Below the pieces are notes generated by a model that ran no database searches, was not told the DNA's origin, and saw only the letters and a list, made by a program, of their open reading frames with translations. Both the position numbers and the translations under genes were made by a program. This document shows positions 1 through 64,000 of a DNA stretch of 64,000 bases, one piece after another; position 1 is the stretch's first letter; each line of letters begins with the position of its first letter. Source of the stretch: Alphaproteobacteria bacterium (GTDB lineage: Bacteria; Pseudomonadota; Alphaproteobacteria; Micavibrionales; UBA2020); the NCBI GenBank assembly GCA_027483355.1, contig JAIXUW010000292.1, positions 4,628 through 68,627 on the forward strand, given 5' to 3'.

Positions 1-2
1 CG

Positions 3-2576
3 GGCTTCCAGTACATTACGCATTCGTTTTCGTCGCTCGCAAAACGCGCCGTTGGCGCTGCCGCGGATACTGGTGCATGGGTTAATGTCACCGACGGAAA
101 TCGACTGGGCGGTGATTTATCGGGCACGATTAGAAACGGAACGGTTCAAAAGGTGGGCGGGTTCACGGCAAACTACGTTGCTCAAGGCGCCGCGCTCGCG
201 TACACTCTCAATTCGACGTTTAACAACAACGGCACCGGTTACGTGCTACCGTTTGACATTCCTGCGAATTCGATCGTGTTTCCCGCTGTCAACGCTTCGA
301 CGGCAAGAATAGCGTTCACGGGACCGTTCAATTTAGGATTTGACGACTCTGCGGGAGGCCCGATCACTGTGAACTTTAACGGCAATTTGCTTCGCAATGG
401 AGTTCCGGTCGGAAACGTCTACGCACCTTTGACGGCCGTCGACATAGGAACGTTTGCGTTTTTCGAATCGCAAAATCAGCTCGGGTTCACGAATGTGATG
501 AGAATCGGGCCAGGCGGTTCTTCGGTCATTATAAACGGGACTCTGAACGCTCAAAATGTGACTATTGGAGGCGTGAGCTTTAACACGTACATTGAACAGG
601 CCGTCAATGAATCCGTGTCCAATTTGATGCCGAATGAGACAGTGATCAGGCAGATTGTGACTGAAATCGTGCAAAACATCACACTGTCCCCGAACGCGAC
701 TGAAGTCGCTATCATAGTCAATCAAATCCTGGCAAATTACACATTCAACCCGAACGTGACTTTGATCGAGGAAATCGTCAACGCGGCGCTTGCCAATTAC
801 ACGTTCAATCCCAACGCGACTTTGATTCAAGAAATCGTGCTCAATACTCTGGCCAATTACACGTTTAATCCCAATATTACGTTGTTGAACGAGTTGATCT
901 ACCAGGCTCTACTCACGATTAATGTCACAATTCCGCCGCCAAACGTGACTTTGATCAGAGAAATCGTCGACGAGGAACTGCAAAAGATCAACATAACAGT
1001 AGGCAATTTCACGCTTCCGGAAAGACTGGTATACGGACCGTTAGTCACGCCGATTGCGTCAGGGAGAATCCCTTACTTCTTCGACACATCGGGCCGGAAT
1101 ATCACAGACTCGTCGGCGACTTATTTTCCGGGAAACAACTCGTATTCGTTCACGGCATTGACGGCAAATTCGTTGATAGCAAGTTCGTTTGTCAACGCAA
1201 ACACGTTTGTGGGTAATTCGGTGTCAGCGGCTCTTGTCAACGCTGCCACAATTTCCGGGGCCACGATTACTGCAAGCTCAAGTGTGTCTGCACCGACAAT
1301 TACTGCCACGGGAGCGCTTTCGGGAAATACTATTTCTGCGACGACTTCAATCACAGGGCCTGTCATCACAGCGTCCACTCAAGTATCGACGCCGCTCATA
1401 ATAGCGACGGGAAATTTGACCTTGAACCCAACGGGTAGCAGTATATTGTTTTCAAACAAGAACGCGCTCAATTTGGGAACAATCACGTCGTCTATATCAG
1501 GCTCGGCCGCTCATGCATTCACCATGACTGGTGCCTGGAATGCGATGTGGCTGACAAATGGCGGTACGACGGGTAATCTGAGATTTCAGACCGCTGGACC
1601 CGGAAACCAAGGATTTGTGTCGATTGCTTTTAATGGCGGAAACACAGACGCCGGAGAACAAAGGGACAACATATCAAAGAACAGATACCGGCTCTACTCG
1701 GACCAAAGAGGATCAACAGACAACTTTGTAATCGACGTTTGGAATGGCGTTGGGCCTGCTGCAGTAGCCATGCAAATCGGCCCAACTACAAGTTCGCTCG
1801 TATCGTTCCCCACGGGAATAACTACTCGGTCAGTCACTGCGCAAAACGATGTCACCGCTAGAAATATCAATCTTCTAGTGTCTACTGGAGCGGCTTTATC
1901 GCTTACAACGCCGCTTATTGTTCCCACAAACACGGGGCCTCATCTTTTTCTGGCGCAACATTACTCTACCGCGTCAGGAAACTTGGAAGGGACCAAGATC
2001 AAAATGTTCGGTGATGCTTATGGTATTGGAATGGCGGCCGGTGCAATGTATTTTGTCACTCCGTTGACCGCTGCACTAAATTTCCATTTTGCCGACACAA
2101 GTGGAAGCAGCCCGGTGACTACCATGAACCAGTTTGGTATAACAACCGAGCGCGTGTTTGCAAATCAATATGACCAAGTATGCGAATTTGTAGTGGTCGA
2201 CTCGGCAACCCCTCCTCCAGGGTGGGCAGGCTCCTTGAGAATGAGGCTCTACAAGGCTGGCCGCCAAGTCCATTTTGCACTACTGAGCAGTGCTGTTGAC
2301 AATTTTAGATGTACCGCGGCTTTTGGCTGCGGAGTGCTGGGACTTTCTACCAATTTGCTCTCCTCGTGCCCGGGCTACGAGCCATTTGAAACAATATCTG
2401 GAATTTATCAGCTGGCCGCTACTGAAGTACCTCCTAGAGCGTCACGCGTCGCTATCACGCCGACTGGGTTTTTGCAGTTTACATGCCTGTGGCGATGCAC
2501 TTCATCCAATTCATTTGACGTCGGCCCAGTGGTAGACGCGGGCGGTTCATTGATAGTTTATTACAGAAGCGCGTAA
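3..2576 (+). CDS. 5'-truncated large sequon-rich repeat protein (virion fibre or envelope glycoprotein-like)
   Basis: The frame is open from the window edge, with no stop between nt 3 and the listed GTG at 153, and ends at the stop at 2574-2576. There are about 20 N-x-S/T sequons. A 20-aa tandem repeat (xIVNxxLANYTFNPNxTLIxE) is followed by a Ser/Thr/Ala-rich roughly 10-aa periodic segment (SVSAPTITATGALSGNTISATTSITGPVITAS) of the kind seen in fibre and tail-spike proteins. AATAAA lies 30 nt after the stop. Confidence 0.6.
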   Translation, partial: GFQYITHSFSSLAKRAVGAAADTGAWVNVTDGNRLGGDLSGTIRNGTVQKVGGFTANYVAQGAALAYTLNSTFNNNGTGYVLPFDIPANSIVFPAVNASTARIAFTGPFNLGFDDSAGGPITVNFNGNLLRNGVPVGNVYAPLTAVDIGTFAFFESQNQLGFTNVMRIGPGGSSVIINGTLNAQNVTIGGVSFNTYIEQAVNESVSNLMPNETVIRQIVTEIVQNITLSPNATEVAIIVNQILANYTFNPNVTLIEEIVNAALANYTFNPNATLIQEIVLNTLANYTFNPNITLLNELIYQALLTINVTIPPPNVTLIREIVDEELQKINITVGNFTLPERLVYGPLVTPIASGRIPYFFDTSGRNITDSSATYFPGNNSYSFTALTANSLIASSFVNANTFVGNSVSAALVNAATISGATITASSSVSAPTITATGALSGNTISATTSITGPVITASTQVSTPLIIATGNLTLNPTGSSILFSNKNALNLGTITSSISGSAAHAFTMTGAWNAMWLTNGGTTGNLRFQTAGPGNQGFVSIAFNGGNTDAGEQRDNISKNRYRLYSDQRGSTDNFVIDVWNGVGPAAVAMQIGPTTSSLVSFPTGITTRSVTAQNDVTARNINLLVSTGAALSLTTPLIVPTNTGPHLFLAQHYSTASGNLEGTKIKMFGDAYGIGMAAGAMYFVTPLTAALNFHFADTSGSSPVTTMNQFGITTERVFANQYDQVCEFVVVDSATPPPGWAGSLRMRLYKAGRQVHFALLSSAVDNFRCTAAFGCGVLGLSTNLLSSCPGYEPFETISGIYQLAATEVPPRASRVAITPTGFLQFTCLWRCTSSNSFDVGPVVDAGGSLIVYYRSA
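633..1000 (+). repeat. In-frame 60-nt (20-aa) tandem repeat, about 6 units of which 3 are near-identical
   Basis: The units NATEVAIIVNQILANYTFNP / NVTLIEEIVNAALANYTFNP / NATLIQEIVLNTLANYTFNP are flanked by more degenerate units (NETVIRQIVTEIVQ, NVTLIREIVDEELQ). Confidence 0.85.
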
Positions 2577-2605
2577 AACACTCGCGCGCGTTTTCACGTG
2601 TACAT

Positions 2606-2611
2606 AATAAA
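2606..2611 (+). terminator. AATAAA polyadenylation signal downstream of the 3-2576 gene
   Basis: The hexamer is exact and lies 30 nt after the stop codon. Confidence 0.5.
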
Positions 2612-2707
2612 CAAACAACGTGGTTGACCGATCGAACAATAATTTCTTATTTCCTAGAAGAAGTATAGATTGTTATTGTATAAAAGGAACATTTGTACAT
2701 ACAAAAT

Positions 2708-3805
2708 TCACACCCACATTGCTACAGCGTTGTTGAAACTTACCACTTGATATTTCGCGTCCCCGTACTTCTTTGTGCACTCCGCGGCCGATTCGCCCAG
2801 TCTTACCCTGAAATATCTTGATTGATCGACCCATTCCACGTTGAATTTCACGTCTTGCGTAGTATGCGACATTTTTTGAACCATAAAGGTTTCTCCATCC
2901 GCTCCGAATACGTTTGCGGGAAGCGGCGACGATTGCATCTTGATTTCTACCAGAGTCGCATTCAAAGTCACCTTGACATTGTCGGGTCTATCCGCGGCGT
3001 AAAACCGCTTTTTCCAGTGCTTGCCCATTGTCGGAGAGTAAAATAATATGTCGCATAGTTGATTCCAAGGCCGGGCAACGACAGCGTGGGATATCTGCAC
3101 AGCGTAGCGCTCTCGGATACCGCCGTTCGGCGCGCTTTCCCGCGACACGAGCACGACGGTGAAAGGTATCGTGTTTCCATGTTGTAGATCCACAATAGTT
3201 TGTACGTTTGGAACTGTGCGCCGAAAGGGCACTAATGTAAACGTGACAGCGTGATTTTCCGGATTTTGCACTTCCTCGCGGCCCTGTGTCTGATTTTTGT
3301 GACCTACGCATTCGGCGGTTGTAAAATGCTGCTTGAACGCAAAGTCCACATGAATGGCATTTTTATCCGCATCCAGTTGCACAATAAACACATCAGAGTA
3401 TTGAGGCGACTCGGCAAAGCGGCCTGAATTAGTCTCGGGCCTGCAGCTGACCACAGTTTCGAAGAGAGGGACATATTTGTCTTTGAGCGTGTCTTTCAGA
3501 GTGTCTGTGACAATCCCAACGTTGCTTATGCTCAAGGGGTACATGTCATTGGCCAGAGCGTTTTCAACGACGACTTTGACACTCGTCTCGTTGCTGGCGT
3601 CGATGATGAACTTGAAGATGGTTCCGCAATCCACGACGATGCTCTTCTTGTCATCCGCGACTTGAGTAGAGCATCCAGGCGGGGTTGAAGGACCGTGCAC
3701 ATAGAGTAAGCCGTCTGAGGGCGCAGCGGCAATATCCGTCGTGTACGCGGACACGAAGCCTGAAAATGCGAATACGAATAAGACTACTAAAAGTAGAAGC
3801 TTCAT
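2708..3805 (-). CDS. Secreted or lumenal protein with a cleavable signal peptide
   Basis: The first ATG (3805-3803) gives MKLLLLVVLFVFAFSGFVSAYT, a canonical signal peptide. The rest of the protein is soluble, contains Cys residues, and has several N-x-S/T sequons. Confidence 0.65.
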   Translation of the reverse strand: MKLLLLVVLFVFAFSGFVSAYTTDIAAAPSDGLLYVHGPSTPPGCSTQVADDKKSIVVDCGTIFKFIIDASNETSVKVVVENALANDMYPLSISNVGIVTDTLKDTLKDKYVPLFETVVSCRPETNSGRFAESPQYSDVFIVQLDADKNAIHVDFAFKQHFTTAECVGHKNQTQGREEVQNPENHAVTFTLVPFRRTVPNVQTIVDLQHGNTIPFTVVLVSRESAPNGGIRERYAVQISHAVVARPWNQLCDILFYSPTMGKHWKKRFYAADRPDNVKVTLNATLVEIKMQSSPLPANVFGADGETFMVQKMSHTTQDVKFNVEWVDQSRYFRVRLGESAAECTKKYGDAKYQVVSFNNAVAMWV

Positions 3806-4043
3806 GGTGTTTTCAGCGCAGAATGCAGAGAACTGAAACCGGGGATTGTGGCGCGGCACTCTGTGGTTTGCGGAAAAAAGTCAACCCTCACGGGGGGTTC
3901 GATATACGCCCGTATGCAAAAACCCGCCGCCCATTCCGATAGAAATAAATAACCCGTTGTTTCCACGCAAACGTGGTTCATTGTAAATCGAGCATGTGTT
4001 TCGACGAGGTCGGTCGCGCAATTCTAACGTCAAAAAGAAAAGA

Positions 4044-4865
4044 ATGCTCGGCAACTATCCTTCCAATACGAGAACGGGAGACTCGAATAAAATCTTCTCC
4101 CCTCAACAGGCCGCTGTTCTCCAAAAGTTCTTCATCGATTCTACTTATGACAGGAACTGGGCCACATCGTATCACACTCCCAACGAGAGCAACGTGAACG
4201 ATATTCACCGAATCGATTTGGGGCACCCCATTTTCTCACTGAACGATCACAATCAAAACGTTGGGAGCAGTTTGCTGGGAGGGACAATCAACGGCGCCGG
4301 TAACGCAATGGTGCGCTCCTGCGTCAACGGAGTCAAGATCGGCGCTTCCTGGCAATTTCGCGGTATTGCCTCTCTTGACAAATCTCGTCTCCAAGAATCC
4401 GCTGAGCAAGCCATGTGCGACGTTGTCGTCAGCGGTCTCACTCAAACGTGCAACACTGGGTCCGTGCCTATTCAGTTAGGCGACGAGATTATTGCTCGAA
4501 TGCCAACTCCCCAAGAAGTTGCTAATCCCATGAGCATCGGCCGTGACCACATTGACAGGAACAACGGCAAGCTGACTTTGGTTTTTGAACCTGTCGGCAA
4601 CTTTTACGGCATGAATTTGACAAAACGCCAGCTAGAGGGCCTTTCTCCAATCAACGATGCTCGACTCGAGGATATCGTCGCCAGTTTACAATTCCCTGCA
4701 ATTTTCACCGAGTTGCGCACGGGACTAGACCGCGAACAAGCAATCGAAGACATGTTCAAGGCTTTTAACAACATGCAGACATTGATCCGACAGGCATATG
4801 TGATTGGTCGCGCCGAAGGTTCAGCTCAGCCCGGAAAGGATTTCCAGATTTTGCTCCGATTCTAA
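4044..4865 (+). CDS. Hypothetical protein (273 aa); possible virion component
   Basis: This is a long ORF from the first ATG at 4044. The composition looks like a globular protein. I recognised no motif. Confidence 0.5.
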   Translation: MLGNYPSNTRTGDSNKIFSPQQAAVLQKFFIDSTYDRNWATSYHTPNESNVNDIHRIDLGHPIFSLNDHNQNVGSSLLGGTINGAGNAMVRSCVNGVKIGASWQFRGIASLDKSRLQESAEQAMCDVVVSGLTQTCNTGSVPIQLGDEIIARMPTPQEVANPMSIGRDHIDRNNGKLTLVFEPVGNFYGMNLTKRQLEGLSPINDARLEDIVASLQFPAIFTELRTGLDREQAIEDMFKAFNNMQTLIRQAYVIGRAEGSAQPGKDFQILLRF

Positions 4866-4989
4866 ATTGTGTGTTTTTTAATGTGACACACGACACGCAG
4901 TATGAATGTATTTGTATATAAACCGTTCTTTTGATTGATTGATCTTAAGTGTTGAATCGTTGTTCGCGTGCGGAAAGAAAACAAAGGGA

Positions 4990-5898
4990 ATGGCTGAATC
5001 GAAAGAAGACATTATTCACTACGTGCTCAATCATCCCATCAACGGAATTGTTTTCAAAACGGATAGAGGCGGGTTCCGCACTCGCGTCAAGATCGGCGAG
5101 GATCCAGTGACAAAGGAGCCCATTCTGAAAGAACATACGTTAAAGGGCATAAGCGAGGAGATCAGAAACACGTTCTTTTCAAAATACGACGCTATGGCTA
5201 TTTCCAAAACAGTGCCGAAAACAACCGCGTCGGCGGCGAAAAAGAACGCGCCCAGAAAATCGTTCACGGCTGCCAAATACGACGGCATGGCTCTTGGGTC
5301 TCGAGTTCATCGCGAGATTCACGCGTACATAAATATAATGAACTACGCGGTATACGGAGGCCACAACAGCGAGCAGAGACTGCAGTCGTTTCACGATTAT
5401 TTGTCTTTGAACAACAATTCGGGAGGCGTGCATCCATGCACACGAGCCGTGTTAGAATTCATGTTCTCAACCGCCAAATGGGTTCCAATCGCGGCCGAGT
5501 GGTGCGTAGGCGACGTCAAGCATCAACTGAAACACGCCACTCAAATCGACATGATCGCCGCTCGAATGACAGAAGACGGTAAATTCGATTTGAGCAAAGT
5601 CATTTTATGCGAATTGAAAACGGGGTCAAACAACGGGCGTTTTTTCGCCGGCACTGATCTCATGGACAATGTGGTCCCGAATACGCCCAACGCGCCAATC
5701 AATCAGGCTAAAATGCAGCTCGTGATGAGCGCCGTCATGTTTTGCGACACGTATCAACTGTCGTGGAATCAAGTCGAGCTATACGTGATTCACTGCCCGA
5801 GTGACAAGAGCAAGCAAATTGCGCCCAAGGCGTATAGAGTTACAGAACAGGAAAGACAGGCGTTTATTCAAGCGCTTAAAATGTGTCAACTTATATAA
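4990..5898 (+). CDS. Possible PD-(D/E)XK-fold nuclease
   Basis: The first ATG is at 4990. The motif QIDMIAARMTEDGKFDLSKVILCELKTG fits the D...(D/E)xK pattern. TATATAAA lies at 4915-4922 upstream. Confidence 0.35.
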   Translation: MAESKEDIIHYVLNHPINGIVFKTDRGGFRTRVKIGEDPVTKEPILKEHTLKGISEEIRNTFFSKYDAMAISKTVPKTTASAAKKNAPRKSFTAAKYDGMALGSRVHREIHAYINIMNYAVYGGHNSEQRLQSFHDYLSLNNNSGGVHPCTRAVLEFMFSTAKWVPIAAEWCVGDVKHQLKHATQIDMIAARMTEDGKFDLSKVILCELKTGSNNGRFFAGTDLMDNVVPNTPNAPINQAKMQLVMSAVMFCDTYQLSWNQVELYVIHCPSDKSKQIAPKAYRVTEQERQAFIQALKMCQLI

Positions 5899-6065
5899 AC
5901 TTCATAGTGTTTTCAGCATGGCAATCGATCGGTAATATGTTTCCAACTTTGGCCCATGGATTTGACGGGGTTTGACCCTTGCACCCTGTCCCTTTGGACG
6001 AAAAAAGCTTTTGCAAAAGTACCGTCTTTGTAATTGGCATAGTGCACCATAAGAATCGGAAAAGA

Positions 6066-6803
6066 ATGGACATTAAACGTCTTAATCTAGTGCCGATGAC
6101 GGGCGTCGAGCGTGTTTTGGAGCTTTCGAAAAAAAGCGACAATTTTCGCCTATGCTTCTACGTACACGTTACAGGCGCGCGCAAAACGTTGCTTATCGAG
6201 AGCTCAAAGCCACTACGCATCCTCGAATGCTTTGACGGATTCAGATCCGATTTACGGCTCGATTCTAAACGCGGCCCGTGGACTGTCGCCGTCAAAGCTC
6301 ATCGACTGTTCGATCTATGGACACCAGAAAGAACGTTTGGAGTCTGTTTTCTCTCCACCCGCGTTTACGAAGATATATTGAAAGCGACGCACGGTCACAC
6401 GTGTCCAGAAGTTTTGGTGGAAGCCAAGAATCTCGCCTTCAAAATCACAGACGAGTTCCATATTGCTTTATTACAAAAGGAGATTGTCGAAGATTTTGAA
6501 CTGTACAAGGAAAAAGTGCGCACCGGAGAACGCGACGCGGAAGAAGACATTCGGTCCGCCGCATTGGATCGCACTATCGTGTTCAGAAACAACAAGGGGG
6601 AATTGGACCCGCGTGTTGACGCTGCACGTAAATTGGAAAAGGCGTATTGCGCTCAAATGTCGCGCCAGGCGGCTGACGTGAAAACGTTCGGGGCTCTCAT
6701 CGACATTTTGAATAACAGGGCTAATTTGAAGTGTATTATGGGCTTTGCCGAGTACGCAAGGCAGTATCCGGCTACACAAAAGGACACAGTGAATGCGAGT
6801 TGA
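6066..6803 (+). CDS. Hypothetical protein (245 aa)
   Basis: The ORF runs from the first ATG at 6066. I recognised no motif. Confidence 0.5.
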   Translation: MDIKRLNLVPMTGVERVLELSKKSDNFRLCFYVHVTGARKTLLIESSKPLRILECFDGFRSDLRLDSKRGPWTVAVKAHRLFDLWTPERTFGVCFLSTRVYEDILKATHGHTCPEVLVEAKNLAFKITDEFHIALLQKEIVEDFELYKEKVRTGERDAEEDIRSAALDRTIVFRNNKGELDPRVDAARKLEKAYCAQMSRQAADVKTFGALIDILNNRANLKCIMGFAEYARQYPATQKDTVNAS

Positions 6804-6820
6804 CGCGCATACAGTTTTTT

Positions 6821-7768
6821 TCAAGCGTGTGTTTGTATATCTTCCGGGTATAATATATCGACTCTTTCTATTGTATCTTTATGTAGCAGATAAGGTATTT
6901 CGCCAAGAGACCCGCAGTAAATTTCGATTTTTATCGTCTCCGGGTTTGTCTTGTGCGCCAGCCACAGCTGAGCCTCTAAATCTTTCAAAGTTCTCTCATC
7001 AAGAGGATCGAATGAATAGAATGCCCAAGTTCGATGGTCGGCATGTATATTGAAACTTGTTCGCGTGGTTGGCGTGACGATGATATTCTTTTGTACCTCA
7101 ACAGCATCTGTAAATCTATACTTGCAAGCTGCAGAGGACGCCTCGACGACTTCTTGAAAAGTAGGATGTAAAAACCCCTTCCTCCGCCACATGATAGGAC
7201 AGGCCTTTTTCATAAAGTAGTGATAAAGGTCCCGATCTTGAGTATATAACTTTACGACGCGCCGCAACGCAATTTCCTGCAAAGAGGTAGCGTGGCCAAC
7301 GAGATCGCTTTCCTCCATGTAATCGGCTTTGTATACATCTACGTGACATAATCCTCGATCTCCATTTTTGTGCACCGTTTGGTACGCCAGCTTTGACCGG
7401 AGCAAAAACTCGCCCATCCTAGGAGAAAAAATTCGCTTTCGCCAATATAATCTGTTGATGTGCTCCCTGAGAAGGTTCAATCTGGCATTGACCTTTTCAG
7501 TGTTTTCAAAATCAAGCAGCTCCCACTTTTGCGACGCTTGGCTTCGCACCATCTTTTCCACAAGCTCCGGAGTGCTCCAGAAGCAAATCAAAGTCGGAGG
7601 TGTAAAGCCGTCGGTTGTGCTCATAATATATAGATTGTTCCAAAGGTGGACTAGTGTGAAATACGCAAGCATATCGTCCACCAAATCGGGTGGCACGTCC
7701 TCGAGTTTGGACACCAGGCTCTTGGGTTCCGAAATTTCCTTGTCCGATTTACTTGCCGCGCTTCCCAT
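6821..7768 (-). CDS. Hypothetical protein with an N-myristoylation-type N-terminus (tegument or membrane-associated candidate)
   Basis: The first ATG at 7768 gives MGSAASKSDKE, which matches M-G-x-x-x-S followed by basic residues. Confidence 0.5.
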   Translation of the reverse strand: MGSAASKSDKEISEPKSLVSKLEDVPPDLVDDMLAYFTLVHLWNNLYIMSTTDGFTPPTLICFWSTPELVEKMVRSQASQKWELLDFENTEKVNARLNLLREHINRLYWRKRIFSPRMGEFLLRSKLAYQTVHKNGDRGLCHVDVYKADYMEESDLVGHATSLQEIALRRVVKLYTQDRDLYHYFMKKACPIMWRRKGFLHPTFQEVVEASSAACKYRFTDAVEVQKNIIVTPTTRTSFNIHADHRTWAFYSFDPLDERTLKDLEAQLWLAHKTNPETIKIEIYCGSLGEIPYLLHKDTIERVDILYPEDIQTHA

Positions 7769-7904
7769 TTTTTTCGAATAGCAACACTGCGGGCTTTTCA
7801 CGCGACTTTACGCAAACAAAAAAAAGGGGTTCTACATCTTAAGCACAACGAAGAAATCTCAGCGTTTATGCACAATAGTACAGGATCAAAATCACATTTA
7901 AGTT

Positions 7905-8300
7905 TTACATGTCCGCGATTGTGGACGACGGTGTCTGGCTTGGGCGCGCCAGATTGAAGCTTTGTACTTGCACATTATGTATCGACTCGAGTAGTTCAAA
8001 CCACGATGTTTTAAAAACATACAGCCATGCATGATATTCTTTTTCGGCATCCAACACTTTGCTGTGATCAACACTGCCGTCAAACTTGCACAGATCCCGG
8101 AGGAGAGATTTGTAAGCCTCGGTGCTTTCATCTAGTTTACAAATGACCTCGTTCAGACGTTTTGCAGTTTCGCTTGTCTCATCAGGGTACCGCATGCACG
8201 CAAAAGTTACAGTACTAAGAGCATCTAAACGTGATTTCTCCAAAAGCTTGAAGGAGTCGCTTGATTGCGCCAAAGCATGCGCCACTGTCTCTCTTGACAT
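7905..8300 (-). CDS. Hypothetical small protein (131 aa)
   Basis: The listed ORF starts with TTG. The first ATG is at 8300. A TATATAA-like element lies about 60 nt upstream on the minus strand. Confidence 0.4.
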   Translation of the reverse strand: MSRETVAHALAQSSDSFKLLEKSRLDALSTVTFACMRYPDETSETAKRLNEVICKLDESTEAYKSLLRDLCKFDGSVDHSKVLDAEKEYHAWLYVFKTSWFELLESIHNVQVQSFNLARPSQTPSSTIADM

Positions 8301-8389
8301 TTCTTCAAAGATGTTTACGTGCGTCCAAGTGGTTATTCGTATTATTCGTGTCTCGGTTATATTACACAAATTATATACATAAAAGTCGA

Positions 8390-8827
8390 TCAAGGTTTGC
8401 GCGGCGCAGGCAATTTGTCCTTGCTCAAAGCGCGTGATCTTGCCCCTTCCTCGGTCTTGACGGCAATCACTCCAGACAATGTCTCGGTCACTTCTACGTC
8501 TTTATACTCTTCGTTAATCCAGTTTGCCCAATTGTCTATCGCAACCCGAGCTTTCTCGAGAGCTTCCAAGTACAGATTCATGCATTCTCCGACGCTGCCA
8601 TAAAATTCGTCATTTCCGGGAACGGGGTTGGTAATAGCAGCAGTTATTCTCGTTTTCAGAGCAGCGGAGTAACACATTAAATGACGCGCGGTGACCGCCA
8701 GCTGCATAAACATTTGGTGTTGCGCGTCAATCTGTTGGCGTGACACGCTCTCGATGAAAAACTGAGCCATTCTCACCGTGTGATCGCCCGAATACAGTAA
8801 GTGACCTATAGATGTCACGGCGTCCAT
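8390..8827 (-). CDS. Hypothetical small protein (145 aa)
   Basis: The ORF runs from the first ATG at 8827. The composition looks helical. I recognised no motif. Confidence 0.45.
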   Translation of the reverse strand: MDAVTSIGHLLYSGDHTVRMAQFFIESVSRQQIDAQHQMFMQLAVTARHLMCYSAALKTRITAAITNPVPGNDEFYGSVGECMNLYLEALEKARVAIDNWANWINEEYKDVEVTETLSGVIAVKTEEGARSRALSKDKLPAPRKP

Positions 8828-8992
8828 TTTTGCGCGGTTTTGACAACGTTGCTTACAAAACACTGAAGAAAATTGGCGGTCTCAGAACCCCCGGTCAAGG
8901 TTTCGCGCAAAAAAAAAACACAAAAATATCGGAAAAGAAGAAGAATTGACTATATTTACACAATAATATTCGAGCCAAAACCCACCGTGAAT

Positions 8993-17860: not shown

Positions 17861-19417
17861 ATGGGCATTTTTGCGAAGAAAACCGGCAAGGGAGACGCCA
17901 AAAAGAGCGCCGAGACTGCTCCGGCTGCTGCCGCGACATCTACAGAGAAACCGGCCACTCCTGACAAGAAGAAACCTGATGTCGCAAATTCTAAGAAGCC
18001 TGACGCACCTAAAAAGTCAAAGGCGGCCGAGCCCGCGCCTGCGCCCGCACCCGAGAAAGAGTCTGCTCCCGCTCCGGCCCAAGCTAAGCCCAAAAAATCT
18101 GCCCCGCCTCCAAAACGCGTCATTATCGAAGAGGAGCCTGCTAAATCACCCGAAGTCGCCGAAGACTCGGACAGCGACGACGGCGCTGACGAAATCCGCC
18201 CGTTTTCTGACGGCGCCAGCGTAGCTTACGCCAATATGGCGAGCGAGCAGAACCTGGACGACGAAGACGAGGCTCGTGTTGAACATTTCGACAAGCAGGC
18301 TTCGGCGGAAGAGGAGGACAAGAGTGCCGAAGTGCCAGTTGAAGAGGAGAAGCAGGAGCGTGTTAAGCCTGCCAAGAGAAAGAGGGCCGATAGTTCCGCC
18401 GCTGCCGGCGATGCAAAGAAAAAGGAGGAGCCTGCCAAAAAGGCGGCTGCTAAGCCCAAGGGCCCACCTCCGGCGCGAAAGGCCAATCCCGACGCTGTGC
18501 CCAAGAAGAAACCAAAGAAGGCTTCGAATGCTTCCAAGTCCGAGGACGCTCCGGCCAAGTCGAATGCAAAGGCTACGTCTTCGGAGGCCGCCGAGACTGA
18601 GCAGAAAAAGTCGGACAAGCCCAAGCGTGTTGTTCGAAGCAAGGAAGAGCGCAAGGCGATTGCCGATGCCAGGGCCAAGAAAATGGGCGCCTTGAACGAG
18701 GCACTCGACGAAGAATCTCCATTGAAGCAGCTATTGATCAGGTTCAACGGCGCTTCTCCTGCGGAAGGAGGCAAGGCCAAGTCTTACGTCACCACGGATG
18801 TCGCCACCATGTATTTCACGTCCCGAAACGAATGGGATGGTGCTTCCAAGACTGAAATGGCAAAGAGTAAGTATTTGGAAATCTACGCGGCCCAGAGAGC
18901 CGGAGAGAACACGAGTGGCACGTTCTCGGCGGGCATGATGCGAAGCTTCAAGTCGTACAATGACAAGGCAAGCGAAAGCGCTTACGCCAGTGTCGCTATT
19001 GATTCCTTGAAGGGAGATAGCGCTCTTCGTTACAAGCGTCACGAGGACTCGGCTTCGATGATCGGAACGGCGACCACGGCTCGAGCGGCGCTCACCGACA
19101 TTGGCACAGCTTTGCATCTCTTGCAGCGCCTTGAGGAGATTGACACTCGTCAGTTGGATCATGAACTTGCGGCGCGTATTGCTGGAAGGCAGAAGGAATT
19201 GCGTGATTCGTGCTTGTTGAACGAGCGTGCACTTGGAAAAGACGAACCCGAGATTTTCAAGATGAGCTTGATTGGAGTCTTGAACGCACTTGATATTTTG
19301 TTCAATGATCAGGAGATTATGGCGCTCGTCCAGGCCGATGATGAGGACGGCGATGCTGAAGAAGAGGAAAGCGCCGAGCAAGCTCCTCCTCCTTCCAAGA
19401 AGCAGAAGAAGAATTGA
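17861..19417 (+). CDS. Hypothetical protein with a Lys/Ala/Pro/Glu-rich disordered N-terminal half and a helical C-terminal domain
   Basis: The ATG at 17861 is in a good context (aatATGg). Low-complexity segments include KKPDAPKKSKAAEPAPAPAPEK and KKxxPKK. The C-terminus has an acidic patch followed by PPSKKQKKN, which looks like an NLS. AATAAA lies at 19455. Confidence 0.55.
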   Translation: MGIFAKKTGKGDAKKSAETAPAAAATSTEKPATPDKKKPDVANSKKPDAPKKSKAAEPAPAPAPEKESAPAPAQAKPKKSAPPPKRVIIEEEPAKSPEVAEDSDSDDGADEIRPFSDGASVAYANMASEQNLDDEDEARVEHFDKQASAEEEDKSAEVPVEEEKQERVKPAKRKRADSSAAAGDAKKKEEPAKKAAAKPKGPPPARKANPDAVPKKKPKKASNASKSEDAPAKSNAKATSSEAAETEQKKSDKPKRVVRSKEERKAIADARAKKMGALNEALDEESPLKQLLIRFNGASPAEGGKAKSYVTTDVATMYFTSRNEWDGASKTEMAKSKYLEIYAAQRAGENTSGTFSAGMMRSFKSYNDKASESAYASVAIDSLKGDSALRYKRHEDSASMIGTATTARAALTDIGTALHLLQRLEEIDTRQLDHELAARIAGRQKELRDSCLLNERALGKDEPEIFKMSLIGVLNALDILFNDQEIMALVQADDEDGDAEEEESAEQAPPPSKKQKKN

Positions 19418-19454
19418 GTCAATTAACCCGTGCACGTTTATCTAGTTGAGTCTA

Positions 19455-19460
19455 AATAAA
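19455..19460 (+). terminator. AATAAA polyadenylation signal
   Basis: It lies 38 nt after the stop of 17861-19417. Confidence 0.5.
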
Positions 19461-19522
19461 CATATTGTTATTGTTACACGGTTGCTTTTTTTCTGAGTCC
19501 GAGCCCGATATTTCCAGAGAAG

Positions 19523-19876
19523 ATGGCTACGCCACGAGAGCAAAGATTGCATGGGTTCCAAACTGAAATCGACTCTTCGAAAGCAGAAGAAATGGGGTCA
19601 ATTATCTTTGTGGATGGTGAAATGGCAGATGGTGTTACAGTTGCCGGACAGAAAATCGTACTAGACTTCGCTAAAATTGCACCCAGTACCGCCGTTGCCG
19701 TGCTCCGCGATGTATACATCGCACTTGACGAAGAATACCCCTGCCACCCTCGCATCAAAACCATTATCAAGCATTTAAACGAAGCGGTCTACGAGGCGGA
19801 TAGAATGTGGGTCGAAAAACATGGCTACTCTCACAGCCCCGAAGAACAAAACGTTGCTTTGCCCTACGGCAATTGA
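19523..19876 (+). CDS. Hypothetical small protein (117 aa)
   Basis: The ORF starts at an ATG. I recognised no motif. Confidence 0.4.
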   Translation: MATPREQRLHGFQTEIDSSKAEEMGSIIFVDGEMADGVTVAGQKIVLDFAKIAPSTAVAVLRDVYIALDEEYPCHPRIKTIIKHLNEAVYEADRMWVEKHGYSHSPEEQNVALPYGN

Positions 19877-19920
19877 CGCGGTTTCAAGATCTTTATATGT
19901 ACATAAATGCGTGGAAAAAA

Positions 19921-20667
19921 TCATAAATCCTTTTCGTTTGGAGCGTGAAACGCGTCTTTATGCGTTGAGGGGTCGATGAAATTAACATGCTTGGGCGTGG
20001 TTGCGGCCACGATAATAAACGTTGTTCCCAAAAAGCTGAATACGTGCCAAAAGGCGTGATTCCATGAATAAAAATCAGAATCGTCGTAGAAAAAGTACAA
20101 ACTGCACGCCGTGAACAGAATCGCGACTCCGAACAAGGCGAGATTGAACTTGGAGTAAAACCCGAGGCGGCCGCCCGTTACTAGCGTCATGTGAAGCCAG
20201 ATTGACAATGATGTCGCTAAAATCGTGACCAAAGCAGGTATTAAACTTGCTTGGACATCGCATAAAAGTACAGTAACCAGAATCACGGCCTGGCAGATCT
20301 GGAACAGGCTCACGGTCGCAAACAGCTCCTTGTAGTACATTCCGTCTGGTTTTTTCGGAAAAATCTTTTTGAAGCGCCCGGACGCGATAGAAATCAAATC
20401 CACAGTCGTAAATATAGCAAACGCTATTAACGTTATATTTCCCAATGCAAAGTAGTGGTCTATCTTTACGGACATGGCGTAGGCAATGTCCGGTGGGCCC
20501 ACACATTGGCTGTAGGCTCGGCAAATATGATAGTAGAGACTCGCGCAAAATGTGAGAAAGAAGTGCGAGAATGCCAGAATGACCCAGTGTGAAAGGCAGT
20601 AGTAGATTGCAGGGAGCAAAAGCCCGTGAGTGGCTATGAGTACAGCAGCGCCAGCGTTTTCGGACAT
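19921..20667 (-). CDS. 7-TM putative metal-dependent lipid hydrolase of the PAQR / alkaline-ceramidase / Per1 (CREST) type
   Basis: There are about seven hydrophobic segments. The diagnostic polar residues sit in the expected helices: S-x-x-x-H at the end of TM2 (ASLYYHICRA), Asp at the start of TM3 (KIDHYFALG), and H-x-x-x-H in the last TM (NHAFWHVFSF). Confidence 0.5.
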   Translation of the reverse strand: MSENAGAAVLIATHGLLLPAIYYCLSHWVILAFSHFFLTFCASLYYHICRAYSQCVGPPDIAYAMSVKIDHYFALGNITLIAFAIFTTVDLISIASGRFKKIFPKKPDGMYYKELFATVSLFQICQAVILVTVLLCDVQASLIPALVTILATSLSIWLHMTLVTGGRLGFYSKFNLALFGVAILFTACSLYFFYDDSDFYSWNHAFWHVFSFLGTTFIIVAATTPKHVNFIDPSTHKDAFHAPNEKDL

Positions 20668-20819
20668 TTTTTTCGGAACACTACATTATGCGTATAATAT
20701 CGCCCAAAGTTCGCGCGGTTTAAAAAAACATATTGAAGGGCACAGAAACTAAAATTGTGCACATTTTTTTGCCCGGCGACCTTCATCCCACTTTATTTCG
20801 ACATTCAATTTGCCTAGCC

Positions 20820-23096
20820 ATGTTAAAAACACTTTTCACGTTTTCTTTGCTGTGCGTGTTTGCCGGATTCGCGAGTGGGCGAGTGGTAACGCGTCAATTC
20901 CCTTCGCCTCTCGAGTTGCGATCGCCCATGGCCTGGGAGGCGCTCATTGATATTATCCCGTACAACATATTCGCGGACGAACGAAAAGAACTACTTACTC
21001 TTTCAAAGTCTATATCCAAACAAGCGCTGCTCTACGTTTCCTTTGACGCGGCGAGCGGATCCGCTGTGCCCGTGGTCGGCAACCCGGCATCAGGTGATAA
21101 AGCCAGACAATCATTAATGGAACATGCATTTGTTCTATATGACTTTCCGGCACTTGCCCAGTCAAATGATCGCGCCATAATCGACCTAAAGTACGGCCGA
21201 CTTGGAGCCAAATTTTCCTTTGAACCGCGCGTGGAGGCCGACCTGTGCCGAATTCACGCGCCATATGCATACGTACATGTGCACTTTCAAGACGAGGATC
21301 ATATTGTATTCAAGTGGTTAATTTCCGCGTTCACTGCGGCGAGAATAGTCGACCCCGAGCGAAAGACCCATCTTTGGACCGTGTTTTTGGCCGCGGCCTC
21401 CGCGGGTGTGTCAAATGCCGATACTCTATGTATAACCATAGATAATAGCACTGATATCCCATCGGGCACTGCATTTTTGGATTTTAGCCCCGAGAGTGGA
21501 TTATGGAAAAATAAGTTGCTCCAAACTTCGGGCCTGGCTACCGCTCTTAGCGGCACATTTATTCGTTTTCATTCTTCGGATAATGCATTTGCAAAATATG
21601 TAGATTCACAAAAACCTCCTATTTTGAGCCCATATACACTAGGAGCCTGTAATGACCCAAACGGCCTTTGTTTGCCCGCGGTCGGGCCGCTACCCGAGCG
21701 GGCCCGGGCCGTCCCGTTTTCGTCCAACGTGAGACGGGCCAATTTTTCCGGATCGCCGTTCCAGCGCGGCATTCGCCCATGGAGTGCGGATAGATTAATG
21801 CTAAATATGTTCGAATCGTATCCTACATCAATGGCGGATAAAATTACCGCGCTGCAGGACGCGCAAGTCAACTCGAGCGTGTTTTCAAAGGTGGGGTCGC
21901 ACCTCAAGCCAGTGTCCGATTTAAGAGCGCGGGACAATTCGAAAAATCTGTATTTAACGAGTAGACAATTGTTGCATCGTCATAGCTTGGGCTACGCGAT
22001 GGCTGCGCCCGAAAAATCCGCGGGTGCCCAAACGATGTTGATTGCTTGGAACGCCGAATCTGACGACCACCGGCTTAGCATTCCGCGCGGATTAGCTGCG
22101 TTATTTTGCATTCTACTATTTGTACGCCGTGTGTATACTATTGATCGATTTGGCGCAGTGCAAACGGCGTTTGTGGCAAAATACTTTTCAAAATTGCGGA
22201 TCAGCCCCACGCTCGCCGGCAAATTATCCAAGGCCAATATTGTTGTGGATATTATGCAATGTTGGGTTTTGTTAGCGGCATTCATCGAAATATGTGTATC
22301 GGGTGAATTCTTAGGCCCTGGCGACATTGATCGCCTTCCCGTTGAATTTGTAGCGTTTCAATACGCGCTTTTATTCGGAACTGTGTTTTGTGCAATAGTT
22401 TTGTACATTTCTAAACTGTGGCACGCCGCGGGCGGCAATCTCGTGCGAATGCTGGAACTGTGGCTCTATTGGTCGGTCAAGTACACGGCCTGGCAGTTTG
22501 TGTTGACCGGCGCAAACATTGTTCTCCTGCGCTTCTTCTCCGTCGACTTGGAGGCTAAATTGCAGAATATTACAAAGACGAGTTTGGAAAATGGATATGA
22601 AAGGCTTGAATCTCGAGCGGCAACTCAGGCGCCAATATGGCAGAGCCAACTGTCCTCGTTTATCGGGGTCGCGCTCGTGACTCAAACGCTGGCCGTGCTT
22701 TTCCACTTCAACCCGTCCAACTTGTTTTCTCGAGCCGCGCTCGTGTTTGTATACGGAATTTTCTCGCTCTACTTTTTCTACAATGCCCTTGTATCTTGGT
22801 CCGCGATTTACGTCGGCGTAACATCGGAGCTGGCGGGCATGGTCGTGTACACGATTACAATTACGGCGCTGAGCGTCGCCAATTACGTGCTCTACAACCG
22901 GGATTTGCTCATTCCGTTCTTGTACACATTATCGTACGGAGCATACGAGACATATATGGTCACGGACGCGGTCATGGCGGCGGTTTTTTCCGCACTCGGG
23001 CTATTTTTGCACGACGTCCTTTCAAGCAGCCGCTCGGTGGCGAAAACCGTGCTCCAAGCGCAGACAGGCGCGGATAAAAGCAAAAAGAATAGCTGA
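20820..23096 (+). CDS. Multi-pass membrane glycoprotein (signal peptide, roughly 430-aa ectodomain, roughly 8-9 TM C-terminal half)
   Basis: The ATG at 20820 gives MLKTLFTFSLLCVFAGFASGRV. The C-terminal half consists of many long hydrophobic segments. AATAAA lies at 23115. Confidence 0.6.
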   Translation: MLKTLFTFSLLCVFAGFASGRVVTRQFPSPLELRSPMAWEALIDIIPYNIFADERKELLTLSKSISKQALLYVSFDAASGSAVPVVGNPASGDKARQSLMEHAFVLYDFPALAQSNDRAIIDLKYGRLGAKFSFEPRVEADLCRIHAPYAYVHVHFQDEDHIVFKWLISAFTAARIVDPERKTHLWTVFLAAASAGVSNADTLCITIDNSTDIPSGTAFLDFSPESGLWKNKLLQTSGLATALSGTFIRFHSSDNAFAKYVDSQKPPILSPYTLGACNDPNGLCLPAVGPLPERARAVPFSSNVRRANFSGSPFQRGIRPWSADRLMLNMFESYPTSMADKITALQDAQVNSSVFSKVGSHLKPVSDLRARDNSKNLYLTSRQLLHRHSLGYAMAAPEKSAGAQTMLIAWNAESDDHRLSIPRGLAALFCILLFVRRVYTIDRFGAVQTAFVAKYFSKLRISPTLAGKLSKANIVVDIMQCWVLLAAFIEICVSGEFLGPGDIDRLPVEFVAFQYALLFGTVFCAIVLYISKLWHAAGGNLVRMLELWLYWSVKYTAWQFVLTGANIVLLRFFSVDLEAKLQNITKTSLENGYERLESRAATQAPIWQSQLSSFIGVALVTQTLAVLFHFNPSNLFSRAALVFVYGIFSLYFFYNALVSWSAIYVGVTSELAGMVVYTITITALSVANYVLYNRDLLIPFLYTLSYGAYETYMVTDAVMAAVFSALGLFLHDVLSSSRSVAKTVLQAQTGADKSKKNS

Positions 23097-23114
23097 ATTT
23101 TTTTTAGGGTCTTA

Positions 23115-23120
23115 AATAAA
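23115..23120 (+). terminator. AATAAA polyadenylation signal
   Basis: It lies 19 nt after the stop of 20820-23096. Confidence 0.5.
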
Positions 23121-23192
23121 AACTTGTATTTTGATGTGTTAGAGTGAATGAGGCGAGTGTACTCAAAAAAAAAAGGGATAAGTTTGCCAAGA

Positions 23193-23591
23193 ATGACTTA
23201 CGTCCATCCGGGGCAGCCGCCCGCGTTCTTCATGAACCCGCCCGAATTGCCTGAAAGCTTTGAGCTCAAGTCTGTTTATACGGCTCCTGATAAGATCCAG
23301 GAACTCGAGAGGAGAATTGCGCTTATGGAAAAAGAATTTCTCGGGGTCAAGGAACCGGAAGAGGCAATAAGAAATATACATGCCAGACGTCGCGCACGAA
23401 GTCTTATATCGTTGTTTGCACTCCTCTTCATCATTACCGTTTTTGCAATGCAAGTTGTTCATACTGTTTTCTACTTTGGTGAGGGTGCAAGGGAGACGGC
23501 TGGTCGCCACGACGCGGTCATGAAGGCGATTGCTCAAGTCCGGGCTCTGGTCACAACCGGTCACTCTGGGACAATGGTAAACGCTACTTAA
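23193..23591 (+). CDS. Small single-pass membrane protein (132 aa)
   Basis: The first ATG is at 23193. The protein has a coiled N-terminal part followed by the TM segment LISLFALLFIITVFAMQVV. Confidence 0.45.
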   Translation: MTYVHPGQPPAFFMNPPELPESFELKSVYTAPDKIQELERRIALMEKEFLGVKEPEEAIRNIHARRRARSLISLFALLFIITVFAMQVVHTVFYFGEGARETAGRHDAVMKAIAQVRALVTTGHSGTMVNAT

Positions 23592-23676
23592 ATGTATCAT
23601 ATGTATCTTTATTAAAAGTTTTTTGCGCTTCTCGCGTATAGTTTGGTAAAAGTGTCTAGTTAAACCCAAAAAAGGA

Positions 23677-23937
23677 ATGCCTCGCCCTAAGCCCCGCCAG
23701 AATTTGGCCTCCAAACTGGCCAGTCTCACAGTTGCAGACACGCCATCAAAATTCACGCCAATCGCGGGTGCTCTGCCCTATGTAGAACCCGCTAACGGCG
23801 CGGTGCTCCCCAACGCGGTGACCAAACGCAGAAAGAAGAGCAAGAAAGGACGCAAATCGAAGACGGTGAAGAAAACAAAGAGTTTAAAGAGTACAAAGAA
23901 ATCAAAGAAGGTCAAGAAACGACAAAGCCGAAAGTGA
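23677..23937 (+). CDS. Small, extremely basic protein (86 aa; protamine- or core-protein-like C-terminal half)
   Basis: The C-terminal 40 aa read TKRRKKSKKGRKSKTVKKTKSLKSTKKSKKVKKRQSRK. AATAAA lies at 24005. Confidence 0.55.
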   Translation: MPRPKPRQNLASKLASLTVADTPSKFTPIAGALPYVEPANGAVLPNAVTKRRKKSKKGRKSKTVKKTKSLKSTKKSKKVKKRQSRK

Positions 23938-24004
23938 CAATGCAGTGACAATGATGATAATAACTTGTGTGTATTTGTAATCATAATTACATGAACAGTT
24001 TGCT

Positions 24005-24010
24005 AATAAA
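24005..24010 (+). terminator. AATAAA polyadenylation signal
   Basis: It lies 68 nt after the stop of 23677-23937. Confidence 0.4.
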
Positions 24011-24740
24011 CTTGCCCGTTGTCTCTACAACTACTCTAGTCTGCTCTAATTGGAATCGACACTACTGTTCTGAGAAATGTGCATCAGATCCAAGCACTGT
24101 TCATTGTCGCTGCCATCCACTTGATCACTTTGAAAGCTTTCACTGCTGTCTTCGCTTTCCACAATCTTCTGTTTCTTATTCGGTAGGAATTCGTTCTGAT
24201 CTCTCTTATGTTTCTTTCCCACCGCACGGAGACGTCTTGTGTCCGCCACTGCAAGGTCGCGTAAACAATAAAAAAAAAGGCAGAATCTCCGTCAGAAAGA
24301 TGTCAATATGAACTGTCTGTGAAAGGAAAAGAAAAGAACTGCTGCTGCTGCTGCATATGAGGGATCTCTCGCGAATTACTGAGTGGACTCTCCGCCCGGG
24401 AGCATACTGTGTCAGCCAGACGAACGGGATTACCACCACAGCCACGTCAACTCAACGCAGCCAGATGAGATGTAATTGCGATCAGAAGCCACGCAGTGAG
24501 TCTGGGCCAGTGATCGCGTTCCTCTCTCATCGCGCGAACTGTTCAACATATGTTTACCCTGCGAGAGCTCCCATTTGACGCGTCGGGATCCGCCACTGCA
24601 CCATGGGGCATTAAACCAGCCGCGCTTCCCACCCAACCTCCCGCTCCACCCGAAAGGGAGAACGTCACATCGATTGGGTAGTACGATGACAGCCAGCTAT
24701 AGCCCCACAGCCCGGAGAAGGTAGAGAACCCGCCATGGGC

Positions 24741-25709
24741 CTAATCAACCCGGTTGCAATCGATCACCAACACGCTATGCAGCAGAATCTGACGGAGATA
24801 TAGAGAAGACGTATTTGGATAAGTCGCCAACAGCTTCACTACGTCGCAAAGTCGAAACCCACGAAGAGAGGGCATCTTATTCCACCGCTGTTGGATTGCT
24901 TCAATGGCATGCTTTCTGAAATCAGTGCGAGGATGAATGAGCGGAGACACCTCAGGCTCGCAATGGAAAACATAGAAAGCCGTGCGTTGCAAAAGGGCTT
25001 CGAAATCCCAGATGCAATGCTCGCACAAAAACCGAATCTCCTCCCCCGCGACATGGGGATTTGTCAGGTAAGCGGACATGCCGCTGCCGAGAATCGAGGC
25101 CCGAAAATTCATTGGATGAATTTCACAGCAGGCACAGAGGCCCCTCTGACGACGATAAAGAGACGTAAGGAAGCACATGGGGAAGAGGACTTCGGTGTGT
25201 CGATAACGGAGGACGTAATTCGACTCAATGTTGCGACGAATTCTATGAGATAGCGTGGAAAGTGTCATGGCGGAAGCATGTGGTAGATAACGCAACAAAA
25301 CATGCACCAGGGGTTGGAAAGCAAAATACGTTTCGCAGTCGACACCGTCCTGCTTGGGGCCAAGAGCGAGTTCGGATGCGAGCTCGGGAGCGAGTTCAGC
25401 AGCAGGTCGAGGAGCGAGTTCAGCGGCAGGCTGAGGAACAAGTTCAGCAGCAGGTTGAGGAGCGAGTTCGGCAGCAGGTTGAGGAGCAAGATCAGCGGCA
25501 GGCTGAGGAACAAGTTCGGCAGCAGGTTGAGGAGCAAGATCAGCAGCAGGCTGAGGAACAAGTTCGGCGGCAGGTTGAGGAACAAGTTCAGCAGCAGGTT
25601 GAGGATCTCTTCGTCGTCGTGCTGTTAGAGCACGTGCACGGCGGATGATAGCGGATCCGAGCCTTCTACTAACGTTCACAGTGGCTTTTACACCAGAAAC
25701 TCTGAACAT
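24741..25709 (-). CDS. Repeat protein: basic N-terminus, 10 x PQPAAELV octapeptide repeats, and a Cys/His-containing C-terminal domain with an F-box-like segment
   Basis: The start is an ATG at 25709. The repeat spans aa 36-115. The F-box-like stretch is QPLVHVLLRYLPHASAMTLSTLSHRIRRNI. Confidence 0.5.
   Translation of the reverse strand: MFRVSGVKATVNVSRRLGSAIIRRARALTARRRRDPQPAAELVPQPAAELVPQPAADLAPQPAAELVPQPAADLAPQPAAELAPQPAAELVPQPAAELAPRPAAELAPELASELALGPKQDGVDCETYFAFQPLVHVLLRYLPHASAMTLSTLSHRIRRNIESNYVLRYRHTEVLFPMCFLTSLYRRQRGLCACCEIHPMNFRASILGSGMSAYLTNPHVAGEEIRFLCEHCIWDFEALLQRTAFYVFHCEPEVSPLIHPRTDFRKHAIEAIQQRWNKMPSLRGFRLCDVVKLLATYPNTSSLYLRQILLHSVLVIDCNRVD
25365..25604 (-). repeat. 24-nt coding tandem repeat x 10 (PQPAAELV and variants)
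   Basis: The units are PQPAAELV x2, PQPAADLA, PQPAAELV, PQPAADLA, PQPAAELA, PQPAAELV, PQPAAELA, PRPAAELA and PELASELA. All three frames on both strands stay open across the repeat. Confidence 0.9.
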
Positions 25710-26657
25710 GTGGTATAATAAACAGCAGCGTAAGCGAGGTCCTTGGTTTCAGGTAAAGCGCGAGAAAAAAGTCTGAAAATTGTCCCGGGTGAAAATTTGA
25801 TACGACAATGTTAATGCAAAAAATGTAAAAGGGAAAATGCAACGTTTGAAAGGTAGATGACATCTGAAATATGAAGAGGCGCGCGTGGAGGAAAGTGGCC
25901 AAACCAACCGGGAACTCTGCCAGACACAGAGATTGAGTATAAAAATCAAAGAGTAAAACGTTCTACTCGCCAAAAGATATGGTTTGAGAGGTAGATGAAA
26001 TAGAAAAGAACGCACCCTGCATGGAAAACCGGCGGAATAGCGCGACAGGCCTCCACGGTGGGTTTGATCACTTCAAAAATTGGTTTCGCGGCCTTGAATA
26101 TGGGTGCAACAACCCAAATAATAGAGACGAAGGTATAAATGAAGCCAAAGGGCCCGGAACCGGACGCGTGGGAAGAAGCGTTTTCCAACGGCACCACGCC
26201 TGTTGGAAACTCCATGGAAGCTGACGATGCCGATCGATGAAAGATGTACAATGCCTGTGGAAGGCAGTGAAGATAGAATAATGCGCGACGAGCGCGGCAC
26301 CGGTGTCGACACTGAAACTTCTGACGATGCTTGGAAGATTCTTTGAACGCGCCGCCGTCGCGAGTCGCACCACCCCAGACGTCGACTTCTGTCTGGAGTT
26401 CCATTTTTTCAAAAATGCCTGGTCTGTCAACATCTCATTTTTTGCGGATCAATGCTCGATTTGAACCACATAGACGTATATACACCGGATCTTTGCGGGT
26501 GGACATTTTTTTTTGTTTTGACGGCTGAAGGTCGGAAAGGGCCGACCAATATTTTTTTGGCAATATGTTACAGGTCTGTATTAAGACGCGCGCAGAATAA
26601 CCACTGATTTAGTATTGATTCATATAAGGTAGTTTATGTGACAGATTTTACTACGGC

Positions 26658-27587
26658 TTAGTGCATCGCAGGGGCAGTCCACGCAAGGGCGTCCTCGGCG
26701 CTCTCAAATCTCAAATTGCTGGGGTATGCGGGAAGTTGAGACTTGAAATGATGTTCCACTTCATTGTGTAGTCTATAGCCTTCTCTGCCGCGGCAGCCAA
26801 AACAAGGCAAGGATACAATGGGCTCTTCGCCGTTCATGCCATCGCTCCTTTCGTGCCTTTTGGGATGCTTGACGCGTATATATCTTTTCACCGTTCCGGA
26901 GTCATTGCATTCAATACAAGCAGCGTTAGGAGCTTTGAATACGGTTCCATCGGCGCAGACGGCATCGCTCGTGTAATACTTTCTTTCCACTGATCCGTGG
27001 CCATTTCCAAACTCTCTGCATAGCTTGCAGCCGTCAAATGCCCAACTGGGAATAATACACATTCCAGCACCCGCGATCTCTCGTCCATTATACGGGCGGC
27101 ATCCGTGACACCGAACATAGTCCGGGCCCAGTGGACCGATGACGCGCTCGATGGTACGAAAATACGACGCGAAGAATCGTTCCGCGTAGATTTTGATGTT
27201 TGGGTCTACAGCAACCGCCTCACATTCTGCTTCAAACTTTGTCTGCGCCGATTTGACGGCAGCTTTCAACGAGACCCATAATTTGGTGTCCCATTTGGTT
27301 CTATTCTCTAGCAATACATTTTGAGACTCCAGTAGTTCTTCTGTGATTGCAGAAGCGAGGTAGTCTCGCTTAAAGTTTGCAACGAATGGTTTGGGAATGG
27401 CATCCATGACGGACTCCATGATTTCAATTGATCTAGGCGGCAAACCTTTGATGGCGAGCGATATAGTGACATCCACATAGGCGCTAACAGCACGATGCGC
27501 GTATTCGGCGTAGCGACTGGCGTCGTTGCCAGTAAGCTCGTACTTGGGAGCATCAGTTGGAGTCTCGGAACCGATAACTTCTGACAT
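26658..27587 (-). CDS. Hypothetical protein with four CxxC zinc-binding motifs (DnaJ-Cys-rich-domain-like)
   Basis: The four motifs, CHGCRPYNG, CKLCREFGNGHG, CIECNDSGT and CFGCRGREG, lie in the C-terminal half. The N-terminal half looks helical. Confidence 0.45.
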   Translation of the reverse strand: MSEVIGSETPTDAPKYELTGNDASRYAEYAHRAVSAYVDVTISLAIKGLPPRSIEIMESVMDAIPKPFVANFKRDYLASAITEELLESQNVLLENRTKWDTKLWVSLKAAVKSAQTKFEAECEAVAVDPNIKIYAERFFASYFRTIERVIGPLGPDYVRCHGCRPYNGREIAGAGMCIIPSWAFDGCKLCREFGNGHGSVERKYYTSDAVCADGTVFKAPNAACIECNDSGTVKRYIRVKHPKRHERSDGMNGEEPIVSLPCFGCRGREGYRLHNEVEHHFKSQLPAYPSNLRFESAEDALAWTAPAMH

Positions 27588-27741
27588 GATTCTTCGACAC
27601 GCGTAAATAGCGTATTGAAACCTTTTCTTATTTAATACGCACCTGTCGGCCAGCCCGACCTTGTAGGGGGAGCAAAACTTTGCTCGGCTGGGCTGCCCTC
27701 CGTTTTATATACACGGTTCGAGATCTCTAAAATTCAAGATA

Positions 27742-28500
27742 ATGGGCCGCAAAATTCTACGTCTAAACTTCACGGACGACGATAACCATATTGACGTCGT
27801 GCAACAGGCATTGGCCAAATGTCGCGATTTTTGTTTTGAAGAATATGCAAAGCATCGAAACATTCGAAGCAAAGTCGCGCACGACATTTGCAATCTTTTG
27901 CTTAGCATCCTGGGCAACAAGACGCCACATGGCGGACACTACTACGATGAAATCGGGAAAGCGGCCAAGCAAATTGGGGATAGCGTCGTTGACTGCCTCC
28001 TCACAAAGGAATCTATTTCACCCGACGATCACAAACTTATGATGGAAAGGGGTCTTGAAAAGGCGCTTGGGGAGCGCCCCAGGCTGGCAACAAAAGTGGC
28101 CGAGTTATTCAATGCTTTGACTCTCAAATACAGTGATTTTACACCGCTCTCAGTGCAAGACTATATTCGATGCGAAGCTTTGCGTCCTTCCAAGCAAACC
28201 AAATCAGGTTTGCCCTACGCCTATGTCGACGGATGGCTCGCCGTACACGACGAAATGGTGGAGATTGTTCTGAACGAGAACAGCATACCCGAATTCGCAT
28301 TTGTGGTTCTGAGTAGGATCATTAACAATAATAGAGCGTTTCAACAGATAGGCCCTCTCTGCTTGGCTGGAATGGTCGCATGGTACGCCGAGCATTTTAT
28401 AACCGAGCACAGGCCGCTCGAGTTCATATTGAGCGCACTGTCGACTCTGGGATCTCAGCACGCAAGAGCAAAGGAGAGGAACGTGACTCAGAGCGTTTGA
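27742..28500 (+). CDS. Hypothetical protein (252 aa)
   Basis: The ATG at 27742 has a TATATA element 31-36 nt upstream. I recognised no motif. Confidence 0.5.
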   Translation: MGRKILRLNFTDDDNHIDVVQQALAKCRDFCFEEYAKHRNIRSKVAHDICNLLLSILGNKTPHGGHYYDEIGKAAKQIGDSVVDCLLTKESISPDDHKLMMERGLEKALGERPRLATKVAELFNALTLKYSDFTPLSVQDYIRCEALRPSKQTKSGLPYAYVDGWLAVHDEMVEIVLNENSIPEFAFVVLSRIINNNRAFQQIGPLCLAGMVAWYAEHFITEHRPLEFILSALSTLGSQHARAKERNVTQSV

Positions 28501-28581
28501 AAAAAAATGTATTGTACAGTAAATCCAGGTCCTCTATGTTTATGTTTATGTTTAAGCAGCTGGTAGAACAACAGACTGTAA

Positions 28582-28779
28582 TCAGTCCTCCTTGTCCTTG
28601 TAGTAATAGACTGATCCCAGGTTCTCTTTTTTACCATCTTGGCGTGTCCATTGTTTGATTTTAATCCTTGCCCATTGAAAAGCGGCTATGGGAGCACAGA
28701 CCACGACGATGAAAGCAACTATTCCTATCCAGGCGATTATTCCACCGCCTGGTTTGTCGATTAACGTTTTTGGAGACAT
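28582..28779 (-). CDS. Small single-pass membrane protein (65 aa)
   Basis: The ORF starts at an ATG. The TM segment is GGGIIAWIGIVAFIVVVCAPIAAF and the tail is basic. Confidence 0.4.
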   Translation of the reverse strand: MSPKTLIDKPGGGIIAWIGIVAFIVVVCAPIAAFQWARIKIKQWTRQDGKKENLGSVYYYKDKED

Positions 28780-29140
28780 TTTTGTGCCTTTGTGTCCGTT
28801 TTATGTGTGCCACAACGTGTGTCTTTTTGGTTTGCAAACGCTGTCCAAAAACGATGTGTATTACCTTACTCCGTCTCCTGGCTAAAGGTATTACAATCTT
28901 CAGCCACACCCACCGCAATATTGCGTATGTTTTCGTCAGGATAATTTTGCAAACAAGGTAGCAGCCGTAGAGCGCGACCAGCAGGACGTAAAGAACTGCG
29001 CTAAATAGCAAAACTATGCACGCAAACCGCGGTAATAGCTCCAAAAACGTGGGGCTCGGTGGAGGGGTTGTAGAAGTCACAAAATGGCAGACATTACCTT
29101 CACAGACTGTTGTCTGGTAAAACCAGGTGTCCGGTTCCAT
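28661..29140 (-). CDS. Small single-pass membrane protein; the real C-terminus is probably upstream of the listed stop
   Basis: The ORF starts at an ATG. It encodes a short Cys-containing ectodomain (MEPDTWFYQTTVCEGNVCHF) and the TM segment FACIVLLFSAVLYVLLVALYGCYLV. The last 40 aa look like an out-of-frame reading of the next gene. Confidence 0.35.
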   Translation of the reverse strand: MEPDTWFYQTTVCEGNVCHFVTSTTPPPSPTFLELLPRFACIVLLFSAVLYVLLVALYGCYLVCKIILTKTYAILRWVWLKIVIPLARRRSKVIHIVFGQRLQTKKTHVVAHIKRTQRHKNVSKNVNRQTRRWNNRLDRNSCFHRRGLCSHSRFSMGKD

Positions 29141-29418
29141 TCTATTTGACGGCGAGACGAACGACGTTGAGAACGGAATAAAAGCGCGCGCCCATAAAGG
29201 CGCTCCTGCATTTCAGGCCCCCGCGGTAGGCGTGGGGTAAAATCGTCGCGAATGTCCATCAACACGAGCATTAGACGGAAGAATATCACCAGTGTTATAA
29301 AGAATTCAATCAGGGCACGTATGAGATAGAACCAAATAAAGTAGACGGTAACCACAATGAGTAAAACTAGTATTAGCAACGTAGCACCGATGATTGCATA
29401 ACCTAACATGTGACCCAT
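29077..29418 (-). CDS. Small two-pass membrane protein (113 aa)
   Basis: The ORF starts at an ATG. The hydrophobic segments are YAIIGATLLILVLLIVVTVYFIWFYLI and LIEFFITLVIFFRLMLVL. Confidence 0.4.
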   Translation of the reverse strand: MGHMLGYAIIGATLLILVLLIVVTVYFIWFYLIRALIEFFITLVIFFRLMLVLMDIRDDFTPRLPRGPEMQERLYGRALLFRSQRRSSRRQIEWNRTPGFTRQQSVKVMSAIL

Positions 29419-29580
29419 TTTTATATGGGAAATGCGTTCTTTTAGAAATGTTGTTTAACAGAATTAAACTTGATGCTTGTTTAAACTGTAACTTTTGTAA
29501 ACTCCCCTCGCTTTTTTCTTCAGACCGTTCATTCGCGTTTGTCGTAAGTGCACATTTTCCAAATCTCGCCTAGAAAAAAG

Positions 29581-30174
29581 ATGATCTACGTATTGCGTCT
29601 TGCGCAAGGAAAATTCTACGTCGGTATGTCGGCCGATCCTCAGACTCGGTTCCAACAGCACTTGGCCGGCGACTCTGACGGCGTCGAGTGGACTCGAATG
29701 TACGAACCGATTGAAATATTGGAGACAAAGCCTATTTTATCTCCGTTTGACGAAGACACGACGACAAAAGAATACATGGCGAAACATGGCATTGAAAACG
29801 TGAGAGGAGGTTCTTATTGCCAACCAAAATTGACTTCTGCTCAAGTAAAACTACTTGAGACCGAATTACGAGCAGCTCAGAATGCCTGTTTCAAGTGCGG
29901 AAACGTCGGGCATTACGCCAGAGACTGCCCCAACTTTGTCCCGCGGAACCAAAGCAGGTATTTGAACGCCATTTTCAGTTTTATAATGTCTTTGATGCCA
30001 CAAAGTACAGAGCCTGCGCAGAATAGCCTAGTTCCATACAGAGGCACTCAAAGGAGCGTGGAACAAGCGCCGGCAGAAAACACGGCGCGTGAGCCGTGTC
30101 GCAGATGCGGGCGTAATTCGCATTCGGTGAATTATTGCTACGCTACGTGGCATATAAATGGGCATAAATTGTGA
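29581..30174 (+). CDS. GIY-YIG nuclease domain fused to two CCHC-type zinc knuckles
   Basis: MIYVLRLAQGKFYVGMSADPQTRFQQH...ENVRGGSY carries the GIY/YVG, Arg, His and Glu positions. The knuckles are CFKCGNVGHYARDC and CRRCGRNSHSVNYC. Confidence 0.7.
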   Translation: MIYVLRLAQGKFYVGMSADPQTRFQQHLAGDSDGVEWTRMYEPIEILETKPILSPFDEDTTTKEYMAKHGIENVRGGSYCQPKLTSAQVKLLETELRAAQNACFKCGNVGHYARDCPNFVPRNQSRYLNAIFSFIMSLMPQSTEPAQNSLVPYRGTQRSVEQAPAENTAREPCRRCGRNSHSVNYCYATWHINGHKL

Positions 30175-30298
30175 ATACAGTTCATTTACACATATATGCA
30201 GTAAAAACACCCCTCCCCCCTTGTGTTAGACTTGTGTGCTTTTGTTTGTTGCTTTCAAAACTTAATCTATTCACGATAGAGCACGAAAAAAACCGAAT

Positions 30299-31068
30299 AT
30301 GGATCTAGTTGTCGACGTTCTCGGCAACGCCGACGATTTGCGCGCGCACGACGAGGCGTTTCTGACGCACTTAAACATCAAGTGCATTGACGATTCATTC
30401 GATACATTGGCTAGCACGCTTGACTTTCGTCCCTCGCTAAAGGCTAGAGGGTCACGTTTGTATATTTACGGTACACGACGCCTGTCCTTTAAATCGCGCG
30501 TCCTTGCTCCGCGGCTCATTCTATTCCATGCAGACCTTGTAATGAACATTAATCTGAACTTTGCCAAGTTTAGTTCTCGTCCCGGCATTGCAACCAATGC
30601 CCTGTATCACAGAGCATATCAACACATTGCTCACAGACTCATGGCACGGTTTTTTACAGACCCGCCGCGTGATTTGCTCCTTTTTTTTTTTGCTGAACAA
30701 CCATTTTTTGTGTTACTCAGGAACTCATATCAGGGGACAATGTAGAAAATTGGAATCTGGCTTACGTAACTTTTGTGAACAAAGATCTGGCGTTCATCGA
30801 AGGCTACGTAAAAAGATTGCCCATACAAGGTTTATCAGAATACTTTGTCGAGCTCCGTCAAATCATCGATTTGATTCTATCTGATGATCCGATGGCCTAC
30901 ATGGACTTGAACGCGCGTGCGAAGCTCTATCCGGCTCTCGGAAACCCTAAAAGACTTCTCGGCATTTTGGAAAAATTCAAAGAGACGGTCGCATTGTGTA
31001 CCTTGTTTACTTTAGGAAGAAAAGCATGCCAGTTGTTTACTTTGATCAAAAAACTCAAAGAATCGTGA
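30299..31068 (+). pseudogene. One gene apparently broken by a frameshift near T-homopolymers (or by an assembly error)
   Basis: Frame 2 (ATG 30299) reads through T11 (30681-30691) and T6 (30704-30709) into LLLFFFAEQPFF and stops at 30745. Frame 1 is open from 30697 and reads as protein (QELISGDNVENWNLAYVTFVNKDLAFIEGYVKRL...) but has no ATG, and the listed start is a GTG at 30775. One extra T in the T6 run would join the two frames. I found no canonical in-phase GT...AG intron. Confidence 0.35.
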
Positions 31069-31105
31069 ACTCTGGGACATTCATTGCGTATTTGTACTTA
31101 TATAC

Positions 31106-31111
31106 AATAAA
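31106..31111 (+). terminator. AATAAA polyadenylation signal
   Basis: It lies 38 nt after the stop at 31068. Confidence 0.45.
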
Positions 31112-31133
31112 AGCAGATACGAAAAAGTCATAT

Positions 31134-31601
31134 TTACAACTCGCATGCATTCTTTGCGTGGATTTCTTCCGAAGAACACGAAGGACACCCATTGCTGCAA
31201 ATGTAATGCATCGGATTTTCAAACGGACAGTCCAGATACGCCTTTACCATACAGCCCGTGGTACCCGGTGGGCAAGTGCAAACACTTACCGCCTTGGATG
31301 TCAAGCTCACTTTGCATCCTGTGCCGCGCACCCAACTGTCGGCGCCCTTTATCGAACACGAAGGACACCCGCTGTAATCGTAATGCCACGGATCGTCAAG
31401 CGGGCAGTCAATTTGCGCTCTTGCCATGCAGTCAAAGGTATCTGGTGGACAAGTGCAAACATTCAATGTTTTCGATTTCCCGCTTATTTTACATCCTGTG
31501 TTGCACTCCCAAAAGTCGTCGTCCTCGTCGTCCTCGTCTTCAACATTGTTCTTCTTCTCTTCATTCGAGACATTTTCTTGCTTTGAATTGATGTTTTCCA
31601 T
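31134..31601 (-). CDS. Cys-rich protein with an acidic N-terminus and two copies of an 8-Cys roughly 55-aa module
   Basis: The ATG is at 31601. The module W..TGCK.S..SK..xVCTCPP....CM..A..DCP...P.HY.xS.GCPSC occurs twice. The protein is a paralog of 31733-32035. Confidence 0.6.
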   Translation of the reverse strand: MENINSKQENVSNEEKKNNVEDEDDEDDDFWECNTGCKISGKSKTLNVCTCPPDTFDCMARAQIDCPLDDPWHYDYSGCPSCSIKGADSWVRGTGCKVSLTSKAVSVCTCPPGTTGCMVKAYLDCPFENPMHYICSNGCPSCSSEEIHAKNACEL

Positions 31602-31732
31602 GACGAATAGTTACACAGAAAAGTCACATAAACCCGAGCAAATGAAGTCTATTCCCCCTTTCAGAACTTGAGTTCCTGGTCGAATTAACTTTTGTATTTA
31701 TGCAAAGTAAAGCAGATACGATAAAGTTATAT

Positions 31733-32035
31733 TTACATCTCGCGTGCGTTCTTTGCGTCTATTTCCGCCATCAAACACGAAGGACAACCGTCGCTGCAAT
31801 TGTAATGCATTGGGTCTTCAAACGGGCAGTCGAGATGCGCTCTTACCATACACTCCGTTTCACCGGGTGGGCAAGTGCAAACGCTCAATGCCTTGGATGT
31901 CCAGCTCATTTTGCATCCAGTGCTGTCTATCCAAAAGTCGTCGTCGCCGGCGTCTTCAAGCTCTGGCATTTCGCCGTCCGTATCGTCATCTTTTTTGTTT
32001 GATACATCTTCTTGCTTTGAATTAGAGTCTTCCAT
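31733..32035 (-). CDS. Cys-rich protein, a one-module paralog of 31134-31601
   Basis: The first ATG at 32035 gives MEDSNSKQEDVSN...DDDFWIDSTGCKMSWTSKALSVCTCPPGETECMVRAHLDCPFEDPMHYNCSDGCPSC. The flanking non-coding sequence is also similar to that of its neighbour. Confidence 0.6.
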   Translation of the reverse strand: MEDSNSKQEDVSNKKDDDTDGEMPELEDAGDDDFWIDSTGCKMSWTSKALSVCTCPPGETECMVRAHLDCPFEDPMHYNCSDGCPSCLMAEIDAKNAREM

Positions 32036-32048
32036 GGCAGAAAAGAAG

Positions 32049-34442
32049 TCACATAAACCCAATCAACGCGTCCAGTTTACCCGACTCGTGCCAATTTGAA
32101 TGGGGGGATTCGTAGGCCTCGAGCAAATGAATGCGATTCCCGTTTTCGGAACTAGACTTCTTGATCGAATTAACTTTTGTCTTTGCGGTCACAGATTTGC
32201 CCACGGACGTCAGTCTCGCCATTCTTTGGAATATTTCCGATTTCAGGACTTCGGGAGTGAACAACGACATATACCTTTTGACTAGAATCTTTCCTACCGT
32301 AAACGCGGGGCTTGAAACGCCATCTTGCTCGGCACTGGTCACTAGTCGCTCCAAAAAGTCCAACACAGATTCCTGAGACGCCTTTGACAGCACCATACTT
32401 ATGATTTCAATGTATAGATCCTTTTCAGCTTGTGGAACGTTCTCTTGTTTGGGTTCCAGCGCCTTGCACGTTTCGACTGAAATTCTGTCTTGTCCGTCCG
32501 TGATCCAGCAATACCCCGTTTTGTGCTGAATATACACGGCTTTGAAAAACTCGAGAGGTTTGATTTCAATCCGTTTCAGCCGCATGATATGCAAATTGTA
32601 GTCAATCAAGTCCGCCATTTCCTTCCTGTCCATTTTGGAAACGTGCAGAAGCATGGAATCCGTAATTCCAAGCAGGAATCCTCTATCGTTGTTTGTAATA
32701 TCGCACAGGGCCGTGTTCAATCGGCGTCCTATCTCAAAAATGTAGAACCTGCCCCATGCTGTAACCGCCGAGCCCAGCGCAGGAGCCGAATATCTCATGG
32801 ATCTCGTGAGAATAGCGCCGTACAATGAAGATAAAAGGTTTTTGAGCGCGGTTTGAACAATTGGATCAGTGGACTTGTTCCTAAGTTGAACACCAGCCCA
32901 TACTGCTTCTGGAATCGGCGCCAACTGCGCTTCAAGTTTCTTGATTTTAAGCATAGGAACTTCCTTGCCCTGTCGGACTAATTTCTCTTTCTCGGCCTTG
33001 GTCAGCTTGTTAAACGGGTCCAATTTGCTCACATTATAATCTTGCGTTTTGCGGATTCTGCGGCTTGCAGCGGGAATATCATCGGCCAAACATGGTACTC
33101 TATTAATGTGGGAGAGCGGCTGAGTGACACACAGATCTTGCTCGGCGATAATCGACGGGTAGTACGACCGAATGTCAATCATGACAATTTCGTGAGTGTC
33201 ATCGGCAAAATGAACACCCTTTTGCGGTTCTTTTACAGATCCACCAGCCGAATCATTCGCCGAGCCCTTGACGTACTCTGCTGATCTTTTCGGGTACGGA
33301 AGCACGACGTAGTTACGCTTGATCAGCGACTTGGTGATAAAATACTCGACCATTTTCTTCTTCTTTGACGTCGTAAGCAAATCCATCAACGTAAGATGCA
33401 AGGGAATCGCGGCGAATTGCGACAATGCAACGGCCACTGGAATTGCAGCGTCAATCTGCTCTTTGGTCGTGCCATTGTACACGGGAACGTATATCCAATT
33501 GCTCTTGGTTCTGGATAGCGAGATTTTGCTTGCATCTGGCTGTAGGACTTCGAGAACGCGCTTGGTGCCGTCATCGGCGAAAAGGCACGTCTCGTCCGAC
33601 GTTTCCTCGTCTTTGAAATGCTCCGATTTTGCGAATATGATTTTCAAATCAAATCTGCTCAACTCGTGCAAGACTGTTTCGAGATTTGACGTGTCGGCAC
33701 AGGACTTGAATTCCTTGGCGACATTGTCTGACGCAAACTGCACGTTGAATTTACGCAATCCAACTTGAGCTTGGTCAGCGCATTCGATAATACAATAGTC
33801 CAGCAAGGCTGCGGCGTCTTTGTGAACAAATTCAGTCTTTGGCCGGTCGAACAACGCTGAGAACTCTTTGGGTGTCATTTCGCGGATCTCCGAATCCTTG
33901 TGTTGTTGTGACCCATTATGTGCGTCCGGAATGTCAAATGTGCCACATAGAGTAAATTTGGGCTGCAGTCTCTGCAACACTTCAAGCGGTTGCATGGACG
34001 CTCTTGTATCCGTCGTCGGAATCGCAAAAAATTCGACTTGAATTTGCGTTTTCAAATGTTCACTTATCAAATAGTCCGTGAGCTCCATGTTCACGTGCAT
34101 GGCCAGCTTTTCAAAGTCGTAGTCTCGTCCACTCGGAGAAATGTTGTCCACGCGGAACCAGTACTTTGTATTCTGCGCCTGACCTTGTTTTGGAGGAGCT
34201 AAAGCTCGAGGATAGCGCATTTCAGCGTCCGGGTCGGCCACGATCGAAAGAACGCCATCGGGACTCGAAAGCGACTTGAGTTTTTCCAAACGAGCGCCCG
34301 TCACGTAAAACCAGCCGCTGACTCGCACGTCGTTCACGGTGATAATCACATTTGCCAGCGTGTCCAAGCAGAATCCAAATACGTTGATAGCGTCTCTGTT
34401 CGGGTATTGCACCAACACGCACTTGTACACGAATAAGCGCAT
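32049..34442 (-). CDS. Family B DNA polymerase, short (797 aa) with divergent catalytic motifs
   Basis: Motif A is DIRSYYPSI (DxxSLYPS), motif B is KNLLSSLYG (KxxxNSxYG) and motif C is LGITDS (YGDTDS). The N-terminal domain has the INVFG....V.V..V..WFYV pattern. The ExoI-like segment reads TFDIPD instead of FDIE. Confidence 0.75.
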   Translation of the reverse strand: MRLFVYKCVLVQYPNRDAINVFGFCLDTLANVIITVNDVRVSGWFYVTGARLEKLKSLSSPDGVLSIVADPDAEMRYPRALAPPKQGQAQNTKYWFRVDNISPSGRDYDFEKLAMHVNMELTDYLISEHLKTQIQVEFFAIPTTDTRASMQPLEVLQRLQPKFTLCGTFDIPDAHNGSQQHKDSEIREMTPKEFSALFDRPKTEFVHKDAAALLDYCIIECADQAQVGLRKFNVQFASDNVAKEFKSCADTSNLETVLHELSRFDLKIIFAKSEHFKDEETSDETCLFADDGTKRVLEVLQPDASKISLSRTKSNWIYVPVYNGTTKEQIDAAIPVAVALSQFAAIPLHLTLMDLLTTSKKKKMVEYFITKSLIKRNYVVLPYPKRSAEYVKGSANDSAGGSVKEPQKGVHFADDTHEIVMIDIRSYYPSIIAEQDLCVTQPLSHINRVPCLADDIPAASRRIRKTQDYNVSKLDPFNKLTKAEKEKLVRQGKEVPMLKIKKLEAQLAPIPEAVWAGVQLRNKSTDPIVQTALKNLLSSLYGAILTRSMRYSAPALGSAVTAWGRFYIFEIGRRLNTALCDITNNDRGFLLGITDSMLLHVSKMDRKEMADLIDYNLHIMRLKRIEIKPLEFFKAVYIQHKTGYCWITDGQDRISVETCKALEPKQENVPQAEKDLYIEIISMVLSKASQESVLDFLERLVTSAEQDGVSSPAFTVGKILVKRYMSLFTPEVLKSEIFQRMARLTSVGKSVTAKTKVNSIKKSSSENGNRIHLLEAYESPHSNWHESGKLDALIGFM

Positions 34443-35115
34443 TTTTTCGGCACTAATGTCCAGAAATCCCCAGCGCTCTTTAACACGCGCGGCACTTCTT
34501 AGCAATCGTGATTTGGACTATAAAAAGTGAGTATTTAGATTAAAAGTGAAATTTTGCACCAGTGGAAGCCCGGTTTTTGACGCGCACCCCGTCCAATCGC
34601 CTCCGGAATCAAAACAAATGCGTGGCATATTCAACACAAGATTTTACATGGATAATCAGAATTTATAGTACAATTCAAAGCGCTTAAATCGGCGCGGTAA
34701 AACCGCAAACCGGTAAATATCGCCTGTACGCAAATCCAATCTCGTGCGAATGTTCTAAAATGCCAAACTAATCATATAAACCTGTTTAAAACACATTTTG
34801 ATTTTGACCCACAAGAAAAGCGATAGCGGCGGGTATAACAGGCGCGGAAAATCGTGCGACTGGTTCCGGACAACTGTCCCAAGAAAGTGCGTTTTCAAAC
34901 GTACCCACCCTGACCCGGAAATAGCGGCCGCTGCACATGCCGCTATCGATTTTCTTGACGGACAAATTCGAATATTATGTGTCGAGTAGAGACTTTGATA
35001 TTATGAATTTTTTTAACAACCGCCGAACAATACAGAACCTGCAAAACCGCGGTTTCGAACGGATTGTGCCCGGTATTCGACATAAGCAACATCGACCACA
35101 ACGCCGATTTGGCAT

Positions 35116-35187
35116 GCTCTTGTAGTGTAATTGGTAACACGTGCCGTTTTCATCGGTGAGCCCCAGGTTCGATTCCCGGCAGGAGCT
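35116..35187 (+). tRNA. tRNA-Glu: tRNA-Glu (anticodon UUC)
   Basis: A 72-nt cloverleaf was folded by hand. The acceptor stem is GCTCTTG/CAGGAGC (one G-U pair). The D arm is GTGT-AATTGGTA-ACAC. The anticodon arm is TGCCG-TTTTCAT-CGGTG. The T arm is CCAGG-TTCGATT-CCCGG (one A-C mismatch). The invariants U8, A14, G18G19, U33 and the T-loop TTCGA are present. The B box is GGTTCGATTCC. Confidence 0.8.
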
Positions 35188-35193
35188 CTTATC

Positions 35194-35198
35194 TTTTT
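35194..35198 (+). terminator. Pol III-type T5 terminator after the tRNA
   Basis: TTTTT lies 7 nt after the discriminator base. Confidence 0.5.
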
Positions 35199-35264
35199 CC
35201 CTTTGAGGCGCTTTTGTTATTGTTACTCTTATTTTTTATCGTGATTTTTATGTTTCGTAATATT

Positions 35265-36731
35265 CTAAACCTGATTCTTCATTGTATACAATGTACTGAT
35301 CCGATGCCTCTTATCCATGCACCACTTTTTCAATTGGGACACAATGCACTTGACGCAATCCTTCCCGTAAGCTGTAGGCTCTGCCTTCAATAAATATTCA
35401 CATGTAGCCACATATAGAGCCAACGTTTCCATGTCGTGTAGCTCGACCGATTCAATAAGTGTCATGAGCGTACGGCCTGTAAAATTGGCCCACTTGTGAA
35501 TCTGATTTTGAATCGCATCCGGGTGCACTTGATCGATCACAATCTGGCTCAATGAAGTCTTGACGTATGCATACTTGCAGCCGCTGCCCTTCTTGAACTT
35601 GTCAACCACGGGGCCGCGTGTAATCTCATCTTGCGCCAATTCGATCACAGAACCTGGTTTGCGACCACGAGGCAGTCCAGTGTAAGGACGCTTCTTCCTT
35701 TTGGACGCGCTCTTGATTTTCCTGGCCTGTCGCTGACGCGATCTGCTATCCGATTGGAATGATGGGTCGTACAAGTCTTCGTCTTCTTGGGCGATATCGT
35801 CGTTTTGTTCCAAGACTGCGTCGTCGGCGGTGAAAGGCACAAAAGGGGCCGGAGCAGGAGGAGGACAGGACGCCGAACTCGGCATTGAAGCCATAAAAAT
35901 CGCCAACTCTTCCTCGCGTGGAATATTCTCTTCACTGTCGTCAAAATTGCCAACAGGCTCGGCTTCCATGAGTGGCGCTGGCGGAGCTAAAGAAAACTCT
36001 GAATCGGCGCTATGCACTTGAGAATCGGCCGCGTTTTTCATGGTAGAAATGGAAGATTGTAGAAAAGCAACGAATTCGGATGAAAAAAACACTGGCGAGC
36101 ATTCAGTGATCGAAGAAGATACCAGAGCCGTCTCAAAGACCGGTTCAGTCAGCGCAAAGGAGAGAAAGTGACCACCATCAGCGTCTGTAGCCACAAAGAC
36201 ATTGTTTCTGCAATTCAGAATAATGCGTCTGAGCATGCTTTGAATGCAAGGCACAGCGGTCGCCACTGCAAACGTTTCCAACAGCCGATGAAACGGCGCC
36301 AGTGGACTTTGGTGCGCCGAAATGGCATGCTTCGTCGCCGATGTAAACGCAGAATGCAACATGGGCAAAGCGTGAGGCGGATGAACGGCCATAGCCACCT
36401 TTGAATCGATAATGTGACGCACGTGGTTCAAAAACGCAGCGTAGTAGAATGGCGCCGATATCAAATCGCAAAAATTGGCAAATGTCATGTTCATATCCAT
36501 AGTAATCGCGTGCGATTGGATGACGCGTAAAACTTCGTCGGCAAGAAGGCGGCCTTGGTAGCAGGCGATCTCGTCGTCCGCAGAGTGCAGCATCTCGAGA
36601 TATTCTCTCACCGCATTCGCATTTCGCTCCATGAATGATATATTGTCTTTTCCGAGTGAAAGCAAGGGCGCTGGAACGGCGCCAGTTTCGGTTTCTTTCG
36701 TAAACGCATTGAGCGCTTTCAAAAATGCCAT
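35265..36731 (-). CDS. Hypothetical nuclear or DNA-binding protein with an AT-hook
   Basis: The first ATG is at 36731. An acidic linker is followed by KRKKRPYTGLPRGRKPGS, which contains the AT-hook core PRGRKPG and an NLS-like basic run. Confidence 0.5.
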   Translation of the reverse strand: MAFLKALNAFTKETETGAVPAPLLSLGKDNISFMERNANAVREYLEMLHSADDEIACYQGRLLADEVLRVIQSHAITMDMNMTFANFCDLISAPFYYAAFLNHVRHIIDSKVAMAVHPPHALPMLHSAFTSATKHAISAHQSPLAPFHRLLETFAVATAVPCIQSMLRRIILNCRNNVFVATDADGGHFLSFALTEPVFETALVSSSITECSPVFFSSEFVAFLQSSISTMKNAADSQVHSADSEFSLAPPAPLMEAEPVGNFDDSEENIPREEELAIFMASMPSSASCPPPAPAPFVPFTADDAVLEQNDDIAQEDEDLYDPSFQSDSRSRQRQARKIKSASKRKKRPYTGLPRGRKPGSVIELAQDEITRGPVVDKFKKGSGCKYAYVKTSLSQIVIDQVHPDAIQNQIHKWANFTGRTLMTLIESVELHDMETLALYVATCEYLLKAEPTAYGKDCVKCIVSQLKKWCMDKRHRISTLYTMKNQV

Positions 36732-37347
36732 TTTCTGCACAAAGGTTTAAAATACGACACTATTAAGTCACTATTGATATTCGTTGATAAGAATGGCACA
36801 CGCACCGGAACAGATGTGCTACGTCGCGACCACAATGTGAACTGATTCTCCTTTTGGGGCAGGTTTTGGGGCGGTGGCTAGTTTAACCACCCGGGTGCAG
36901 GTGCGGTGAGATCCGACGTCGATTTTTGCATATTATGATTTGATAGCGCGTGTGTGTGCTAAATACATTTTCAAAACAACTTTCCGATGACTCGCCCGAT
37001 ATGGAACAATGTCAGCGCAGCTCAACGCCGGCGTGATTTTCACTCGGAATCAGCTTAGAAAGCAGGATTGCATCATTATATAATCGTATCTATTTTTCCG
37101 ATGCAGTTGTCTGGGGTGGGAGTTACCCTGCTTTCCCGTTTTGGGCGGCGAGTTAAAAATGTGTTCCGCCACGCGCTTCTTTTTTTCTCAGTCCGCCTTC
37201 ACTCCTCCTTGCCTGCAAGTCGATTTATCTCGCGCCTCTTTTTCTCAATCTTTGTATTTTATCATGTACGTCATGTTTTAGTGTTCATTGATAAGAATTA
37301 GGCGTTTTTGGCGAACCGCACGAAAAAAACTTACTTTTGCGCGCAGA

Positions 37348-38862
37348 ATGTCGTTGTCTGATTCTGAATCCGTAACCAATTTTACGTACAACGAGACTAC
37401 GTGTGAGTTGGTGATTACATCCGCTACAGGTTTGATCGAGGCCGTCGTTTGGCTCAACAGCCGAATCGCCCAAGTCGCCGGCATTGCCGATCGACCTGTT
37501 GGCTTTCGTCTTTGGGCTGAGCATGTTCCATTGATCGCAAAGAATCTCGTTGTTGTTTTCCAAGAAGATTGCAATGTTTTGAGCGAGAAATCGTGGAGGT
37601 CGTTCTACTTCTTGGTTCCCTACATCACCCAACTTACCATGTGGGGTCATCAATTGACTCTCCTTTACCAAACTCTTCCTGTTGGTGCTCAGGAGCTCGT
37701 GTTTACTCGACTGCAGGAGTTTTTCATTGACACCAATGAGAAAGGCGATTTTGTCTCCGGCGTCAACGTGTGCCGCTTTCCTTCATTGGAAATCTTTGGA
37801 TTTGTCGATGAGACTTTACCTTTGGGATGCAAGCGCTGCGGTCTTGCTGCCGATTTTTCCACAGGAGTTCCCGCGCCCTACAAGGGTTGCACTCACGGCG
37901 ATTATAATCAGTTCTACTCCACTGCGTCCTTTATGTTTTGGAATTGGAAAAAGGTCTGCCCGGAATTGAAAACATTCGCTGGGCCTACTACTATGACTCG
38001 TTTGGTCGGTTCCTTCCCCGCGAAACTTTCCAGCGTCGAGACCGTGATCGTGTCTTCATTTTCTCGTCGCGAATACGATTCTTTCACTCCTGAGCAATGG
38101 AGCACATTGTGCCAGCGTCTTGCCACCGGCTGTTTGAGAATCAAGAGACTGCGCGTTTCGCGCTCCTATTTCTCGGATCCGTTCTACTCTTACGTTTTCA
38201 AATTACGCGCCGAGTCTTACATCATTTCGGAAGCTCACTATGTGAATCCCGAGGAGCCCGCGCTCTCTTCTGACTACGTTGGCTTTGATCGCTCTCACTG
38301 GCGCCGTGTGACGGATATTTCAGTTCTCGAGCGTGTTTATTTTGATATTGCCACTGCATGTCATCTTTCCGTCGGTATTATGATCCAAGAAGCGCGCCTT
38401 GTGAAGACTATTTTGCAAGAGAAACGCTCGCCCCACTCGGATCGTCCTTATCTGGTCTACACTGGCCCTCATTGCTCCAACGAACTTTGCATGACTTTTC
38501 CCCTGAGCAATAAGCTCTCGAACCGCAAGGCTCATCATCGCATGGCGCTCGCTATTCTCCGCGATCTGAGCGTTCCTGTTAGCGCGTTTAGAATCAAGAC
38601 CGTCCCATTTGCCAAGTCCTACGCCGAATTTCTCAGAGAGTTTGTCTCCATCGAGCAAGTCGGAGCTCTGGCCGCTGCCAAAGCAGGATTGACCAATCCC
38701 TACTGCGATCGAGCATTTGATTTGGCGATCGGTCAGCGTCAGATTCCGATCGAAGCGACATTTGGCGTCCAGCAGTTTCACATGGGTAGCGCGAACACTG
38801 GCGCCGACGCTTCCAATTTGAGTTTTATTCCCGAAAGCCCGATTGTATCTGATTCCGAGTAA
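37348..38862 (+). CDS. Hypothetical protein (504 aa)
   Basis: The first ATG is at 37348. I recognised no motif. Confidence 0.5.
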   Translation: MSLSDSESVTNFTYNETTCELVITSATGLIEAVVWLNSRIAQVAGIADRPVGFRLWAEHVPLIAKNLVVVFQEDCNVLSEKSWRSFYFLVPYITQLTMWGHQLTLLYQTLPVGAQELVFTRLQEFFIDTNEKGDFVSGVNVCRFPSLEIFGFVDETLPLGCKRCGLAADFSTGVPAPYKGCTHGDYNQFYSTASFMFWNWKKVCPELKTFAGPTTMTRLVGSFPAKLSSVETVIVSSFSRREYDSFTPEQWSTLCQRLATGCLRIKRLRVSRSYFSDPFYSYVFKLRAESYIISEAHYVNPEEPALSSDYVGFDRSHWRRVTDISVLERVYFDIATACHLSVGIMIQEARLVKTILQEKRSPHSDRPYLVYTGPHCSNELCMTFPLSNKLSNRKAHHRMALAILRDLSVPVSAFRIKTVPFAKSYAEFLREFVSIEQVGALAAAKAGLTNPYCDRAFDLAIGQRQIPIEATFGVQQFHMGSANTGADASNLSFIPESPIVSDSE

Positions 38863-38986
38863 ATTGTGCATATTTTGAGAGTCAATATAATACTTTATCC
38901 AACAGGCGGGGGGTGGGGTTAGCAAGAATCGGCGGTTTGCAAGCGTCAATTGTTTTGTACGTCTTCATAACGTCACGTATAAGTAC

Positions 38987-40243
38987 ATGAGTGAACATAA
39001 GAGGGCAAAGTTGTGCGATTCAGACGCCGAAGAAGGCAAGGAGAAAGCAAACGCGCCGCCCGCGCTCACTCTCCAGGATTTACCCGATGACATGCTGCGT
39101 TACATAGGGACCGTATTGTGTCCCGAAAAAACGTACCATGTGTGGAATGTTTTGGCGCGGACAAGCCAGCGATTTCGGCAAAGTTTGCAAAACCCACCAC
39201 TGCAAGCGTTTCAAACTGTCACAATCGCGATAACAGGATACTGGGAGGCAACTGAATATTCATTGTGTGGTTTAACCCACCGCGACGACGATTTGCCTGC
39301 CGTGGAATATTCGAACGGTGCCAAAATGTGGTACCAACATGACAAATTACACCGCGATGGCGATCTTCCCGCCGTCATTGATGCACGCGGAAACAATGAA
39401 TGGTATCAGCATGGAAAACTTCATCGTGATCACGATCGACCTGCTGTGATCTGCTCCGATGGGACTAAAAAGTGGTACAAGAACGGCGAATTACACCGCG
39501 ACGGTGATTTGCCTGCTAAGGAATTTCCTAACGGTATAAAAGCATGGTATCAGAACGGCTTACTCCACCGCGACGGTGACTTGCCTGCTTTCTTTGACAC
39601 GAACGACGGCGAAGAATGGCGCAAAGAATGGCACAAAAGGGGCGAGTTGCATCGCGACGGCGACTTGCCTGCTGTGGAATTCTCGAACGGTACCAAAAAG
39701 TGGTACAAAAACGGCGAATTACACCGCGACGGCGATCTCCCTGCTGTTATTGATGCACACGGGTACAGTAAATGGTATCAACATGGAGTATTGCACCGAG
39801 ACGGCGATTTGCCTACTGTGGAATATTGGAACGGTACCAAAATGTGGCACCAACACGGCAAATTACACCGCGATGGCGATCTTCCCGCCGTCGTTGATGC
39901 AAACGGAAACAAAGAATGGCATCGACATGGATCATTGCACCGCGACGGGGATTTGCCTGCTGTTGTTCTTAGCGACGGACTTAAAGTGTGGTACAAAAAC
40001 GGCCTACGCCACCGCGATGGCGATTTGCCTGCCAAGGAATATACCAACGGTAACAAAAAGTGGTACCAGCACGACAAGTTGCACCGCGACGGAGATTTGC
40101 CTGCTGTGGAATACTCTGAAGGTGGTAAAAAATGGTACCGCAACGGTGTATTGCATCGCGATGGAGGTTTGCCTGCTATTGTTTTTCCAAATGGTCACAA
40201 ATTGTGGTTTGTTGACGGCGTATGCAAAGGACATGAAGTTTGA
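38987..40243 (+). CDS. MORN-like repeat protein (13 x 23-aa repeats) with an F-box-like N-terminus
   Basis: The repeat consensus is W(Y/H)xNGxLHRDGDLPAxExxNGxK, counted 13 times. The N-terminus LQDLPDDMLRYIGTVLCPEKTYHVWNVLARTSQRFRQSL resembles an F-box. Confidence 0.75.
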   Translation: MSEHKRAKLCDSDAEEGKEKANAPPALTLQDLPDDMLRYIGTVLCPEKTYHVWNVLARTSQRFRQSLQNPPLQAFQTVTIAITGYWEATEYSLCGLTHRDDDLPAVEYSNGAKMWYQHDKLHRDGDLPAVIDARGNNEWYQHGKLHRDHDRPAVICSDGTKKWYKNGELHRDGDLPAKEFPNGIKAWYQNGLLHRDGDLPAFFDTNDGEEWRKEWHKRGELHRDGDLPAVEFSNGTKKWYKNGELHRDGDLPAVIDAHGYSKWYQHGVLHRDGDLPTVEYWNGTKMWHQHGKLHRDGDLPAVVDANGNKEWHRHGSLHRDGDLPAVVLSDGLKVWYKNGLRHRDGDLPAKEYTNGNKKWYQHDKLHRDGDLPAVEYSEGGKKWYRNGVLHRDGGLPAIVFPNGHKLWFVDGVCKGHEV

Positions 40244-40400
40244 ATTGGGATAATTTGGTTCACGCAAAAAACGTATGTATAATACACAAGCTGTTTTATC
40301 GTTTGCATTCTTTTGCAAGCACCTTGGTTACACAAGTTGGATTTGAGGAGGATTTCTACAGTTCAGACAAGATAAACGCCCTCCCTTTTCCTGTTAGATG

Positions 40401-40937
40401 TTATGAGCCACCCAACTTGATATTATTATTGTTTGAACCGTACCCGTAATTTGTGAAAGCGTTACCTCCATCCCACTTCCGTTGAGACGGTGGTGGAGGC
40501 GGAGGCGGGGCGTCTTTCGACGCACGTGCTTCGCATACAGCTTCCATTTTTTCAATGTCTAGCATACTTGCATTATCCAAACTTGTCAGCGCGTACACGT
40601 AAGAAACGCGGTTCAGTGTGCGAATGTGGGTGCGCAGCAGCGATCTTCCTGTAGGTGAATCTTGAGGGCATATATATTGCACAATGTGATAGGAACGCGG
40701 GCTAACTTGCTGCACCTGTCTTAAAACGTCGTCGATGGCGGTGGCGTTGGGACGAACAACAACCTGCACTGATTTCTCCAGCCCGTTGCTTGTTCTATCG
40801 TAGATGACTTCGAGGAAATGTTCCGGTTTTGCGTCGAGTGCAGCCGATGGCGCGGCTTGGATGGCTATGGGAGCCAGTAATAGGAAGACGAGAAGAAGAG
40901 GTGTTAGTTTGACCGTGCGTCTCTTCTCGGGAAGCAT
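40401..40937 (-). CDS. Secreted protein (178 aa) with a C-terminal poly-Pro tract
   Basis: The first ATG at 40937 gives MLPEKRRTVKLTPLLLVFLLLAPIAIQAAPS, a signal peptide. PPPPPPPS lies near the C-terminus. Confidence 0.55.
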   Translation of the reverse strand: MLPEKRRTVKLTPLLLVFLLLAPIAIQAAPSAALDAKPEHFLEVIYDRTSNGLEKSVQVVVRPNATAIDDVLRQVQQVSPRSYHIVQYICPQDSPTGRSLLRTHIRTLNRVSYVYALTSLDNASMLDIEKMEAVCEARASKDAPPPPPPPSQRKWDGGNAFTNYGYGSNNNNIKLGGS

Positions 40938-41131
40938 GATTTGGTCTACGCAATTTGTGTGCAAGTACACTTCAAAGATTAGAGTAGTACTTTTCTTGAT
41001 TCTATTTCACGGCGTCGAAAAACTGGTTTTGTGCACCCCCGCCGTCCAAATTATTAAAAACATCTTTGAGCCACATAATAGTTTAACACTATTAAACATG
41101 TAATCATATACACAATTGGACACAATTCAGG

Positions 41132-41512
41132 TCACACAGACTCGGCCTTGGTAAACTCTTCCTTGATTCCAAGGTCCACAAATATGAGGTCGCGACTCCA
41201 GTGATCTTCGATCATTTGAAAAGGCTCAACTCTGTCCGTCATGCGAACAAATAGACAATCGGGAAGAGCTTCAAAAAGTTCTCCCAGTACAACCTTCCTG
41301 GTTCGAGGCTTTGCGTTCTTTAGCACAGAGTCAAGTCCAATCACGCCTTTCTTGTCAATACTGCCAACTCCATCTACCAGGCAATATGCAATAGCTTGCC
41401 TCAAACACTTCTCCTGACAGAGCCAGTGGCTTTCAATGTATTCTTTTGCCTTGTCTACAAGAACTTGCTTGCTCAAGAATTTTAAAGACCCTGGTCCGTA
41501 TTCGATGGCCAT
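41132..41512 (-). CDS. Member 1 (most divergent) of a three-gene tandem paralog family
   Basis: The first ATG is at 41512 (126 aa). It shares its length and motifs with the two neighbours, for example VLGELFEALPDC versus VLLELMRLFPKC, and W...DLIFVDLGIKEEF versus W.FDDIWIDLNAQIEF. Confidence 0.5.
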   Translation of the reverse strand: MAIEYGPGSLKFLSKQVLVDKAKEYIESHWLCQEKCLRQAIAYCLVDGVGSIDKKGVIGLDSVLKNAKPRTRKVVLGELFEALPDCLFVRMTDRVEPFQMIEDHWSRDLIFVDLGIKEEFTKAESV

Positions 41513-41685
41513 TTTTTGTTTGCTTGCCAGGCACTTGTAGTCCGCAAAACTGAACGACTGCACGCGATTCGGCCGAGTCAAAAAACCGCACTAGGGCGTA
41601 AAAAGCGGGGGTGTAAAAGCGCTTTATCTTTTTATATACAATTAAGACAATGCAAAAGGCGGTCAAAACAGTGTCATGCATAAAT

Positions 41686-42066
41686 TCACATAGGTTTGAA
41701 TTTTCCGTCGGATCCAAGGCCCTCGAACTCAATTTGAGCATTCAAATCGATCCATATATCGTCAAATATCCAGAAAGACGGTGCCTTCTCTATGTATTCA
41801 ACCGAATCCCATCGTGTGCGTGTTATGCATTTGGGAAACAGCCGCATTAATTCTAATAGCACTATTTTTTTAGCGTCGTTCGAATGGCCTTTAAATGCGC
41901 TATAAATCGACGCCTTGCATCCTTGAGCATAGAAGGTCTCAGTAGATGTAATATCCATTATCTTTGCGCGTATTTTAGCTGCCTCTTCGGTGGCAGCAGC
42001 AACCATCACCGTCTTTGCGTGATCTACAAGACTTTCTTTCGTAAATTGGTCTGGAAATCTGTCCAT
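41686..42066 (-). CDS. Member 2 of the three-gene tandem paralog family (126 aa)
   Basis: It aligns clearly by eye with 42220-42615: FP(D/E)xFT.(E/A).L.DH.K.V......TEEAA.IR..I..IT...F...G..AS....F......AKK.VLLE.M..FP.C. Confidence 0.55.
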   Translation of the reverse strand: MDRFPDQFTKESLVDHAKTVMVAAATEEAAKIRAKIMDITSTETFYAQGCKASIYSAFKGHSNDAKKIVLLELMRLFPKCITRTRWDSVEYIEKAPSFWIFDDIWIDLNAQIEFEGLGSDGKFKPM

Positions 42067-42219
42067 GAGAGCACACGTAGTCTATCTGCACAATGTCAAG
42101 TGGCTCTTCATTCGCTGAACGCAAGAACGTTTTTTACACCCGGGAGGGGGGCAAATTATACAATGAAGATAGTTCAAAAAGGAAACTAGAGCAAAGCCAC
42201 ATTCATGTTATACAAGGAT

Positions 42220-42615
42220 TTACACAGGGACAAATTTTCCATCGGGCGTCGGTCCTTCCAACGAGATTTTCGCTTTCAGATCAAAAATGAGGTCTTCAAA
42301 CCTCCAATACTTTGGCACCTTCTCTATCTTTTCGCGTACGCCACAATTGACAACCGTCAAGCAATTGGGAAAACGTTGCATCATCTCAAGAAGAACCAGT
42401 TTTTTAGCGACATCTCCTCGGTTTAGAAACGGGGTCTTTAAAGACGCCCTTCCTCCATCTTGAAAGAAAAAGTCTAAGGTTGTAATGCCCACGATAGCCT
42501 GGCGTATTTGAGCGGCTTCCTCGGTGGCGCGCATTGTGATGACCTTCTTGACGTGATCCGCAAGAGTTGCTTGGGTAAAAGTCTCTGGAAATTGGTACAT
42601 TGCTTCAGTCTGCAT
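42220..42615 (-). CDS. Member 3 of the three-gene tandem paralog family (131 aa, or 126 aa from the second ATG at 42600)
   Basis: See 41686-42066. Alignment with that paralog favours the second Met (MYQFPETF). Confidence 0.55.
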   Translation of the reverse strand: MQTEAMYQFPETFTQATLADHVKKVITMRATEEAAQIRQAIVGITTLDFFFQDGGRASLKTPFLNRGDVAKKLVLLEMMQRFPNCLTVVNCGVREKIEKVPKYWRFEDLIFDLKAKISLEGPTPDGKFVPV

Positions 42616-42872
42616 TTTAGGGGCCTTGAATTGTTACACCAGACTGGTAACGAGAGCCTGTCGGGCGGGACAAAGACGCATTGTGCGCACGCGCCGGGGG
42701 TATATCGCCACTGCAGAACAGTAGCCAATCTTCCTTCGATGCGCCCTGGCGCAGTGATGGAGAACAACGACACTGCAACTTTTATTTAAAAATTCACTTG
42801 CGTTTTTGTTGAAATCAGAAAAAAGGTGGCAACAACGCACGTAGCCGACGTATTTTGAATTTATCATCGACA

Positions 42873-43283
42873 ATGGAATCTGGTACCCCACTATCCCCAA
42901 TCGAGAAGTCGTACATTGATCGCGTTACAAAAAAGCTCAAGTCGATGCCTGGGCCGGGCTGGCTTGTCGTTCACGCTCCGATCAAATCCTTTTTCAAGTC
43001 CCATCTGGGACAGGCAAACCGTGTCGCCGGGAGCCCACTTGTTATTATCGAGGGCAACGCTGGGGTCAATGCAGAGGGCTCGTTTTCTACTTCCGACAGC
43101 CAACGTGCCGGTTCCTTTAAATGGTTGAACAATTTTGTCGATCAATTCATCGGTCGCCGCGAAATACGATACACTTATTCAATTACGTTCCGCGACGCAG
43201 AGTTATGCGCTCGCCGGTTTGAAGAAGGCGCATCTATCCGCGAAGAAGAAATCGTGTACGATCCGACCATGTATGCTGTGTGA
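42873..43283 (+). CDS. Hypothetical small protein (136 aa)
   Basis: The first ATG is at 42873. I recognised no motif. Confidence 0.4.
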   Translation: MESGTPLSPIEKSYIDRVTKKLKSMPGPGWLVVHAPIKSFFKSHLGQANRVAGSPLVIIEGNAGVNAEGSFSTSDSQRAGSFKWLNNFVDQFIGRREIRYTYSITFRDAELCARRFEEGASIREEEIVYDPTMYAV

Positions 43284-43641
43284 AAAACAAGGCCGTATAT
43301 GTTGTACTTTGGTTTACAAAAAAATACATCAATCCTGAAATTCCCTCGAAATATGCCCTGATTCGAGCTCCTTCTTAATACTTTCGGCCTTGCGCAGATA
43401 TTCTTTGATGCCCATGCCCATTTTGGCCGCTTTTCTCCACCAACGCCTTTCGAGCGGCGTTTGCTTCTTAAAATCCGCCGTTATTTCGTCGTAGGCGCGC
43501 TTCATTCTTTTTGACACAGTCCGCAGTGAGTCTATTTTAAACAAACCGCGCGATTTGGTGTCGTGGCTTGCGCTCTCCCCTCTTTGTGATTATGTTTCAA
43601 ACACCCGACTGCGCTTGATTGCATTCAAACCTTGAACAAAA

Positions 43642-45357
43642 ATGGAGACCTATTGTGACATCGGCAATAACTATATTTTAGATGCCCAAAAACGCGAAGA
43701 ATATTTCGCCGTATGCGAAAAACTGGCCACTCTGCCCGGTTTGACCAGCTACGTCAAATGGGCCATCCCACTGTCGTATGGTTATCGCAAAATGTGCAAA
43801 GAAGTACTTGGATATTACAAATACGAAGGAGACTTGAAAACGGACCGTGATATGCACCGCGCGATTGCAATGACGTTCACTTTGGACGGCCACTTGCTCC
43901 CATTGCATACGAATCACGTGAGTGATATTTTGAGTGCGCTTAGGAGTTATAACAACAAGTTTTACAAGGAATTGTGTGCGAAGGTGCCCAGTTTGAAAAC
44001 CAAATTCGACGGCAAAGCCTTTGGCACGCTCGATACGTACATTACGGAGAAAGATGTGCTTGCTCAAGCCATGGCCGATGATGAGAATGGAAATTTGCCG
44101 CCGCCTCCGCCGCCGGGATATCATGACGGCGAAGAGACGTGGTTTGGCGGCGGCATCGAGTCCAAATTCAAGGGCTCGTTTGCACAAGTCAACTATGAAT
44201 TGAGGACAGGATTCGAGCAGGGAACTCCAATGTGGCATTTTGTGCGCAAATTCTTTATTGGGGCAACTCGCATCAAGCACATGATGAAAGACGATCACAA
44301 TAAGAGCAAGGTCTCGCAGACTCCTGGGCCAGTTGCCAAAGTTATATTGGGGCTCTCAAAAGACGAGCCTTTCAGTCCCTATGTCAAAAAAGCGTTGGCT
44401 CATGGGCAGCAAATGGAAGACATGGCGCGCCAGGGCTACGTCAAGTTGCTTGACAAGGCGAATGAGAACGAGGTATCCGCGAGCGGAAACCCGGTCCATT
44501 TTGAGGCCGTAGAATACGGAATGACCGTGGCACCTTATTTGCCCATATTCTACGCGCAATCACCCGACGGTGTCACGCTCGACGTTGAAACTCAGACACC
44601 CGTGGGGTGCCTCGAAATCAAATGTCACTGGATGAAATACAAGACCGAAGCAGGCTTGCCCAATATATACAGGGGTCAATGCTTGCAGTGCATGGTCGCG
44701 TTTTCTGACTGGGTCGTCATAGCTCCTGGAGTAAAGCTCGAACAGGGTCAACAGCCCGAATTTGATGTCCCTCACTGTGATTTTGTAAGCATGTTCTACA
44801 GACAGGACACAGATTCAAAGTACAAACAGGCGCACGATCCGGACATTGTGGAATTTACGGTTGAAAGAGTGTACAAACACCCCGGGCTCGTCAAGTCCTT
44901 TGTCCGGTTCTTAGTCACTTACGCGTTCTATGTGCAACTTTACACGGCCAAGGAATCTGTTCAGACACCGACAGCGCAAAAGGAAGTCAAGCTGTGCATG
45001 GATTTGGTCTCGGCCGAGATTGAACGGCTCTTGATAGACGTGAATTCTGAATTTGACCAAATGAAACGAGCTCATTTTTCGATTGTGAGAGGAGAGGAAA
45101 CGCTGGAAGTCAAGAATCTGAAAATGGATTTGAAAACCGAGTTCTTCCAGGGCGACGCCAAATTGTACAACAAATGGTATGGAAAACAAGCCGTGTTTCC
45201 TGATACACGTCCGAAAAAGGACGCCCAGGACGCCCAGGACGCCCAGGACGAGGCTCGAGCACCTCCGAGACAAAAGAACAATTTTGCCGGGCCCATGATT
45301 GCAAGAACGGGTGCTAGTGCCAGACCCAATCCTTATTTGCAGAAATTGGGTAAATGA
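43642..45357 (+). CDS. YqaJ / herpes-UL12 / baculovirus-AN type alkaline exonuclease (PD-(D/E)XK)
   Basis: The catalytic block is YAQSPDGVTLDVETQTPVGCLEIKCHWMKYK (Asp ... E-x-K, with the EIKC signature). The protein is 571 aa. Its C-terminus contains a 3 x GACGCCCAG (DAQ) micro-repeat at 45220-45246. AATAAA lies at 45371. Confidence 0.7.
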   Translation: METYCDIGNNYILDAQKREEYFAVCEKLATLPGLTSYVKWAIPLSYGYRKMCKEVLGYYKYEGDLKTDRDMHRAIAMTFTLDGHLLPLHTNHVSDILSALRSYNNKFYKELCAKVPSLKTKFDGKAFGTLDTYITEKDVLAQAMADDENGNLPPPPPPGYHDGEETWFGGGIESKFKGSFAQVNYELRTGFEQGTPMWHFVRKFFIGATRIKHMMKDDHNKSKVSQTPGPVAKVILGLSKDEPFSPYVKKALAHGQQMEDMARQGYVKLLDKANENEVSASGNPVHFEAVEYGMTVAPYLPIFYAQSPDGVTLDVETQTPVGCLEIKCHWMKYKTEAGLPNIYRGQCLQCMVAFSDWVVIAPGVKLEQGQQPEFDVPHCDFVSMFYRQDTDSKYKQAHDPDIVEFTVERVYKHPGLVKSFVRFLVTYAFYVQLYTAKESVQTPTAQKEVKLCMDLVSAEIERLLIDVNSEFDQMKRAHFSIVRGEETLEVKNLKMDLKTEFFQGDAKLYNKWYGKQAVFPDTRPKKDAQDAQDAQDEARAPPRQKNNFAGPMIARTGASARPNPYLQKLGK

Positions 45358-45370
45358 CGTTCTTTGTGAT

Positions 45371-45376
45371 AATAAA
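45371..45376 (+). terminator. AATAAA polyadenylation signal
   Basis: It lies 14 nt after the stop at 45357. Confidence 0.5.
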
Positions 45377-45461
45377 AAAAATACGTGAAACGTATCCCCT
45401 TTCTTTTCGCTTGTTTGTTCCCCACTTTCTGGTTCTACCGCTCCATTAGTACATCCAATAA

Positions 45462-46454
45462 ATGGAATTATCTACGACAGAAGTCGCATTATGCGACGAT
45501 GCTTTGGTGAGCATCATGGAAGCAGTAGGAAACAATGGGGACGATCCGACGTTCTGTAAATGCACTAAACTATTGTGCAAACCGAACGACTGGACACGCA
45601 AGGCAATAGGCATAAGACGGCCTATCGTGTTTGACGTTTTAACCAATCCAGGCAAGATAAAGAGGAGTTCGGCGGTTTCTTTGATATTGTCAGGACAAAC
45701 ACTCCAGGATCCGATACAGTTTGATATAACTGTTAACGGGGAACCGGCGTTCTTCAAGATTACATTTACAGACCAGAATGACCTCAGCACATCTTACGGG
45801 ATTAAAATAGTCTACGGTAGACACGACATGCCCGAACGCGCAAGAATTCGTATACTTCCGCGCGCGGGTCAGTTAGACTGGATTAGTCACATGTTATTCC
45901 ACAACGTCGGCACGGGCCGGCAGACCACGGTCGTTTTCAATTCTGTTGGGAACGTCGGTGTTGTGACATTGGCAAAGTTGTTTGCTTACACCGACGTTTC
46001 GATTGGAAAGATAAGCCACCTCGATGTGACGAATATTGATAACATGAATGGATTGTTCTACGATTGCAAGCGCTTCAACCAGCCCATCGGAAATTGGAAT
46101 GTGAGCAACGTTTGGGATATGTCGGAAATGTTCTACAACTGTGCAAATTTCAACCAGGAAATTGGAGACTGGAAAACCGACAACGTGATAGCGCTTGAAA
46201 GTATATTTCGCGGAGCAATCAAATTCAATGGACGTGTTGGCAAATGGAATTTGTGGCGTGTCAAACGTATCGAAGGAGCTTTTGCGGAAACGCTGTTTTC
46301 TCTACCGACACCAAGATTTTGCACGTGCTGTAAGAGCATTTGGTGCAAACGCGAAACAATAGTTTGCAAAAGTGATATTCTCAACTTTGTGTATCACGCC
46401 CGTCGATTGAGAGAAAATTTGTACAGACCCCTGCCGAGAATATTCAACAAGTAA
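45462..46454 (+). CDS. BspA-type leucine-rich repeat (DUF285-like) protein, paralog A
   Basis: It contains repeats of the form F..C..FNQPIGNWNVSNV.DMS.MF..C..FNQ.IG.W.T.NV. The N-terminus (DDALVSIMEAVGNNGDDPTFCKCTKLLCKPNDWTRK) is shared with paralog B. Confidence 0.7.
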   Translation: MELSTTEVALCDDALVSIMEAVGNNGDDPTFCKCTKLLCKPNDWTRKAIGIRRPIVFDVLTNPGKIKRSSAVSLILSGQTLQDPIQFDITVNGEPAFFKITFTDQNDLSTSYGIKIVYGRHDMPERARIRILPRAGQLDWISHMLFHNVGTGRQTTVVFNSVGNVGVVTLAKLFAYTDVSIGKISHLDVTNIDNMNGLFYDCKRFNQPIGNWNVSNVWDMSEMFYNCANFNQEIGDWKTDNVIALESIFRGAIKFNGRVGKWNLWRVKRIEGAFAETLFSLPTPRFCTCCKSIWCKRETIVCKSDILNFVYHARRLRENLYRPLPRIFNK

Positions 46455-46460
46455 AAAACC

Positions 46461-46534
46461 GTTTTGTGGCTCCGCGGTTTGCGTTTTGCTCTGTCAATTC
46501 TCCAAGAAATGAACCATTCTCCAATTGATACTTA
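46461..46534 (+). repeat. Copy 1 of a roughly 74-nt segmental-duplication remnant (3' flank of the LRR gene plus the first 8 codons of the AlkB-like gene)
   Basis: GTTTTGTGGCTC...GTTTTGCTCTGTCAATTC.CCAA.AAATGAACCATTCTCCAAT.GA.ACTTA is collinear with 48216-48288. In this copy ATGAACCATTCTCCAATTGATACTTAA terminates after 8 codons. Confidence 0.85.
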
Positions 46535-46595
46535 ACCCAACCCTTGCAGAAATTGGGCAAAGAGTAAAAAAATATGTTGACACGCAGAGCTTTTT

Positions 46596-47186
46596 CTATT
46601 TCTGTGTACACCATAAAGGCACATTGACTTTTCTACACACTGGACAATCTAACAATTTACTATCAGGAACTTGTCTTTCTTCCCATTCAGCGTCTTCTTG
46701 GTTCCAGGCTTCGTAATTTGGATCTCCAGCAAATCCAATCGGACCGTCAATGCCGTCTGGTGCATTGAGATACTCATTCCATCTATCGGGATACGGAAAC
46801 GGTGGTCTCGGGTCCATTGGATTAGGCGGAAGAGGACCAAGCGCTGATTGCTTGAAACACGGCAAACACCGCACATGTTTACCACACGATGGTTCGACTA
46901 CAACGCGAACGTTTTGGTCTAAATCTTCAAGACACATAGGACACTCTCCGTCAACGGATTCAATTCCGTTTCTTATTTGCAGATCGCGGCCGATGTAGAT
47001 GTTACACTGGACGCATCGTGACATATGCGCATTCAACAACCATTGCGGAAAATATGTCTCGCATAACTCGACATTAGGACACGCGATTGCGCGACATTTG
47101 TGAGGACAGTCATTGTTGGGCGAGGTGCTATATTTTCCGGTTTCGTCGTCTTGCACAAGGCAATAGCCACATCCTGGGCACTCCAT
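46596..47186 (-). CDS. Cys-rich RING-HC-type zinc-finger protein with a roughly 70-aa insertion before the last Cys pair
   Basis: CPMCLEDLDQNVRVVVEPSCGKHVRCLPC fits C-x2-C-x14-C-x2-H-x2-C-x2-C. About 70 Pro/Asp/Trp-rich residues follow before CPVCRK. Additional CxxC pairs lie at the N-terminus. Confidence 0.6.
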   Translation of the reverse strand: MECPGCGYCLVQDDETGKYSTSPNNDCPHKCRAIACPNVELCETYFPQWLLNAHMSRCVQCNIYIGRDLQIRNGIESVDGECPMCLEDLDQNVRVVVEPSCGKHVRCLPCFKQSALGPLPPNPMDPRPPFPYPDRWNEYLNAPDGIDGPIGFAGDPNYEAWNQEDAEWEERQVPDSKLLDCPVCRKVNVPLWCTQK

Positions 47187-47293
47187 TGATCAAAAAATGG
47201 TGTTTATCAACTCTCCCCTTGTCCGTTCCATTAACTCAACGTACGAGGGGTCAACGCCTTCTTTCCTATTTCATTTTATCTAGTGCCGTGTCT

Positions 47294-48232
47294 ATGATGT
47301 GCGACATTACATTACCCGACGACGTTCTCGGCTGCATTATGCAACACGTAGCCTCGTTCGCGGACGATCCACTCTTTTGCAAGTGCACTAAGCTTCTATG
47401 CAACTCAAATGAGTGGACACGTAAAACTCAAGATATTAGACGGCCCATCGTGTTCGAAATCGAACCAGCCGCAAGATATTTGGGCGAGGATGCGAGTGTG
47501 TCATTTTCAATCATTGCCGACGCCAAAGTGCGCGCAGGCGACTTGTCCGTTTCAATTAATGGCTTCAATGTGCCATTTGATGTATGGACATACTACGACG
47601 GAGAGGATAATCTTGATTCTAGCCAGACAGTTGATATCCCATACAACGATTTCAAAGAGTCGCGTTTAACAGTGACCGTAGCCGCCAACGCGGGAATCAA
47701 AATTACGCAACTGTCGAATATTTTTATAATCAGGCCAGAGGCATTTGTTTTTACGATGCGCTCATTTGGAAATGTAGGTGTGGAGAAAATACCGTTTCTA
47801 TTTTCCCTCCAACCCGGACAAAATCTGGGTCCTCTAGCTCACTTAGACGTGTCAAATATCCGCTGCATGAAGGGGTTGTTTCAGACATCAACTCATTTTA
47901 ACCAGCCCATCGGGAATTGGAACGTATCGAATGTTGTCGATATGACCTCTATGTTTGCATGGTGTACCGACTTTAATCAAGATCTAAGCCGATGGAACAC
48001 ACAAAAAGTCGAAAAATTCAACATCATGTTTGAAAATGCGACATCGTTTTCAAGATTTGAAGACGTGGATCGGTGGAGTTTTGAAAGTACAACAGACGTG
48101 ACCAATATGTTTCTAAACGTACCTATCGATTTGGAAAAATGTCCAAAATTAAGAAAGATTGCAGAAATTTTGAAGCAGTCTTTGGTTGGCAATGCCCCCA
48201 CTGCGCAGCGCGTAAGTTTTGTGGCTCAGTAG
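47294..48232 (+). CDS. BspA-type leucine-rich repeat (DUF285-like) protein, paralog B
   Basis: The first ATG at 47294 gives MMCDITLPDDVLGCIMQHVASFADDPLFCKCTKLLCNSNEWTRK. The repeats read FNQPIGNWNVSNVVDMTSMFAWCTDFNQDLSRWNT.KV. Confidence 0.7.
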   Translation: MMCDITLPDDVLGCIMQHVASFADDPLFCKCTKLLCNSNEWTRKTQDIRRPIVFEIEPAARYLGEDASVSFSIIADAKVRAGDLSVSINGFNVPFDVWTYYDGEDNLDSSQTVDIPYNDFKESRLTVTVAANAGIKITQLSNIFIIRPEAFVFTMRSFGNVGVEKIPFLFSLQPGQNLGPLAHLDVSNIRCMKGLFQTSTHFNQPIGNWNVSNVVDMTSMFAWCTDFNQDLSRWNTQKVEKFNIMFENATSFSRFEDVDRWSFESTTDVTNMFLNVPIDLEKCPKLRKIAEILKQSLVGNAPTAQRVSFVAQ

Positions 48233-48288
48233 TGTCTGTTTTGCTCTGTCAATTCCCCAAAAATGAACCATTCTCCAATCGACACTTA
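48216..48288 (+). repeat. Copy 2 of the segmental-duplication remnant; this copy is functional and contains the AlkB-like start codon
   Basis: See 46461-46534. The two copies differ by a 1-nt indel plus scattered substitutions. Confidence 0.85.
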
Positions 48289-49132
48289 CTCTCCCAATGT
48301 CTCAATGCATCCCGGTTTCTGGGACCGCGAGGAATGCGCCACCATCGAGTCCTTCTGCCTTCTCCAAGTGCCGTGGTTCCGCGTTCGTTATGTCAGCAAA
48401 AAACACAAGAATGATTGCACAACTCCGTGTTGGACCTCTTTGTATTCAAGTCTAGTGCACGGCGGCATCCCGCTACTTTTGCGCAAATTGGTGGTCGACA
48501 AAATAGAGACTGCTCTACGGCTTCCCTCTGGCTATTTCAACGTGGCTCTGATGCGATTGTATATTTCTGGCGACGATAATATCGCATATCATTCGGACGA
48601 CCGAATCTTTTTGGAGCAGAAGGAGATGGCGATTGCTGGCGCTACGTTTGGACCCGCTGAGCGGACTTTTTCAATGCATTCCGTCGACGATGCTTGGGAT
48701 ACAACTATCACGGATAATAAGAATTTGCACGAGTGGAAATTGTCGCGCGGCGATCTTTTAGTCATGCGGAAAAGGTACACCCAACTTCACTGGGTTCATG
48801 CCGTGAAACCGGATCGCGAGTGCCGCACGTGGAGAGTCAATATCAACTTGAGAAGGATTAGGACTGATAATTCAAAGTACACTATGAAAGGATTGAAGAG
48901 ATTCTACAAGTATTGTGTGCTGGGTGACCACAAAAACGTCAAAGCGCACTTGGAGTTGGAGCACGAACAGACTACGCTCGAGGACGAAGAACTATTTGGA
49001 AAGTCGAAAAAGGGAATAACCATTTGGAACGAAATGTATCACGACCAACCGGAGCGCCCGCAAAAGCCCAAAAAGAGATTGAGACAGATTTCATTGTCGG
49101 ATTTAGTGAGTTCGAAGCGAGTGTGTAAATGA
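48263..49132 (+). CDS. AlkB-like Fe(II)/2-oxoglutarate-dependent dioxygenase
   Basis: H-x-D is present in IAYHSDD, the distal His in LHWVHAV, and the 2OG-binding Arg motif in WRVNINLRR (R-x-N-x-N-x-R), in the order and spacing typical of AlkB. Confidence 0.7.
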   Translation: MNHSPIDTYSPNVSMHPGFWDREECATIESFCLLQVPWFRVRYVSKKHKNDCTTPCWTSLYSSLVHGGIPLLLRKLVVDKIETALRLPSGYFNVALMRLYISGDDNIAYHSDDRIFLEQKEMAIAGATFGPAERTFSMHSVDDAWDTTITDNKNLHEWKLSRGDLLVMRKRYTQLHWVHAVKPDRECRTWRVNINLRRIRTDNSKYTMKGLKRFYKYCVLGDHKNVKAHLELEHEQTTLEDEELFGKSKKGITIWNEMYHDQPERPQKPKKRLRQISLSDLVSSKRVCK

Positions 49133-49297
49133 ACATCAATTGAGAAAGGTTATATAAAGAAATCAAGAGCCGGACCCCCCGGGACACAAGCTGCAATGTT
49201 TCGGGTTGCGCTGCTCCAGGGTCCACCCCTCGCCAGGCAGTCAGTTTTTGTTTCAGTTCAATTTCTCACTGTTCAGTACGACATTTAAGAACCAAGA

Positions 49298-50563
49298 ATG
49301 GAACATCCTATCGACATTTGCGTATCTTCCGAGGCTTGGACCGAAGACAGCTTCGCTGCTTTGGAGAAGGCCGTCGCCGCGGCTCCCAAAGATTCCGCTC
49401 CTTGGGTCAATATGATCTTTGAACCCTTTCATGTGCAAGCATCTAAACTGCGCGAATATGTCTGCGATTGGCACTCCGAGAACGCTATCAACTTGGTGAG
49501 CCACGAACAGGACAACGAGGATTTTTGTGCTGTTCGCACCGGTTTCGGCCGCTTGCGTGATATTTCAACCAATTCAGTTCCTACCAAGCTTGTACGTCGC
49601 ATTATGCGTCTTACTTTCACTGCGACATTTAATGGTCGCATCCTACGCGATTTTGTCGCTGCGATGAAAAAAGTGGACGTTGTTGCGTTTGAGAGCGCTG
49701 CGCCCTCATTTGTTCGCGATAAACTTTCCAAAATCAAGTCTCGCGATTATTCGTTGACACACGAACGTCCTCTTAGCGAAATCTTTGAGCTCGCGCCGCT
49801 CTATTGGAACTTTGTGGATCGCATCCTTCGCGCGCGCTCAGTGAATGCTCTTTTTGCGATTGGAAATCAATATCGCGTCTGGCGTAAGAAGGTTCATTGT
49901 TTCGTCGCATTCGGCAGCATGCCGTCGTTTGCCAACTCCGTTTGGTGGGCCATTACGAATATTATGACGACGACCGGGACGATTCTGGACGAACTTCTCC
50001 ACTTTTGCGTGAACGAGTTGAATGAACAGAATGTCGAGCTAGAGCCATCGTTTTTTGCTCATTTGGAGACTGTTGCCCGCCGCTGGGGCGAAACCTACTC
50101 CAAGTTTGTATCTGATGATAGTAGCATCTACCGCGATTTTGTGTCGGCCATCTACCGATCTCGGTTCTACATCTGCTACTGCGCACGGCACTTGTGCAGT
50201 TTGCGCGGACGCGCTGCGCTCAAGGCGATCCACTCCGAATACAGCCCGGAAGAAGTCAAGTTTAACAAACTTATCTGTACCGCCTTCTCGGATATAATAC
50301 TTCCGAAGATCTTCCTGCTTCAGCGGCTGTTCTATCACATGGACGTCTACTTGTTCATCCGCTACGCCGACGAAGACACTCAGTGTTTAATCTGCCTCAA
50401 CTCACTTCCTTCCGATCGAAGATGTCGATCTGCGTGCCCTAGAGCTCTCTACTGCAAGGCTACTTCGGTTTGCAAGGACTGTGTTCCTTTGTACTTTACG
50501 TCCGATTTGACCGCGTGTCCTGTGTGCAGAACTCCGATCGCTGACCCTAAAAAGTTGCTCTGA
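49298..50563 (+). CDS. Hypothetical protein with a C-terminal C4C4 RING-like finger, paralog 1
   Basis: The C-terminus is CLICLNSLPSDRRCRSACP...CKDC...CPVC. Internal motifs shared with 50924-52249 include W.FVDRI..A.S. AATAAA lies at 50567. Confidence 0.6.
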   Translation: MEHPIDICVSSEAWTEDSFAALEKAVAAAPKDSAPWVNMIFEPFHVQASKLREYVCDWHSENAINLVSHEQDNEDFCAVRTGFGRLRDISTNSVPTKLVRRIMRLTFTATFNGRILRDFVAAMKKVDVVAFESAAPSFVRDKLSKIKSRDYSLTHERPLSEIFELAPLYWNFVDRILRARSVNALFAIGNQYRVWRKKVHCFVAFGSMPSFANSVWWAITNIMTTTGTILDELLHFCVNELNEQNVELEPSFFAHLETVARRWGETYSKFVSDDSSIYRDFVSAIYRSRFYICYCARHLCSLRGRAALKAIHSEYSPEEVKFNKLICTAFSDIILPKIFLLQRLFYHMDVYLFIRYADEDTQCLICLNSLPSDRRCRSACPRALYCKATSVCKDCVPLYFTSDLTACPVCRTPIADPKKLL

Positions 50564-50566
50564 TCA

Positions 50567-50572
50567 AATAAA
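50567..50572 (+). terminator. AATAAA polyadenylation signal
   Basis: It lies 4 nt after the stop at 50563. Confidence 0.5.
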
Positions 50573-50923
50573 GAATTTTATATCTTAGTTTGTTTGTTCA
50601 TCGTGCGGGTTTTGTGGAAAAGGACGGGCCGGAGTTTGGGGACACAAAAGCAGGGCAGCTAGGATGCTCCGCTTTCCCGAATTGGTAAAGTCGGCTAAAA
50701 CCCATCGGATCCTTGCGCCTGAATTATCGTATGCGTTTGTGTAATATAAAACATTCAAAACTGTGATCTAGGCGTCGAATCACGGCGCGCCGTGCGCGGG
50801 GTGGCGTCCAGCGAGCAAAAGTGTGGGCGGCGGCGGTTCGCTTTTTTCAGTTTAGTTCGCGCAGCGCAAGCTCTACATCTTCATCAGCGGATTCGAATTT
50901 TGATATAACCACCCGAATTCATC

Positions 50924-52249
50924 ATGGAAAGCCAGTGCCATCGTTATTTTGGAGAAAACTTTTACCCGACTCTCAGGGCCAGCGCGAAAGATAGCGATCG
51001 TTATTCTATCGACACTTGTATGTTATTGGGACCCTTGGTCGCCGATCTTCATGGCAGAGAAAGAGAAATTTATCTTCGCGGGCGAGACGCGCTTGCACTT
51101 TTTACCGCGGCGTGTGAAGCCGACCCAGTGTTCCGTGCTGTTCGACGACACTTTGAAACTTTGCATCGCCACACTCAAACCGATGAATGTCATCCGGGCA
51201 CTTGGAAATTTGCATCCGCGCTCTTGAATATTGGACTGTGTGGGTTGGAGATTCGTCGCGTCGCTACCATGTTTAAGAAGGTCACGTCGGAAGACATGCA
51301 CTCCAAGACTCCGGCTTTGTTATTGGCCAACTACCTTTTTCTCGAGAAGAATAATGCACAGGAGGCCGCCGATCGCGAAGTAGTGCATCGTGTCTCCAGC
51401 GAAAACTGGGGCTTTGTGGATCGGATTTTTAACGCCAAATCCACTGTCAAGGCCATTGATTTGATTCAGTCTTATGCCGAGTGGATTAGCGCGACGCATA
51501 TCAGACCTGCTGATCAGCTGATTGGCCCGCCTACATTTGCTCGCTCTGTTTACCAGGCTATCAAGATGACCATGTCGCGTCTTTTGGTGGAGTTGACCAG
51601 TTATCTCGAGTGGGCGGGAATGGATGCATTTCTCAACCTTGTGAAAGACGGAGAAAAGCCGGTCAATATGCTCGCATCTGCTCCTTCTTTTCATCGCGAC
51701 CTTCTCGATTTTGTGGGTGTCATTTGGAAATGGATTCAAGCAAACGACCCCATGTTGGGATGTGATCATCGAAAGGATTTGGTTGAGCCGCTCTACATGA
51801 TCTACCTCGACGCCTACACTGTCATCAGGACTTCTCATAAACTTGGATCGGATGAAATCACTCGTTCTGAGTACTCTAAAAAAATGCCTGGCGTCTTGGG
51901 CACGAAGCTCGAGCACACGGAACGTTTTGTGCGCGATGCTTTGGCAAATGCGGGATCGCCTTTTGCTATTTCCACCGGCGCGTTTGTTTATGAACTGGTG
52001 CGTTGGATTGTGACGACGCCCATGGACCATAAGGCCCACAATCACCACCATCACCATGTGGCTCCGGAAACAGTTCCGTCTTGCGTGATCTGCCTCGATT
52101 CTCTGCCTTCCGATCGGCCTCACAAGATCCTATGCCCTAGAGAAAAGAATCCATGCGCCGAAAGCGTCTGTTGCCTCGCGTGCGCGGCCGAGTTGGCGTC
52201 GAAGAGCAAGGGCAAGCACAAAAACAAGTGCCCTATATGTAAACAGTAA
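50924..52249 (+). CDS. Hypothetical protein with a C-terminal C4C4 RING-like finger, paralog 2
   Basis: The C-terminus is CVICLDSLPSDRPHKILCP...CCLAC...CPICKQ, preceded by an HNHHHHH run. An ATTAAA variant lies at 52265. Confidence 0.6.
   Translation: MESQCHRYFGENFYPTLRASAKDSDRYSIDTCMLLGPLVADLHGREREIYLRGRDALALFTAACEADPVFRAVRRHFETLHRHTQTDECHPGTWKFASALLNIGLCGLEIRRVATMFKKVTSEDMHSKTPALLLANYLFLEKNNAQEAADREVVHRVSSENWGFVDRIFNAKSTVKAIDLIQSYAEWISATHIRPADQLIGPPTFARSVYQAIKMTMSRLLVELTSYLEWAGMDAFLNLVKDGEKPVNMLASAPSFHRDLLDFVGVIWKWIQANDPMLGCDHRKDLVEPLYMIYLDAYTVIRTSHKLGSDEITRSEYSKKMPGVLGTKLEHTERFVRDALANAGSPFAISTGAFVYELVRWIVTTPMDHKAHNHHHHHVAPETVPSCVICLDSLPSDRPHKILCPREKNPCAESVCCLACAAELASKSKGKHKNKCPICKQ

Positions 52250-64000: not shown

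Follow-up and report, generated by a model that had tools for sequence, protein, structure and literature searches.

A divergent family-B DNA polymerase of a large marine virus with an altered motif C and a predicted loss of the exonuclease site

The open reading frame at 32049-34442 on the reverse strand of the window (the 64,000-nt stretch of contig JAIXUW010000292.1 analysed here) encodes a genuine family-B DNA polymerase (PolB), designated P0001. From its sequence features we favour, at somewhat better than even odds, an active non-proofreading enzyme that is used in viral DNA replication and is the only DNA polymerase of its genome. By the usual view a large DNA virus must supply its own proofreading replicase, and nuclear mirusviruses are said, in a recent proposal, to have no replicase and to rely wholly on host polymerases; the closed 292-kb genome described here would represent a third state, in which one polymerase keeps only the bare catalytic core.

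The polymerase gene and its catalytic motifs

32049-34442, reverse strand: family-B DNA polymerase gene P0001, complete, single exon, 797 aa, with termini collinear with those of P0002 and P0003
33153-33176, reverse strand: motif A, DIRSYYPS, residues 423-430 (D423 and Y428 invariant)
32919-33110, reverse strand: Lys-rich insertion of about 64 residues (alignment and AlphaFold model)
32817-32843, reverse strand: motif B, KNLLSSLYG, residues 534-542 (K534 and G542 invariant)
32655-32672, reverse strand: motif C, LGITDS, residues 591-596 (D595 and S596 invariant)
32511-32522, reverse strand: KTGY (K641-Y644), equivalent of the KKxY primer-contact motif (37-PolB alignment)
32052-32093, reverse strand: conserved C-terminal peptide WHESGKLDALIGFM, pattern W-x-E-x-G-x-L-D-x-x-I-G-F (alignment of relatives)

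A sequence-only reading had already taken this gene for a family-B polymerase of 797 aa, and profile searches agreed, with matches to the PF00136 polymerase domain (43.5 bits against a cut-off of 23, E 2.5e-11, residues 357-707) and to PHROG 262 (E 1.2e-20). When the family profile was searched against PDB, the best match was Pol alpha (E 1e-20), followed by archaeal PolBs (1e-18 to 1e-12) and Pol delta (3e-13), and a single-sequence PDB search with P0001 ranked Thermococcus-type archaeal PolBs best (E 1e-8). The top Foldseek matches were all PolBs, led by the human Pol alpha core 4q5v (E 9e-14) and then Tgo/KOD/9N. The protein had also been called unusually short, which holds against herpesvirus and NCLDV enzymes only: the Thermococcus PolBs (773-775 aa) and E. 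coli Pol II (783 aa) align with it from end to end, and by that comparison 797 aa is a normal size among compact PolBs. Both the start and the stop of the gene are kept in relatives (MR[LV]FVYK at one end, IGF[MV] and the stop codon at the other), and therefore no missing exon supplies the absent motif parts discussed below, as the sequence-only reading had considered.

The positions first proposed for motifs A, B and C were borne out by their coordinates and by a 37-sequence PolB alignment, in which D423, Y428, K534, G542, T594, D595 and S596 sit in invariant columns and K641 and Y644 in nearly invariant ones, the KKxY motif being weakly kept in distant family members. Equally sound was the observation that motif C reads LGITDS and not YGDTDS, the first Asp being replaced by Ile593, such that P0001 does not carry YxDTDS with both aspartates. 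An AlphaFold model built with the 37-sequence alignment (pLDDT 63, reliable only at residues 210-745 and poor at residues 1-210) shows a beta hairpin (589-593 / 596-602) that turns at T594-D595, as is usual for motif C; a second model, from a 3-sequence family alignment, was discarded (pLDDT 40). An intact DTD elsewhere in the protein had been considered, and alignment and model both keep ITDS as motif C. The segment NNDRGF, which phmmer paired with DTDGF of KOD, was rejected as motif C: its D586 is conserved in only four members, and both the model and the 37-sequence alignment match DTDS to the ITDS of the hairpin.

All eight family members, down to 18% identity, have [IV][TA]DS as motif C, with the first Asp always Ile or Val, and on this alignment the missing first Asp is a trait of the clade. 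Across the family only two acidic residues are invariant, D423 of motif A and the second motif-C Asp, D595; they form the predicted pair of catalytic metal ligands. Further family-invariant residues are Y428 (the predicted steric-gate Tyr of P0001), K534, G542, R521 and S596, and retention of D423, Y428, K534, G542 and D595 extends to relatives at 18-25% identity. Position 427 of motif A is aromatic (Y/F) in the family and Leu in canonical enzymes, while Y541 of motif B is retained in seven of the eight members. The Asn of motif B is replaced by Ser538 in P0001-P0003 and kept as Asn in P0004-P0007, a substitution that the earlier reading did not list. Also confined to the P0001-P0003 subclade is the Lys-rich insertion, which separates motif A from the fingers and where AlphaFold confidence is low. 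At the other end of the protein, the C-terminal peptide is possibly a partner-docking motif.

The N-terminal region and the exonuclease site

33393-34442, reverse strand: N-terminal 350 residues, of the size and order of the N-terminal and exonuclease domains in compact PolBs, with no DEDD site
34014-34028, reverse strand: FAIPT, residues 139-143, probable ExoI-equivalent strand with Asp to Ala and Glu to Pro (global profile-profile alignment, low confidence)
33924-33941, reverse strand: TFDIPD, residues 168-173, chance look-alike of ExoI, unconserved

Foldseek alignments of P0001 to Pol alpha and to Tgo/KOD span 600-700 columns. The PF03104 exonuclease domain found no match in P0001 even at E<=1, and within the first 400 residues the family alignment has no acidic position that is invariant. 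Profile and family alignments revealed no intact Exo residues elsewhere in the protein, and the DEDD 3'-5' exonuclease site is predicted to be absent from P0001. This agrees with the earlier report of missing ExoII and ExoIII motifs, and of the three roles then suggested it supports a proofreading-deficient polymerase. The segment then likened to ExoI, TFDIPD, is no remnant of that motif, since the closest relatives read YTIDD and YTVHH at the same place. Instead, global hhalign against exonuclease-proficient PolBs pairs ExoI FDIET with F139-A140-I141-P142-T143, and the tentative Exo equivalents from this profile-profile alignment are FAIPT, LD and YxxxT. FA[ILM]PT is conserved in four of the five closest members, with P0005 reading FAMP without the Thr. 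Taken alone, the N-terminal 350 residues gave no significant profile-profile match (probability 0.03% against exonuclease-proficient PolBs and 0.7% against Pol alpha N-termini).

The viral genome and the polymerase clade

43642-45357, forward strand: YqaJ-type exonuclease gene (PF09588, E 2.3e-9), in the neighbourhood conserved around the polymerase
59926-60828, forward strand: PRIM1-like small primase subunit, 300 aa, likely functional partner of the polymerase (PDB profile matches, E 0.06-0.08)

The contig that carries P0001 is 292 kb long and circularly closed by 119-nt identical ends; it is the complete genome of a large virus that infects a marine eukaryote, mis-binned in a bacterial metagenome-assembled genome. 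The contig-wide search for a second PolB that had been suggested was run, and this profile search found neither a second PolB nor a family-A polymerase on the closed contig, while the other PolB of the same assembly lies on a bacterial contig of 57% GC. The idea of a specialised second polymerase is thus unsupported, as P0001 is the only recognisable PolB of a closed contig that has no family-A polymerase. The polymerase neighbourhood and shared lineage genes recur in relatives from Tara and other runs, and the YqaJ homologue in L005 is 56% identical and lies in the same relative gene order.

For the product of 59926-60828, the ten best PDB matches are all eukaryotic primase small subunits, at marginal E-values of 0.06-0.08, and its DxD, Zn-knuckle, SGxRGxH and FSxHxKT segments are collinear with primase; a Pfam match was not obtained. 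This primase-like protein is likely the functional partner of the polymerase, as judged from sequence. The adjoining ORF (60761-61585) gave no match to PriL, and neither PriL nor a B-subunit was found. There were no Pfam matches on the contig for RNA polymerase, RNR, PCNA or archaeal-type PriS; with no RNA polymerase, RNR or PCNA found, the virus appears to be nucleus-dependent. Candidate capsid, protease and terminase ORFs had no match in Pfam, PHROGs or PDB, the herpes terminase profile found no match, and heliorhodopsin, TBP and histones, which are frequent core genes of Mirusviricota beside the module of HK97-fold MCP, portal, triplex and terminase, had no Pfam match on the contig.

Among 1.84 billion representatives searched with hmmsearch, the only close kin were P0003-P0007 and P0009, and about eight members of the clade are known among ~15 billion proteins; no further family members were found in IMG/VR, JGI metagenome contigs or GTDB genomes. 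Protein searches based on alignment, limited by their word filter, recovered few members. P0118, a candidate member, was dropped for its prophage-like bacterial context. About 107 further database matches were recovered, 75 of them with the Pol alpha signature DFNSLYPS/KLTANSMYG. Between relatives, pN is 0.19-0.37 against a pS of 0.77-0.79, the latter being saturated, so that dN/dS is not computable. In a quick tree the family falls with Pol alpha, in a careful tree beside archaeal-type PolBs; a position as sister to Pol alpha is neither supported nor rejected (AU p 0.30), and in both trees Pol alpha is monophyletic without the family, which is not nested inside it. By profile and fold the family is closest to Pol alpha and then to archaeal PolB, while its tree position is ambiguous. 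Overall, the clade appears to be a rare, small, very divergent and deep PolB lineage that was previously undescribed. Precomputed Pfam annotation shows no polymerase in several members (P0003 and P0006), so that the number of polymerases in such viruses can come out too low in surveys of gene content.

Probable activity and alternative roles

We consider it probable that P0001 is an active polymerase with no exonuclease. In such an enzyme, the carboxylates of D423 and D595 would bind the metals, as in all PolBs, the steric-gate Y428 and the triphosphate-binding K534 would act alongside them, and Ile or Val would have stood in place of the first motif-C Asp from the time the clade arose. Precedents exist for each loss. 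Dpo2 (PolB2), once predicted to be inactive, has neither the Exo motifs nor the first Asp of PolC, but it polymerises DNA robustly and shows no exonuclease activity; in solved PolBs the metal is bound by the second Asp, and the first points away from the active centre (PMC8764526, PMC7390963). Similarly, piPolB is active without the first Asp, and the exonuclease domains of Pol alpha and Pol zeta are naturally dead (PMC7544198). If active, P0001 would join PolB2 and piPolB as the third natural lineage able to do without the first Asp of DTD, and would help to gauge what share of their replication such viruses leave to the host. Against activity, nothing in P0001 obviously compensates for the lost Asp as the His of PolB2 might, its subclade has Ser for the Asn of motif B, and KKxY is weak in distant members.

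A more specific version, in which the active enzyme is a Pol-alpha-like initiator, is tentative and falls short of even odds. P0001 would then work with the viral PRIM1-like primase as Pol alpha does with its own, extending, within the host nucleus, the RNA primers of viral origins and of the lagging strand, while PCNA-dependent proofreading polymerases of the host would make or correct the bulk of the DNA. The likeness to Pol alpha lies in its being the best PDB profile and Foldseek match, in the naturally inactivated exonuclease domain of that enzyme (PMC7544198) beside the missing exonuclease site of P0001, and in its teaming with a PRIM1-type primase, of which the virus encodes a homologue. 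In contrast to Pol alpha, P0001 has motif C ITDS in place of YGDTDS, shorter fingers, and neither PF12254 nor PF08996 (only PF00136 is matched at E<=1), domains that the true Pol alpha matches P0116, P0117 and P0120 carry. Counting against the initiator version are the missing N-terminal and Zn-finger C-terminal domains of Pol alpha, the lack of a detectable PriL or B-subunit, the marginal primase match (E 0.06) and the ambiguous affinity to Pol alpha in trees.

More doubtful still is a viral minimal "Pol alpha-primase" module, composed of an exonuclease-less PolB and a PRIM1-like primase without clamp, clamp loader, RNR or RNA polymerase. With it the virus would start DNA synthesis at its own origins, free of the cell-cycle-controlled Pol alpha-primase of the host, and would pass elongation and error correction to host nuclear polymerases. 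Were this true, it would be a split replication strategy, undescribed for large DNA viruses, and the published view that mirus-type viruses dependent on the nucleus leave all polymerase work to the host would need qualification. The canonical mirusvirus PolB (Demutovirales, OG0000010) comes from large marine viruses whose virion module is herpes-like; at ~1,070 aa with a PF00136 match of ~1e-90 it differs from P0001 (797 aa, 2.5e-11), and its best structures are Pol delta, whereas P0001 is closer to Pol alpha and archaeal PolB. Among the 1,257 mirusvirus genomes of PMC12768974, HMM_DNApolB hits are recorded for Styx_02 (87% of genomes) and Okeano_03 (40%).

A different role, in damage tolerance, is improbable: P0001 would be an extender or translesion polymerase, comparable to PolB2/Dpo2 or Pol zeta, with which a sunlit marine virus copies damaged DNA while the host replicates the genome. 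P0001 shares both hallmarks of PolB2/Dpo2 and the bacterial G2 PolBs, namely the lost Exo motifs and the substituted first Asp of motif C (PMC8764526, PMC7390963), and the aromatic residue next to the steric gate (SYYPS/SFYSS compared with SLYPS) and the apparent nuclear dependence of a virus with no RNA polymerase, RNR or PCNA found fit such a role as well. However, PolB2, compared here from its published description, has HxxxD with an invariant His (PMC8764526), whereas the family has x[IV][TA]DS with L/A/Y/Q and other residues at the His position. Dpo2 is also a 555-aa protein without an exonuclease domain and a cellular accessory polymerase beside a replicase, while P0001 has a full-size N-terminal region and is the sole viral polymerase, its gene lying in a conserved block that includes a YqaJ nuclease. 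The primase gene on the same genome points to replication and not to repair alone, and the nearest profiles are those of Pol alpha and replicative archaeal PolBs.

About equally unlikely is that P0001 serves as the stand-alone replicase of the full genome, in a virus for which a high mutation rate is bearable or even useful. The closed genome has no other recognisable polymerase, the exonuclease-less Dpo2 copies undamaged DNA with high fidelity (PMC8764526), and the hydrophobic C-terminal peptide lies at the place of the clamp-binding motif of archaeal PolBs. The archaeal enzymes Tgo/KOD/9N/Pfu (773-775 aa), second by profile and fold, have the same domain order as P0001; they differ in their intact DEDDy exonuclease, YxDTD(S/G) and C-terminal PCNA-binding motif. 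Standing against the replicase role, searches of the contig found neither a clamp nor a clamp loader nor a proofreading subunit, and DTD is kept by all large DNA virus replicases sampled (60 of the 60 IMG/VR PolBs fetched as controls). The mutation load would also be heavy if 292 kb were copied entirely without proofreading, as with exonuclease-deficient PolBs a genome of this size would gather several errors per copy.

Finally, it is improbable too that P0001 has lost catalysis and persists as a scaffold or structural subunit, as the C-terminal half of Pol epsilon does, for instance to recruit host replication proteins to viral DNA: several "invariant" positions are changed (the first Asp and the Tyr of YGDTDS, the motif-B Asn and all Exo motifs), several canonical PolBs are crippled when their first Asp is mutated (PMC8764526) and the conserved C-terminal peptide could serve docking, but the residues that inactivated PolBs lose (D423, D595, Y428, K534 and G542) are the ones kept here, and active enzymes without the first Asp have precedents (PMC8764526, PMC7544198). 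The non-catalytic paralog suggested by the sequence-only reading is unlikely on the same grounds, with catalytic residues kept at 18-25% identity and pN far below the saturated pS, and P0001 is probably an error-tolerant enzyme rather than a dead copy.

Catalytic motifs and family of the polymerase

The single-exon polymerase gene in the window is complete, because both termini of its product, P0001 (MRLFVYK at the start, IGFM before the stop), are collinear with those of two full-length relatives at 47–49% identity; no flanking exon is left to supply missing parts. Family-B identity was supported by a Pfam match to PF00136 over residues 357-707 (43.5 bits, cut-off 23, E 2.5e-11) and a match to PHROG 262 (E 1.2e-20), and a single-sequence PDB search returned Thermococcus PolBs first (E ~1e-8), then Pol alpha.

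32049-34442, minus strand: family-B DNA polymerase gene (P0001, 797 aa)
residues 423-430, minus strand: motif A, DIRSYYPS
residues 534-542, minus strand: motif B, KNLLSSLYG
residues 591-596, minus strand: motif C, LGITDS
32919-33110 (residues 445-508), minus strand: Lys-rich insertion (KLTKAEKEKL...KIKKLE), motif A to fingers
32052-32093 (residues 784-797), minus strand: extreme C-terminal peptide, W-x-E-x-G-x-L-D-x-x-I-G-F

While the sequence-only reading had called the protein unusually short, this holds against herpesvirus and NCLDV enzymes but not against Tgo/KOD (773-775 aa) or E. coli Pol II (783 aa), which P0001 resembles in length. Foldseek alignments to Tgo/KOD, Pol II and the Pol alpha core cover 600-700 columns, so the N-terminal region is present in full size, with a sequence diverged past recognition; AlphaFold modelled residues 1-210 poorly.

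The coordinates of motifs A, B and C were verified, and all three lie where that reading had put them, with the PolB alignment and the AlphaFold hairpin in agreement. Invariant columns in an alignment of 37 sequences, which took in Pol alpha and 30 viral PolBs, were G400, D423, Y428, K534, G542, T594, D595 and S596. In a second AlphaFold model of P0001 (pLDDT 80-96 across the polymerase domain), T594-D595 forms the turn of the hairpin E589-593/E596-602, the usual motif C site. One phmmer alignment placed DTDGF on NNDRGF instead, which we rejected because D586 is not kept across the family. The motif-B Asn is replaced by Ser538 in the P0001 subclade, a change that the earlier reading had not mentioned. 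The Lys-rich insertion, modelled with low confidence, is kept only in the three closest members. The C-terminal peptide is kept across the PolB family, the distant members of which end in a PIP-box-like L-K-x-F-F, and may serve to dock a clamp or other partner.

Searching 1.84 billion representative proteins with a profile recovered as kin only P0003, P0004 (801 aa), P0005 (812 aa), P0006 (929 aa), P0007 (866 aa) and P0009 (755 aa), with identity among family members down to 18-25%. Motif C reads [IV][TA]DS in every member; as a control, DTD was found in 60 of the 60 PolBs fetched from IMG/VR. The only invariant acidic residues in the eight-member alignment are D423 of motif A and D595, the second Asp of motif C, accompanied by Y428, R521, K534, G542, G564, R565 and S596. 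Structures cited in PMC8764526 give the motif A Asp and the second motif C Asp as the PolB metal ligands. The polymerase catalytic core is thus conserved in P0001. Synonymous sites are saturated among three close genes (pS 0.77-0.79; pN 0.19-0.37), a pattern that purifying selection would be expected to leave.

Exonuclease site and affinity

The exonuclease domain PF03104 had no match in P0001 even at E<=1, and the first 400 residues hold no acidic residue that is invariant across the eight members; a conserved DEDD site is therefore impossible, whatever the alignment of the canonical motifs. P0001 thus lacks an exonuclease site, and the suggestion of a proofreading-deficient enzyme holds. The sequence-only reading is confirmed in part; its ExoI-like motif TFDIPD did not hold up: the nearest relatives read YTIDD and YTVHH, indicating a chance resemblance. 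Global hhalign put ExoI on FAIPT (139-143), ExoII on L214-D215 and ExoIII on Y321...T325, a placement that is tentative because the N-terminal region alone gave no significant alignment to exo+ PolBs or Pol alpha.

Profile, signature and fold matches pointed towards Pol alpha. Searched against the PDB, the family profile ranked Pol alpha first (1e-20), followed by archaeal PolBs (1e-18 to 1e-12), Pol delta (3e-13), Pol II (6e-9) and RB69 (3e-6). A Pol alpha signature was present in 75 of ~107 non-family matches from a large protein library, the named ones being Pol alpha with PF12254; the human Pol alpha core was the top Foldseek PDB match of P0001, and no viral group stood out in BFVD. The monophyletic family grouped with Pol alpha in a quick ML tree and beside archaeal-type PolBs in a careful one, and the AU test rejected neither placement (p 0.30). 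The family is a deep branch of its own, not nested in Pol alpha, whose N- and C-terminal domains P0001 lacks. The canonical mirusvirus PolB, Pol-delta-like and ~1,070 aa long, is a different enzyme.

Host contig and proposed role

The assembly around the window is that of a prokaryote (2.87 Mb, 358 contigs, median 56% GC, next-largest contig 45 kb), whereas the contig in question, C122, has 292,368 bp at 48% GC; the window corresponds to C122:4628-68627. The first 119 nt of C122 recur identically as its last 119 nt, so it is a complete genome, either circularly closed or terminally redundant. With its outlying GC and by far the greatest length in the assembly, it was mis-binned in a bacterial MAG.

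G000:C294:178-1689: L001, the other PolB locus of the assembly (258 bits to PF00136)
59926-60828, plus strand: 300-aa PRIM1-like ORF, from PDB matches

L001, on a 3.3-kb contig of 57% GC, clusters with other PolB types and is the bacterium's own Pol II-type enzyme, outside the virus; the bacterium also has Pol I. No second PolB or family-A polymerase was found in C122, leaving P0001 as the only polymerase of this closed genome and removing the case for a specialised second polymerase. Searches of C122 also found no RNA polymerase, RNR or PCNA and no archaeal-type PriS Pfam match, and sequence-level tests for virion genes and typical mirusvirus core genes were negative. Window genes are mostly orphans, the recognisable pieces being eukaryote-style (CCHC knuckle with GIY-YIG, RING, DUF285, YqaJ). 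The ten best PDB matches of the 300-aa product were all eukaryotic primase small subunits (PRIM1), at a marginal E of 0.06, and its AEP motifs are all collinear with PRIM1 (DxD, Zn-knuckle, SGxRGxH, FSxHxKT). The product had no Pfam match, and the next ORF (60761-61585), which overlaps it, had no PriL-like match.

In motif C, the second Asp binds metal while the first points away, and Dpo2/PolB2, which lacks both the Exo motifs and the first Asp and was once predicted dead, proved to be a robust polymerase devoid of exonuclease activity (PMC8764526, PMC7390963). The first Asp is also missing in piPolB, and the exonuclease domains of Pol alpha and Pol zeta are dead (PMC7544198). We infer that P0001 is an active polymerase. 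A 292-kb genome is hardly copied wholly without proofreading; for this reason, P0001 would most likely act like Pol alpha: together with the PRIM1-like primase of the virus it would initiate strands, leaving their extension and correction to the nuclear polymerases of the host. Competing readings make P0001 a bypass or extender polymerase, or else a genuine stand-alone replicase, the latter facing the same difficulty of genome size. A dead scaffold, akin to the non-catalytic paralog once proposed, is unlikely given invariant D423 and D595.

According to PMC12768974, a DNA polymerase is absent from most Okeanovirales and Styxvirales. The family table of that study (supplementary file 12) lists PolB HMM matches in 87% of Styx_02, 40% of Okeano_03 and a few other genomes, exceptions left undiscussed in its main text, and the PolB-matching Styx_02/Okeano_03 families have no other gene for replication or transcription. 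Given these matches, it is not novel as such that a nucleus-dependent large virus has a polymerase; what seems not to have been described before is the character of P0001, with the deep clade, the missing proofreading, ITDS and the pairing with a PRIM1-like primase.

Gene neighbourhood

43642-45357, plus strand: YqaJ-type exonuclease, in conserved synteny with the polymerase
45462-46454 and 47087-48232, plus strand: two DUF285 (BspA-like repeat) genes after YqaJ
29548-30174, plus strand: GIY-YIG endonuclease fused to CCHC zinc knuckles
31134-31601 and 31733-32062, minus strand: two paralogous Cys-rich ORFs
35116-35188, opposite strand to the polymerase: tRNA-Glu(TTC) gene

The order 252-aa gene, PolB, 491-aa protein, 504-aa protein and YqaJ is kept in relatives recovered from one Tara Oceans assembly and from two sequencing runs. 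The giant glycoprotein of C122 and two further genes of the lineage are also present on the contig of the more distant P0006 (55% GC). This conserved order and these common genes mark the polymerase as a core gene that a rare virus lineage has inherited vertically.

The 252-aa gene is separated from the polymerase stop by a ~3.5-kb segment (28501-32048), which contains the GIY-YIG gene and the two Cys-rich ORFs. The segment has no counterpart in the relatives' loci L003 and L005, in which the gap between the 252-aa gene and the polymerase is ~30-80 nt; it looks like a mobile insertion beside the polymerase gene. Upstream of the polymerase, the tRNA-Glu gene sits inside an 820-nt non-coding gap (34443-35264).
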